A stretch of DNA of 46,605 nt from an uncultured archaeon (GTDB lineage: Archaea > Asgardarchaeota > Thorarchaeia > Thorarchaeales > Thorarchaeaceae). The DNA is taken from assembly GCA_964473825.1 (NCBI GenBank), contig CAYYQL010000009.1:33499-80103 (forward strand), written 5' to 3'. The translations under genes were made by a program, and so were the position numbers. Shown one piece after another: positions 1-46,605 of the stretch; position 1 is the stretch's first letter; each line of letters starts with the position of its first letter. The notes under the pieces are model-generated. The model was not told where the DNA came from. It did no database searches and was given only the letters and a program-made list of their open reading frames with translations.

Positions 1-2
1 GG

Positions 3-740
3 TGACCCTGGGTGATAGGGGGTCTTAGCAAAAGCCCCAAATTCGTCCACGAAACTAAATCTCGTCAACTTCAGGAGCAGGTCAGCTTCGCGATTGTAGA
101 TGAGGGCCGCTCCAGATACAATCCGTATCTCCTCGTCCCAGGTATCTGAGTCATTCCCCGGATGACGCACTTTATACGTGAGCTCTACGCGCATGAGTTG
201 GCGCACTGGATCGCAATCGATAACTCCCTGTCTCTTGACTATCCTTCCATCAGGGAGTTCCACGGGGTTTTCTTCAAATCTTGAATGCTCATCCATTGTG
301 CCAGCTGGATACAAATCTAGTATGAATATTCCATCTGGAGATAGATGACGATGTACGCATTCTAAGGTTGAGATCTGGTCTTGTGTGGTCATAGCGTGAC
401 CTAAAGACGCGGGAATGATGATGAGCTTGAAGACCTTATCGAGTTCAAAATCACGCATATCAGCCTCAACCAACGATATCCGTCCTTGAACGTCTGAATC
501 CAACTCCTCCATCTCTGCCATGAAATGGGCAATCATCGACGGCGAGTTCTCAACAGCAGTGACCACGAATCCATGATTTGCCAGATATCGAGATACTCGT
601 CCGGTTCCAGCTCCTATATCGAGGATAGGACTGCCCTGTTCTCTGGCATAATCGAGATAGAAGGGCAAATCTTCTTGTGTGGAAAAGTAATCATAGAACT
701 CTGCAACTCCCTCGTAAGAGGGGCCCAAGTCTTCTTCCAA
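3..740 (-). CDS. Class I SAM-dependent methyltransferase, 3' end runs off the window edge
   Basis: Not in the ORF track. Manual translation from TTG at 740 gives MEEDLGPSYEGVAEFYDYFSTQEDLPFYLDYAREQGSPILDIGAGTGRVSRYLANHGFVVTAVENSPSM, containing SAM motif I (ILDIGAGTGR). The same frame reads VDEFGAFAKTPYHPGS at the window start. Confidence 0.88.
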   Translation of the reverse strand, partial: MEEDLGPSYEGVAEFYDYFSTQEDLPFYLDYAREQGSPILDIGAGTGRVSRYLANHGFVVTAVENSPSMIAHFMAEMEELDSDVQGRISLVEADMRDFELDKVFKLIIIPASLGHAMTTQDQISTLECVHRHLSPDGIFILDLYPAGTMDEHSRFEENPVELPDGRIVKRQGVIDCDPVRQLMRVELTYKVRHPGNDSDTWDEEIRIVSGAALIYNREADLLLKLTRFSFVDEFGAFAKTPYHPGS

Positions 741-855
741 TCTATATTCGGCTCCTAGTCTGCACGTACTTGGATGTGTGGTCTTCCAATAAAAGAAAGA
801 AGGTGTGCGTCAAGTAGGCCTCGATACTTCAAGGAACCCACTGACGCAGTGAAAA

Positions 856-1050
856 TCACCTGAAGTGGCGCATTTTCGAGGACGCGTGACGGCGTCTATT
901 CAACGAAATATCGGCCCCTTTTCGTTCATCCAGAACAGAAAGCACATAGGGCCTGTCAGCTGTCATACGCTGGACCATCACGCCCATTCTGTCCTCCTCA
1001 GGCCATTGGTCAAGAGGAATGTTTTCAAACATCACCTTTCTCTCATTCAT
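856..1050 (-). CDS. Small hypothetical protein (64 aa) with a basic C-terminus
   Basis: ATG preceded by an SD-like GAAGTGAT; same strand as both neighbours and fills an otherwise empty gap. No recognisable motif. Confidence 0.5.
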   Translation of the reverse strand: MNERKVMFENIPLDQWPEEDRMGVMVQRMTADRPYVLSVLDERKGADISLNRRRHASSKMRHFR

Positions 1051-1244
1051 GGTCGTATCACTTCCATTGGAGATGGCCCACTGTTCGGCTCCTGCAATCA
1101 GAAGGCAGTTGCCCAGTGAGTCGACTCGTTCACAATCGAGTCTGCAAGGTAGACATTGTTGGGGCTTCTCAATTCCCTTACTGCTATATTCGGAAGAAGA
1201 AATATCAATTTTACGAATCTCAGCAAGAAGTACAAGGTCCCAGT

Positions 1245-2993
1245 CTACTGAAGCGAAGCATCTGAGCAGTAAAGATGGGTACTTCGTTCGTATGGCGAGC
1301 GATACCTAGACGGAACCGGGTAGTTGCTGAACGAGTGCGAATACCATCTCTCAAATATACCCTCAAGCTCGCGCTCCATTCGATTGAGCATAGATTCGCT
1401 CATAGCGGGAGCCACCGTGAAGACATGACCATGTGATGTGGCCAAAGAGTTGTTCTTGAGAAGAGGCTTTCCGTTCAAGAAAGTCATGTGAGCTCTTCTG
1501 AAGCCACGTACGATCTGCTCCGGATCTGATGTGAGGTCCGTTTTCATCGGGAAGATGTCGTAGACTGAAATATCAGCGTCGGCACCGATTCCGAGGTGTC
1601 CCTTGTGCTCCTGAATGCCCAGAATCTTTGCAGGAGCAGCCCTTGTTGATATTGCCAAGTCATAGAGACTCCACTCTCTGCCAATCGATTCGAGAGCTGA
1701 CCGTTTCCGAACTTCGGGATGCACTTTCTCCAACCACTCCATCCGCAGCTTATGGCTCATCAACCAAGCAAACACCAGTGGATAGCGCGTGAAAGGTCCG
1801 GCATTCGGACTGTCTGTGGTGACAACACAACGCCATATGTCGTTGACTGAGAGGGCATATTCAAGACCGATGGCCCACTGTACCGAGTTCACCATGGAGT
1901 TCGGATTGTAGTAATAGGGAACAACACCTCCACCGCCGGGCATCTCGGCATCGGCTGCAAGATTGGCCCACTTGTTGCCAGTCAGCTTGTACAATGACTG
2001 CTGGAAAGGGCCGTCCCCTGTCATGGTCATTGCTTCTCCAAACGTGATTTGTCCAATGTCCGCTGTGAAGTGCTTGTTCTTGTTCGCGTAGTGAGCTAGC
2101 TGCAGTCCCCCCGATGTGATCTCATCCCATGATTTAGATCCGTCCGTAGAACTTGACATAGCCTCAAACGAAACATGGGTCAGATGAACAATCTGGTCAC
2201 GTCCACTGTGACCTGCAACCTTCTTCAAGGCGTCCAGTGTGTCCAGAGTAGTCGCGAGATTGCCAACTGTACCCAGGTTGTTTGGATGGAGGTGTGTGAC
2301 ATGGGGTAGCCCCAGAGACTCGACGGTTTCAGCAACCCCGACAATTATGTCACGCGGCGTGATACTCCAGTCAGGAATCTCATCGTCGAGACCATGCACG
2401 TTGGAGCCGTGGGCCCACGCGTAGACCCCTCCGGGGTTCACCAGTTTGACACCCCATCCACCAGTGTTCTCTAGAATCCATGATATGTAGCCAGCAAGGC
2501 CCTCCAGGTCATTTTCCTGCAGGAAGTGGAAAGTCACGGTGCTATTGCAGAAGAGAGGAAGCATTGCCATGTTCAGGTTGGGAACGTCCGCAATCTCTTC
2601 CCAGCAGCTCAGTGCTTTCAGAGGGAGAACTGCTGGTTCCACGACTGTTGTGTAACCCATCTCGCAGTATCTGTGACCGACAATGTAGGAACTAGGCAGG
2701 ACGTGACCCGAACCTGAACGAGGGGCATCGAACTTCGAAACCGGTTCTTGCCGGTGGAAATCAGGCGCCAAGAGTCGCGCCATAGACATCTTGCTTCCGA
2801 GGATGTGGGAGTGCATGTCAACCCCACCAGGCATCACCAATCGTTCACCGATATCAACGATCTCTGCCTTATTGCTAACAGAATCGACTATGCTACCGCT
2901 TGAAATCGAGAGATCCATAATCTCACCATCAATACGATTGGCTGGATCGACAACGTAGCATCGCCTCAGGAGGAATTCGTTCCCGGCCGTCAC
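1245..2993 (-). CDS. fwdA: Formylmethanofuran dehydrogenase subunit A (amidohydrolase)
   Basis: MPGGVDMHSH metal-binding motif, MGYTTVVEPA, GVKLVNPGG, HLHPNNLG, TMTGDGP, QWAIGLE, TTDSPNAGPF, GHLGIGADADI; overlaps the fwdB stop. Confidence 0.95.
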   Translation of the reverse strand: MTAGNEFLLRRCYVVDPANRIDGEIMDLSISSGSIVDSVSNKAEIVDIGERLVMPGGVDMHSHILGSKMSMARLLAPDFHRQEPVSKFDAPRSGSGHVLPSSYIVGHRYCEMGYTTVVEPAVLPLKALSCWEEIADVPNLNMAMLPLFCNSTVTFHFLQENDLEGLAGYISWILENTGGWGVKLVNPGGVYAWAHGSNVHGLDDEIPDWSITPRDIIVGVAETVESLGLPHVTHLHPNNLGTVGNLATTLDTLDALKKVAGHSGRDQIVHLTHVSFEAMSSSTDGSKSWDEITSGGLQLAHYANKNKHFTADIGQITFGEAMTMTGDGPFQQSLYKLTGNKWANLAADAEMPGGGGVVPYYYNPNSMVNSVQWAIGLEYALSVNDIWRCVVTTDSPNAGPFTRYPLVFAWLMSHKLRMEWLEKVHPEVRKRSALESIGREWSLYDLAISTRAAPAKILGIQEHKGHLGIGADADISVYDIFPMKTDLTSDPEQIVRGFRRAHMTFLNGKPLLKNNSLATSHGHVFTVAPAMSESMLNRMERELEGIFERWYSHSFSNYPVPSRYRSPYERSTHLYCSDASLQ

Positions 2994-4285
2994 AGCCTTG
3001 CCTCCAGACCTTCACGCAACATGCGCAACACCTCCCGATCGGGAAGAACCCCGTCTGGTGGGTCAACCACCTTCTTTAGATAGAGGGGAAGTCCATCCAT
3101 TCGAACGGCGACCCCATCGGATTCAATGCCTGACTGCGTCGTGGGAATATTCACCTTGGCCACGGTTGAAGTGAGATTCTGTTTGGGATCAAGATTGATG
3201 ACAGGGATTGTACTCAGAGTTCTAACTGCGTCAACCGGAAAATGCGCGCAAGGATCCGCAGCTATGTTCAGTAGAGCGTCAGCCTCCTCTCTTCTGAGCA
3301 AATCGACTGCGGAGTATTCTCCAGGCTGATAACGAGGATAGCCTCGAGAAAAGTCCACCGCGAAGGGATAGCCTGTAGTCCAGGTGGAGGTCTCATTTGC
3401 ACCTGCAACGTTGAAGTGTCCGCGCATCGGAATCATGTTCCATTTTCCAAACTCATTGAGATCTTGCAGTAAACGTATCGCTGCGTCAACGTTACGATGC
3501 CGTCCACTGGACTGTGTGAGCCCGAGGCCGAAGAAGAACACACCGTAGTGTGCTGCCTTCAAGCGCTCAGCCATGTCCCACAACTTGGAGGAACTAACAC
3601 CACCCACAGTGGATACGTCGAGCTGCCTACCGTTTACAAAAGCACGGAGAACACTGAGAATCTCTAAATCGCTTCCGACTTCGATATTGATGAAGCGGGT
3701 GGCAAATCTCGAGGTGGCGGTTTCACGTACATCCACCACCCATACTTCTCGTTCTTCGCGTGGTTCTTGAACATAGACTCCGGGCGCCGTGACGAATCTT
3801 GCAATATGACGTGGATGGGCATGGACAGGATTGCAACCCCAGTAGATAACGAGGTCAGCTCGGTTACGAGCCTCGGTCAAAGCCCCGTGTGGTTCTCCAG
3901 ACTCCTGTACGCCAATGATTGAGGGGCCATGACAGACCGATGATGTATTGTCAACGATGCCACCAAGAATCTCGGCGATGTGATAGGCCTCACGGTGGGC
4001 GTCATTCTCAGTGGAGCTCAGACCATATAGAAGAGGGCGTCGGGCCTCTGACAGAATGCTAATAGATTCATCCAAGGCGTTCTCAAGAGTGCATTCCCTC
4101 AGGTGGTCTTCCTTTCTGATTGTTGGTCTGAGCATACGGTGTTGCATGTGATTCAGGAACTTCGACTTGCTTATAGCACAGCCATTCTTGTTCTCAACAA
4201 CTACTCCGTTCTCGACGCGGATTACTAGATCATCACATAGACATCCACAGAAGGGGCAGACAACATGCTCGACTTCTCGATTCAT
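2990..4285 (-). CDS. fwdB: Formylmethanofuran dehydrogenase subunit B (W/Mo-pterin catalytic subunit)
   Basis: N-terminal CPFCGCLCDD Fe-S motif, SSVCHGP (Cys metal ligand), WGCNPVHAHPRH, MRGHFNV, TGYPFAVDFSRGYP. Start moved to ATG 4285, which forms an ATGA overlap with fwdD. Confidence 0.95.
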   Translation of the reverse strand: MNREVEHVVCPFCGCLCDDLVIRVENGVVVENKNGCAISKSKFLNHMQHRMLRPTIRKEDHLRECTLENALDESISILSEARRPLLYGLSSTENDAHREAYHIAEILGGIVDNTSSVCHGPSIIGVQESGEPHGALTEARNRADLVIYWGCNPVHAHPRHIARFVTAPGVYVQEPREEREVWVVDVRETATSRFATRFINIEVGSDLEILSVLRAFVNGRQLDVSTVGGVSSSKLWDMAERLKAAHYGVFFFGLGLTQSSGRHRNVDAAIRLLQDLNEFGKWNMIPMRGHFNVAGANETSTWTTGYPFAVDFSRGYPRYQPGEYSAVDLLRREEADALLNIAADPCAHFPVDAVRTLSTIPVINLDPKQNLTSTVAKVNIPTTQSGIESDGVAVRMDGLPLYLKKVVDPPDGVLPDREVLRMLREGLEARL

Positions 4286-4686
4286 CCTCTTGCCCCCATA
4301 ATGGACTGCAGTAACTCCTCGGGATCTAGAATCGGTTCCTGTTTGGCTGCGAATAATTTGGCACAAGTGCCTTTGAAGTCAGGCATTCCTGTCTCCAGGG
4401 TGTCCGACCCGATGAGCATGTTGGCATAGGGACCACATGGGAGGAATGCTATCTTGGGGTCCATCGTTGAGTTCTCTTTGGCCCTCACCACAACCGAGCC
4501 ATGATAAGTCTCGACACTTACATGGTCACCTTCATGTACATCTAATACTTTCAAGACTAGAGGGCTGATTTCACAATAAGACACTGCCTGGGCGTATTCA
4601 TCAGTGAGTTTCCCCTTCTCCATTGCCCGACCCTGGCGTAGAGTACGACCTGTGACTAGCGTTACTTCTACGCCCACTCGTGTCAT
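4282..4686 (-). CDS. fwdD: Formylmethanofuran dehydrogenase subunit D (molybdopterin dinucleotide-binding)
   Basis: LVTGRTLRQG, FLPCGPYAN and TGMPDFKG motifs; first gene of the fwdDBA unit. Confidence 0.92.
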   Translation of the reverse strand: MTRVGVEVTLVTGRTLRQGRAMEKGKLTDEYAQAVSYCEISPLVLKVLDVHEGDHVSVETYHGSVVVRAKENSTMDPKIAFLPCGPYANMLIGSDTLETGMPDFKGTCAKLFAAKQEPILDPEELLQSIMGARG

Positions 4687-4836
4687 CTCAATCAGCTCGG
4701 CTGCTGTGCACAGGAGAGCAACTTAGGAGATATGATGCTTTCGACTAGATGCATTCAGTCCCTTCGAAGCTTTTATCAGATAGCTTTCGTGGTGGCGGCA
4801 AGAATAACTCTGTCACCACAGGTAGATGAAGGACAA

Positions 4837-5802
4837 ATGGCAGGCAAGAAGATTCTCAAGGATTTGTACACTCGAACCCTCAAGGTCAGGCTCTTCGAAG
4901 AAGAAGTCTGGGAGATTTTCGGTAGAAATCTCGTCCCCGGTACTCTACATCTCTATCTTGGCCAAGAAGCAGTAGCCGCAGGAGTGACTGCTGCTCTAAA
5001 GGAGAGCGACTGGATTCAGAGCACTCACAGAGGTCATGGACATGTGGTAGCCAAAGGAATAGATATGAAGAGGGCCATGGCTGAACTTCTCGGAAAGAAG
5101 ACGGGGTCGTGTAAGGGAAAGGGCGGTTCGATGCACATCACGCAATTTGACGTAGGGGTTCTGGGAGCCACAGGCGTTGTTGCTTCAGGACTTCCCATTG
5201 CAGTAGGTGCTGCACTCTCTTGTAAGATGAGAAGCACAGATGATGTCGTTGCATGTTTCTTTGGCGATGGTGCGTCGAATAATGGGACGTTCTGTGAATC
5301 GCTCAACATGGCTGCAATCTGGAACCTTCCTGTCATCTGGGTGGTAGAGAACAACTTCTATGCAATGGGCACACCAATCAAGATGACGTGCCCTTCGGAT
5401 AACATCGCGAAGCGAGCGGAGGGATATTGCACTCCTGCAGAAGTGGTCGATGGAAATAACGCACTTGAGGTCTACGAGGCAACCAAGAAGGCGGTGGAAA
5501 GAGCCCGAAAGGGCGAAGGTCCCAGTCTGATTGAGTGCCGAACATACCGCCAGAAGGGACACTCACGATTTGATCCCGCCAAGTATCGACCGAAAGAAGA
5601 GGAAGAAGAATGGCTGAGTAGAGACCCGGTTGAGATCATCAAGAGGATTGCCATCGAAAAAGGAGCTATATCGGAGAAGGAGGCGGAGAAGATTCGCAAC
5701 AAACTCAAGGATGAAGTAGAGAAAGCGGGAGAGTTTGCAATCGAATCTGAGGAACCAGCACCTGAAGAGGCTTTGGATGATGTCTATGCGGAGGCGTTCT
5801 AG
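4837..5802 (+). CDS. TPP-dependent 2-oxoacid/acetoin dehydrogenase E1 alpha subunit
   Basis: HLYLGQEA, STHRGHGH, GKGGSMH, TPP motif GDGASN...ENN, and YRQKGHS. Start moved to ATG 4837. Substrate not determinable. Confidence 0.93.
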   Translation: MAGKKILKDLYTRTLKVRLFEEEVWEIFGRNLVPGTLHLYLGQEAVAAGVTAALKESDWIQSTHRGHGHVVAKGIDMKRAMAELLGKKTGSCKGKGGSMHITQFDVGVLGATGVVASGLPIAVGAALSCKMRSTDDVVACFFGDGASNNGTFCESLNMAAIWNLPVIWVVENNFYAMGTPIKMTCPSDNIAKRAEGYCTPAEVVDGNNALEVYEATKKAVERARKGEGPSLIECRTYRQKGHSRFDPAKYRPKEEEEEWLSRDPVEIIKRIAIEKGAISEKEAEKIRNKLKDEVEKAGEFAIESEEPAPEEALDDVYAEAF

Positions 5803-6777
5803 GTGACAGAGAAGACATACCGAGAAGCACTCAGAGAGGGGCTTCGAGAAGAGATGGCACGTGATGAGACAGTCTTTCTCATGGGTGAGGATATTGGAAG
5901 GAACTGGGGCGGCGCATTCAAAGTCACCAAGGGTCTTGCTGAGGAATTTGGCGACGAGAGAGTGCGTGATACTCCAATCTCGGAGAACACCATTGCTGGT
6001 GCAGCCGTAGGAGCCGCCATCACAGGCCTACGTCCCGTCGCAGAGATCATGTTTGGAGACCTCATTACTCTGGCAATGGACCAGATATGCAACCAAGCCG
6101 CGAAGATGAGGTACATGTTCGGCGGGCAGACATCAGTCCCACTTGTCCTTCGCAGCGTATTTGGCGGTGGGAAGAATATTGCGTCGCATCACTCTCAGAG
6201 CCTGCAGGCATGGTTTATGCACACACCCGGGCTGAAGGTCTGTGTACCTGCCTTTGCGAGCGATGTCAAGGGTCTCATCAAGACAGCAATTCGCAATCCT
6301 GACCCGGTTATGTTCTTTGAACACAAGCTTGTCTATGACAAGAAGGAAGAAGTCCCAGATGACGACTACACGATATCACTCGGTGAAGCACGAGTACATC
6401 GGAAGGGGGCTGACGTGACAGTATGGGCGACCTTCATGATGGCTCACAAGGCAATCGAAGTTGCAGATTCGCTGAACAATGACGGAATCAGTGTAGAGGT
6501 TATAGATCCGAGAACACTTGTACCTCTTGACAAGAAGACATTGATCAACTCAGTTAAGAAGACAGGTAGGCTTGTGTTGGTGACAGAAGAAACTAGGACA
6601 GGAGCAACAACAGCTGAGGTTTCGGCTCTGGTCCAGGAAGAAGCGTTTGATTGGCTAGATGCACCTATCCAGAGAGTTAATGCCCCCGACACCCCTGTTC
6701 CGTTCAGTCCGAGTCTGGAGAACTTCTTCATTCCAGATGAGAAGAGTATCGAGAAGGCGATACGATCGATTGTTTAG
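5803..6777 (+). CDS. 2-oxoacid/acetoin dehydrogenase E1 beta subunit
   Basis: MGEDIG, RVRDTPISE, RPVAEIMF, HHSQSL, DPVMFFEHK, SVEVIDPRTL; abuts E1 alpha. Confidence 0.93.
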   Translation: MTEKTYREALREGLREEMARDETVFLMGEDIGRNWGGAFKVTKGLAEEFGDERVRDTPISENTIAGAAVGAAITGLRPVAEIMFGDLITLAMDQICNQAAKMRYMFGGQTSVPLVLRSVFGGGKNIASHHSQSLQAWFMHTPGLKVCVPAFASDVKGLIKTAIRNPDPVMFFEHKLVYDKKEEVPDDDYTISLGEARVHRKGADVTVWATFMMAHKAIEVADSLNNDGISVEVIDPRTLVPLDKKTLINSVKKTGRLVLVTEETRTGATTAEVSALVQEEAFDWLDAPIQRVNAPDTPVPFSPSLENFFIPDEKSIEKAIRSIV

Positions 6778-6781
6778 GTGT

Positions 6782-8287
6782 CTAGTGTCGGCCCTGCAGA
6801 GTGAAGAATACAGTTGTTCCAATTCCCTCTTCACTCTCAAACCATATCTCCCCCTCGTGATTCTCGATCACCTTCTTGGCAGTGACCAGTCCTATGCCTG
6901 TACCATCGAAGTCAGCTGCATTATCTAGTCGCTGAAATGGTTCAAAGAGGGCGTCAGCGTTTTCAGTATCAAAGCCTATACCGTTGTCGCGAATGAAGAA
7001 GACCTCCGAGCCGTTCGCTCTTATCACGCCGAACTCAATCAGAGCGGATTCTGTCTTCTGTGTGTACTTCCATGCATTCCCAATGAGATTGGAGAGGAGA
7101 ATGTGTACCAAACTCGGATCGGCCACTGCATGCATTCCCTCTTCAATATCGATCGAAACTTCTCTGCCAGGGCTCTGCACGGTCAAATCTTGGATGATTT
7201 CATGCGCCATCTGCGATACATCAACCTCTTGCAGACTGGGCGAGCGAACAGAGAGGGAAGCCAGTTTCAGAAGCACTCTCATCAACTGGTCGACATAATC
7301 CACACGCCCCACTATCTCCTCGATGTACTCACCACATTCCTCATTATCTACCTTCACGCATGTGGCACCAATCAGCTCGACATAGCTGCGTATCACCTGT
7401 AGCGGGCTCTTGATATCGTGTGATAGCGATGCCGCGAATGCTTCAAGATCGCGATTTATCTCGTCCAGCTGTTCCACACGGGCCTGTTCTCGTTGGACAC
7501 TGAGCTCCAAGTCTCGAAAGAGGCTATCGTAAGGCTTCTGAAGGCTGTTCCTGATCATGCCAACATAGAGCAGGCTGAACGAAAGCAGTTTGAGATAGTG
7601 ACCGACCCAGTTCATCACTCCATACACATCTATATAGAGAGTGAAGGCAAGCTCAGAGCCCTGTGTGAGGAGGATTGATAGAATCAACAATCTCCAGAGT
7701 GTGGGATCGAACATCTCACGCTTCCTACCGTAGGCAAGAACAGCGATACAAAGAATCCCCACCACTACATATTCACTGATAATCTTGAAGAGGGTCAGGC
7801 CTATGCCCTCAATGTAACAATCTGGGAAGAGGCCAACGAATATCAGAACATGAAGAACCACAGTGATCACTGCATAACACATGAACACAGTCTGCTTGTT
7901 CGTCCTACGTTGCACAAATCCAATGGCAATCAGAATCGAGGCACTCTCAAGGTAGCGAGCGGCTATCCAGAGCTGAGTCGGTAGATTCGCGTCATAACCA
8001 GGAAAGACGCCCATTCCGCGGTAGGCAAAAGTGTGGGTGAGATCCAACATCGCCACAAAGAGATATGTCACCCCCAAGACGAGGAAGAAACTGTGCTCCG
8101 TGAATCGTTCCGTGTTCCAAGCCACTGCGAAGACCCCGAAGGCTACGAGAATCGCTGAGCACTCCACAATGACATGGAAGAGCAGGTAGCTGTACAGGCT
8201 GACTATGTAGAGCATGATGCCGGCCAGGGCTGCAATAATTGCGAACCCAATGAGTCGGAGTTCGCGATAGGTCTTCAAGCTCCTCAT
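6782..8287 (-). CDS. Membrane sensor histidine kinase (MASE3 sensor + HisKA + HATPase)
   Basis: About 7-8 TM segments with MASE3-type motifs (FH..E, DLTHTFAYRGM, NLPTQLWIAAR); H-box SHDIKSPL, N-box NLIGNAWKYT, G1 DNGIGF, G2 GTGIGL. Confidence 0.9.
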   Translation of the reverse strand: MRSLKTYRELRLIGFAIIAALAGIMLYIVSLYSYLLFHVIVECSAILVAFGVFAVAWNTERFTEHSFFLVLGVTYLFVAMLDLTHTFAYRGMGVFPGYDANLPTQLWIAARYLESASILIAIGFVQRRTNKQTVFMCYAVITVVLHVLIFVGLFPDCYIEGIGLTLFKIISEYVVVGILCIAVLAYGRKREMFDPTLWRLLILSILLTQGSELAFTLYIDVYGVMNWVGHYLKLLSFSLLYVGMIRNSLQKPYDSLFRDLELSVQREQARVEQLDEINRDLEAFAASLSHDIKSPLQVIRSYVELIGATCVKVDNEECGEYIEEIVGRVDYVDQLMRVLLKLASLSVRSPSLQEVDVSQMAHEIIQDLTVQSPGREVSIDIEEGMHAVADPSLVHILLSNLIGNAWKYTQKTESALIEFGVIRANGSEVFFIRDNGIGFDTENADALFEPFQRLDNAADFDGTGIGLVTAKKVIENHEGEIWFESEEGIGTTVFFTLQGRH

Positions 8288-8478
8288 TCTTCGGTCCGCT
8301 CCCTTGGCGGTAGCGCGATGCTTCCTCTACCTGTATCACTGGAATATAAGACCTCTCGTGTGATAAGGGAGAACAACAGAAGCACAACAGTATCGTTAAA
8401 TAGTTAGGCCTGTCCTGAGCGAATGTACTGTCCCTCAGGAATTTCGGTCCCACCAGGCTTGCTCTCGGAGGTTATCAA

Positions 8479-9702
8479 ATGGTCACAACGATGATTATGC
8501 AGAGAATGAGCGTTGCTATGGAATACGGCGTCATCCTCAAATGGCTGAAGAAGGAAGGAGAGAAGGTAGAGAAGGGTGACCCAGTGGTAGAAATCTTCGG
8601 GGAGAAGAATGAATTCGAGCTGGAGGCACCCGAGAGCGGGGTTCTGTTGAAGATTCTGTGTGATGTGGACGATGAGATACCAATCAGTGAACCAATCGCA
8701 ATCATAGGTAAGAAGGGTGAGGCGATTCCAGATGTCAAGCCAGAGAAGCTCAACGAAGAACAACCCTCCCCGACGGAGACACTGAGGGAAACTCAAGAGA
8801 TCACTCCCGTCACGAAGACACCGAGTAGGTCCACCGGCGCTATAACACTTCCCGGCGGGCGCATTAAGGCATCACCTCGTGCCAAGAAGAAGGCCCGCGA
8901 ACTGGGAGTAGATATCTCTCTTGTCACCGGCACTGGGCCTGACGGGCGAATTGTGGAAGAAGATGTCACTCGGTTTGAGGAAACAGCTCCAGCAGCGCTA
9001 GCTGATGAACGAGAAGTAAAGATGACCGAAGCTATGACTCCACTGCGGCGCACCATAGCAAGACGCATGACCGAAAGTTCGCATAATCCACACATTACCA
9101 TGATCACAGAGATCGACATGACCGAGGTTGTGTCGCTTCGGAAGGAGATCAACCAGCGCGTTGAGAAGACCCTTGGAATCAGAGTTTCATTCAATGATAT
9201 CATTGTCAAGGCAGTAGCCGATACTCTGGAGAAGTTTCCCAAGTTCAACGCAACTCTCGCTGGAAACCAGATACACATGTTTGCAGATATCAACATAGGA
9301 GTCGCTATGGCCACCGATGATGGCCTTATTGTTCCCGTTGTGAAGTCTGCAAGTGTCAAGTCGATATCTGAGATTGCTCAAGAAACAAAGGCACTTGCGA
9401 AAAAAGTACGAAACAATTCGCTTGAACCAACTGATCTACAAGGTGGCACGTTCACTGTTTCCAATCTTGGTCCTTTCGAGGTCGACCTTTTCATCCCCGT
9501 GATAAACCCGCCCGAGACCGCAATCCTAGCTCTTGGGGCCATAAAGAAAAAACCTGTAGTCGTAGAGGACATGATTGCCATCAGACACACTATGATGGCA
9601 AGCTGTGCGGTCGATCACCGAGTCCTTGACGGTGCTCCAGCGGGAGCATTCTTGGCCGCCCTGAAAGACACCCTAGAGAACCCCTATTTCATGAAGATTT
9701 AG
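8479..9702 (+). CDS. Dihydrolipoamide acyltransferase (E2): lipoyl, E3-binding and catalytic domains
   Basis: Lipoyl domain (KWLKKEGEKV...GEKN...EAPESG), PSBD (ASPRAKK...GTGPDGRIVEED), and catalytic TFTVSNLG and DHRVLDG. Confidence 0.93.
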   Translation: MVTTMIMQRMSVAMEYGVILKWLKKEGEKVEKGDPVVEIFGEKNEFELEAPESGVLLKILCDVDDEIPISEPIAIIGKKGEAIPDVKPEKLNEEQPSPTETLRETQEITPVTKTPSRSTGAITLPGGRIKASPRAKKKARELGVDISLVTGTGPDGRIVEEDVTRFEETAPAALADEREVKMTEAMTPLRRTIARRMTESSHNPHITMITEIDMTEVVSLRKEINQRVEKTLGIRVSFNDIIVKAVADTLEKFPKFNATLAGNQIHMFADINIGVAMATDDGLIVPVVKSASVKSISEIAQETKALAKKVRNNSLEPTDLQGGTFTVSNLGPFEVDLFIPVINPPETAILALGAIKKKPVVVEDMIAIRHTMMASCAVDHRVLDGAPAGAFLAALKDTLENPYFMKI

Positions 9703-9738
9703 TATAAGACATGATGGGCAAGGGACAGTAATCATCAG

Positions 9739-10017
9739 CTATCCATAGCGGAACTTTACACCAAAGGTGCCACGCGGGTAGTTCCAATCCACGGCTCCGT
9801 ATGGGCAGATGACTCTACAGGTACCACACTCAATGCAGTCTTCGTACTGGAATTGCATCTCCTCATCCTCATACTTGAAGCAGTTAGCAGGGCAACCGAC
9901 AATACAAGGCCGGTGCTTGCATTCTTCGCAAATCTCCTTTGATATCTGGATATGAGGATGTTCCGCATCAATCTTGTAACGCAGCAGTCCCAGCTTGTCT
10001 TCAATGCGTTTCGTCAT
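9739..10017 (-). CDS. fixX: FixX-type ferredoxin
   Basis: CEECKHRPCIVGCPANC and CIECGTCRVICP, C-terminal WNYPRGTFGVKFRYG typical of FixX; overlaps the fixC stop. Confidence 0.9.
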   Translation of the reverse strand: MTKRIEDKLGLLRYKIDAEHPHIQISKEICEECKHRPCIVGCPANCFKYEDEEMQFQYEDCIECGTCRVICPYGAVDWNYPRGTFGVKFRYG

Positions 10018-11300
10018 AGACCACGAATCAACTCCAGACCGTCTTTTACCAGGTGAGGCAGAGATATGTCTGACAGGAATCTGATTATCGCGCGAGGCAC
10101 GAGCCTCTGTCGGGGTACGAGGTCAGATGTAAAGGAGTCTCTGGCTAGACCCATTATCACTGAAGGATAGTCAGAATAGAGTCGAGGATTCCCAAACACA
10201 GCGGTCAGGTGTTTGTACGTCCTGAAGTCCTTCACGATGAAGTTCCTCCGTAGGATTCGATCATACTCACGAAGCGAACGCTTTGAGAAGTCATTTTTCT
10301 TGTGCGCCCTGAGAATAGCCTTTGCAGCGGCCATGCCTGAACCGATAGCGTAGTTCATCCCTTCAAATGAGAACCCCAAGTTCAAGACTAAGCCTGCTGC
10401 GTCACCAACCACAATAATACCATCATCAGAAAGCTTCCGTATTGCACCATAGCCGCCCTCCGGGACGAGGTGAGCAGAATACTCTAGCAAGAGACCATCA
10501 CGAATGGCACGGCTAACGATTGGCGTAGACGTGAACTTGTTTATGATTTCCTTTGAGTCGATTTGGGCTCTTTGGAACCCGGTTATGAGAACGACAACTC
10601 CTACTGAAACAGACGCCCGGTTGGTGTAGAGGAACCCGCCACCTGGAATACCGCCTGTCACGCCCAAAAATGAGTGAGCAACGCCATCAGTACCAAGAAG
10701 TCCAAATCTCTCGTTGATGGTCTCCTCGGAGATACCATATACCTCCTTGATGCCCAGAGCAACCTGGTGAGTCTCGGGTTTCTTTCTGAGACCAGCATCT
10801 TCAGCAACCAATGAGTTGACACCATCAGCGGCAATGACGACCTTTGATTGAACCACTTCGTCGCCCGAACGGATGCCGACAACATGGCCGTTCTCTCTTA
10901 TGACTCCGTCGACTCGCACACCCTCGACCAGCAGCGCACCCGCTTCTTCGGCCTTTGAGGCAAACCACCTGTCAAAGTCGGGTCGAATAACTGAGAATCC
11001 ATTATAGGGTTCCTCAGCCAAAGAATCGTCGGTATAGTCTACAGTCAGGCTGGCCTCATTGTCAACCATACTGACCCGGTGAGTCCTAATGATCCGTTCG
11101 ATGGGTGCCTCCTCCCAGAATCGAGGAATCAGTTTGTGCAGGATTCGGCCGAAAAGTACTCCCCCAGACACATTCTTATCACCAGTCTTCTCTCCCCTTT
11201 CAATCAGGGTCACATCAAGTCCAGACTTTGCTAAGGCATATGCCGCCGCACACCCGGCAGGACCAGCACCAACAACAATCACATCAGGTTCATCAGCCAA
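10014..11300 (-). CDS. fixC: FixC-like FAD-dependent ETF:quinone oxidoreductase
   Basis: VVGAGPAG, IERG...KNVSGG, APIER, FDRWF, LGIKE, GGGFLYTN, EYSAHLVPEGG, VGDAAG. Start is either TTG 11300 (SD GAAGTGAT) or GTG 11309. Confidence 0.9.
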   Translation of the reverse strand: MADEPDVIVVGAGPAGCAAAYALAKSGLDVTLIERGEKTGDKNVSGGVLFGRILHKLIPRFWEEAPIERIIRTHRVSMVDNEASLTVDYTDDSLAEEPYNGFSVIRPDFDRWFASKAEEAGALLVEGVRVDGVIRENGHVVGIRSGDEVVQSKVVIAADGVNSLVAEDAGLRKKPETHQVALGIKEVYGISEETINERFGLLGTDGVAHSFLGVTGGIPGGGFLYTNRASVSVGVVVLITGFQRAQIDSKEIINKFTSTPIVSRAIRDGLLLEYSAHLVPEGGYGAIRKLSDDGIIVVGDAAGLVLNLGFSFEGMNYAIGSGMAAAKAILRAHKKNDFSKRSLREYDRILRRNFIVKDFRTYKHLTAVFGNPRLYSDYPSVIMGLARDSFTSDLVPRQRLVPRAIIRFLSDISLPHLVKDGLELIRGL

Positions 11301-11330
11301 TAGAATCACTTCTTCATTGGATAGAGCAGT

Positions 11331-12833
11331 CTAGGCTACTTTGAGGTCCTCCTTGATGAGACCCGTCGTGATATCCGCACTCATGATAACACTGGGGACA
11401 CCTGCGCCAGGATGAGTTCCAGCGCCAACCAGATACAGTCCTTTGATATCTCGAGAACGATTATGAGGTCTGAACCAGCCAGACTGAAGGAGAATAGGAC
11501 GAAGGCTGAAGCCAGTTCCCTTATACGCATTGAATTCGGTCTTGTAGTCCTCCGGTGTAAAGATGCTCACAACATCTAGATTATCAAGAAGACCTGGCAA
11601 GACACGACTGTCAAGCGTGCTGAAGATATGATCCTTGAATTCTTCCTTCTTGTCATCCCAGTTGGTGTTTGAGTCCAAGTTGGTCACAGGTGTGCAGGCG
11701 TACATGGCTTCGCACCCAGGAGGTGCAAGCTCAGAATCCGTACGTGTGGGAATATGTAGATATGTTGAGAAATCATCGGGTATCACGTGGCGTTTGAAGA
11801 TATCTTTGATGAGACCCTTGTAGCGGGGTCCGAAGACGATGCTATGATGTGTCATGTCTGGATACTGCTTCTTCACTCCGAAATAGAGCATGAATAAACT
11901 CATGCTGTACTTTGCCTTTCTGTATCGCCTGTCACTATTCTTCTTCCGATGCTTACTGCTGATAAGATCCATGTAGGTGTGAGCGACATCAGCATTTGAT
12001 ATCACAACGTCTGCATCATAGTACTCACCATCTATGGTCTCAACACCCTTGACTCGCTTACTCTCGGTGACATCAATCGAACGCACTTCAGAGTTCAGTT
12101 TGACAGTTCCACCCAGCTCTTCGAACAGCGTGGTCATAGCCTCTATTAGCTTGTGAGTGCCTCCGCGAACCCACCAAACACCGTGTTTCTCCTCTATGTA
12201 AGTAATCAGGGTGTAGATTGCAGTTGCTTCGAATGGGTCGCCCCCAATAAACAGAGGGTTGAATGAAAGCGCCATCCTGAGACGCGGATCTTTCACGTGA
12301 CTCGCTACGAAGCCATAGACAGACTTGTATGCCTTGTGTCTTATGCCGGCAGGTGCCACTTTTGCCATGCTAAGCAGACTGTCAAAGGCCATAGAGCCAA
12401 ACTTCTCGAATCCCAGTTCATAGATTGGCTTGACCTTCTCGAGGAAATTTCTGTAACCCTCTACATCCTTCGGGTTGAAGTTGTGAACCTGCTCAATGTT
12501 GTCTTCATAGCCAGAGTACTCCATCTGGGTCCCGTCGCTGAAATACAGACGATACTTCGGGTCAACACGCATCAGCTCCACATAGTCGGAGGTTTCTCGA
12601 CCTGCTGCGTGGAATAGGTCATCAATCAGAAACGGTGGAGTAATGATGGTAGGCCCCGTGTCGAAGGTATAGCCAGCCTTTCTGAATACACTTGCCCTAC
12701 CACCAAGCTGACTGCGTTTTTCAAGGAGGGTCACCGGATAGCCTGTGGCTTGCATCCGAATAGCAGCCGAAAGACCACCGAGACCGCCACCTATTACAAT
12801 CACATTTTCGTCCTTTTGGTCAATGCTTGCCAA
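11331..12833 (-). CDS. crtI: Phytoene desaturase (CrtI family)
   Basis: IGGGLGG FAD motif, GGRA...FDTGPTIIT, SMSLFMLYFG, HHSIVFGPRY, QSGWFRPHN, LYLVGAGTHPGAGVP; TTG start with SD GAGGAG. Confidence 0.92.
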   Translation of the reverse strand: MASIDQKDENVIVIGGGLGGLSAAIRMQATGYPVTLLEKRSQLGGRASVFRKAGYTFDTGPTIITPPFLIDDLFHAAGRETSDYVELMRVDPKYRLYFSDGTQMEYSGYEDNIEQVHNFNPKDVEGYRNFLEKVKPIYELGFEKFGSMAFDSLLSMAKVAPAGIRHKAYKSVYGFVASHVKDPRLRMALSFNPLFIGGDPFEATAIYTLITYIEEKHGVWWVRGGTHKLIEAMTTLFEELGGTVKLNSEVRSIDVTESKRVKGVETIDGEYYDADVVISNADVAHTYMDLISSKHRKKNSDRRYRKAKYSMSLFMLYFGVKKQYPDMTHHSIVFGPRYKGLIKDIFKRHVIPDDFSTYLHIPTRTDSELAPPGCEAMYACTPVTNLDSNTNWDDKKEEFKDHIFSTLDSRVLPGLLDNLDVVSIFTPEDYKTEFNAYKGTGFSLRPILLQSGWFRPHNRSRDIKGLYLVGAGTHPGAGVPSVIMSADITTGLIKEDLKVA

Positions 12834-12876
12834 TTGCTCTCCTCCTCTAACTCATAACATAATTATGAAGAAAGGC

Positions 12877-13836
12877 CTAACTGACTTGAATGGCTTCTTG
12901 CTCCTTCTTCTCCCTCACGTACTCGCGTCGGCATTTGAAAGCAATCAGGAGCTTCTTCCACTTGGGAACAACTGCCCGCTTCCTGAAGACATCATAGTCC
13001 ATGCTCTCAATCTCGTTCATGATTGCCGCATACACCCTGCTGGCCACTCTCACGGTAAATGCACCTGCCGGCGGCAAGTCATCTGTCCCTACCTCTGCAC
13101 GGGCGTAGATTTGCCTTGCACGGGCAATCTCGGACTTGATCATACGTTTGAAGTTGGGACTGGCAGTCTTGTTCTCGAAATCCGAACGGCTAACCCTGAA
13201 CCGTTCTCGAACATCATGGGGTATGTAAATTCTACCGTTCTCAAAATCCTCTTCGATATCCCTCAGGATGTTTGTCAGTTGAAGGGCAATTCCCAGATCC
13301 GCAGCCCTGTCGAGAGTCTGTTGTTCGGTTCTGCCCCATACATGACACATCATGATCCCCACTGTCGATGCGACATGATAGCAGTAGTCGTAAAGCTCGT
13401 CCTCATCCTTCACATCACGTATTGAGAGGTCCATCCGCACCCCTTCGACGAGCTCGTGGAGGTACTCGACCGGAATCTTGTACTTAACCATGGTGTCGCC
13501 AAAGGCTCGGAACAAAGGATGATTGAATACCTCGCCCCGGGACAGACGGAGTGCTACCTCTTTCAGGATATCCAACTCTCTGTCGACTTGCTCTCGGGAC
13601 ATGTCGGTCTCATCAGCAAAATCATCTGCGAGTCGACAGAACCCGTATAGTGCAGCGAAAGCGCGACGTTCTGGATCCTCCAGGTATCGGGACGAAAAAT
13701 GAAAGGATCGTGCATGAAGCTTGAAGACGTTCATGCAGTAGTCATAGCTCTCCTCCAAGTCAAGCGGCTCGCTGCTTCGAGTCTCGAATACCTCCGAGGG
13801 AAGTACTGCCATATGGGCAGTGTAATCACTGGGCAT
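12877..13836 (-). CDS. crtB: Phytoene synthase
   Basis: ARSF, ALYGFCRLADDFAD, YCYHVASTVG, LGIALQLTNILRDIEED...GRIYIP. Confidence 0.93.
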   Translation of the reverse strand: MPSDYTAHMAVLPSEVFETRSSEPLDLEESYDYCMNVFKLHARSFHFSSRYLEDPERRAFAALYGFCRLADDFADETDMSREQVDRELDILKEVALRLSRGEVFNHPLFRAFGDTMVKYKIPVEYLHELVEGVRMDLSIRDVKDEDELYDYCYHVASTVGIMMCHVWGRTEQQTLDRAADLGIALQLTNILRDIEEDFENGRIYIPHDVRERFRVSRSDFENKTASPNFKRMIKSEIARARQIYARAEVGTDDLPPAGAFTVRVASRVYAAIMNEIESMDYDVFRKRAVVPKWKKLLIAFKCRREYVREKKEQEAIQVS

Positions 13837-14097
13837 CTATCATCCACACACCTCTCTCATCTAATCGCGCAGAAACCATAGCAGACCCGTTCTAAAGAAT
13901 CTTGCTTCGCACAAGCTGTCCTGCGGTTTGCAGTTTTCTGCGTATGTTTATTATTAAACTGTTAGTTCCTGCCCTATGGATATTGTCGATTTCCGGTGCC
14001 AACCCTGTGGTTTCTTCACCGTCTGAGAATATTCTGAGGAACGGTTATTAGAAGACCGAGACATCATAGCAGCAGCTCAGGGAGGCTTTGAGTCAGG

Positions 14098-15564
14098 ATG
14101 AAGGTAATAATAGTTGGTGCTGGGATCGGAGGTCTCTCGCTTGCAGCACTCTTAGGCAAGAGAGGTCACGATGTCACAGTCATTGAGAAGAATGAACAGC
14201 CCGGGGGTCGGGCAAGAGTATGGGAAAGAGAGGGATTCGTCTTTGACATGGGACCATCCTGGTATCTGATGCCGGAAATCTTCGACCATTATTTCGAGCA
14301 TTTCGGGAAGAAAACCGAAGACTTCTATGAATTGATACGCCTGAACCCATCATACAGGATATTCTTCCCAGAGTCCACGATTGATATCTCAGCAGACCTC
14401 GAAGAGAACATGGAGCTCTTCGAGAGATTGGAGGAGGACGGGGCGGAAAAACTCAGGAAGTATTTGGACCAAGCACAAGAGAAGTATGAATACTTGCTCG
14501 ACGGGCTGATGTACGAGGATCTCTCTGGAATAACAGCTATGCTTAATCCCAAACTGATGGCAGCTGGATGGAAGCTCAGCATCCTCTCCAATATTGACAA
14601 ACTCACGAAGAAGTATTTCGATAGTGAGCGTGCGAGAAAAATCCTGCAGTATTCCATCGTCTTCTTGGGCGGGAATCCAAAGAACACCCCGGCTCTCTAT
14701 TCGATGATCTCACACATCGACTTTAATCTGGGTGTATGGTATCCCTACGGAGGATTGGGCAAGATTGTGGATGCAACGCTTGGTCTCGCAAAGCAGTATG
14801 GAGTTGAGTTTCGATTTGGAGAAGAAGTCAGGGATATCGTTATCGAGGACAAGATTGTCAAGCGAGTCATCACAGACAAGGGCGAGTACGAGGGTGATGT
14901 GGTGGTGTCAAATGCAGACTATCCCCACACGGAAATCGACCTGATTGATGAAGACTACGAGACATATTCTGAAGATTACTGGGAGAGCAAGACCATTGCT
15001 CCCTCTGCCTTTGTGTTGTATCTCGGACTTGACAAGAAGATTGATGCTCTCACGCATCACAATGTCATATTGGATCATGATTGGGTGAAGCATTTTGAAC
15101 AGATCTTTGAGAACCCCTCTTGGCCCGATGAGCCAGCCTACTATCTGTGTTGTCCATCAAGAAAGGACGACAGCGTAGCCCCAGAGGGCAAAGAGAACAT
15201 CTTCGTCACCATTCCGATTTCACCCGGCATCGAGGACACACCTTCGATTCGCGAACGCTACTTCGACAAGATTGTTTCTCATATGGAGAAGGTTTTGAAG
15301 ACGAATATCAAGAACCATATAATTGTTAAACGAATCTTCTCTCTCAACGACTTCGCTGAAGACTACAATGCATACAAGGGCACGGCAGTAGGGTTGACAC
15401 ATTCATTCAGACAGTCTGCATTCTTCAGACCAAGACACAAGAGCAAGAAGGTCAAGAATCTCTACTATAGCGGTCAATATACCCACCCAGGCATAGGCGT
15501 TCCCATGGTGCTCATATCCGCAGAAATCGTCGCAGACCTCATCGACGAAGACTATAACGAATGA
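14098..15564 (+). CDS. crtD: CrtI-family desaturase, probably carotenoid 3,4-desaturase (CrtD) given its position before lyeJ-cruF
   Basis: VGAGIGG, FDMGPSWYLMP, VFLGGNP...PALYS, GTAVGLTH, QYTHPGIGVPMVLIS. The family call is secure; CrtD versus a second CrtI rests on gene order. Confidence 0.75.
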   Translation: MKVIIVGAGIGGLSLAALLGKRGHDVTVIEKNEQPGGRARVWEREGFVFDMGPSWYLMPEIFDHYFEHFGKKTEDFYELIRLNPSYRIFFPESTIDISADLEENMELFERLEEDGAEKLRKYLDQAQEKYEYLLDGLMYEDLSGITAMLNPKLMAAGWKLSILSNIDKLTKKYFDSERARKILQYSIVFLGGNPKNTPALYSMISHIDFNLGVWYPYGGLGKIVDATLGLAKQYGVEFRFGEEVRDIVIEDKIVKRVITDKGEYEGDVVVSNADYPHTEIDLIDEDYETYSEDYWESKTIAPSAFVLYLGLDKKIDALTHHNVILDHDWVKHFEQIFENPSWPDEPAYYLCCPSRKDDSVAPEGKENIFVTIPISPGIEDTPSIRERYFDKIVSHMEKVLKTNIKNHIIVKRIFSLNDFAEDYNAYKGTAVGLTHSFRQSAFFRPRHKSKKVKNLYYSGQYTHPGIGVPMVLISAEIVADLIDEDYNE

Positions 15565-15595
15565 TTGCAGCAGGAAGGATTGGTGACTAGACAGG

Positions 15596-16489
15596 ATGAC
15601 AAGTCTATTGCACCTTGCATACAGGGTATCCAGAGTGAGATTCTGGTTATATCTCGGTGGCACATACCTGGTTGGATACATGATTGGAGTGGCTAACACG
15701 TACCTCCTACCTGAACCTTCTTTCTCAGTGCTATGGAAATTTGTTGATCCGTTCTTTGTGTTACATCTCATCTATTTCATACTCCCCGCAAACATCTTTC
15801 TGTACGGAGTCAATGATATCTCCGATAAGGACACAGATGCTTTCAATCCTAAGAAGAACGACAAGGAATACCGCGCTGTCAAACAAGACGAGAGGAAGCT
15901 CTATGGACTTGTCTTCGTTTCATTTCTTTATGGAGCGGTTCTCGTCGCATTCCAACCCACAATGGTCGCCCGATTCATCTTCCTTTCTTGGATGGCCCTC
16001 TCATTCTTGTACAGTGCACCACCACTGAGATTGAAGGCGAGACCAGCACTTGACTTCTTGAGCAATATGCTCTATGTACTTCCCGCCATTCTGGCGTTTC
16101 ACCAGTTGACCCTCGATATTCCACCGATTTTGCCGCTGCTCGCGGCATTCTCATGGGCTTGGGCTATGCATCTGTTCTCTGCGATTCCTGATATCGAGGC
16201 AGATAGGAAGGCTGGCATCCAGACGACAGCAGTGGTTCTTGGAAAAAGACTGTCGCTCGTGCTCTGTTTCATCTTCTGGACTTTCTTTGCAGGAACTCTG
16301 GTCTTCATTGTGCAGTGGAATCTTCCTTTCAGTCTCCTAGCACTTGTGTATCCAGCCATTCCGATATATGTTCTTGCCAGACCTGAAACTGATATCGAGA
16401 GAGTATACTGGTACTATCCATACTTTACGGGAGTGTTTGGAATGGTGATTTTCTTCAGCGTTGGCCTTCCCTTGGTGATACCGCTATGA
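15596..16489 (+). CDS. lyeJ: Lycopene elongase/hydratase (UbiA-family prenyltransferase, LyeJ/CrtEb type)
   Basis: SRVRFWLYL, NIFLYGVNDISDKDTDAFNPKK, YSAPPLRLK.RP.LD..SN, MHLFSAIPDIEADRKAGIQTTA; multi-TM. Confidence 0.88.
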   Translation: MTSLLHLAYRVSRVRFWLYLGGTYLVGYMIGVANTYLLPEPSFSVLWKFVDPFFVLHLIYFILPANIFLYGVNDISDKDTDAFNPKKNDKEYRAVKQDERKLYGLVFVSFLYGAVLVAFQPTMVARFIFLSWMALSFLYSAPPLRLKARPALDFLSNMLYVLPAILAFHQLTLDIPPILPLLAAFSWAWAMHLFSAIPDIEADRKAGIQTTAVVLGKRLSLVLCFIFWTFFAGTLVFIVQWNLPFSLLALVYPAIPIYVLARPETDIERVYWYYPYFTGVFGMVIFFSVGLPLVIPL

Positions 16490-17298
16490 GCAGATTCAAG
16501 GAGGTTTTGGTCACAGGAAGATTCGCAAAGAGGAACGTGTTCTTTCTCATCTTTTCTGTGGCATTTTTTCTGGCAAGCTGGCTCGTCGCCAATGTTAGCA
16601 TCGGGGAAGCAGTGAACTGGGTATCAGCACTGTTTATTGTGATTATTGCATTGCCATCCTACTACTACCTCATTAGATGGGCGGGAGTAAGTAAAGGGGC
16701 CACGGTGATAGTTGTTCTAGGAGCTCTCCCTGTCATCATCGAGGCCATCGGCATCACCACAGGACTACCTTACGGAGGCTTCTACTACACAGATATGATG
16801 GGTTTCAAGATCTTCAATCTCGTGCCGTGGAGCGTCGCCCTTGCATTTGGGCCGCTAGTACTAGGGACAATGTGTCTTGCAGTAGTGGCCTCAAAAGACT
16901 GGCGAGTCATCATCCCACTCAGTGCCCTGCTTCTTGTTTTCGTTGATCTTGTCCTTGATCCTGCAGCAGTTGTGCTCAACATCTGGGTGTGGACTGAGCC
17001 AGGACCATATTACGGGATACCACTTACCAACTATACAGGATGGTTCATCACAGCTCTAGTTGCATCAGCAGTTCTACAATTAGTCCTGACGGGCACTTCA
17101 GACAATGCAGCGGAGATTCCTGTTGAGATCGCGGGGAGCCTTCTCATCAGCCTGTCATTCTGGACAGGGTATTCACTATGGACGGGCCTCTGGATCCCAG
17201 TGCTAATCGGCGCATTGATGCTAGGGGGGATATTCCATGTTATCACTTCTCAAGATGTGGAGCTCATCCCTTTAAGTGAAATATCAGAAGCCCTCTAA
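16486..17298 (+). CDS. cruF: Carotenoid 2'',3''-hydratase (bisanhydrobacterioruberin hydratase, CruF family)
   Basis: EAIGITTGLPYGGFYY, VPW, DLVLDPAAV, W.W, YYGIPLTNYTGW; ATGA overlap with lyeJ. Confidence 0.88.
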   Translation: MSRFKEVLVTGRFAKRNVFFLIFSVAFFLASWLVANVSIGEAVNWVSALFIVIIALPSYYYLIRWAGVSKGATVIVVLGALPVIIEAIGITTGLPYGGFYYTDMMGFKIFNLVPWSVALAFGPLVLGTMCLAVVASKDWRVIIPLSALLLVFVDLVLDPAAVVLNIWVWTEPGPYYGIPLTNYTGWFITALVASAVLQLVLTGTSDNAAEIPVEIAGSLLISLSFWTGYSLWTGLWIPVLIGALMLGGIFHVITSQDVELIPLSEISEAL

Positions 17299-17369
17299 GT
17301 TATGACCAAATCGTAACGACTAATAGCAGATCAGTTGAATGAATCGAAACTGGAAATGGAGAGAATCAT

Positions 17370-18395
17370 ATGTCAAGACAATCCCCTCCAGCATCCTCTG
17401 AGACCGAGCCCGAACAGAGCTCGATGCAGCTACTGCTTCAGAACGAGACCATTGAAGAGAGGATGCGTATGATTGATGAGTTCATCGAGGGATATTTGGA
17501 GGATAATGTCGGTGAACCCGAAGTCCTGTATGAGGCGGCATACCATCTGATACGGGCGGGAGGTAAGAGAATGAGGTCATTGATCATGGTTCTGGCATGT
17601 GAATCGGTTGGAGGTAGGACCTTAGATGCCTTACCTCTTGCATTGGCTGCCGAACTCCTTCAGACTGCCAGTCTGATCCACGATGATATCATTGATGAAG
17701 ACTCATTCCGAAGAGGCGTCAAGACCGTACATGATGTGTTTGGAGTGAAGATGGCAATCCTTGCTGGGGACCTCCTCATCTCTCAGGCAGTGAGACTGCT
17801 GGGCAAGCATGGAAGTTCGAATCTCCTTGAGCATATGGGAGAGGGTGGAGGCAAGATGTGTGAGGGGGAGGCAACAGACCTTCTCATGAATCCAAACCAT
17901 GAAGAGGCCTATAACGAAGAGACGTACCTCCGTATGATAGAGAGAAAGACTGTGGCATTTGTTGAGGAAGCAGCCAGAACAGGAGTTCTTGTCGGACGAG
18001 GTAGTGATGAACAGATGCGGTCGCTCCTCGAATATGCTAGGTCACTTGGTTTTGCATTTCAGATACGAGATGATATACTGGATTTGGAGGAGAGCCTAGT
18101 ACTCTCAGGGAAGACGCATCATTCAGACCTCAGGCTACAACGAGGCAATTACGTTGTATTGTCAGCCTTGAGTATGCTTGATAACAAGGGAAGAAGAAAA
18201 CTACTTGATTCATTACTGAACCGAGAGACTGAAGTTGTTCTTGAGATGCTGAGGAATACCCACGCATTTCAGAGAGCCCGAAGAGAAGCACAAGAATATG
18301 TACAGCGAGCGAAGCGAGCCCTTCGCGAGAGTAGTCTTGGCAATACAAATGCCCTTCTCAAGATAGCTGATTTCGTTCTTGACCGCTTCCACTAG
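17370..18395 (+). CDS. Trans-polyprenyl diphosphate synthase
   Basis: GGKRMR, FARM ASLIHDDIID...RRG, AILAGD, KT, SARM FQIRDDILD. Confidence 0.92.
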   Translation: MSRQSPPASSETEPEQSSMQLLLQNETIEERMRMIDEFIEGYLEDNVGEPEVLYEAAYHLIRAGGKRMRSLIMVLACESVGGRTLDALPLALAAELLQTASLIHDDIIDEDSFRRGVKTVHDVFGVKMAILAGDLLISQAVRLLGKHGSSNLLEHMGEGGGKMCEGEATDLLMNPNHEEAYNEETYLRMIERKTVAFVEEAARTGVLVGRGSDEQMRSLLEYARSLGFAFQIRDDILDLEESLVLSGKTHHSDLRLQRGNYVVLSALSMLDNKGRRKLLDSLLNRETEVVLEMLRNTHAFQRARREAQEYVQRAKRALRESSLGNTNALLKIADFVLDRFH

Positions 18396-18413
18396 GACTA
18401 TGCCGGAGTTAGC

Positions 18414-19484
18414 ATGATGGAGTCGCCCCTTTCAGACACCAGCGAAGAAGACCCGAAGAACACATCCAAGATTAAGAGCTATCTACAGCTCATCAGACCA
18501 CCCTTTCTCGTTGCAACTTCTCTCTCCATGATTCTCGGGACGACCATAGCCTGGGTAAGGACTATGTCATATGACCCCTTGCTCTTCGCCATGACTGTCA
18601 CTGCAGGAGTACTGATACATGCGGGGACAAACGCAAGCAATGACTACTTTGATCACCTGAGTGGAAATGATGATGTAAATCAGGACTTTGTGGCTCCATA
18701 CACTGGAGGGAGTCGGATGATTCAACTTGGCAGGGTCAGCCCCTATGAGGTCCTGGCACTCTCACTGTCTTTGCTCGCCGGGGCCATCTTCCTTGGCGCG
18801 ATTCTGGCATCACTGAAGGGATACTTCATCCTCATTCTCGGGGTCATCGGTGTCTTCTCCGGGTTCTGCTATGCAGCTCCACCTGTTCGTCTGGCCAGTA
18901 GAGGAATTGGCGAACTATTGGTTGGGTTGAACTTCGGAGTTCTTCTTGTTCTCGGGGCCTACTACATTCAGACCGATTCGGTTGCCATCGAACCAATACT
19001 AGCATCCATACCCATCGCAACAACGATAACGGCCGTCTTGTGGATCAACGAATTCCCGGATTTTGCAGCGGACAAAGCTGTGGGAAAAGACACACTCGTT
19101 GTCAGGCTTGGAACGAAGAGAGCAAGCCGAGCATACATCGGCCTAGTCTTTTCTGCCTATCTATTGACTGTTCTCGCTACTCTTGGTGGAGCAATAGCGC
19201 CCACCGCACTCCTAGCACTCTCCACATCACCTCTTGGAATCGTGGCCGCCTACACTGCCAACAAGTTCCATGACACTCCATCTAGATTGGCCCTCTCGTG
19301 TAGTGCAACTGTCGTCATGCACCTTTTGTTCGTCACTTCTCTTGTCATCGGCTATCTGCTGCTTGGACTTGGAACTGATTGGCTTGTTTTTGTCATATGC
19401 TTCGCGTTCATGACTGCAACATCTCTATTGATAGTGCTGCGAATCCACCAACGTTCAGCCACGACAAGATCAAGTGGCCCTTAA
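18414..19484 (+). CDS. menA: 1,4-dihydroxy-2-naphthoate polyprenyltransferase (MenA/UBIAD1 family)
   Basis: IRPPFL, NASNDYFD...GND, GGSR, YAAPP..LASRGIGE, NEFPDFAADKAVGKDTLVVRLG. Confidence 0.82.
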   Translation: MMESPLSDTSEEDPKNTSKIKSYLQLIRPPFLVATSLSMILGTTIAWVRTMSYDPLLFAMTVTAGVLIHAGTNASNDYFDHLSGNDDVNQDFVAPYTGGSRMIQLGRVSPYEVLALSLSLLAGAIFLGAILASLKGYFILILGVIGVFSGFCYAAPPVRLASRGIGELLVGLNFGVLLVLGAYYIQTDSVAIEPILASIPIATTITAVLWINEFPDFAADKAVGKDTLVVRLGTKRASRAYIGLVFSAYLLTVLATLGGAIAPTALLALSTSPLGIVAAYTANKFHDTPSRLALSCSATVVMHLLFVTSLVIGYLLLGLGTDWLVFVICFAFMTATSLLIVLRIHQRSATTRSSGP

Positions 19485-19554
19485 ATCGAGGGCTTCTAAC
19501 AAGAAAATGATACTGGCTCACGGTATCACGCCTCGAAATCAGAACGTCTGCTCA

Positions 19555-19589
19555 GCCGGTAGCAACCTCTCTGCTGCCGGCACCTTTTC
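19555..19589 (+). terminator. GC-rich hairpin followed by a short T tract downstream of menA; possible terminator
   Basis: GCCGGTAGCA (19555-19564) pairs with TGCTGCCGGC (19572-19581) with one G-U pair, followed by ACCTTTTC. Confidence 0.4.
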
Positions 19590-19709
19590 AAAAAGCTGAA
19601 ATACTTCTCTCAGTGGGCATCCACAATGCTCTGGACAGCAGCAAAAGTATGATAAGATATTCAACCCTAGTATTATATAGGTTCGCGCGTTCAAGGAATG
19701 GTGGATTAA

Positions 19710-20507
19710 ATGTCATGGCGTCTTCTTGAGGAGGACAGTACCGATGTGTACTGGAATCTTGCTCTAGAGGAGGCTATAGCCAAGACCAATGCCGAACGAG
19801 AATCTAAGATAAACACACTGAGATTCTGGCGATCCACAGATGCCGTAGTTATGGGAAGATTGCAGTGCCTGCACAGAGAGGTTAACATTGCGTACTGTCA
19901 GCGAAACAGCATAGACATGGCACGGCGATTTACTGGCGGAGGCACCGTCTTCCATGACCTTGGAAATCTGAATTTTGCAATCTGTGTGGATCAAAGGAAA
20001 CCCTACGCGTTCAAGACCCTCCGCGAGCTCTATTGGAACTACATAGGGTTCATCGCACAGGGCCTTCGTGCAATAGGCATCAATGCAGCTTATGATGAGA
20101 GAGGGGCGTGCATACGAATTGCAGGATCCAAGATAACTGGGACTGCAGGCTGGGTCAAACATGGGGTCTCGTTCATCCATGGTACTCTCCTTATCGAGTC
20201 TGACTTGGATCGACTTCGAAAATCACTCCGGGTTCCACCAGATCAGCCGAAGTACTTCCGGGACAAAAGGCGAGTCCGATGCATGGAAAGCAAGAGAGAC
20301 AAAGTCAATAGTATCGCACGTGCCGTCAGCAACAGACCTTCCGATGGTGCAATCAAGAAAGCAATTATCACAAGCATCGAGTCTCTAACGAACTGTAGAG
20401 TGGAACCGGGAAATGTGACTGAGAACGAGATAGAAACTGCAGAGGTTTTATATCGGCAACGGTACAGTCAGCCGGAATGGAACATGGGCTATCCAGCCGA
20501 TGAATAG
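19710..20507 (+). CDS. lplA: Lipoate-protein ligase A family, catalytic domain only
   Basis: WNLALEEAI, LRFW, RRFTGGGTVFHDLGNLNF, KITG, HGTLL, YSQPEWN. Confidence 0.88.
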   Translation: MSWRLLEEDSTDVYWNLALEEAIAKTNAERESKINTLRFWRSTDAVVMGRLQCLHREVNIAYCQRNSIDMARRFTGGGTVFHDLGNLNFAICVDQRKPYAFKTLRELYWNYIGFIAQGLRAIGINAAYDERGACIRIAGSKITGTAGWVKHGVSFIHGTLLIESDLDRLRKSLRVPPDQPKYFRDKRRVRCMESKRDKVNSIARAVSNRPSDGAIKKAIITSIESLTNCRVEPGNVTENEIETAEVLYRQRYSQPEWNMGYPADE

Positions 20508-20533
20508 AGTATGGATAGGAGCCTTGCCGCACA

Positions 20534-20884
20534 ATGACTGAAGACATTGAGAAGACTCTCAGGAGTTTCATGAAGCATTTTGGTGCCCTGAATAGAGATA
20601 TCCCCGATACACGCAACGCGTTTAGTGATCTTCTGAAGACGGTTCATCGAGATGGTGCACTCAGTGCGAAGATCAAAGAGATGATGTGCATAGTAGCATC
20701 GATTCTCGCACCATGCGAATCTTGCATGGTCTATCACACAAAGAAGGCTCTCGATGCAGGAGCCTCTAGGGAAGAAATCATGGAGGGCTGTGCGGTAGCC
20801 ATAGTCATGGGTGGGGGACCAGCTGCGGCCCACATTGCTACAATCCAGGATGCTCTCGATGAGTGGGCACCACGGAAGAAATAG
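20534..20884 (+). CDS. Carboxymuconolactone decarboxylase / AhpD family protein
   Basis: GALSAKIKEM, CESCMVYH (CxxC..H), GASREEIME, MGGGPA. Confidence 0.88.
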   Translation: MTEDIEKTLRSFMKHFGALNRDIPDTRNAFSDLLKTVHRDGALSAKIKEMMCIVASILAPCESCMVYHTKKALDAGASREEIMEGCAVAIVMGGGPAAAHIATIQDALDEWAPRKK

Positions 20885-20892
20885 TCACAGAC

Positions 20893-21936
20893 CTAGGCCA
20901 AGTCTGTGAACAGCACTTTGATAGCCTTCTGTGATTCCATTAGCTCAAAACCCTTCTTCCACTCGTCTAGGGAGATTCTATGAGTTATGAGGGGCTTTAC
21001 ATCGATGCGCTTCGAAGCCATCATGCGGAGAGTTGTCACCCATGTAGATGGGATAGTGCCCCATGTGCCGAGAACATGCAGTTCCTTTGTCACTATCAGA
21101 TCCAAATCAACAGTGATTGGTTTACCCTGAATGCCAATCAATGCAATCTGACCTGTTGTCTTAACAAACTCAAACGCCTGCTTGCGCGCAGCTCCAGAGC
21201 CAGATGCCTCGACCACAACATCAGCACCGATGCCGTCGGTAACATCATTCACTATCTGTACAGCATCAGTCTCCTTCTGAACATCTATTGTCATATCCGC
21301 GCCGACTTCTCTGGCGATTTCCATTCTCCATTCGTCAGCGGTGATACCCGTTACTATCACTTGTGCTGCGCCCATGGCTTTAACAACCTGTACGGCGACT
21401 AGACCAGTAGTTCCAGGACCCTGAACGACAACAACATCTCCCGGAGTAACCTTCGTACATTCGGCGATGGTGTGAACAACGCATGCAGTTGGTTCTGCGA
21501 GTGCTGCCTCCTCCATCGAAACTCCGTCGGGAATCTGGTGTACTATGTATTCTGGAACAACCAAGTACTTAGCAAAGGCACCGTTGGCCAGTGAAACACC
21601 AAGAATCTGTTTTTCCTCAGCAGTGCATCTGTTGACATGGCCTGTTCTGCATTGACAACATCTGCCGCAATATGCAGTGGCCGGCGAAACGACCTTATCA
21701 CCCACCTCGAGACCACAGACATCGGGGCCAGTATCCACAATGGTACCGGAGTACTCATGGCCAAGGACAACGGGCGGCGTATAAAAGGCAGTGTCATGTT
21801 TGATATGGACATCAGAGCCGCATATGCCCGCCGCGGATACCTCGACCAGTACTTGCCCGGGACCAGGGACGGGTTCTTCAATATCCACCAGTTCGAGATT
21901 GCCGGGTCCCTTCTTTGTCTTCATAAGTCCCTTCAA
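20893..21936 (-). CDS. Zinc-dependent medium-chain dehydrogenase (threonine/sorbitol/butanediol DH-like)
   Basis: GICGSDVH, LGHE, structural Zn site CGRCCQC...C, GPGTTG. Probable start TTG 21936 with SD GAGGT. Confidence 0.9.
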   Translation of the reverse strand: MKGLMKTKKGPGNLELVDIEEPVPGPGQVLVEVSAAGICGSDVHIKHDTAFYTPPVVLGHEYSGTIVDTGPDVCGLEVGDKVVSPATAYCGRCCQCRTGHVNRCTAEEKQILGVSLANGAFAKYLVVPEYIVHQIPDGVSMEEAALAEPTACVVHTIAECTKVTPGDVVVVQGPGTTGLVAVQVVKAMGAAQVIVTGITADEWRMEIAREVGADMTIDVQKETDAVQIVNDVTDGIGADVVVEASGSGAARKQAFEFVKTTGQIALIGIQGKPITVDLDLIVTKELHVLGTWGTIPSTWVTTLRMMASKRIDVKPLITHRISLDEWKKGFELMESQKAIKVLFTDLA

Positions 21937-22001
21937 CGGTAAAGACCTCAAGTCTCGCTTGTGGGACTCGTTATAGAATGTTGTGGCGAGAGAACAAAAA
22001 A

Positions 22002-22289
22002 CTAAGAAGTTTCGGCTGCGATTGCTCTGAGGAATGAGGGGGGTTCGGAACCCTGATCAACAGGACGAACTCGAAAGTCCATTCCCCGTTCAGCTCTGAT
22101 GGAGGCCGCGTTTCGGGCGCCCACAAACTTCCTTCTCACGTGTGCATCCCGACCATGCCAGAGAAAGACATTCTTGCCGACCTCATCAATGACGCAATAT
22201 ACCTTATCACTTTGAAGCCTCTCCGGCTTGAGATTCACTTCACGTGATGAACCGTCATCGAGCATTTCGTAGCCATGAACCATTGTCAT
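22002..22289 (-). CDS. Single-domain gelsolin-like protein
   Basis: LQSDKVYCVID...VFLWHGRDA..RRK..GA..A..I...VDQGSEPPSF matches the gelsolin repeat pattern (L.S.D.FILD...IF.W.G...EG.E...F). Confidence 0.8.
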   Translation of the reverse strand: MTMVHGYEMLDDGSSREVNLKPERLQSDKVYCVIDEVGKNVFLWHGRDAHVRRKFVGARNAASIRAERGMDFRVRPVDQGSEPPSFLRAIAAETS

Positions 22290-22355
22290 ACATCCCTTGA
22301 AGATAGTTGCTCTTCTATGAATCGTGATATTATGTGTGTAATACTTTCCAGACGA

Positions 22356-22709
22356 TCAGACAGGTTCGAACTTGGCCCTGACAGTAGCCCCACAGTAGTT
22401 GCAGCTAGCCTCCAGGGGGCCAACCCAGTCAATGCTTTCTTGGTTCAGTGCTGCACCACATGATGGGCATTTGCCGGGCAGTCGCACCGTTCTCAAATCC
22501 GCACCATCAGACCTGCCATGTTGATATCGGTCAGGAATTGCATACGAGGGGGCCTGCGTCGTGAAACCCTTCGCGACATCTGCACCAGACTGGCACGCTT
22601 TGATCATGAATATTATTACTATGATGAAGATGAAAAAGGGCACTATCATGAACAGCATACCAAATCTCCAGAATATATCGAAGAACGGGTCAAACGGCCA
22701 GAATTGCAT
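22356..22709 (-). CDS. Single-pass membrane protein with a C-terminal zinc ribbon
   Basis: Hydrophobic FGMLFMIVPFFIFIIVIIFMI followed by CPSCGA...CNYCGA. Start moved to ATG 22709. Confidence 0.7.
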   Translation of the reverse strand: MQFWPFDPFFDIFWRFGMLFMIVPFFIFIIVIIFMIKACQSGADVAKGFTTQAPSYAIPDRYQHGRSDGADLRTVRLPGKCPSCGAALNQESIDWVGPLEASCNYCGATVRAKFEPV

Positions 22710-22912
22710 CTTTGGTACTCCCTGTCTGGTTCTGCTCTTGAACGTTGAAAGAGGCCTTATTACGTTTGCGAGGAAGGAAGTAGTTATGAGACTCGAAGAG
22801 TCCCTCTCGCGTCTGTTCAGCCAACTCAGGAGGAATACTTGACTCTTCGCAATGTATAAATGCCCTGTAAGAGCTTGGTGAAGAGACAGCCCTTTGGAGG
22901 CAGAGAACCAAG

Positions 22913-23272
22913 ATGCAGATTCCAGCATTTCTTCTACGAAAACTGTACGTGAAAGGAAGCCTAGAGAACGCCGACGACGGCTTCATGTTCAAAATCAAGA
23001 ACTCCCTTTCTCCCGGTACATCTATTGGGATGGACCCCATTAAGGTCGATGACAATGAATATCCGCTTGATTCAACCATCATCAAGTCTGGTGATGTTGA
23101 GATCACGGCTAGCGAGATTTCAGAGGACAATCCGTTCCCAATCAAGGTTGGCGTCGAGGTCATCATCCATGTGAAAGGCGACGAGCTTGAAGAAGGAGAA
23201 CACAAGATCGACATTGCCCTCAAGACAAAGGAAGCCGGCACCTTGGCTTTCGATGTCAAAGATGCACTGTAG
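22913..23272 (+). CDS. Hypothetical acidic beta-rich protein (LYVKGSL...GF.F.IKN pattern)
   Basis: Coherent ORF with SD GGAGG; alternating hydrophobic strands suggest an Ig-like sandwich. Function unknown. Confidence 0.75.
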   Translation: MQIPAFLLRKLYVKGSLENADDGFMFKIKNSLSPGTSIGMDPIKVDDNEYPLDSTIIKSGDVEITASEISEDNPFPIKVGVEVIIHVKGDELEEGEHKIDIALKTKEAGTLAFDVKDAL

Positions 23273-23406
23273 TAAGACAAGATGTAAGAGAGTGATGCCA
23301 TGGCGTATCGCTCTCTAGACACCTTTTTCTAGGCCACTGATGGCACCATACTGGTTGACGCAATAGTTTTCAGCAGAGAAACCACACACTAAACTGGTCG
23401 TGCACC

Positions 23407-24318
23407 ATGTATGTAAAGATAAGAACCGACGGAGCCGTTGGAATAGGAAGAGCGACAGAAGGAACTGCTGAGATAGCAATCGGCTATGGAGAAGCGCACA
23501 TGATTGCGGCAGCCCTCGAAAAGCTCGCCCAGACAGCACGTGACTATAAGCAGGTCTACAAGAAGACCACAGATGTGGGGGCGGGAAACAAAATCGAGTT
23601 CGAGAGGTATGAAGACGGTAGGATAAGCATCGCGGGAGACAAGAATGCCTATTATTGCACCGAACAAGAGATACGGGAGCTTGCTAAGCTTCTGAAGAGC
23701 TTGCCACCAGTCCAAGTTGCACCACCTTCAGACTATGTGGACAAGACAGGACCTGAAGATTCAATCTGCCTTATAGTGAAGAATGGAGGATCTTCTGCAG
23801 GACTGAAGATTAACGAAGCAGCATTGCTGAAGACTGCCGTAGTCAATAGCCTGGATAGCAGGTACTTCAACGAGCACTTGGTGGTGGCAGGACGAGATCT
23901 CATCGTAGACCGCAGCAGTGATCTGAAATGGAAACTGGAGGTCGCACAGACGCCAGTCAAGTTTACCGCGTATGAGGTTGAGGCACTTGTAGCCGGCCTG
24001 CATAACGGAATCTTGGATGTTCTGATGGACTTCGTCAAATCAATGGGCTCGGACGATATTGCAGACATTCGAGTCAAGAGCCATATCCAAAGAATCGAAG
24101 AAGAGGTCCAGAAAATCATGCGTGAACACAGGGACACAAAGAAGGTGCGAAAGAATCTATCCAATATGGCGAAGGAGATATTGGGAGGAGGCCAAGATGC
24201 AGACTCGCGAACAAACACCTTCATCAAGATGTGCAAGTATGTCTATGGTGATATCGAACGAGAGTTCGTGGATCCCCTGATGAATCTCCTCGCGGAGGCT
24301 TTCGTGGTAGAGAGCTAG
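23407..24318 (+). CDS. Hypothetical protein with internal strand-strand-helix repeats and a helical C-terminus
   Basis: Long ORF with typical composition and no recognised catalytic motif. Confidence 0.8.
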   Translation: MYVKIRTDGAVGIGRATEGTAEIAIGYGEAHMIAAALEKLAQTARDYKQVYKKTTDVGAGNKIEFERYEDGRISIAGDKNAYYCTEQEIRELAKLLKSLPPVQVAPPSDYVDKTGPEDSICLIVKNGGSSAGLKINEAALLKTAVVNSLDSRYFNEHLVVAGRDLIVDRSSDLKWKLEVAQTPVKFTAYEVEALVAGLHNGILDVLMDFVKSMGSDDIADIRVKSHIQRIEEEVQKIMREHRDTKKVRKNLSNMAKEILGGGQDADSRTNTFIKMCKYVYGDIEREFVDPLMNLLAEAFVVES

Positions 24319-24340
24319 AAGGGCGATTGGCACAACGCTT

Positions 24341-25252
24341 ATGATACTCTCAGATTCACACAGGCGGCATCAAGGGGTTAGAAAACTGCCCGATCATAAC
24401 TATGCAAAACAGCTGGCAATGCGGTGGGGTATGAGAGCTCCGACGCAGCTTATCAAGATGCTAAGGTTGCATAGAACACCTTTCGAAACACTGCTTCACA
24501 ACATCTTTAATGCACTAGACCCCTATGATGCTTCATTTGCCTTTCCAACCGTTGCAGCAGTCGCATCGATGCGGCCCCATCTCGTGAAGGAAATTGTCCA
24601 AGAAGGGCACGAAGTCGCAAGTCACGGATACAACCATGTTCGTTACCCGCATCTATCGGCCAAGAATCGAGAACGCGACTTCATGAGAAGCCTCGAAACA
24701 TTCGATAAGATGGGCATCGAAATCCAAGGTTTCAGAGCGCCTTATGACAACTACACTGAGGATATGCCTGGGCTGCTTGAGAAGTACAACATCACTTGGG
24801 ACGGCGGCTTTGGCTATCGTCCTGAGCATAGGGAAAAGAATCACTTCTTCAGAGTCGCTCTTGATGGAAAGATGTCGGATGTCACCTACATTCCTTTGAG
24901 CATCTGGAGTGACGACCGGATGATTGACACACTTGAAATGCAGCCGACTGAAATGACTGAACAACTCAAGCATGAGATTCATACAGCTAAGAGGAATCGG
25001 GGAGTATTGATGTTCGACCTTCATCCTATTAGGATTGGTCAGCCCGACTATGTGCAATGCCTTCAAGATATAGCGGAATTCGCACATGGGTTGGGGGCCT
25101 GGATTCCTACACCTAGTGAGGCTGTGACCTACTGGAACCGGCACAGTAGATGGAGAGGAGACGCGGAATTCTGCCTGTTACTCACGGGTGACATTGATAA
25201 CTGGGTCTTCGCAGATTATCTACGTAGACAGATTTGGCGATGGATAGGATAG
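24341..25252 (+). CDS. Polysaccharide deacetylase family (CE4/NodB-like); start uncertain
   Basis: GHEVASHGYNH, GFRAPY, FDLHP, and an LTGDID motif at the C-terminus. Confidence 0.82.
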   Translation: MILSDSHRRHQGVRKLPDHNYAKQLAMRWGMRAPTQLIKMLRLHRTPFETLLHNIFNALDPYDASFAFPTVAAVASMRPHLVKEIVQEGHEVASHGYNHVRYPHLSAKNRERDFMRSLETFDKMGIEIQGFRAPYDNYTEDMPGLLEKYNITWDGGFGYRPEHREKNHFFRVALDGKMSDVTYIPLSIWSDDRMIDTLEMQPTEMTEQLKHEIHTAKRNRGVLMFDLHPIRIGQPDYVQCLQDIAEFAHGLGAWIPTPSEAVTYWNRHSRWRGDAEFCLLLTGDIDNWVFADYLRRQIWRWIG

Positions 25253-25259
25253 TGAACAT

Positions 25260-25709
25260 ATGGGTAAACTTCTTGGACGGTTACTGAGAGTTCTTGCATG
25301 GTTGTCACCAATCTATCAGTTCAGAGCCTCTGCACACAGGAAGTGCGGAGTCAAGATTGGTAAAGGAGTATTCATGGGCTATCTCGTGCAGATAGACAGT
25401 GAGCACCCGGATTTGGTCGAGATAGGAGATTGGGTTGCAATAGGTCCAGGTGTGAAGATCATGGCCCACGGAGGAGCGAGTGCATACCATCAAAAAATGG
25501 GTCTGTTCGAGGAGAAGCCAAATAAGGTGACCATCGAAGACGGTGCATGGATAGCAACAGGAGCTATCATCTTGCCGGGGGTTACAGTAGGTCGCGGAGC
25601 AGTGGTGGCAGCAGGTTCAGTCGTCAGCAGAGACGTACCACCCATGACAATGGTCGCAGGAAACCCAGCCAGGATGCTTCAGAAACTGGAGTCCAAAGCA
25701 ACTAAGTAG
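25260..25709 (+). CDS. Hexapeptide-repeat (LbH) O-acyltransferase
   Basis: GVKIGKGVF, VEIGDWVAIGPGV, VTIEDGAWIATGAIILPGVTVGRGAVVAAGSVVSRDVP...AGNPAR. Confidence 0.9.
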   Translation: MGKLLGRLLRVLAWLSPIYQFRASAHRKCGVKIGKGVFMGYLVQIDSEHPDLVEIGDWVAIGPGVKIMAHGGASAYHQKMGLFEEKPNKVTIEDGAWIATGAIILPGVTVGRGAVVAAGSVVSRDVPPMTMVAGNPARMLQKLESKATK

Positions 25710-25947
25710 CGAGTTTTCGGCGAAGAGCAGCCTTAACGTCGCCAACAGTCCACATCTCAACAACCTCTTCATCTTCGAAGAAGATATCAAACTCATTCTC
25801 TATCTCACTAACAAGAAGAAGATGTGCCATCGAATCCCATGGTTCATACTCTTTTCGTCTGATGTCATCAGATAGCTCCTCGGGTTCGATAAGCAGCACC
25901 TTAACCAAGATATCCGTAAGGCGTTCCTCGCTGTCAGCCATCTTCAT
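25702..25947 (-). CDS. Acyl carrier protein
   Basis: About 80 aa, very acidic, with phosphopantetheine site WDSMAHLLLVSEIENEFDI and TVGDV. Start is ATG 25947 (ATGA overlap with fkbH) or 25941. Confidence 0.9.
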   Translation of the reverse strand: MKMADSEERLTDILVKVLLIEPEELSDDIRRKEYEPWDSMAHLLLVSEIENEFDIFFEDEEVVEMWTVGDVKAALRRKLAT

Positions 25948-27776
25948 TCCTCGACCATCTCGATCCAGTCTGGAACTGGTATATCTTCTTTCTCGATATC
26001 CAGTGCCCATCTCGTGATTCCCTCTGAGTCCGTTCCAACTTCTTCAAAACCATGACGCTTATAGAAGTCCCTTGCGGGGGGATTCTTCTTTGTTGGAATG
26101 ACCTCACCAATGACTCTTCGCGCGTTTCTATCCCGTGCATAGGAGAGTATCTTCGATAGGAACGCTGTTTCCACAGACCGGCCAATGACTCTACAACTCA
26201 TCAGAAAGGAATCGATTATGCAGTCGTCATTCTCCATCTTCGTGATTGCTACACCTACAATCCCTTCATCGCCGAACTTGTCCTTCACAGCCATACTGAA
26301 GACCGCATATTCGTCAGACTCTCTGAACGATTCCACCTCTGCGTCAGTATACCGACGAGTTGTCAGGTTGAATTGATTGGTCTTCCCTATCAGTTGAACT
26401 ACTCGCGGTTTGCCAAAGTCATCAACTTGCTTCACATTCACTTTCAAGTCAAGCGTTCTAAGGAAGTCTTCCACGGAACCGGTCTTCTCTTCGAGTTCTG
26501 CCCTCTTTCGTTTCCCGACGTACATCTCTCCTCGTTTCATGTCTTCCCGTGTCAATGAAAGAACATCAAAGACCTTCAGATTCTCCAGGGTCTCTCGATA
26601 CAGCTGTGGGTTTTCGGGCATCTCTACGACCATCACCTCAGGCAGTGCCTGACGGACTTGGGCTCTCTCGTGAGGATTGTCATCCATGAATACCATGCTG
26701 TCAAGACCAATGTTAATCTCTTCAGCAAGTTCCATCATGTTCTGCGCCTTATTCTGCCAATTAATCCTGAATGCGGCGAAGTGTTCCTCTCTGAGAATCT
26801 GATGCGGATGCTCGCGGATGGGTTTCATCGCATCATCCCAGTTGTTCTTGCTGTTGATTGCCAGAATGACTCCCCGATTGTAGAGACCGAGTAGTGCTCG
26901 CTGGAAGTCCATGAATTCGACGCCGGGAGGGGTCGGTCCCAGACGTATTCCTTCGATTCCATCTTCTCCCACGACTCCACCCCAGAGGGTGTTATCCAGA
27001 TCAAGGACTATGCACTTCTTAGTCAAGCCCTTGAGGGCTCTAACATACCTCGCATACTCTGAGGCAAGAGAGGGCACGAAATCAGTGGCAAACATCACCG
27101 ACCCTCTGTAGTATGTCTTCCAGTCTACCACTCTCGACTTGCCATAGCCTCCACTAACAGAATCGAGGTCGAAGACGAAGACCGTCGAGTCGTCCCGAAA
27201 GACCCGCGCGAGTTTCCTGTTTGCCTCGTGGAAGAATCGACGAAGACCAATCTCTTCTTTGTTATCCACAACACCAAGAGGCGTAAACTCAGGAACAATG
27301 AAGTTGTTGACTAGCACGAGAGCGGATGCGTTGTTTCTCAAGGCCTCTACAATACTGACCAAATCATCAACCATATGCTGGAAATGGTCTTCACGTTCAT
27401 CATGACTCATCCTCACGAATCTCGCGGTGAACATGGCGTCAAGAAGTGAGGCAGCGTCCACAGCCAGAATGACGAGGTCCGGCTGATGCTGGTAGAGTGC
27501 CGAGTCAGTGTCCAATGCCTCCTGACGGAACACATTGAAGCCACCGACGAAGGTCTCAGGCTGAAGACCCATGAGCCTGACTTTAACATCAAGACACGCG
27601 GCAACGGGCTCCAAGGTGGATGACCCGATGACGGCTAACCGTATGGTCTTCTTCTCATCGTCTGACGGCTCAAGCTCAAGCTTCTGGATTCTCTTGTATG
27701 CACTCCAGAGGTCAAGGTAATTGTTCTCATCCTTGATCGACCCGAGAATACTATCTAGAGCATCAGAGCTGTTCAT
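25944..27776 (-). CDS. fkbH: FkbH-like HAD-IIIC phosphatase / glyceryl-ACP transferase
   Basis: KCIVLDLDNTLWGGVVGEDG, SKNN, INWQNK, FMDDNPHER, KTNQFNLTTRRY, DKFGDEG, FLMSCRVIGR, plus a long N-terminal extension. Confidence 0.93.
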   Translation of the reverse strand: MNSSDALDSILGSIKDENNYLDLWSAYKRIQKLELEPSDDEKKTIRLAVIGSSTLEPVAACLDVKVRLMGLQPETFVGGFNVFRQEALDTDSALYQHQPDLVILAVDAASLLDAMFTARFVRMSHDEREDHFQHMVDDLVSIVEALRNNASALVLVNNFIVPEFTPLGVVDNKEEIGLRRFFHEANRKLARVFRDDSTVFVFDLDSVSGGYGKSRVVDWKTYYRGSVMFATDFVPSLASEYARYVRALKGLTKKCIVLDLDNTLWGGVVGEDGIEGIRLGPTPPGVEFMDFQRALLGLYNRGVILAINSKNNWDDAMKPIREHPHQILREEHFAAFRINWQNKAQNMMELAEEINIGLDSMVFMDDNPHERAQVRQALPEVMVVEMPENPQLYRETLENLKVFDVLSLTREDMKRGEMYVGKRKRAELEEKTGSVEDFLRTLDLKVNVKQVDDFGKPRVVQLIGKTNQFNLTTRRYTDAEVESFRESDEYAVFSMAVKDKFGDEGIVGVAITKMENDDCIIDSFLMSCRVIGRSVETAFLSKILSYARDRNARRVIGEVIPTKKNPPARDFYKRHGFEEVGTDSEGITRWALDIEKEDIPVPDWIEMVEE

Positions 27777-28212
27777 CTTCGTCAACACTCCTCGTTGACA
27801 ATTCGGTTGCCATTCCGTTTAGTAGTTTGCGAATGTATTCGTCACCTAGGCTGTGACCAGCAGGAATGGCAAGGGCCACAGCCGCTGCGTAGTCGTGAGT
27901 GTGTGATAGACTTACAATCACTCGATGAGTGGTAAAAGGGTACTCAACACATGGCGCCCCACTTTCGTCACGCAGAATCTCAATCTCGTTCATTGATGTT
28001 CCGTGCCTGATACCTATTGCCTTCAAGACAGCCTCCTTCCCGGCGAAAGTCGCTGCAAGATGGGGTACAGGGTCAGAAAAGGCTCGGCAGTATTCTAATT
28101 CACGTTCTGTGTAATTCCGGGCATAAAACGAAGAGTCATCAGAAATGACTCGAAATCGCTTCAACTCGGTGATATCGACACCGAGCCCAAGACCATCATC
28201 AGACTGCATCAT
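27763..28212 (-). CDS. acpS: Holo-ACP synthase (AcpS-type 4'-phosphopantetheinyl transferase)
   Basis: GLGVDI, YTERELEYC, FAGKEAVLKA, EIEILRDESGAP, VSLSHTHDYAAAV. Start moved to ATG 28212/28209. Confidence 0.92.
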   Translation of the reverse strand: MMQSDDGLGLGVDITELKRFRVISDDSSFYARNYTERELEYCRAFSDPVPHLAATFAGKEAVLKAIGIRHGTSMNEIEILRDESGAPCVEYPFTTHRVIVSLSHTHDYAAAVALAIPAGHSLGDEYIRKLLNGMATELSTRSVDEDEQL

Positions 28213-28264
28213 TCTTCTCACTCGGTACGGGCTGTTGACAGAGCGCTCATTCTTAAATTCTGAG

Positions 28265-29701
28265 TTATTCGTCCTCAAGTCGGTCCAAATCGCCCTCCAT
28301 CACGGATGTAGACCAGGGATATCGATCCAGAATACGGTCCATGAGGCGACGAACTTTCCTCTCTTCGGACGTACCTGAGTATACAAGAAGAACTACGAGA
28401 CCACCTCGGGTCCGCTTGAACTTCTGATACATAGTCTTAGTTGTATTGATGGCATCGCACACCACCATAACATCTGCCTGAGGGATGTCAAGATCACGTT
28501 CCCCTACCGGAGAGAGAACCAGAGCTCGTAATTCAGTTTCTTCTCTGAAAGCCCTCAAGACCTCACCCTTATCTCTTGTCTGCCCAGTAATGCGCTCCGC
28601 TCTGATGCCGGCCTTCTCCAGAGCTTCGACAAGTTGATCAACCATCTCCAAATACGAAGTGAGAATGAGGGTCTTCTGGTATCTCTTCGCAATGGATACG
28701 ACGGGTGGAACTTTCGGTGAAACATCGGGTAGTGCGCGCCGCAGGTCGTTCACGTTGAAGTAATGCTTCAGATATGGATTATAGAACATCTTGATAGATT
28801 GGGTCGGCGGCATGGCATAGACATATTTGCGCAATAGCAGTAAGCCAGTATACCTGCCCTTGAGTTCATCTGAAATCGGCAGCCGTTCAATCATCATGTG
28901 GACTCTTCGGGCGTCGCCCTCAACCAGAAACAGATTATCACTGTCGGCAAGATCGTTGAAGATTTCGTTCTTGGTGTTGCGAATCAACTCGTCCAGTACG
29001 AGACTGATTGAACGGATCTGACGGTTGTCTACTCGACTGACTGTGAGGTATGTTGGTTCGAGATACTCATCGATATCTGTATCGTAGAGGTCGTCCATGG
29101 ATATCATCTTGGAGTTCGGGATGAATCTCTGAAGAGTCGTGAGCTCGTCACGAATCTCCACCTGCTCTCTTCCAAAGACTGCATGGTCATCCCGTAGTGT
29201 TCCGCTCATTCCGATTATCCATTTATCGCGGAAGAACGAGAGGAGCTTGGTCCAAGGAAAAACCAAGGCGGTTCGTCCTCCAGATCGTCGTACAAGCGTA
29301 TCAACCTCATTGATAAGAAGAATGTCTATGTCGTCGAACAGCAAGGGGTTCTTCTGTAGAGCATTCGCAAGCACCTGAGGTGTGGCCACAATAACTCGGT
29401 TCTCCTTAATCACATACGGGCGCCTTCCAGATGGTATTCGTGATGAAAGCTCGCCCAACTGGTCTTCCAGTCCTCCGTACTCGCCCTTCAAGTAGTCCAC
29501 TGTTTCAGCGAGCGAGGAGCTCGAATGCACAACGATTATGATGCGACGGTTAGGATACCTCTCTGCAACTAGTTGATGTGTGATGAATCGCTTGCCAAGC
29601 CCACAATCTAGCTCAAGCAGGGTGTTCTGACCTGTCATATCCTCCAGCTGGCTCAGGATGTACTCTTGATATCCTCGCGGAGTGTATTTGGCATTGGTCA
29701 T
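28265..29701 (-). CDS. SF2 (Hef/FANCM-like) helicase-fold protein with degenerate motifs
   Basis: PRGYQ Q-motif, CGLGKR, VIVATPQ, INEVD, MSGT, VGERDLDIP, QKFKRTRG, GTSEE. Confidence 0.78.
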   Translation of the reverse strand: MTNAKYTPRGYQEYILSQLEDMTGQNTLLELDCGLGKRFITHQLVAERYPNRRIIIVVHSSSSLAETVDYLKGEYGGLEDQLGELSSRIPSGRRPYVIKENRVIVATPQVLANALQKNPLLFDDIDILLINEVDTLVRRSGGRTALVFPWTKLLSFFRDKWIIGMSGTLRDDHAVFGREQVEIRDELTTLQRFIPNSKMISMDDLYDTDIDEYLEPTYLTVSRVDNRQIRSISLVLDELIRNTKNEIFNDLADSDNLFLVEGDARRVHMMIERLPISDELKGRYTGLLLLRKYVYAMPPTQSIKMFYNPYLKHYFNVNDLRRALPDVSPKVPPVVSIAKRYQKTLILTSYLEMVDQLVEALEKAGIRAERITGQTRDKGEVLRAFREETELRALVLSPVGERDLDIPQADVMVVCDAINTTKTMYQKFKRTRGGLVVLLVYSGTSEERKVRRLMDRILDRYPWSTSVMEGDLDRLEDE

Positions 29702-29795
29702 CGCATCACCCAGTTCCCTAGAGAGGGATATGAACTCAACTTAGAAACGCTTGTATATCTTTGCCACATCTGAGAGAGCATTGAGAAGACAATAG

Positions 29796-30620
29796 CTAGC
29801 CGCTGACGCTGTGCTTCTCCTCAGAGTGGACAAGCTCTACTTCAACCGGTTGCGCCTTTCTAGGTATAATCTTACCATGGACCCAAATAGAATTTGGGGG
29901 AATCACTTTGTCTTTCGGAACTGTGGAGTTCGCGGCAATAATCACATCATCTCCAATCTGGGCACCGGGAAGAACCACAGCATTGGCACCGATCAATACA
30001 CGATCACCAATGGTGACTTCTTTGAGATAGAGGCCGCGTCCCTCATAGACATGCCCAGACACTATCGCGTCATAACCGAAGAAGCAGTCGTCGCCTATCA
30101 CAGTTCGTTCCGGATTGAAGAGTCGACCATTTCCAACAATTGTGTTCGACCCTATCTTTGCACCGAATAGGATGTGTCGTGGCTTTGTGTCGAGAAAAAC
30201 TGTAAAGAACCATGCGAAATAGGGAAACAGCACATAGTACACCTCGTAGAGCTCGTAGAGCAACCACTCCTCCGTCTCTATGGGATAGAATCCGTCAGGA
30301 AGGTCGGGTATGAGCCGACGAGAGAGCTTGAATAGAGCTAGAGTGAATCCTAAGAATAGTGAATATGAAATGAGCGTAATCGGAACAAAGAGCAGCAGGA
30401 ACCAGAATCGTTCATAGACAAACGTTGGTAGGAATGTCCCTAGAAACAGCTCGGCGTAGACAGGAAGGTCAGCGAAAATCCAGCCAAGTCCTCGAACCCA
30501 GACATCTATGTTGTTATACATTGCAAAGAGGAAGAAGAGTCCGGGGATGGATGCTAGTGTAAGACTGAGGAATATCGATAGCACCATGTAAGCAGAATAT
30601 GCAATAGACCGTGGTTTCAT
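29796..30620 (-). CDS. Membrane-anchored hexapeptide-repeat acyltransferase-like protein
   Basis: Several N-terminal TM segments, then LFGAKIGSN, TVIGDDCFFG...SGH, VTIGDRVLIGANAVVLPGAQIGDDVIIAANS. Start moved to ATG 30620. Confidence 0.82.
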   Translation of the reverse strand: MKPRSIAYSAYMVLSIFLSLTLASIPGLFFLFAMYNNIDVWVRGLGWIFADLPVYAELFLGTFLPTFVYERFWFLLLFVPITLISYSLFLGFTLALFKLSRRLIPDLPDGFYPIETEEWLLYELYEVYYVLFPYFAWFFTVFLDTKPRHILFGAKIGSNTIVGNGRLFNPERTVIGDDCFFGYDAIVSGHVYEGRGLYLKEVTIGDRVLIGANAVVLPGAQIGDDVIIAANSTVPKDKVIPPNSIWVHGKIIPRKAQPVEVELVHSEEKHSVSG

Positions 30621-30835
30621 TCGAAGACAGCTCTGGGTATGGTAGTCTTGTGGGGAGATTTGCACCTTTTAAGATATGCTGCATGACACATTGAATTCTG
30701 GCATTAGAGTTCAAGACGGTAAGATTCCTGCATGAGAAACAAGTTGCCACATGAGGTTCGTCAGACCGGCTACGCAGGGAGGATAAATATATAGAGGGCC
30801 TCCAATGTGCCCCCGTATCCTAGCTGAGCGTAAAG

Positions 30836-32074
30836 GTGCCTATGATGGTTCATGATGTTGTAATTGTTGGTACAGGTCCCGCAGGACTAATGACGGCGGA
30901 ACAATCCGCAGGGAAGGGACTAGACACACTCGTTCTGGAGAAGAGGAAGAGAGTGATTGATTCTCTCATGGGAGAACTCGTGACTGACAAGGCCCTCAGA
31001 ATGCTCAGGGTGAAACCGACCTCCGAATACGTCGGAAACAAGTTCACAGCCATAGTCGGAGAGAGCCTTGATACAGGGGCCAACATCGTCGTTGACCGAA
31101 CCCTGCTTGGAAACTCCTATCTCTTGGATGAGGATTGCTGTCAGGAATTGATGCGAGATAGAGCTCTTTCAGATGGAGCTGAATTCCGCTACAATAGCCG
31201 TGTTGGTTCGGTGATCAAGGAGAATGGCACCGTCGTCGGCGTCAAATACAACAAGACTGAGACTGCAAGAGCGGGCCTCACTGTTGGCGCAGACGGATCC
31301 TTTAGTAGGGTGTCAGCGACAGCCGGGTTTACACATCCAAAATGGCTCCTTAGCTACGGATATCGTTACAAACTAGCTAACTGCAAGAATGTTGACCCGG
31401 GAACGGCATACTTCTACGTGGGAGAAGATGTGGGCCTTGGCTATCTCTGGCTCTATCCTCGAAGTGAGACAGAGGTCAACCTCGGCATAGGAAGAGTGCC
31501 TTCCTCGGTTGAGAACTGGAACAAACTTATGCCGATGCGAGACGTGCTGAACAAGTATATGCGGGAACATGAAGAAACTCGCAATGCAAAGATTGTCGCT
31601 GTAAACGGGGGAGTTGTGCCATGTGCAGGAATAATCCCAAGATTTACTGATGCGGGAGTTTCATTATGCGGTAACTCAGCAGGCCAAGTCAGCAGTATCG
31701 TTGGCGGCGGGGTTACAACTTGTCTTCACGCAGGGAGAATGCTATCACAGCATGCAAGACGGATGACGGACGAGGCAGACTACTCTGCAAAGAGCGTCAA
31801 ACAGTACGAAAAAGAGTATCGAAACAGCAAACTTGCATACAACATCACTCAAACTGGAAAGGGAATGTATGCTGTGGCCAAATACGCCATGTTCAATGAT
31901 CCCATCGATGCAGCAGAGATTGTCTTGGAGGAGTTGGACGCAAGGACACTCAATGAGTTGATACAGGGTACTGCAGGCGTTCCTACATACATGAACCTGT
32001 TCAGTAATTTTCTCCCGACGGTAATCAGAATCGGCGTGGGATACCTGAAGGCAATCGCAGTGAGTGGACCCTAG
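30836..32074 (+). CDS. Geranylgeranyl reductase family FAD-dependent oxidoreductase
   Basis: DVVIVGTGPAG, GADGSFS, GYLWLYP, VNLGIG, GNSAGQV...GGGV. Confidence 0.85.
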   Translation: MPMMVHDVVIVGTGPAGLMTAEQSAGKGLDTLVLEKRKRVIDSLMGELVTDKALRMLRVKPTSEYVGNKFTAIVGESLDTGANIVVDRTLLGNSYLLDEDCCQELMRDRALSDGAEFRYNSRVGSVIKENGTVVGVKYNKTETARAGLTVGADGSFSRVSATAGFTHPKWLLSYGYRYKLANCKNVDPGTAYFYVGEDVGLGYLWLYPRSETEVNLGIGRVPSSVENWNKLMPMRDVLNKYMREHEETRNAKIVAVNGGVVPCAGIIPRFTDAGVSLCGNSAGQVSSIVGGGVTTCLHAGRMLSQHARRMTDEADYSAKSVKQYEKEYRNSKLAYNITQTGKGMYAVAKYAMFNDPIDAAEIVLEELDARTLNELIQGTAGVPTYMNLFSNFLPTVIRIGVGYLKAIAVSGP

Positions 32075-32292
32075 GACGAACGAAGAAAAGAGAAGAGGCG
32101 AGAGAGGGTCGCCCCCCATCCCGGCCTCGTGTCAGTAGAACACCTCTGTACCATACCCAGATGGTATCCGCGTCTTTCGGTTTTGAAAGCGAAAGATTCT
32201 GCGTGTTACCGCAACAAGAGAAATGGCACGAACATTATAAAGACATTGCTGTTTTGGATATTCACAAAGTTATAATGTATTGATAGACAACC

Positions 32293-33354
32293 GTGTCTTT
32301 GAAAGAAGACGGTGATGGCATGGAGCTGGAACGGGAAACCACAGAAAAGTTGAACCTCCTTGGTCTTAAGACGGGCACGGATTCAGAGTCTAGGAGTGTG
32401 ACTCTACTCAGAACTATGCTCCGACTCCAGAGTGAAACGAAGGAACCCATGGAGTTTGCAGAGATTTACGACGCAATGGTTCAAGAGGAGGGAATGAAAC
32501 TCAGCAAGACCTGGATTCACCGACTACTGAAGGGACTTACCGACTCCGAGTTGGTGCGCATCGAGGGAGATAGAACGTACCGTAAGCGATTCATAGCGGA
32601 CATCACGACCTTAGCAAGAGGATTAGAGCATCTTAGAACTCAGAGAGTAGAGGAAGTCCACTCCGAAGTTCAACAGCTTGAAGACGAGGCGCAGCGGGTC
32701 AAGGAGATTGACTGTGGACAGCTGGCCCAAGAGATTATTGTCACTATTACGGGTAGAGAGGAGGTACCGCGTGCAAGGTTCATCCAAGGCATGGAAGAAC
32801 TTGACCGTGTCTTGAGGTACGAGATAACAGACATTGCTCAGGAGGGCGATGTAATCAGAGCTACGGTGATGCACGGACGGGCCTTCTTAGAAGGGGGAAT
32901 TCAACGTACCTACAAGTTTGTCAGAGCAGCTAAGAGAGGGGCAGAGATCAGATACATGTTCCGACCAGAGTTTTTTGCCATGGATGAGGAGCTCGTTGAG
33001 AAGATGGGGCAGGAGGGGATTGCACTGTTCATCGATGAGATGATTCGGATGGGGGCAGAGGGCATCCAGTTCCTGGTGAGAGTTAGCAGAGAGCCAAAGA
33101 CCTACAACCAAGTTGCATTGAATGCAGAGAAGCTTGCTTTGATTATCACTGAGGAGCCGCTCAATGCCACTCTTGTCACCAGAGAGTTCAATCCAGACCT
33201 CGTCCAAAGTGCCATCGAGAACTTCGATACGGCGTGGAATAGAGCGTTCTCCGTAAGTGAATTCTCCAAAGAGCAGTTTAAGATGATTCTGGATGAGGGT
33301 CCTAAATTCATACTTGAAGCAATGGGTAGTCCAGAAGACAGAGTAACAGAGTGA
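32293..33354 (+). CDS. TrmB-like regulator, paralog 1 (wHTH + coiled coil + PLD-like domain)
   Basis: LSKTWIHRLLKGLTDSELVRI (wHTH), heptad helix, GAEIRYM, FDTAWNRA. Confidence 0.68.
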   Translation: MSLKEDGDGMELERETTEKLNLLGLKTGTDSESRSVTLLRTMLRLQSETKEPMEFAEIYDAMVQEEGMKLSKTWIHRLLKGLTDSELVRIEGDRTYRKRFIADITTLARGLEHLRTQRVEEVHSEVQQLEDEAQRVKEIDCGQLAQEIIVTITGREEVPRARFIQGMEELDRVLRYEITDIAQEGDVIRATVMHGRAFLEGGIQRTYKFVRAAKRGAEIRYMFRPEFFAMDEELVEKMGQEGIALFIDEMIRMGAEGIQFLVRVSREPKTYNQVALNAEKLALIITEEPLNATLVTREFNPDLVQSAIENFDTAWNRAFSVSEFSKEQFKMILDEGPKFILEAMGSPEDRVTE

Positions 33355-34292
33355 GGAATATGGATTCGCAGTTGGCCCAAAGCATCCTTGAGGTCATAGG
33401 ATTCGATGCAGATGAAAACAAGACCAAGGTTCTCGCAGCAATTGTGAAATCAAAAACTCATTCAAGGGACTGGGTTTCTTTCAAGAATCTCTATGCCCAG
33501 CTGCTCCTTGAGAAAGGCTCAATCCATGTTGCTGAACCTCTTGTGTATAGGGCCTTATCAGACCTAGAAGAGGAGGGATATATCTCCGTTGACAGATCAG
33601 GTTACAGGCATCGTTACCAATCCAACCTATCACAAATCACATCAGCTCTGAGGACAAGGATCATCACAACCAAGAGAAACATCCGCGGCAAGATAAAGCA
33701 TCTTTCGAGGAAACTCGAGGTTGTTCGGGATCTTGAAAACAACCCCCCGACCCAGATTCTCTTCGAATACATCACCGAAACCAGACTAGAAGAGAGAACG
33801 GAGTACGTGACCGGCATCGACAGTGTAAGAAGCCTGATTGATGAGAAGATCTATGCACGGGCACGAAAAGGCGATATCGTACGTATATCCACCGCTTGGA
33901 CCCGCTCACACTGGTCGCAGGCCGAACAGCGGTTCTCACGTCTCGGCTTACTTGCACGACGGGAAGCTATCATCCGTGTTCTGACCTCGAAGGAATGGAT
34001 AGTACCTGATACAATCGGTGAGGCTCTCAAGAAATACTATGGGAAACTCAAGGACGCTTCAATGCAGATTGAAGTCAGACGCCGTACTAGTGAGAAAGCC
34101 ATCTATCAGATGGTGGCGCGTAACGTCGATGAGATGGTGCTGATTGTCTCAGAAGACCCAGTTTCGGCCATATTCATACCCAGAAACGCCAACCCCATGC
34201 TTATTGACAGCTCCGTGAGAGCATTCGACGATGAATTCAGCAAGGGAGTAAACATCATTGAAGAAGATCTTTGGAGGGAGCTAGAGCAGTGA
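33351..34292 (+). CDS. TrmB-like regulator, paralog 2
   Basis: EPLVYRALSDLEEEGYISVD..GYRHRY, coiled coil, IEVRRR, MVLIVSEDP, FDDEF; GTGA overlap with paralog 1. Confidence 0.68.
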   Translation: MRNMDSQLAQSILEVIGFDADENKTKVLAAIVKSKTHSRDWVSFKNLYAQLLLEKGSIHVAEPLVYRALSDLEEEGYISVDRSGYRHRYQSNLSQITSALRTRIITTKRNIRGKIKHLSRKLEVVRDLENNPPTQILFEYITETRLEERTEYVTGIDSVRSLIDEKIYARARKGDIVRISTAWTRSHWSQAEQRFSRLGLLARREAIIRVLTSKEWIVPDTIGEALKKYYGKLKDASMQIEVRRRTSEKAIYQMVARNVDEMVLIVSEDPVSAIFIPRNANPMLIDSSVRAFDDEFSKGVNIIEEDLWRELEQ

Positions 34293-35236
34293 GTTTCTCA
34301 CCAAGAGAGATCTTCGATGTCCTTGATGTGGATGTGGAAGGCAGTGAGATGCAGGTTTTGAAGACCCTAATCGAGCTATCAGAAACTGGAACGAAGAACC
34401 TGACTGCGAACAGCATCCATGATGAGTTTGTCAGGAAGAGGGGTAGAGAGGTATCAGTATCATGGATCTACAAGTGCCTCAAGAGCCTAGAGAAGGAAGG
34501 TCTTGTCCTCGTTGACTCAATGCGCCGCCCCCATCACTATGACACCTCACCTAGCGTACTAAGGAACGCGGTACTGGATAGACTGAAGACAATGAAGCAG
34601 CGCAAACGGGCAGAGCTTGACCGGCAGAAAGAGTATCTTAGCATCTTGGACTCTGTGGATGTTGACGAACTGGCGATCTACGTACTTGAACAGATTCTTG
34701 GTGCACGGACGACAGTACAGGAGCGGGTGGTAGAGGGAAACGAAGCAGTTGGCCACGTGATGATTGAGGAGTTGGTTTCCAAGGGCGGCAAGGGAGATGT
34801 TCTGAGGACGATACAGCCCCTCGCAACTATTCAGAATGCGAATGTAGTGTTTGGACCTTTCGAGGAGAAGATGCTAGATGCAATGATAAAAGGGCTTCAA
34901 ATCAAAGCGTTAATTGTGCCTCCAGAAGGAAACATCGATGTAGTATGCATTATGAATGATTATCTTGGCAGTCACAGAGAAAGGGTTGGCACTCTGATTG
35001 AAACAGGACAATTGGAACTCCGTTTGCTTCCCACACATAGGAATACATACCGCATGATGTGCATGAATAGTCAAACAATGCTTCTCTTCATTTCCGAGCT
35101 CTATCTGCCAGATACGGCAGCGGTCTTCTATGAGAATGACTCATACCCAATCATCTCTGACGCCCTGAATCTCTTCTTCGAGCTGTGGGAGGAAGCGCAA
35201 GATCTGGGACACGCTCTTATCAAGAACATTTGCTAG
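34289..35236 (+). CDS. TrmB-like regulator, paralog 3
   Basis: SVSWIYKCLKSLEKEGLVLVD..RRPHHY, GLQIKALI, LELRLL, FFELWEEA. GTG 34289 overlaps the upstream stop and has SD GGAGG. Confidence 0.7.
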   Translation: MSFSPREIFDVLDVDVEGSEMQVLKTLIELSETGTKNLTANSIHDEFVRKRGREVSVSWIYKCLKSLEKEGLVLVDSMRRPHHYDTSPSVLRNAVLDRLKTMKQRKRAELDRQKEYLSILDSVDVDELAIYVLEQILGARTTVQERVVEGNEAVGHVMIEELVSKGGKGDVLRTIQPLATIQNANVVFGPFEEKMLDAMIKGLQIKALIVPPEGNIDVVCIMNDYLGSHRERVGTLIETGQLELRLLPTHRNTYRMMCMNSQTMLLFISELYLPDTAAVFYENDSYPIISDALNLFFELWEEAQDLGHALIKNIC

Positions 35237-35266
35237 AAGCACAATGCGATAGCCCGCACAATGATA

Positions 35267-36334
35267 CTAGACTATCCAGTCCTTGTTCTGACTCAACTTG
35301 AGGAAGATATCATCACAAGCAGCATCAAAATCGCTGTACATCCCGTATTCCCCACCCGCAGCATAGGGATGTCCACCACCGTTGAATATCCTCGCAGCCT
35401 CATTGCAGAGGACAGACTCGTTTCCTCTTCTGAAACCAAGCATCCCTCCGGGACTCAGCGCTATGAAGAGGTCCGCTATAGGAAGACTCTGTTCTTCCAA
35501 CCTGAGATTCTCCTCATCCGTCACGAAGGTCCCCATGTCAGTCGTTGTCACACCACTTGGAATCTCGACAATTCTCACAATTCGACCATTTATCTCGTGG
35601 TCAACGTGATGAGCCAGAGCCTTTCTCATCCTCTTAGACTTGTCACGCCTGTAGCTCTTGACTCGCTGTTCGAGCACATGGTCTTTGAACCTACTTAGTT
35701 TCTCATCCCAAATCCGTTCAATGCCCCCTTCGGCCAGCTTCTCCACAAGTGGATAGAGTGCTTCAGTGATGTCTTCCTTCCGGTCAATTGCATTGAACCG
35801 GATTATTGATACTGCATCTGTCAGACTGTTCGCAACCTCTATCTCTCGGAGATTGAAGTCCGTATCATGTGCAATCATGGCTAGCTCTGCGCAGATAGAA
35901 TCGCGCGGCATGAGGACTTTGTAGGCAATCTCAGCCGCACAATACTCGTGATTGATTTTAAGGATGGGCTTGTTATCCAGCGATAAGACTGTAGATATCG
36001 CCGTGTCCGGCCAGAAATGATGATCTAACCATACCAATCGACAACCCTGAGAAACGGCACTTCTCAATCTAGGTAGAACCAAGGCCAACGCCTCTTCATC
36101 CATTCCTAAATCAGTCACGACAATGAGTGCGTTCCTCAATCGGGACACGTCTTTAAACGCCTTGTCAAAGCCGCCATAATCTGTGAGAACCAGACTGTGA
36201 CGGAGATCCTTCTGCATGGCATATCTCCTTACGATAGCAGCAGCATTTATCCCGTCCACATCTTTATCATGTGATATGGAATGCAATGCGTCAATCTTGT
36301 TCTTAGATGAAGCGTCTGGATTCATGATAGCCAC
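35267..36334 (-). CDS. DHH/DHHA1 family phosphoesterase
   Basis: SHDKDVDG, VTD, WLDHH, CAA, GGGHPYAAG. Confidence 0.88.
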   Translation of the reverse strand: MAIMNPDASSKNKIDALHSISHDKDVDGINAAAIVRRYAMQKDLRHSLVLTDYGGFDKAFKDVSRLRNALIVVTDLGMDEEALALVLPRLRSAVSQGCRLVWLDHHFWPDTAISTVLSLDNKPILKINHEYCAAEIAYKVLMPRDSICAELAMIAHDTDFNLREIEVANSLTDAVSIIRFNAIDRKEDITEALYPLVEKLAEGGIERIWDEKLSRFKDHVLEQRVKSYRRDKSKRMRKALAHHVDHEINGRIVRIVEIPSGVTTTDMGTFVTDEENLRLEEQSLPIADLFIALSPGGMLGFRRGNESVLCNEAARIFNGGGHPYAAGGEYGMYSDFDAACDDIFLKLSQNKDWIV

Positions 36335-36440
36335 TACAATCGGATGATGGTTTGTTTTTGATTCTTACTCTCAGCCACGTTTGGTGCAAGTCGAAAATGA
36401 TTTCTTGGGCCGAGCAAGTTGGATGGGTGAGAAGCTAAAC

Positions 36441-38324
36441 ATGCTCAATCATGAAGAATCGAAAAGGGTCTTGCTCAGCGGAAACGAGGCAATAGCCAGA
36501 GGCGCTCTAGAGGGCGGGGTTGGTTTCGTTGCCTCCTATCCCGGAACTCCTTCCACGGGAATCACGACGGACCTGATGCGTCTAGCTGATACCTTTGATA
36601 TGCATGTGGAGTGGAGTACCAACGAGAAAGTGGCACTGGAGGCTGCTGTCGGAGCAAGCTGGATGGGGGTACCTGCCTTATGCTCCATGAAGTCCTTGGG
36701 TCTGAATGTGGCATCTGACTTCCTCCTCAATGTCAACCTCTCAGGTACAGGAGACGGAGGGATTGTCATTGTAGTATGTGATGACCCGAGGGGATACAGT
36801 TCGTCAAACGAACAAGACTCCCGATTCTACGCCAAGGCTGCGATGGTACCTCTTCTTGAGCCCTCCACCCCACAGGAAGCAAAAGACGTGGTCAGTCACG
36901 CTCTCGCTCTATCGTCAGAGAAAAAAGTCCCGGTTATGGTTCGAAGTACTACGCGACTGAGCCACTCGCGAGGAGTGGTTTTGACAGACAGCCTGACAAA
37001 AAGAGCGCGTACCCCGTACGAAAGGATACCTGATGGCCTTTACAATGTCCCCAATCCGCATCTAAGACACCGAGACCTGCTTGTCAAAATGGAAGAAATA
37101 GCAGAAGAGTTCAATCAGAGTCAGCTGAATACACTGAAGCTGACGGGCGACGGCGAGGTTACGGCCATCTCGTCCGGAGTCAGCTTCATGTACACTCGCG
37201 AGGGCATAGAACGACTAGGGCTTACCAATCGCGTGGGCTTACTACATCTCATAACGACCTATCCTCTGCCTGCATCATTGATTCACGAAGTGTTCAAACA
37301 CTCTGAGAGTGTTGTGTTTGTTGAAGAGGGGGACCCATTTGTAGAAGATTCGGTAAGAGTTCTAACGACCGTCTTGGACTGCGAAAGAAAGAGCATGTAT
37401 GGAAAGAGAACGGGTCACATTCCACGATACGGAGAGATGACCCCTGACCTAGCTACAGCCGCATTGAAAGACATTCTGTCGCTCGGCCATGAGGAAGCAA
37501 GAGGGCCGAGAAGAGAACTACTGGCGCGGATCGATGACCTAGTTGTTCCTCGACCCCTCACATTTTGCGCGGGTTGCACCCACAGAAATGCCTACTGGGC
37601 ACTCACCAGACTAAGAAGAAGGCTGAAAGGAAACCTCATCGTCACGGGCGATATTGGATGCTACTCTCTTGGTGTGTTTTACCATCGCATCATGAACACC
37701 ATGCAGGCGATGGGCTCAGGAATTGGCACAGCCAATGGAATCGCCCAGTTGAAGCAGTTCGGACTGAAGACAAAGACGATTGCGGTGGCCGGGGACTCAA
37801 CCTTCTATCACGCGTGTCTACCCGGGTTGATAAATGCAAGACACAAGAACCTCGACCTGACATTCCTGATTCTGGACAACGGCACAACCGCTATGACAGG
37901 TTTTCAATCACATCCGGGTTCAGATAGTCAGGCGTCAGGGGACAAGCTGGTTGAGATAGCTGATGTAGTTAGAGGCATTGGACCGGATCATCTTCTCATA
38001 GGAGACGCTCGAGAGGTACAAGAAACCATTGATCTGCTTTGGGACGCGGTCAATAGGCCCGGACTGAAAGTCGTTCTGTTGAGAGGGGTCTGTCGTCTGG
38101 AGAACAGGAGAAGGCCAGAAGAGACTACCGAGAAACGAGTACTTGTTGATAGTGGACTGTGCCAAGGAACGGACTGCCGAATCTGTGTGGGCGAGTTCGG
38201 ATGCTGCGCACTCGTCTGGAACGAAGCAGAAGAGGTTGCGGAAGTTGATAAAGCTGCATGCGTGCAATGTGGCGCGTGCATTGAGATTTGCCCTCATGGG
38301 GCCATCAAGTGGGAGGAATTCTAA
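36441..38324 (+). CDS. iorA: Indolepyruvate:ferredoxin oxidoreductase alpha subunit
   Basis: LSGNEAIARG, SYPGTPST, NEKVALE, MKSLGLNVASD, SSSNEQDSR, FCAGCTHR, GDIGCY, GDSTFYH, LDNGTTAMTG, C-terminal ferredoxin CVQCGACIEICP. Confidence 0.94.
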   Translation: MLNHEESKRVLLSGNEAIARGALEGGVGFVASYPGTPSTGITTDLMRLADTFDMHVEWSTNEKVALEAAVGASWMGVPALCSMKSLGLNVASDFLLNVNLSGTGDGGIVIVVCDDPRGYSSSNEQDSRFYAKAAMVPLLEPSTPQEAKDVVSHALALSSEKKVPVMVRSTTRLSHSRGVVLTDSLTKRARTPYERIPDGLYNVPNPHLRHRDLLVKMEEIAEEFNQSQLNTLKLTGDGEVTAISSGVSFMYTREGIERLGLTNRVGLLHLITTYPLPASLIHEVFKHSESVVFVEEGDPFVEDSVRVLTTVLDCERKSMYGKRTGHIPRYGEMTPDLATAALKDILSLGHEEARGPRRELLARIDDLVVPRPLTFCAGCTHRNAYWALTRLRRRLKGNLIVTGDIGCYSLGVFYHRIMNTMQAMGSGIGTANGIAQLKQFGLKTKTIAVAGDSTFYHACLPGLINARHKNLDLTFLILDNGTTAMTGFQSHPGSDSQASGDKLVEIADVVRGIGPDHLLIGDAREVQETIDLLWDAVNRPGLKVVLLRGVCRLENRRRPEETTEKRVLVDSGLCQGTDCRICVGEFGCCALVWNEAEEVAEVDKAACVQCGACIEICPHGAIKWEEF

Positions 38325-38935
38325 TGAACAGTTACAACATAATGATCGCAGGAGTAGGGGGACAGGGAAATCTGCAGTGTGGAGCCGTGCTGGCTGATGC
38401 AGCGATGGAGGCAGAAATGAAACCAGTCATCGGAGAAACTTTTGGAGCGTCAAGGCGTGGTGGAGGGGTCATCACTCATCTGAGAATCTCGAAAGAGTGC
38501 ACGGGCCCACTGATACCTCAGAGGGAGGTGGACCTCATGTTGGGACTGGAGCCCTTGGAAACACTTCGCGCAGCCCGAAACTTCGGCGGCAGAAGAACAT
38601 CCGTTGTCATGAGCGATATGAGAATAGAAACAATGGAAACGCTCGCTGGAACTACTCATTATCCACACATCGATGATATTGCCAGTTGTTTGAGAGAGCT
38701 GTGCAGAGATCTGATTGTAATCTCTCCCGTAAGCTTCTTGGAGAAACTGGGTACCTCCAGAGTACTGAACGCCTACATGATCGGAGCGGCTTCGCAGTTG
38801 GCAGATATCCCACTATCACGGACTCATATGGTAGTGGCTCTCAAGAATATGCCGGGTGATAGAAAACTGAACATCCGTGCCTTTGAACAGGGGATTGTAG
38901 ATGCGAAACGCTTGGAAACGAGAACTGATGACTAA
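38324..38935 (+). CDS. iorB: Indolepyruvate:ferredoxin oxidoreductase beta subunit
   Basis: AGVGGQG, ETFGASRRGGGV..HLRI, GLEPLETLR, N..AF..G; ATG 38324 overlaps the iorA TAA. Confidence 0.92.
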   Translation: MNSYNIMIAGVGGQGNLQCGAVLADAAMEAEMKPVIGETFGASRRGGGVITHLRISKECTGPLIPQREVDLMLGLEPLETLRAARNFGGRRTSVVMSDMRIETMETLAGTTHYPHIDDIASCLRELCRDLIVISPVSFLEKLGTSRVLNAYMIGAASQLADIPLSRTHMVVALKNMPGDRKLNIRAFEQGIVDAKRLETRTDD

Positions 38936-41274
38936 GACTTGTCTTTCTTCTTCTCCGTTGCCTTTCTCGCCTCACGCCACATGACCTCGGATAGAACCGT
39001 AAACATGTCCGCAACTCCCTCTCCGGTCTTGGCGCTGCTTTCCATATAGAGAAAGCCTTGGTCCTCTGCCCATTTCTTGGCCTCTTCAGAAGACACAGCT
39101 CGATCTGGCAAGTCAACTTTGTTTCCTACCACAACAATGGGTACACGCGTACCTATGGACTCATCAGCCTCTTGAACCCATTTTGGCAACTCGGTGAAAG
39201 AGCGTCTTCGGGTCACATCGTAGACAAGAATCACACCAGCAGCACCACTGTAGTACATCTTTCGAACTGCAGCAAATCGTGCCTGGCCTGCTACATCCCA
39301 TGCTTGAACTTTTATGCCGACCGCATATTCTGATTCGGGCGGGAAGACATGAGTGAGTTTGACCGCAAACTGACTCCCGATTGTTGTCTTGTAATCACGC
39401 TCGAAAACACCGGTCACATATCGATTGACAAGTGTTGTCTTCCCCACAGCACCTTCACCGGTGATCATCGTCTTAAACAGATAGCTGTATGCATCGCTTT
39501 GAGTACCGGGTCTAGGTGGCTTAGGTTTCCGCATTCGAATCTCGGCAACCAATGCACTCTCATCAGGTGCTGGTTCGATTTCAGTGACTTGGGTTTCGGC
39601 CAGGGAGGGTTGTGTTTCAGTTTCGCCAGCAACTGCACTCTGAATCCCGTCAATCTCGGACATATCGGGTTGAGCCGGTGTTTCACCAAAGAGCTTGTCC
39701 AGCAATTCTTCGGCCTCTCGGATTGAGGCATCCTTCTCGCCTCCCGATACGGCAGCTGCCAGCTCTGCTTTCTCTTCCGCGGACACCGAGCCAAAGCCAG
39801 TCCCCTTGACAGGAGCAAAGGATGAAGGCTCCTTGTAGACAGTTTCCTTCGCAGAACTCTTTTCTGCACGTCCTAAGGAAACGGATGGTTCCTCAGCTGC
39901 TGCTACTGCGGTAGAGCCTTTCTCTACAACTATGACTGTTTCAGGCGTGGTGGCCTGCTTTATCTGATCTTCACTATCCTTCCACATCAGAACAATAGGA
40001 CGTACAATGGCACTGCCCACAGCCATGGGTTTCAGTGTGATTTCTCTAGTGGCACTCTCGTTAGGGCCCAAGTCAATCTGAATCTGCTGAGGCTCTACGG
40101 TCATGGAGTCTTTGGGGAAGTGATAGATCTTACCGGATATTCCCGAGATGGTCTTGTTAGTGACGTTGACAACAGTGAGTCTGCCTGTCAGCTCTGTGCC
40201 TGCCTCTGCTGTCTGCGTAACACTGAAAGACGGAATGATCTGATAGAGCCCCTCAAGGACCTTCAATGGGCGTTCAGAAATGCCCACAAGAATCTCATTA
40301 CGATTATCGCCTCCCGCGTCGCCTACGGCAAGAGAAAGTATCTTTTCATCGATGCGAACCTCAGCGAGTTTCTTGAGCTCGGCCATATAGAGATTGTAGA
40401 ACAACACCCTGTGATCGGATGTGGCAATCACAATCTCATCCATATGGTCGGCATTGAGTTCTTTGATTCTTATCGACAGGGCATTGACGCCCTCCAAAGT
40501 GGAAAATAGGTCTAGTCTGCTCTCTTCGTTTCGATAGATTCTGATTGAGCCGTCATGGGTGACCACTCCAAGTTCCATCTTGCGGTCTCCAAGAATGTCG
40601 CCGGCCGAGAGAGAGATAACGGGACTCGGAAGGTTTAGAAGCTCTATCTGTTCGATTTCATGGTCACGCACCTTGAATATGCGCAGTGTTTTGTCACGAT
40701 TCCCCGTGACAATCTCGTCAATCTCATCGCCAATGACATCACAAGTTCCAATTGTGATGGGCATGTCATCTAGATCATATCTAGCAAACTCTGTGAGAAC
40801 GTCATCTGTGTCCATCTTCAAAACTCTGAGCGTGGAATCGCTTCCTCCAGCCAGAATCTCATTCTTGTTGTCTCCAGTAACATCTGTGACAACGACCGTG
40901 GTGACGAAGCGATCAATGGAGTGTTCAGCCAGTAACTCCAGAGAACCACTTGGGGCATAACGATAGACCTGCAGTGTTCCCGTCTGGCCGGGTATGTCCC
41001 CTGGTCCAATACTCCGACCAATCACGATTTCATTCTGGCCGTCATTGTTGGCGTCGGCTATTCGGATCGAGAGAACACTTCCAAGGAGATCATGCTGGGC
41101 CAGAAGGCGAACTTCGCTCTCGTTGGCATCGTATAGCTTGATAACACCGTCGCGCCCTCCGGTGCACAACTCAGGTTGCAGTGTGCCAGTGATATCTCCG
41201 ACTGCAATGGCGCTAGTACTTCTATCATCCTCAATCTCAAACAGTATACGTGGTGCAGTCAAGTCTGTTACCAT
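38932..41274 (-). CDS. Multidomain protein: 7 FG-GAP/VCBS-like beta-propeller blades + Ig-like domain + acidic linker + C-terminal Rab-like small GTPase
   Basis: Seven repeats of the form D...D...E[IL]..G..D..[LI]R[IV][FY]. GTPase motifs GEGAVGKT, YKTTIG, WDVAGQ, YYSGA, NKVD, ESSAK. Start is ATG 41274 or TTG 41304. Confidence 0.9.
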   Translation of the reverse strand: MVTDLTAPRILFEIEDDRSTSAIAVGDITGTLQPELCTGGRDGVIKLYDANESEVRLLAQHDLLGSVLSIRIADANNDGQNEIVIGRSIGPGDIPGQTGTLQVYRYAPSGSLELLAEHSIDRFVTTVVVTDVTGDNKNEILAGGSDSTLRVLKMDTDDVLTEFARYDLDDMPITIGTCDVIGDEIDEIVTGNRDKTLRIFKVRDHEIEQIELLNLPSPVISLSAGDILGDRKMELGVVTHDGSIRIYRNEESRLDLFSTLEGVNALSIRIKELNADHMDEIVIATSDHRVLFYNLYMAELKKLAEVRIDEKILSLAVGDAGGDNRNEILVGISERPLKVLEGLYQIIPSFSVTQTAEAGTELTGRLTVVNVTNKTISGISGKIYHFPKDSMTVEPQQIQIDLGPNESATREITLKPMAVGSAIVRPIVLMWKDSEDQIKQATTPETVIVVEKGSTAVAAAEEPSVSLGRAEKSSAKETVYKEPSSFAPVKGTGFGSVSAEEKAELAAAVSGGEKDASIREAEELLDKLFGETPAQPDMSEIDGIQSAVAGETETQPSLAETQVTEIEPAPDESALVAEIRMRKPKPPRPGTQSDAYSYLFKTMITGEGAVGKTTLVNRYVTGVFERDYKTTIGSQFAVKLTHVFPPESEYAVGIKVQAWDVAGQARFAAVRKMYYSGAAGVILVYDVTRRRSFTELPKWVQEADESIGTRVPIVVVGNKVDLPDRAVSSEEAKKWAEDQGFLYMESSAKTGEGVADMFTVLSEVMWREARKATEKKKDKS

Positions 41275-41459
41275 CCAACCCAAGTGAAACGACGTTCCAG
41301 CCAAATCATATATTCAGACACTTAGACTGTAAACATGTCTAACATATGAATTCGGGGTATGAGCCCTTTTGTACTTTGTGCGGTTCTAGCTAACAGGCTC
41401 TGGTTGAAAACACTTATGGACTCGATTATATCGTTAGATGTGCAGAAACTCGAAGGTGT

Positions 41460-42245
41460 ATGTGCTTGCCAAAACTTTCAGTTCGAAACCTGTACAAGAG
41501 TTATCCAAATGGAAACGGTGGAGTTACAAGGGTCTTAGAGAACATCTCATTTGACGTTCACGAGGGCGAGTTTCTAAGCATAGTTGGGCCATCTGGATGC
41601 GGCAAGACGACTCTACTGAAAATTATCGCCGGACTCATGGAACCTGACAGTGGTGAAGTCTTCATCGACGGAAAGAAAGTCAAAATGGGTCACAGCAAGG
41701 TTGGCTACATCTTCCAGCAAGAGAGCTTGTTTCCTTGGCGAACTGTCAGACAGAATATCGAGTTCGGCCTGGAAATCAAGGGTCTGTCACGTGAGGAGAA
41801 ACGAAGACTCTCAGACAAGATAATCACCCTGATCAGAATGAATGGCATGGAGGACAATCTCCCTCATGAGATATCAGGAGGGCAGGCCAGAAAAACGGAG
41901 ATGGCAAGAAGTCTCATCACATCTCCCGACCTGCTGGTGTCTGATGAAGGACTCTCGAATCTAGATGCCCAGACACGCAACTATCTTCAAGAAGAATTCC
42001 TGAGAATCTGGGAAGAAACAGGATCGACCATTCTATTTGTTTCCCATAACGTTGATGAGGCGGTCTTTATGTCTGATAGGATACTCGTCATGAGTAACAT
42101 GCCCGCAGAATTCATCAGGGAGTTCGCTGTGGACCTGTCGAGACCACGGGAACGCGCCAGCACGGGATGTCTTGAATACCGAGCAAAAATCCTTGAACTG
42201 CTTCGTGTGGAGCAAGAGAAGGCATTGGCGAGGCAAGAGAGTTAG
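41460..42245 (+). CDS. NitT/TauT family ABC transporter ATP-binding protein
   Basis: GPSGCGKTT, FQQESLFPWRTV, ISGGQ, DEGLSNLDAQTR, VSHNVDEAV. Confidence 0.92.
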   Translation: MCLPKLSVRNLYKSYPNGNGGVTRVLENISFDVHEGEFLSIVGPSGCGKTTLLKIIAGLMEPDSGEVFIDGKKVKMGHSKVGYIFQQESLFPWRTVRQNIEFGLEIKGLSREEKRRLSDKIITLIRMNGMEDNLPHEISGGQARKTEMARSLITSPDLLVSDEGLSNLDAQTRNYLQEEFLRIWEETGSTILFVSHNVDEAVFMSDRILVMSNMPAEFIREFAVDLSRPRERASTGCLEYRAKILELLRVEQEKALARQES

Positions 42246-43078
42246 ATGGATACTTCGGTCCGCCACCTCAAGATGTTCTTTTCAACATAGAGAAACGCAT
42301 AGCTGATGAAAAAACCAAATAGACCAATCATCAGCATTGCTGATATAGTCTGTCCGGTTCGCCCGAGCTGTTGAGATATTATGACTAGGTATCCCAGCCC
42401 CAATCCACCACCAATCATCTCTGCGGCAACTAGACACATCCAACCAATTCCGAAGCCAATCCTGAATCCGGCGAACATTTCCGGAGCAGCGGATGGAAGG
42501 ACAATCTTACGCAGTATCTCCGGTTCATCGGCTCCGAAACTTCGGGCAACGTCGATGTGGACCGGATTTGTTCGCTTTACCCCTGTTGTCGTATTGAGGA
42601 GAATTGGGAAAAATGCACCAATCCAGATGATGAAGACTTGAGCGCCAAGTAAGTTCGTTCTGAACATGAGAATTGAGAGCGGGATCCAAGCAATCGGTGG
42701 GATAGGACGCAGGGCCTCGACCACAGGACTCAGTATATCATTGATAACGCGATATCTACCGATGGCTATGCCCAGCGGCGAGGCAGTTACCAGAGCCAGA
42801 AGAAACCCCACCAAAACCCGATAGATACTCCTGCCGGCATGTTCTAAGAGTGTGACCCCATCTGTGTCCCCCTCAATCAGCAGCTCCACGAAGGCATGTC
42901 CAACATCAACGAGACTAAATCCACGTGCAACATATGCAACAAACTCCCAGATAGCAAGGAGAATGATGATTGGCAAGATCAGTCTTAGAAGCACGTTTCG
43001 GAAAGAAGCGAATACTCCCTGCTCTTCAGCAATACCATCGGCATAAGCCCCCGGGGATGTCGAAGTAGACTGGGTCAT
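42242..43078 (-). CDS. NitT/TauT family ABC transporter permease
   Basis: RPIPPIAWIP, FFPILLNT, ARSFGA EAA-like loop, W..LVAAEM, GLG. Probable start ATG 43078. Confidence 0.92.
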   Translation of the reverse strand: MTQSTSTSPGAYADGIAEEQGVFASFRNVLLRLILPIIILLAIWEFVAYVARGFSLVDVGHAFVELLIEGDTDGVTLLEHAGRSIYRVLVGFLLALVTASPLGIAIGRYRVINDILSPVVEALRPIPPIAWIPLSILMFRTNLLGAQVFIIWIGAFFPILLNTTTGVKRTNPVHIDVARSFGADEPEILRKIVLPSAAPEMFAGFRIGFGIGWMCLVAAEMIGGGLGLGYLVIISQQLGRTGQTISAMLMIGLFGFFISYAFLYVEKNILRWRTEVSI

Positions 43079-43131
43079 TGCACGCACGTAGTTCAAATGG
43101 CGGCTTTTGTGTCTGTCGTTCTTCTCCGCGG

Positions 43132-44112
43132 TCAGGCACTCTCAAGAAATGTGCTGTTGATGAAACCATCCAGAAACTCGGCCATATCTCCATAGTCCAT
43201 TTCGACCAGTTCCTCATGAATCAGGAACTCCAAGTATCTCTCCAATCCCGTCCGATTGAGAGTGTAGTCGTATATTATGCGGTTAAAGGCGGTCTCTACA
43301 GCCTCCTCTTCTGCACCAAGCCAATCAACAGCAATTGCTAAGGCATCAATCGGGTTCTGAACAATCCATTCTTCAGCTCGCTTGTGAACACTAATGACCT
43401 TCTGAACTCTATCGGGATGTTCTTGGAGAAAACTATTGGAAGATGCCACTACACAACAAGGGTGACGAGGCCATATCTCTCCAGAGAGCAGCAGAGGAAC
43501 GGCGAGGCCATCATACTCAGCAAGAGAGGGAAACGGTTCCCATGCTATGAATGCAGGCGAGCCTGGTGATAGAGATATACCCATGTCTTGGGGTCTAGCA
43601 GTTTCAAGTGAAACATCATCAATACTCATACCGGATTGGTTGAGCGCAAGACGCAGAATGAAGTTCTGAACGGTAGACGGACCCGGATGATAGATTGTCT
43701 TTCCTGCCAGATCAGACAGATCTACAATCCTCCCGTAATCATATTCCCCTTTGTGAACCATGATGGCTGAGCCCTCTAGATTCACAGCGGCCAAGATGGT
43801 AATCCCAATATCTTGGTTGATGCTCTTGGTCAAAGCAGGCGCTGCACCAAGATAGCCCATGTCAATCTGGCCGCCTAGGAAACCATCCATCTCATATGCA
43901 CCGTTACCAAACTGCAACAACTGGACACTGAGACCCTCTTCTTCAAACCAGCCCTTCTTGAGCGCAACACGCACAGCAAGCTGATGCAAGTCCTGATTGA
44001 GATATCCTATTCGAACATCGGGAACCGTTGTGGGATACCAGAGGGCAACGAGAGCCACAGACGATACGACGACAATGGCCAGCACAAGGGCAGTCATCTT
44101 GTTCTTTTCCAA
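43132..44112 (-). CDS. NitT/TauT (SsuA/NrtA-like) ABC substrate-binding protein
   Basis: N-terminal anchor helix, VRIGYL, GWFEEEGL, IDMGYLGAAP, WEPF, HPCCV. Confidence 0.9.
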   Translation of the reverse strand: MEKNKMTALVLAIVVVSSVALVALWYPTTVPDVRIGYLNQDLHQLAVRVALKKGWFEEEGLSVQLLQFGNGAYEMDGFLGGQIDMGYLGAAPALTKSINQDIGITILAAVNLEGSAIMVHKGEYDYGRIVDLSDLAGKTIYHPGPSTVQNFILRLALNQSGMSIDDVSLETARPQDMGISLSPGSPAFIAWEPFPSLAEYDGLAVPLLLSGEIWPRHPCCVVASSNSFLQEHPDRVQKVISVHKRAEEWIVQNPIDALAIAVDWLGAEEEAVETAFNRIIYDYTLNRTGLERYLEFLIHEELVEMDYGDMAEFLDGFINSTFLESA

Positions 44113-44220
44113 GAGAATACCTTCCTAATTCAACGATGCACCATTCTTCATATTAATCCTAAGATGTGACATCAATATGCAACATCAAGTTGATTAGAGA
44201 GGTACACCCTATCACACACC

Positions 44221-44598
44221 ATGTCGCTCCGGGAACGAATACCTGAACAGCTCAGACTCGCTGACGACGCCTATGTCTCCATAACTCTGGACGAGGACAT
44301 CGGAGTTTTTCCTACCAGCGAATACGTGCTGTTGGAGGTCTCACACAAGGCAGGGAGGATAGATTTCCTGAAGGTTGCAGCCACAGCCCATGACCTTGTC
44401 AAAGCTGACAGACGCATTGTGGCAATCAGGGGATTTGGATTCAAGGGCACGGGTCTCACCGTGAGGATTGCACATGAGATCAAGAAGCGAGAGAAACGGT
44501 TTGTCTATCGCATGACCTTTGATACCTTTGAAGCAACAGATGAAACAGGCAGGCCTCAGACCAGCATTCAGATAGTCATCATACCCCCGGAGAAGTGA
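44221..44598 (+). CDS. Divergent Alba-fold nucleic-acid-binding protein (putative)
   Basis: VAIRGFGFKGTGLTVRIAHEIKKR...FDT.E.....GRPQTSIQIVI parallels Alba (V.IKARG.AIS.AVDVAE...IGTE....GR...S.IEI.L). Confidence 0.6.
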   Translation: MSLRERIPEQLRLADDAYVSITLDEDIGVFPTSEYVLLEVSHKAGRIDFLKVAATAHDLVKADRRIVAIRGFGFKGTGLTVRIAHEIKKREKRFVYRMTFDTFEATDETGRPQTSIQIVIIPPEK

Positions 44599-44626
44599 CG
44601 ATAAAACCATGAAGAGATGACACAAC

Positions 44627-45235
44627 TTGACAGAAGACACTGCTGGGGAGGATGAACCCAGCTGGGCCAGACATACTCTAAGATGCAGAATGTCCAAACT
44701 GGAGTTCCCCGAGGCATGTCCGGTCTGTATGCGGGAGCCCGAGGATCTTGTCACTGTCACAGTTATCGAGAAATCGAGCTTCAACAAAGAATCCGATAAT
44801 ATCATCAGTGAGTACAGAGGCGTAAGAAACGAAGTGGATACGGCCCTAGCACAGGCAAGGGGTGCAGCCACCTTTTGGGTTCCGACTTGCATGCAACATG
44901 GCACTGGCAGTCTCAGAACCGATAGGAGTAAGCTGGTCGCCGTCTGTGGATTCTTTGGCCTGTTCTATGTTGTCCTCTACTACATCCTTGCAGTAATCAA
45001 TGCCGTTCAGTACTCACGACCACTCTTGCTTCCAGCTGTGGGACTCGCTATCAGCTCCGGAGTCATGATATTATTGCTACTCTACGGAGCCATACCTAGG
45101 TCTCTCGAACGGAATCTTAGGTTCATCGACATTGATAAGGGAAAGGGTGTTGTCTACCTGCAGATTAACAATCCGGATTATGCTGAGGCGTTCAGGCAGC
45201 TAAACCAAATGCATGCGGATGTAATAGGCCGATGA
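44627..45235 (+). CDS. Two-TM membrane protein with a putative Zn site
   Basis: FPEACPVC and VPTCMQH, two hydrophobic helices, C-terminal NPDYAEAF..LN. Confidence 0.72.
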   Translation: MTEDTAGEDEPSWARHTLRCRMSKLEFPEACPVCMREPEDLVTVTVIEKSSFNKESDNIISEYRGVRNEVDTALAQARGAATFWVPTCMQHGTGSLRTDRSKLVAVCGFFGLFYVVLYYILAVINAVQYSRPLLLPAVGLAISSGVMILLLLYGAIPRSLERNLRFIDIDKGKGVVYLQINNPDYAEAFRQLNQMHADVIGR

Positions 45236-45341
45236 GAGTCGGAATACTTTCGTCAAACGTATATGTCGGGAACTGCCTATGCATTAGGATGAACAGCTCG
45301 ATCCAAGCACGGAGGGGATCAGAATTCAAAGAAAGGTAGCT

Positions 45342-46529
45342 ATGATATTATTGCTGCTCATTGCTATTCTTGTATTGCCTCAACGAACGGGACTCGTAGG
45401 AGATGCCCGGCCAACCATCAAGAATACTCTCGCAAGGCCTGCAGAGAACACTGTAGAGTTTGCTAATGAGTCTCTAGAGTTCGTCAGCAATGAAAATCTT
45501 ATTGACCTTCCTGGCGCCGGAACCAAAGAAGACCCTTACAGGCTAGAGGGCGCTAATGTTCTGGTAGAACCGCCCTGCGTCGTCATCAGAGATATCGACG
45601 CTCACATGCTGATACAAGACTGCATCTTCGTCGCGAAATCCACCGAGTCTGCAGCAGTCTTGATTGAGAACTCACGGAACATCATAATACGGGATGTTGA
45701 GATCCGAAACGGTCGGAATGGAGTGTGGCTTCTCCAGAGTGACTCGTGCATGATAGAGTCTTGCAACATCACCGGAGCCATCGAGGGAATCACCTCCAGC
45801 ATATCAATGAACAACACAATAGAGAATAGCAGTCTGTTTCGTAACACCATCGGGATGATGCTCCAATCCACAAACACAACGCTAGTCAGATCCAACAGCA
45901 TCTTCGGCAATTCGCAGTGGGGGATTCAACTGGATGCCTCGTGTCGTGGCAATGAAATCTACTACAACCATATAGGTTGGAATGCCATCTGGAGAACCGT
46001 TTCATGGAATCGTAACGCCGTAGACCACGGGGCTAACAATACATGGGATGACGGGGTAAGCAGGGGAAACAACTACACCGAATTTGACCAACAAACAAGA
46101 CTTCCAATCCCCGGCACAGCAGGGGCTGTAGATAGATATCCCTCGGAGTTAGTGGACTACCAAGCTCCCGTCATCGACAGACCGGAGCACGTATCCTTCG
46201 CGCAAGAATCATTGGGCAATTCAGTGACATGGTCAGCCATTGATAGGTTTCCAGCTGAATATGCGGTCCGGCTGGGCCTGGGACGCGTCTATGCCGCAGG
46301 ACACTGGCATAGCAACATCTCTGTTAATCTTGATGACCTGAGTGTAGGAATGCACAATATGACCATTGAAGTCAAGGACTACGCACAGAATGCAACCTAT
46401 AGCTTCGCAATAGTCTATGTGAGTGCCAGTTTACTGAGCGGAGAGGGGGCGGGAATTGTGATTGCGTCATCTCTCCTAAGTGTGGTGGCTGTCGCTCTGC
46501 TAATTAGCGGCTTCAAGAAGCTTCGTTGA
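45342..46529 (+). CDS. Surface protein with a NosD/CASH parallel beta-helix, Ig-like domain and C-terminal TM anchor
   Basis: Signal-like N-terminus, GAGTKEDPYRLE, Asn-rich repeats (N..GI.L..S.NN.I..N), NTWDDG..RGNNY, DRYP, and a C-terminal TM helix followed by KKLR. Confidence 0.85.
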   Translation: MILLLLIAILVLPQRTGLVGDARPTIKNTLARPAENTVEFANESLEFVSNENLIDLPGAGTKEDPYRLEGANVLVEPPCVVIRDIDAHMLIQDCIFVAKSTESAAVLIENSRNIIIRDVEIRNGRNGVWLLQSDSCMIESCNITGAIEGITSSISMNNTIENSSLFRNTIGMMLQSTNTTLVRSNSIFGNSQWGIQLDASCRGNEIYYNHIGWNAIWRTVSWNRNAVDHGANNTWDDGVSRGNNYTEFDQQTRLPIPGTAGAVDRYPSELVDYQAPVIDRPEHVSFAQESLGNSVTWSAIDRFPAEYAVRLGLGRVYAAGHWHSNISVNLDDLSVGMHNMTIEVKDYAQNATYSFAIVYVSASLLSGEGAGIVIASSLLSVVAVALLISGFKKLR

Positions 46530-46605
46530 TAGACGGTGGACTTCTCACCGCGTCTACACCATATGACTTCCATCTCTTTATGAGAGCAAGAACATGTGGC
46601 ATTAC

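Follow-up and report, generated by a model that had tools for sequence, protein, structure and literature searches.

For what purpose would an Asgard archaeon maintain an acyl carrier protein? Thiotemplate chemistry on carrier proteins usually belongs to the assembly of fatty acids, polyketides or peptides. In a 46,605-nucleotide stretch of Thorarchaeial DNA (the window), three co-oriented and overlapping minus-strand genes encode AcpS, FkbH and ACP, exactly where the original prediction had placed a glyceryl-ACP system. The trio is real, complete and self-contained. The question is to what acceptor its acyl group would be delivered, and by which enzymes.

AcpS (27763..28212, minus strand) is a group I phosphopantetheinyl transferase of 149 aa as read from the ATG at 28212, which coincides with the end of the originally predicted unit; the listed open reading frame runs on to a TTG at 28278. 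The protein consists of a single ACPS domain and is alignable to the B. subtilis AcpS structures. In profile searches it scores 57.6 bits against PF01648 (cut-off 25) and 62.4 bits against TIGR00516 (cut-off 59.8), and it is the sole ACPS match in the genome from which the window derives (the source genome, G000). The Mg-binding acidic residues D35 and E82 and the lysine K86 are invariant in 16 orthologues.

FkbH (25944..27788, minus strand) is of the long form, combining FkbH_N, a HAD-IIIC phosphatase domain and a GNAT-like domain with a predicted acyl-enzyme cysteine. It belongs to the FkbH family with a TIGR01686 score of 314.7 bits (cut-off 146.65), or 316.8 bits in the whole-genome search, and is the only copy in the source genome. 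Its N-terminal and HAD domains match PDB 3slr at 1.4e-55. The DLDNT HAD motif and the SCR cysteine had been reported as intact, and comparison of 28 sequences, down to 27% identity, bears this out: D263, D265, S313, K347, D369, D370 and the S531-C532-R533 triplet are invariant, and T267 is conserved in at least 90%. From knowledge of the family, we take C532 to be the glyceryl-carrying cysteine.

The third gene (25702..25947, minus strand) encodes 81 aa from the ATG at 25947, the listed frame running to 26010. Its product scores 18.7 bits against Pfam PP-binding (PF00550), under the gathering score of 20.8, which counts against the main model given below, and every NCBIfam ACP model remains below its own cut-off. 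Despite these scores, the protein is regarded as a putative stand-alone ACP because of its serine motif, its matches to solved ACPs and its gene context. Solved ACPs are matched at E = 1e-5, with WDS aligned on the DSL serine of B. subtilis ACP; the predicted phosphopantetheine serine lies in WDSM, and 15 of 16 orthologues retain the WDS(M/L) motif, in agreement with the serine originally singled out. There is no other PP-binding match in the source genome. The ATG at 25947 overlaps the FkbH TGA stop (ATGA), and ACP is translationally coupled to FkbH. FkbH itself starts at GTG 27788 or ATG 27776, overlapping the AcpS stop by 26 or 14 nt, respectively.

The protein families involved are typically bacterial, and the source genome is a metagenome-assembled genome (95.7% complete) with an estimated contamination of 4.4%; both facts would suit a bacterial contaminant or an assembly chimera, and the original prediction had named a misassembled bacterial fragment as what would undo it. 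Such misassembly is ruled out because synteny holds in 10 other genomes, in which the insertion site is identical; these include the single-contig assembly G026 and a 1.55-Mb contig of G021. In addition, GC is flat across the region (0.48-0.50), the FkbH orthologues carry the NCBI name Candidatus Thorarchaeota, the relationships of FkbH agree with those of the flanking genes, and the flanks contain Asgard signature genes, including those for a gelsolin-like protein and a Rab-like GTPase. The DNA is native to Thorarchaea, and the probability of a foreign origin by contamination is negligible.

The functional unit is larger than the trio and consists of five genes (24341-28212) encoding a CE4 deacetylase, the small left-handed beta-helix (LbH) protein LbH149, ACP, FkbH and AcpS. 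It is built of two convergent halves: the plus strand encodes the deacetylase and LbH149, the minus strand the trio of AcpS, FkbH and ACP. In 10 other genomes of the family, the five genes are flanked by the same neighbors, whereas in 14 same-family loci without FkbH exactly these five are missing and the neighbors stay. A helicase, a membrane LbH protein (29796-30665) and a GGR-like reductase are present in all 14 of the cassette-lacking loci, and these three were rejected as cassette partners. The proposal that the flanking LbH acyltransferases and the deacetylase act with the trio thus holds for the CE4 protein and the 149-aa LbH protein, which co-vary with it, but not for the membrane LbH protein. 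The latter has a sub-threshold match to TIGR02353, a model of the Pls/PosA-family NRPS terminal domain.

Within the family, AcpS and FkbH are both present in 34 genomes and both absent in 36, the exceptions being contig ends, a paralogue or a weak match, and the cassette occurs in about half of the family. On the flanking-gene tree, its presence and absence require at least five changes, at least three of them forced by well-supported branches. The Thorarchaeal FkbH proteins form one clade, and its supported subclades are congruent with the flank tree. One genome (L031) retains decayed fragments of the deacetylase and AcpS genes. Because of these remnants, the pattern is read as ancestral presence with loss: the cassette is ancestral in the Thorarchaeal family, dispensable and repeatedly lost.

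The deacetylase, PDA303 (24341..25252, plus strand), has a true start that may lie ~20-30 codons downstream. It scores 51.2 bits against PF01522 in a profile search (threshold 23.1), with a weak NodB match (TIGR04243, 31 bits). H95, H99, R132-P134-Y135, D191-D192, D226-H228 and T282-G283-D284-I285-D286 are invariant in 17 orthologues, and the AlphaFold model (pLDDT 87) fits CE4 structures at TM 0.61-0.67. By its profile, metal site, catalytic Asp and His, and modeled fold, PDA303 is a predicted CE4/NodB-fold deacetylase. The order of its CE4 motifs appears permuted. The best structural matches are PuuE-type CE4 enzymes (3cl6, 3rxz, HP0310), and ArnD matches too. As the nearest structures are PuuE-like and include an allantoinase, the substrate of PDA303 need not be a sugar, a point against a sugar-based model.

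PDA303 has no signal peptide or TM segment, and no secretion or membrane signals are found in any of the five cassette proteins, which all look cytoplasmic. These properties, together with the likeness of the PDA303 model to PuuE-type enzymes acting on small molecules, might indicate that the cassette makes a soluble small molecule (a glycerate-derived metabolite, a solute or a signal), with the CE4 protein as a hydrolase on a small amide. However, the cassette contains no condensing, ligating or export gene, and genes of glycan biosynthesis surround or adjoin the variant and orthologous modules, so that little probability is assigned to this explanation.

LbH149 (25260..25709, plus strand), a small LbH acyltransferase of 149 aa, is the proposed glyceryl-ACP:acceptor transferase. 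It scores 48.3 bits against Hexapep in a profile search; its nearest solved relatives are maltose and galactoside O-acetyltransferases (MAT and GAT), and the model (pLDDT 87) gives TMq 0.70-0.78 to VCA0836, MAT and GAT. H70 and a basic N-terminal motif are invariant among orthologues. The hexapeptide beta-helix fold and histidine H70 are those of the maltose/galactoside O-acetyltransferase type, a likeness in which the sequence is silent on acetyl-CoA versus acyl-ACP as donor. Orthologues of 54-56% identity adjoin FkbH in two further Asgard families (f22 and f27) and in the loci L062, L063, L065 and L119.

The absence of a ketosynthase (KS), NRPS or MBOAT gene from the window had left the acceptor unexplained, and the search of the whole source genome leads to the same result. 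The window contains no KS, PKS, NRPS or FabH-like KSIII gene. Genome-wide, neither MBOAT (PF03062) nor Condensation is matched, there is no second ACP or PPTase match, and no convincing KS is found: the PF00109 matches are weak and partial (34 bits or less over 58-64 profile positions), and comparable ones occur in all four archaeal control genomes. These results bear on the idea that LbH149 is an ordinary acetyl-CoA acetyltransferase on a sugar or glyceryl hydroxyl and that glyceryl leaves ACP via an enzyme encoded elsewhere. All of the nearest characterized LbH relatives use acetyl-CoA, and tetronate pathways acetylate a glycerate-derived hydroxyl (PMC7489565). Yet the source genome offers no KS, Condensation or MBOAT match for such an enzyme, none of the other transferases follows the cassette in its presence and absence (the membrane LbH protein and all other neighbors persist without it), and the five genes alone re-cluster in other lineages. 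This idea is accordingly judged to be distinctly unlikely.

No thiotemplate chemistry was found in the four archaeal control genomes. The premise that archaea generally lack ACP and AcpS is weaker inside Asgard archaea, where 106 of 301 genomes have an ACPS domain, many of these domains closing frames of ~3,300-3,800 aa. One of these frames was examined and encodes a KS-AT-ACP-KR-DH megasynthase. Derivation of the cassette AcpS from the PPT domain of an Asgard megasynthase was considered and rejected, as the two resemble each other only weakly (29% over 100 aa) and the search of the source genome gave no megasynthase. A literature search returned no paper on FkbH in archaea and nothing relevant on FkbH in polysaccharide contexts, consistent with the original remark that no such characterized archaeal system was known.

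The contexts of further FkbH homologues were collected by a metagenome scan with custom HMMs. Outside the family, the cassette is found in f22, in f27 and on a Bathyarchaeum-like contig (L062), and in a second homology search the nearest non-Thorarchaeal kin of FkbH are likewise archaeal (Promethearchaeota, Helarchaeota and Bathyarchaeum). In f22 and f27, the order is deacetylase, AcpS, FkbH, ACP, with the LbH149 orthologue adjacent, in genomic surroundings other than those of the Thorarchaeal locus; in L062, AcpS, FkbH and ACP face LbH, deacetylase and VOC genes. A VOC gene often accompanies the five genes in these other lineages and is absent from the window cassette, which counts against the main model given below. 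The single Glyoxalase_4 gene of the source genome (C9:9576-9908) was rejected as the missing partner, having 30-36% identity to the module VOCs versus 42-57% among them, and is probably a housekeeping epimerase. Asgard archaea also have another type of FkbH (27-31% identity), next to which no cassette partner is encoded.

The genes around these modules favor a glycan precursor as the target, as far as gene context can tell. In f22, AglB/STT3 lies directly upstream of the module, an arrangement that rests on one genus and stands among housekeeping genes. In L062, a PF00953 GPT gene and a UDP-sugar dehydrogenase gene adjoin the module, and a related marine variant (L090) is embedded among GT1, GT2, sugar nucleotidyltransferase, 4,6-dehydratase-type and methyltransferase genes. 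The Thorarchaeial cassette, by contrast, is surrounded by GGR-like, HMG-CoA-reductase-N-domain, polyprenyl synthase and UbiA genes, that is, by isoprenoid/lipid rather than glycosylation genes. This neighborhood counts against a glycan and would suit a membrane lipid (an archaeol or polyprenol head group, or a glycolipid) as the target in place of a protein-linked or surface glycan; both LbH proteins also match heptaprenylglyceryl-phosphate O-acetyltransferase below threshold. However, those scores (NF058585, 59-70 bits) are far under the cut-off of 300, the lipid-gene neighbors remain where the cassette is absent, and in f22, f27 and the Bathyarchaeum-like contig they are absent from the neighborhood of the module, which has glycosylation genes instead. 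A lipid target is therefore considered very unlikely, and a glycan precursor is the preferred target in what follows.

Several characterized systems share parts of the cassette. Like the FkbH/OzmB methoxymalonyl-ACP pathways of FK520, oxazolomycin and others, it has a HAD DxDxT core, a C-terminal cysteine domain and an adjacent dedicated small ACP. OzmB, however, is of the short form (366 aa), without an FkbH_N domain (PMC9057759), and those pathways employ two dehydrogenases and an O-methyltransferase to feed a PKS; the cassette lacks all of these, and the source genome gave no PKS/KS match. A long-form FkbH (~600 aa or more) directly followed by a small ACP is seen in the tetronate glycerate-utilization operon (long-form FkbH-like protein, ACP, FabH-like KSIII, E2-like acyltransferase and hydrolase; PMC7489565), with an example of 36% identity on plasmid pOB3b3 of Methylosinus trichosporium. 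The cassette has no FabH-like, E2-like or PKS gene, its partners being AcpS, CE4 and LbH proteins.

Sugars bearing a glycerate-derived acyl group have precedents in bacteria. N-glyceroyl nonulosonic acids exist (PMC5378307), and in Campylobacter jejuni de-acetylation followed by methylglyceroyl substitution has been proposed (PMC3068675), the glycosylation locus containing an fkbH-domain gene, cj1302 (PMC7099621). The 2,3-di-O-methylglyceroyl pseudaminic acid of C. jejuni flagellin (cj1295, with a putative role for cj1302) resembles the proposed product in that a glycerate-derived acyl group replaces a sugar N-acetyl group. It differs in that the system is bacterial, the proposed de-acetylase is aminopeptidase-like rather than CE4, and the acceptor is a nonulosonic acid. 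Nonulosonic acid was rejected as a general acceptor of the cassette: the source genome has NeuB genes, but just 19 of 77 family genomes gave a NeuB match, and many high-quality cassette-bearing ones lack it, including G002, G005, G006, G014 and the single-contig G026.

FkbH and ACP also serve as acyl donors in polysaccharide loci of CPR and other bacteria, where they feed Dlt-like (MBOAT) envelope acylation; a Falkowbacteria locus (L045, 42% identity) has the order MBOAT, unknown, FkbH, ACP, MaoC, SDR, FkbM, GT10 and flippase. In those modules the acyl group is handed to a membrane MBOAT and acylation occurs outside the cell, whereas the source genome has no MBOAT match and the cassette proteins look cytoplasmic. 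In lipid A synthesis by LpxC/LpxD and Nod factor synthesis by NodB/NodA with NodF, an N-acetyl group is removed and the amine is then acylated from acyl-ACP; LpxD is an LbH enzyme and NodB a CE4 enzyme. The mechanism proposed for the cassette resembles these pathways in how it works rather than in the families to which the proteins belong: the cassette scores are not near the cut-offs of those families, and the acyl group would be a C3 hydroxy acid, not a fatty acid.

Characterized FkbH proteins proceed from 1,3-bisphosphoglycerate (1,3-BPG) via a glyceryl-S-enzyme to glyceryl-ACP (PMC9057759; PMC7489565). By family homology, AcpS and CoA would convert the cassette ACP to its holo form; FkbH would load 1,3-BPG onto Cys532, its HAD domain would remove the 3-phosphate, and glyceryl would pass to the ACP thiol. 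The subsequent steps are suggested by gene association. The cytoplasmic CE4 protein would de-N-acetylate an N-acetyl amino sugar precursor, nucleotide- or polyprenyl-phosphate-linked, and LbH149 would move glyceryl from glyceryl-S-ACP to the sugar, most simply onto the freed amine, yielding a glyceroyl-decorated sugar for a surface glycan. Both glyceryl as the acyl group and glycan rather than lipid as the target are inferred here. That glyceryl-S-ACP is the donor acylating a cytoplasmic sugar precursor de-N-acetylated by CE4 has, in our judgment, about an even chance of being correct. It is favored by the invariant catalytic residues of FkbH, the uniqueness of the ACP and PPTase in the source genome, the joint loss of the five genes and their re-clustering in f22, f27 and L062, and the glycan genes beside or around the module in f22, L062 and L090. 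Against it, the closest sequence and structure relatives of LbH149 are acetyl-CoA-dependent sugar O-acetyltransferases, not acyl-ACP users or N-acyltransferases, and we know of no archaeal glycan that carries a glyceroyl group.

The same relatives raise the matter of which sugar position would be acylated. With an identical gene content, LbH149 might esterify a sugar hydroxyl with glyceryl from ACP while CE4 works on that glycan in a different step, e.g., making a free amine; in sequence and fold, LbH149 comes nearest to MAT, GAT and WcaF-type O-acetyltransferases. But histidine-based LbH enzymes acylate both amines and hydroxyls, so the fold does not decide, and O-glyceroylation gives no reason for the tight coupling of the deacetylase to the carrier system in four archaeal lineages. 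O-glyceroylation is thus held to be unlikely, although it merits consideration, and N-glyceroylation is the preferred reading.

In its widest form, this reading describes a widespread archaeal pathway in Thorarchaeia, other Asgard archaea and Bathyarchaeia, in which a phosphopantetheinyl carrier protein is used solely to replace the N-acetyl group on a cytoplasmic sugar precursor with glycolytic glycerate, giving N-glyceroyl sugars in surface or N-linked glycans; we advance it tentatively, as a possibility short of even probability. If true, no sugar tailoring route that depends on a carrier protein would have been described in archaea before, and the pathway would explain in general how N-glyceroyl sugars arise. 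In 2017, the genetic basis of N-glyceroyl sugar modifications was still described as a major challenge in the case of a bacterial glycan (PMC5378307). As the five predicted proteins are soluble, the module would be easy to reconstitute. In the source genome, the only ACP and PPTase belong to a compact module that also includes a deacetylase and an acyltransferase, which points to cytoplasmic decoration of sugars with a C3 acid derived from glycolysis. Several Asgard lineages and a Bathyarchaeum-like lineage have conserved the module, although it is often lost, a pattern that would suit a variable surface trait of these sediment archaea related to the eukaryotic ancestor.

The AcpS, FkbH and ACP genes occupy overlapping open reading frames on the minus strand (27763–28278, 25944–27788 and 25702–26010, respectively), the FkbH frame overlapping both of the others. 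The AcpS stop is overlapped by the FkbH start, and the ACP start codon (ATG at 25947) shares an ATGA with the FkbH stop codon; these junctions show tight coupling. AcpS likely starts at the ATG at 28212, which is the end coordinate in the original prediction. In profile searches, AcpS scores 57.6 bits against PF01648 and 62.4 bits against TIGR00516 (cut-off 59.8), FkbH scores 314.7 bits against TIGR01686 (cut-off 146.65), and ACP gives 18.7 bits for PP-binding, slightly below the gathering score of 20.8. Alignment with solved ACPs (E = 1e-5) places the WDS serine of the cassette ACP on their DSL serine. FkbH, annotated at NCBI only as 'HAD-IIIC family phosphatase', has FkbH_N at its N-terminus, a core of the HAD-IIIC type and a GNAT-like domain at its C-terminus; D263, D265, S313, K347, D369, D370 and S531-C532-R533 are invariant in an alignment (n = 28) reaching down to 27% identity. 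AcpS keeps D35, E82 and K86 among 16 orthologues, and the ACP serine is kept in 15 of 16. The frames, scores and alignments bear out the prediction of three overlapping, co-oriented genes with intact catalytic residues. In one Thorarchaeal genome (G017, contig C218), the cassette ACP (L026:8931–9149) carries WDAM versus WDSM, with alanine replacing the phosphopantetheine serine, in a cassette that otherwise looks intact.

The other two cassette genes lie on the plus strand. In the CE4 deacetylase PDA303 (24341–25252), residues H95, H99, R132 and H228 and the C-terminal TGDID are intact; the motifs run H-x3-H, RxPY, D-x-H and then the motif-1-like TGDID at the C-terminus (residues 282–286). This order is consistent with a circularly permuted NodB fold, and all these residues are invariant in 17 orthologues. 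The alignments thus show intact catalytic residues in AcpS, FkbH, ACP and the CE4 enzyme alike. The CE4 enzyme gives a confident predicted model (pLDDT 87) that most resembles PuuE-type CE4 enzymes and also matches ArnD, which deformylates a lipid-linked amino sugar. For the 149-aa acyltransferase LbH149 (25260–25709), the predicted model (pLDDT 87) has its nearest structural matches in maltose and galactoside O-acetyltransferases and VCA0836. None of the five cassette proteins has a signal peptide or transmembrane segment.

Several observations bear on whether the cassette belongs to this host. The window (C9:33499–80103 of a 3.27-Mb, 95.7% complete MAG, G000) has a GC content of 0.48–0.50 that is flat across the cassette region, and its other genes include those for a gelsolin-like protein and a propeller-Rab-like GTPase. 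The FkbH orthologues are Candidatus Thorarchaeota by NCBI naming. FkbH was found in 16 of 36 and 38 of 76 same-family genomes in two successive samples (59–93% identity), including a single-contig assembly and a 1.55-Mb contig. Gene order is identical in 10 FkbH-bearing family genomes: an HMGR_N-domain protein, a 303-aa gene, the CE4 deacetylase and LbH149 run towards a convergent junction, met from the other side by ACP, FkbH, AcpS, a helicase and a membrane LbH, beyond which lie a GGR-like reductase gene, in the first direction again, and three paralogous genes. This shared synteny excludes a misassembled bacterial fragment, one of the outcomes that would have undone the prediction; the cassette is real and native.

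The GGR-like gene is present in 41 of 41 family genomes, and its surroundings were compared in 14 family genomes without FkbH. All 14 loci retain the 303-aa gene, helicase, membrane LbH and GGR-like gene in place, and lack exactly five genes, those for the CE4 deacetylase, LbH149, ACP, FkbH and AcpS. ACPS and FkbH occur together in 34 genomes of the family and are both absent from 36, the six exceptions being truncations at contig ends (examined directly in the case of G165), a paralogue and a weak match. On a tree of five flanking genes from 25 genomes, the distribution of the cassette needs at least five changes, three of them forced by well-supported branches; Thorarchaeal FkbH forms one clade, whose supported subclades agree with that tree. 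The most parsimonious history has the cassette inserted once, in an ancestor, at a junction between convergent genes and lost repeatedly afterwards. In one of the 14 genomes without FkbH, G022, whose genus has other members with the full set, all that remains between the 303-aa gene and helicase (L031:6649–7213, contig C7) is 134 aa of the deacetylase plus a piece resembling AcpS, and FkbH, ACP and LbH149 are gone; these remnants are cassette decay in progress. Of the 24 family loci examined, some with and some without the cassette, 22 have the membrane-anchored LbH beside the helicase (29796–30665), the two loci without a match (L022 and L026) being cassette-bearing; this LbH is tandemly duplicated in some loci (L016:12924–14691, L035:3784–5526).

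Beyond the family, TIGR01686 matches occur in 66 of 301 Asgard genomes. Asgard families f22 and f27 have all five genes together in a different order (PDA>AcpS>FkbH>ACP, with an adjoining LbH149 orthologue), at identities of 43–46% for FkbH, 54–56% for LbH149 and 44–48% for the deacetylase. Their surroundings are quite unlike the Thorarchaeal ones, the helicase and GGR-like gene being absent; AglB/STT3 lies directly upstream of the module in f22. Among the 1.84 billion proteins of a representative library, the best non-Thorarchaeal FkbH match is the f22 orthologue, and the nearest named kin of the next match are Promethearchaeota, Helarchaeota and Bathyarchaeum. Metagenomes were also scanned with an archaeal FkbH alignment, the flanks being scored by HMMs built from cassette proteins; among the 80 FkbH loci, flanks contained ACP in 70, AcpS in 31, VOC in 27, LbH149-like genes (at least 100 bits) in 14 and strong PDA303-like genes (at least 300 bits) in four. 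In locus L062, whose FkbH is 85% identical to a Bathyarchaeum FkbH, AcpS>FkbH>ACP faces LbH, PDA and VOC; genes for a GPT-type transferase (PF00953) and a UDP-sugar dehydrogenase come next. In a marine variant (L090), a CE4(DUF3473)–LbH pair faces FkbH–ACP–VOC–AcpS amid glycosyltransferases, a sugar nucleotidyltransferase, two NDP-sugar dehydratase/epimerase-family genes and methyltransferases. The five genes are thus a recurrent module whose informative contexts are glycan biosynthesis. A lipid target would suit the isoprenoid genes adjoining the cassette in Thorarchaeia, but these neighbours stay where the cassette is absent and do not lie beside the module in other lineages, making such a target less likely.

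A Glyoxalase_4 (VOC) gene follows the LbH gene in both annotated loci, one each from f22 and f27. The module has such a gene in both of these families and likewise in the Bathyarchaeum-like contig and in the marine variant (L046:11425–11832, L051:5044–5460, L062:10523–10921, L090:8891–9322), and none is in the Thorarchaeal cassette; VOC–FkbH–ACP triads are common among the metagenome loci. The VOC protein may act on a thioester, as an epimerase or isomerase. Asgard archaea, including some Thorarchaeia, also have another FkbH type, divergent (27–31% identity) and in a clade of its own (L023, L024, L053–L056; e.g., G007:C32:12338–13858). ACP, AcpS, LbH and CE4 genes were not found next to this type; the G007 copy shares its contig with a NeuB gene at a distance of 17 kb.

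FkbH/OzmB enzymes convert 1,3-bisphosphoglycerate via glyceryl-S-enzyme to glyceryl-ACP (PMC9057759; PMC7489565). In C. jejuni, replacement of the 5-N-acetyl group of pseudaminic acid by methylglyceroyl has been proposed (PMC3068675), and the locus has an fkbH-domain gene (PMC7099621); N-glyceroyl sugars exist, their genetics being reported as unknown (PMC5378307). In the cassette, AcpS would make holo-ACP, which would then be loaded with glyceryl; the CE4 enzyme would remove the N-acetyl group from a cytoplasmic N-acetyl sugar precursor, and LbH149, the sole transferase of the module, would move the glyceryl group to the de-N-acetylated precursor. Deacetylate-then-acylate logic is known from LpxC/LpxD and NodB/NodA. 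This acyl swap from glyceryl-ACP to a sugar precursor is plausible, its chances being about even. As the nearest LbH149 relatives use acetyl-CoA and acylate hydroxyls, glyceryl ester formation on a hydroxyl and plain acetylation by LbH149 are both live alternatives to the swap. A nonulosonic acid acceptor was rejected: only 19 of the 77 family genomes have NeuB, and many complete genomes with the cassette lack it. One of two NeuB-type genes in G000 appears to be split into two adjoining frames (C5:82918–83630; profile positions 1–193 and 192–241), which could be a frameshift or assembly error.

The search for partner genes proposed earlier, run across the whole G000 genome, matched neither Condensation nor MBOAT, and its ketoacyl-synthase matches were all weak and partial. 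The PKS, tetronate, NRPS-starter and Dlt-like roles that FkbH has, or is proposed to have, in bacteria are thereby excluded. Two bacterial examples of such roles were encountered, one of them the tetronate-type operon of Methylosinus. The other, on a Candidatus Falkowbacteria contig (JAZDLN010000033.1, L045:140–7208), encodes, unlike G000, an MBOAT, followed by an unknown protein, FkbH (42% identity), ACP, MaoC dehydratase, SDR, FkbM methyltransferase, GT10 and flippase; this CPR locus is arranged in a Dlt-like way, and a C3 acyl group is probably tailored on its ACP. The original prediction of a glyceryl-ACP system modifying a surface glycan or lipid thus stands as to a real, native feature, and its interpretation is supported in part only.

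Its premise that archaea generally lack ACP and AcpS needs qualifying for Asgard archaea, as an ACPS domain occurs in 106 of 301 Asgard genomes, in many as the end of frames of ~3,300–3,800 aa. The one examined (3,795 aa; L142:1588–12975 in G219:C1, a closed 4.4-Mb genome of family f24) contains NMO/ER-like, KS, AT, two ACP, KR, PKS-DH and C-terminal PPT domains, a set that identifies it, by predicted domain content, as a type I FAS/PKS-like megasynthase. Similar frames occur in families f5, f9, f14, f26 and f27, and none in G000; a literature search found no Asgard paper on such megasynthases. FkbH, ACP and AcpS themselves belong to known families, and no paper was found on their coupling to a deacetylase and transferase of this kind, on the absence of an assembly line or on an archaeal host range. 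The new elements are their pairing with a CE4 deacetylase and a small LbH transferase, the lack of any assembly line, and a host range of several Asgard lineages and a Bathyarchaeum-like contig.
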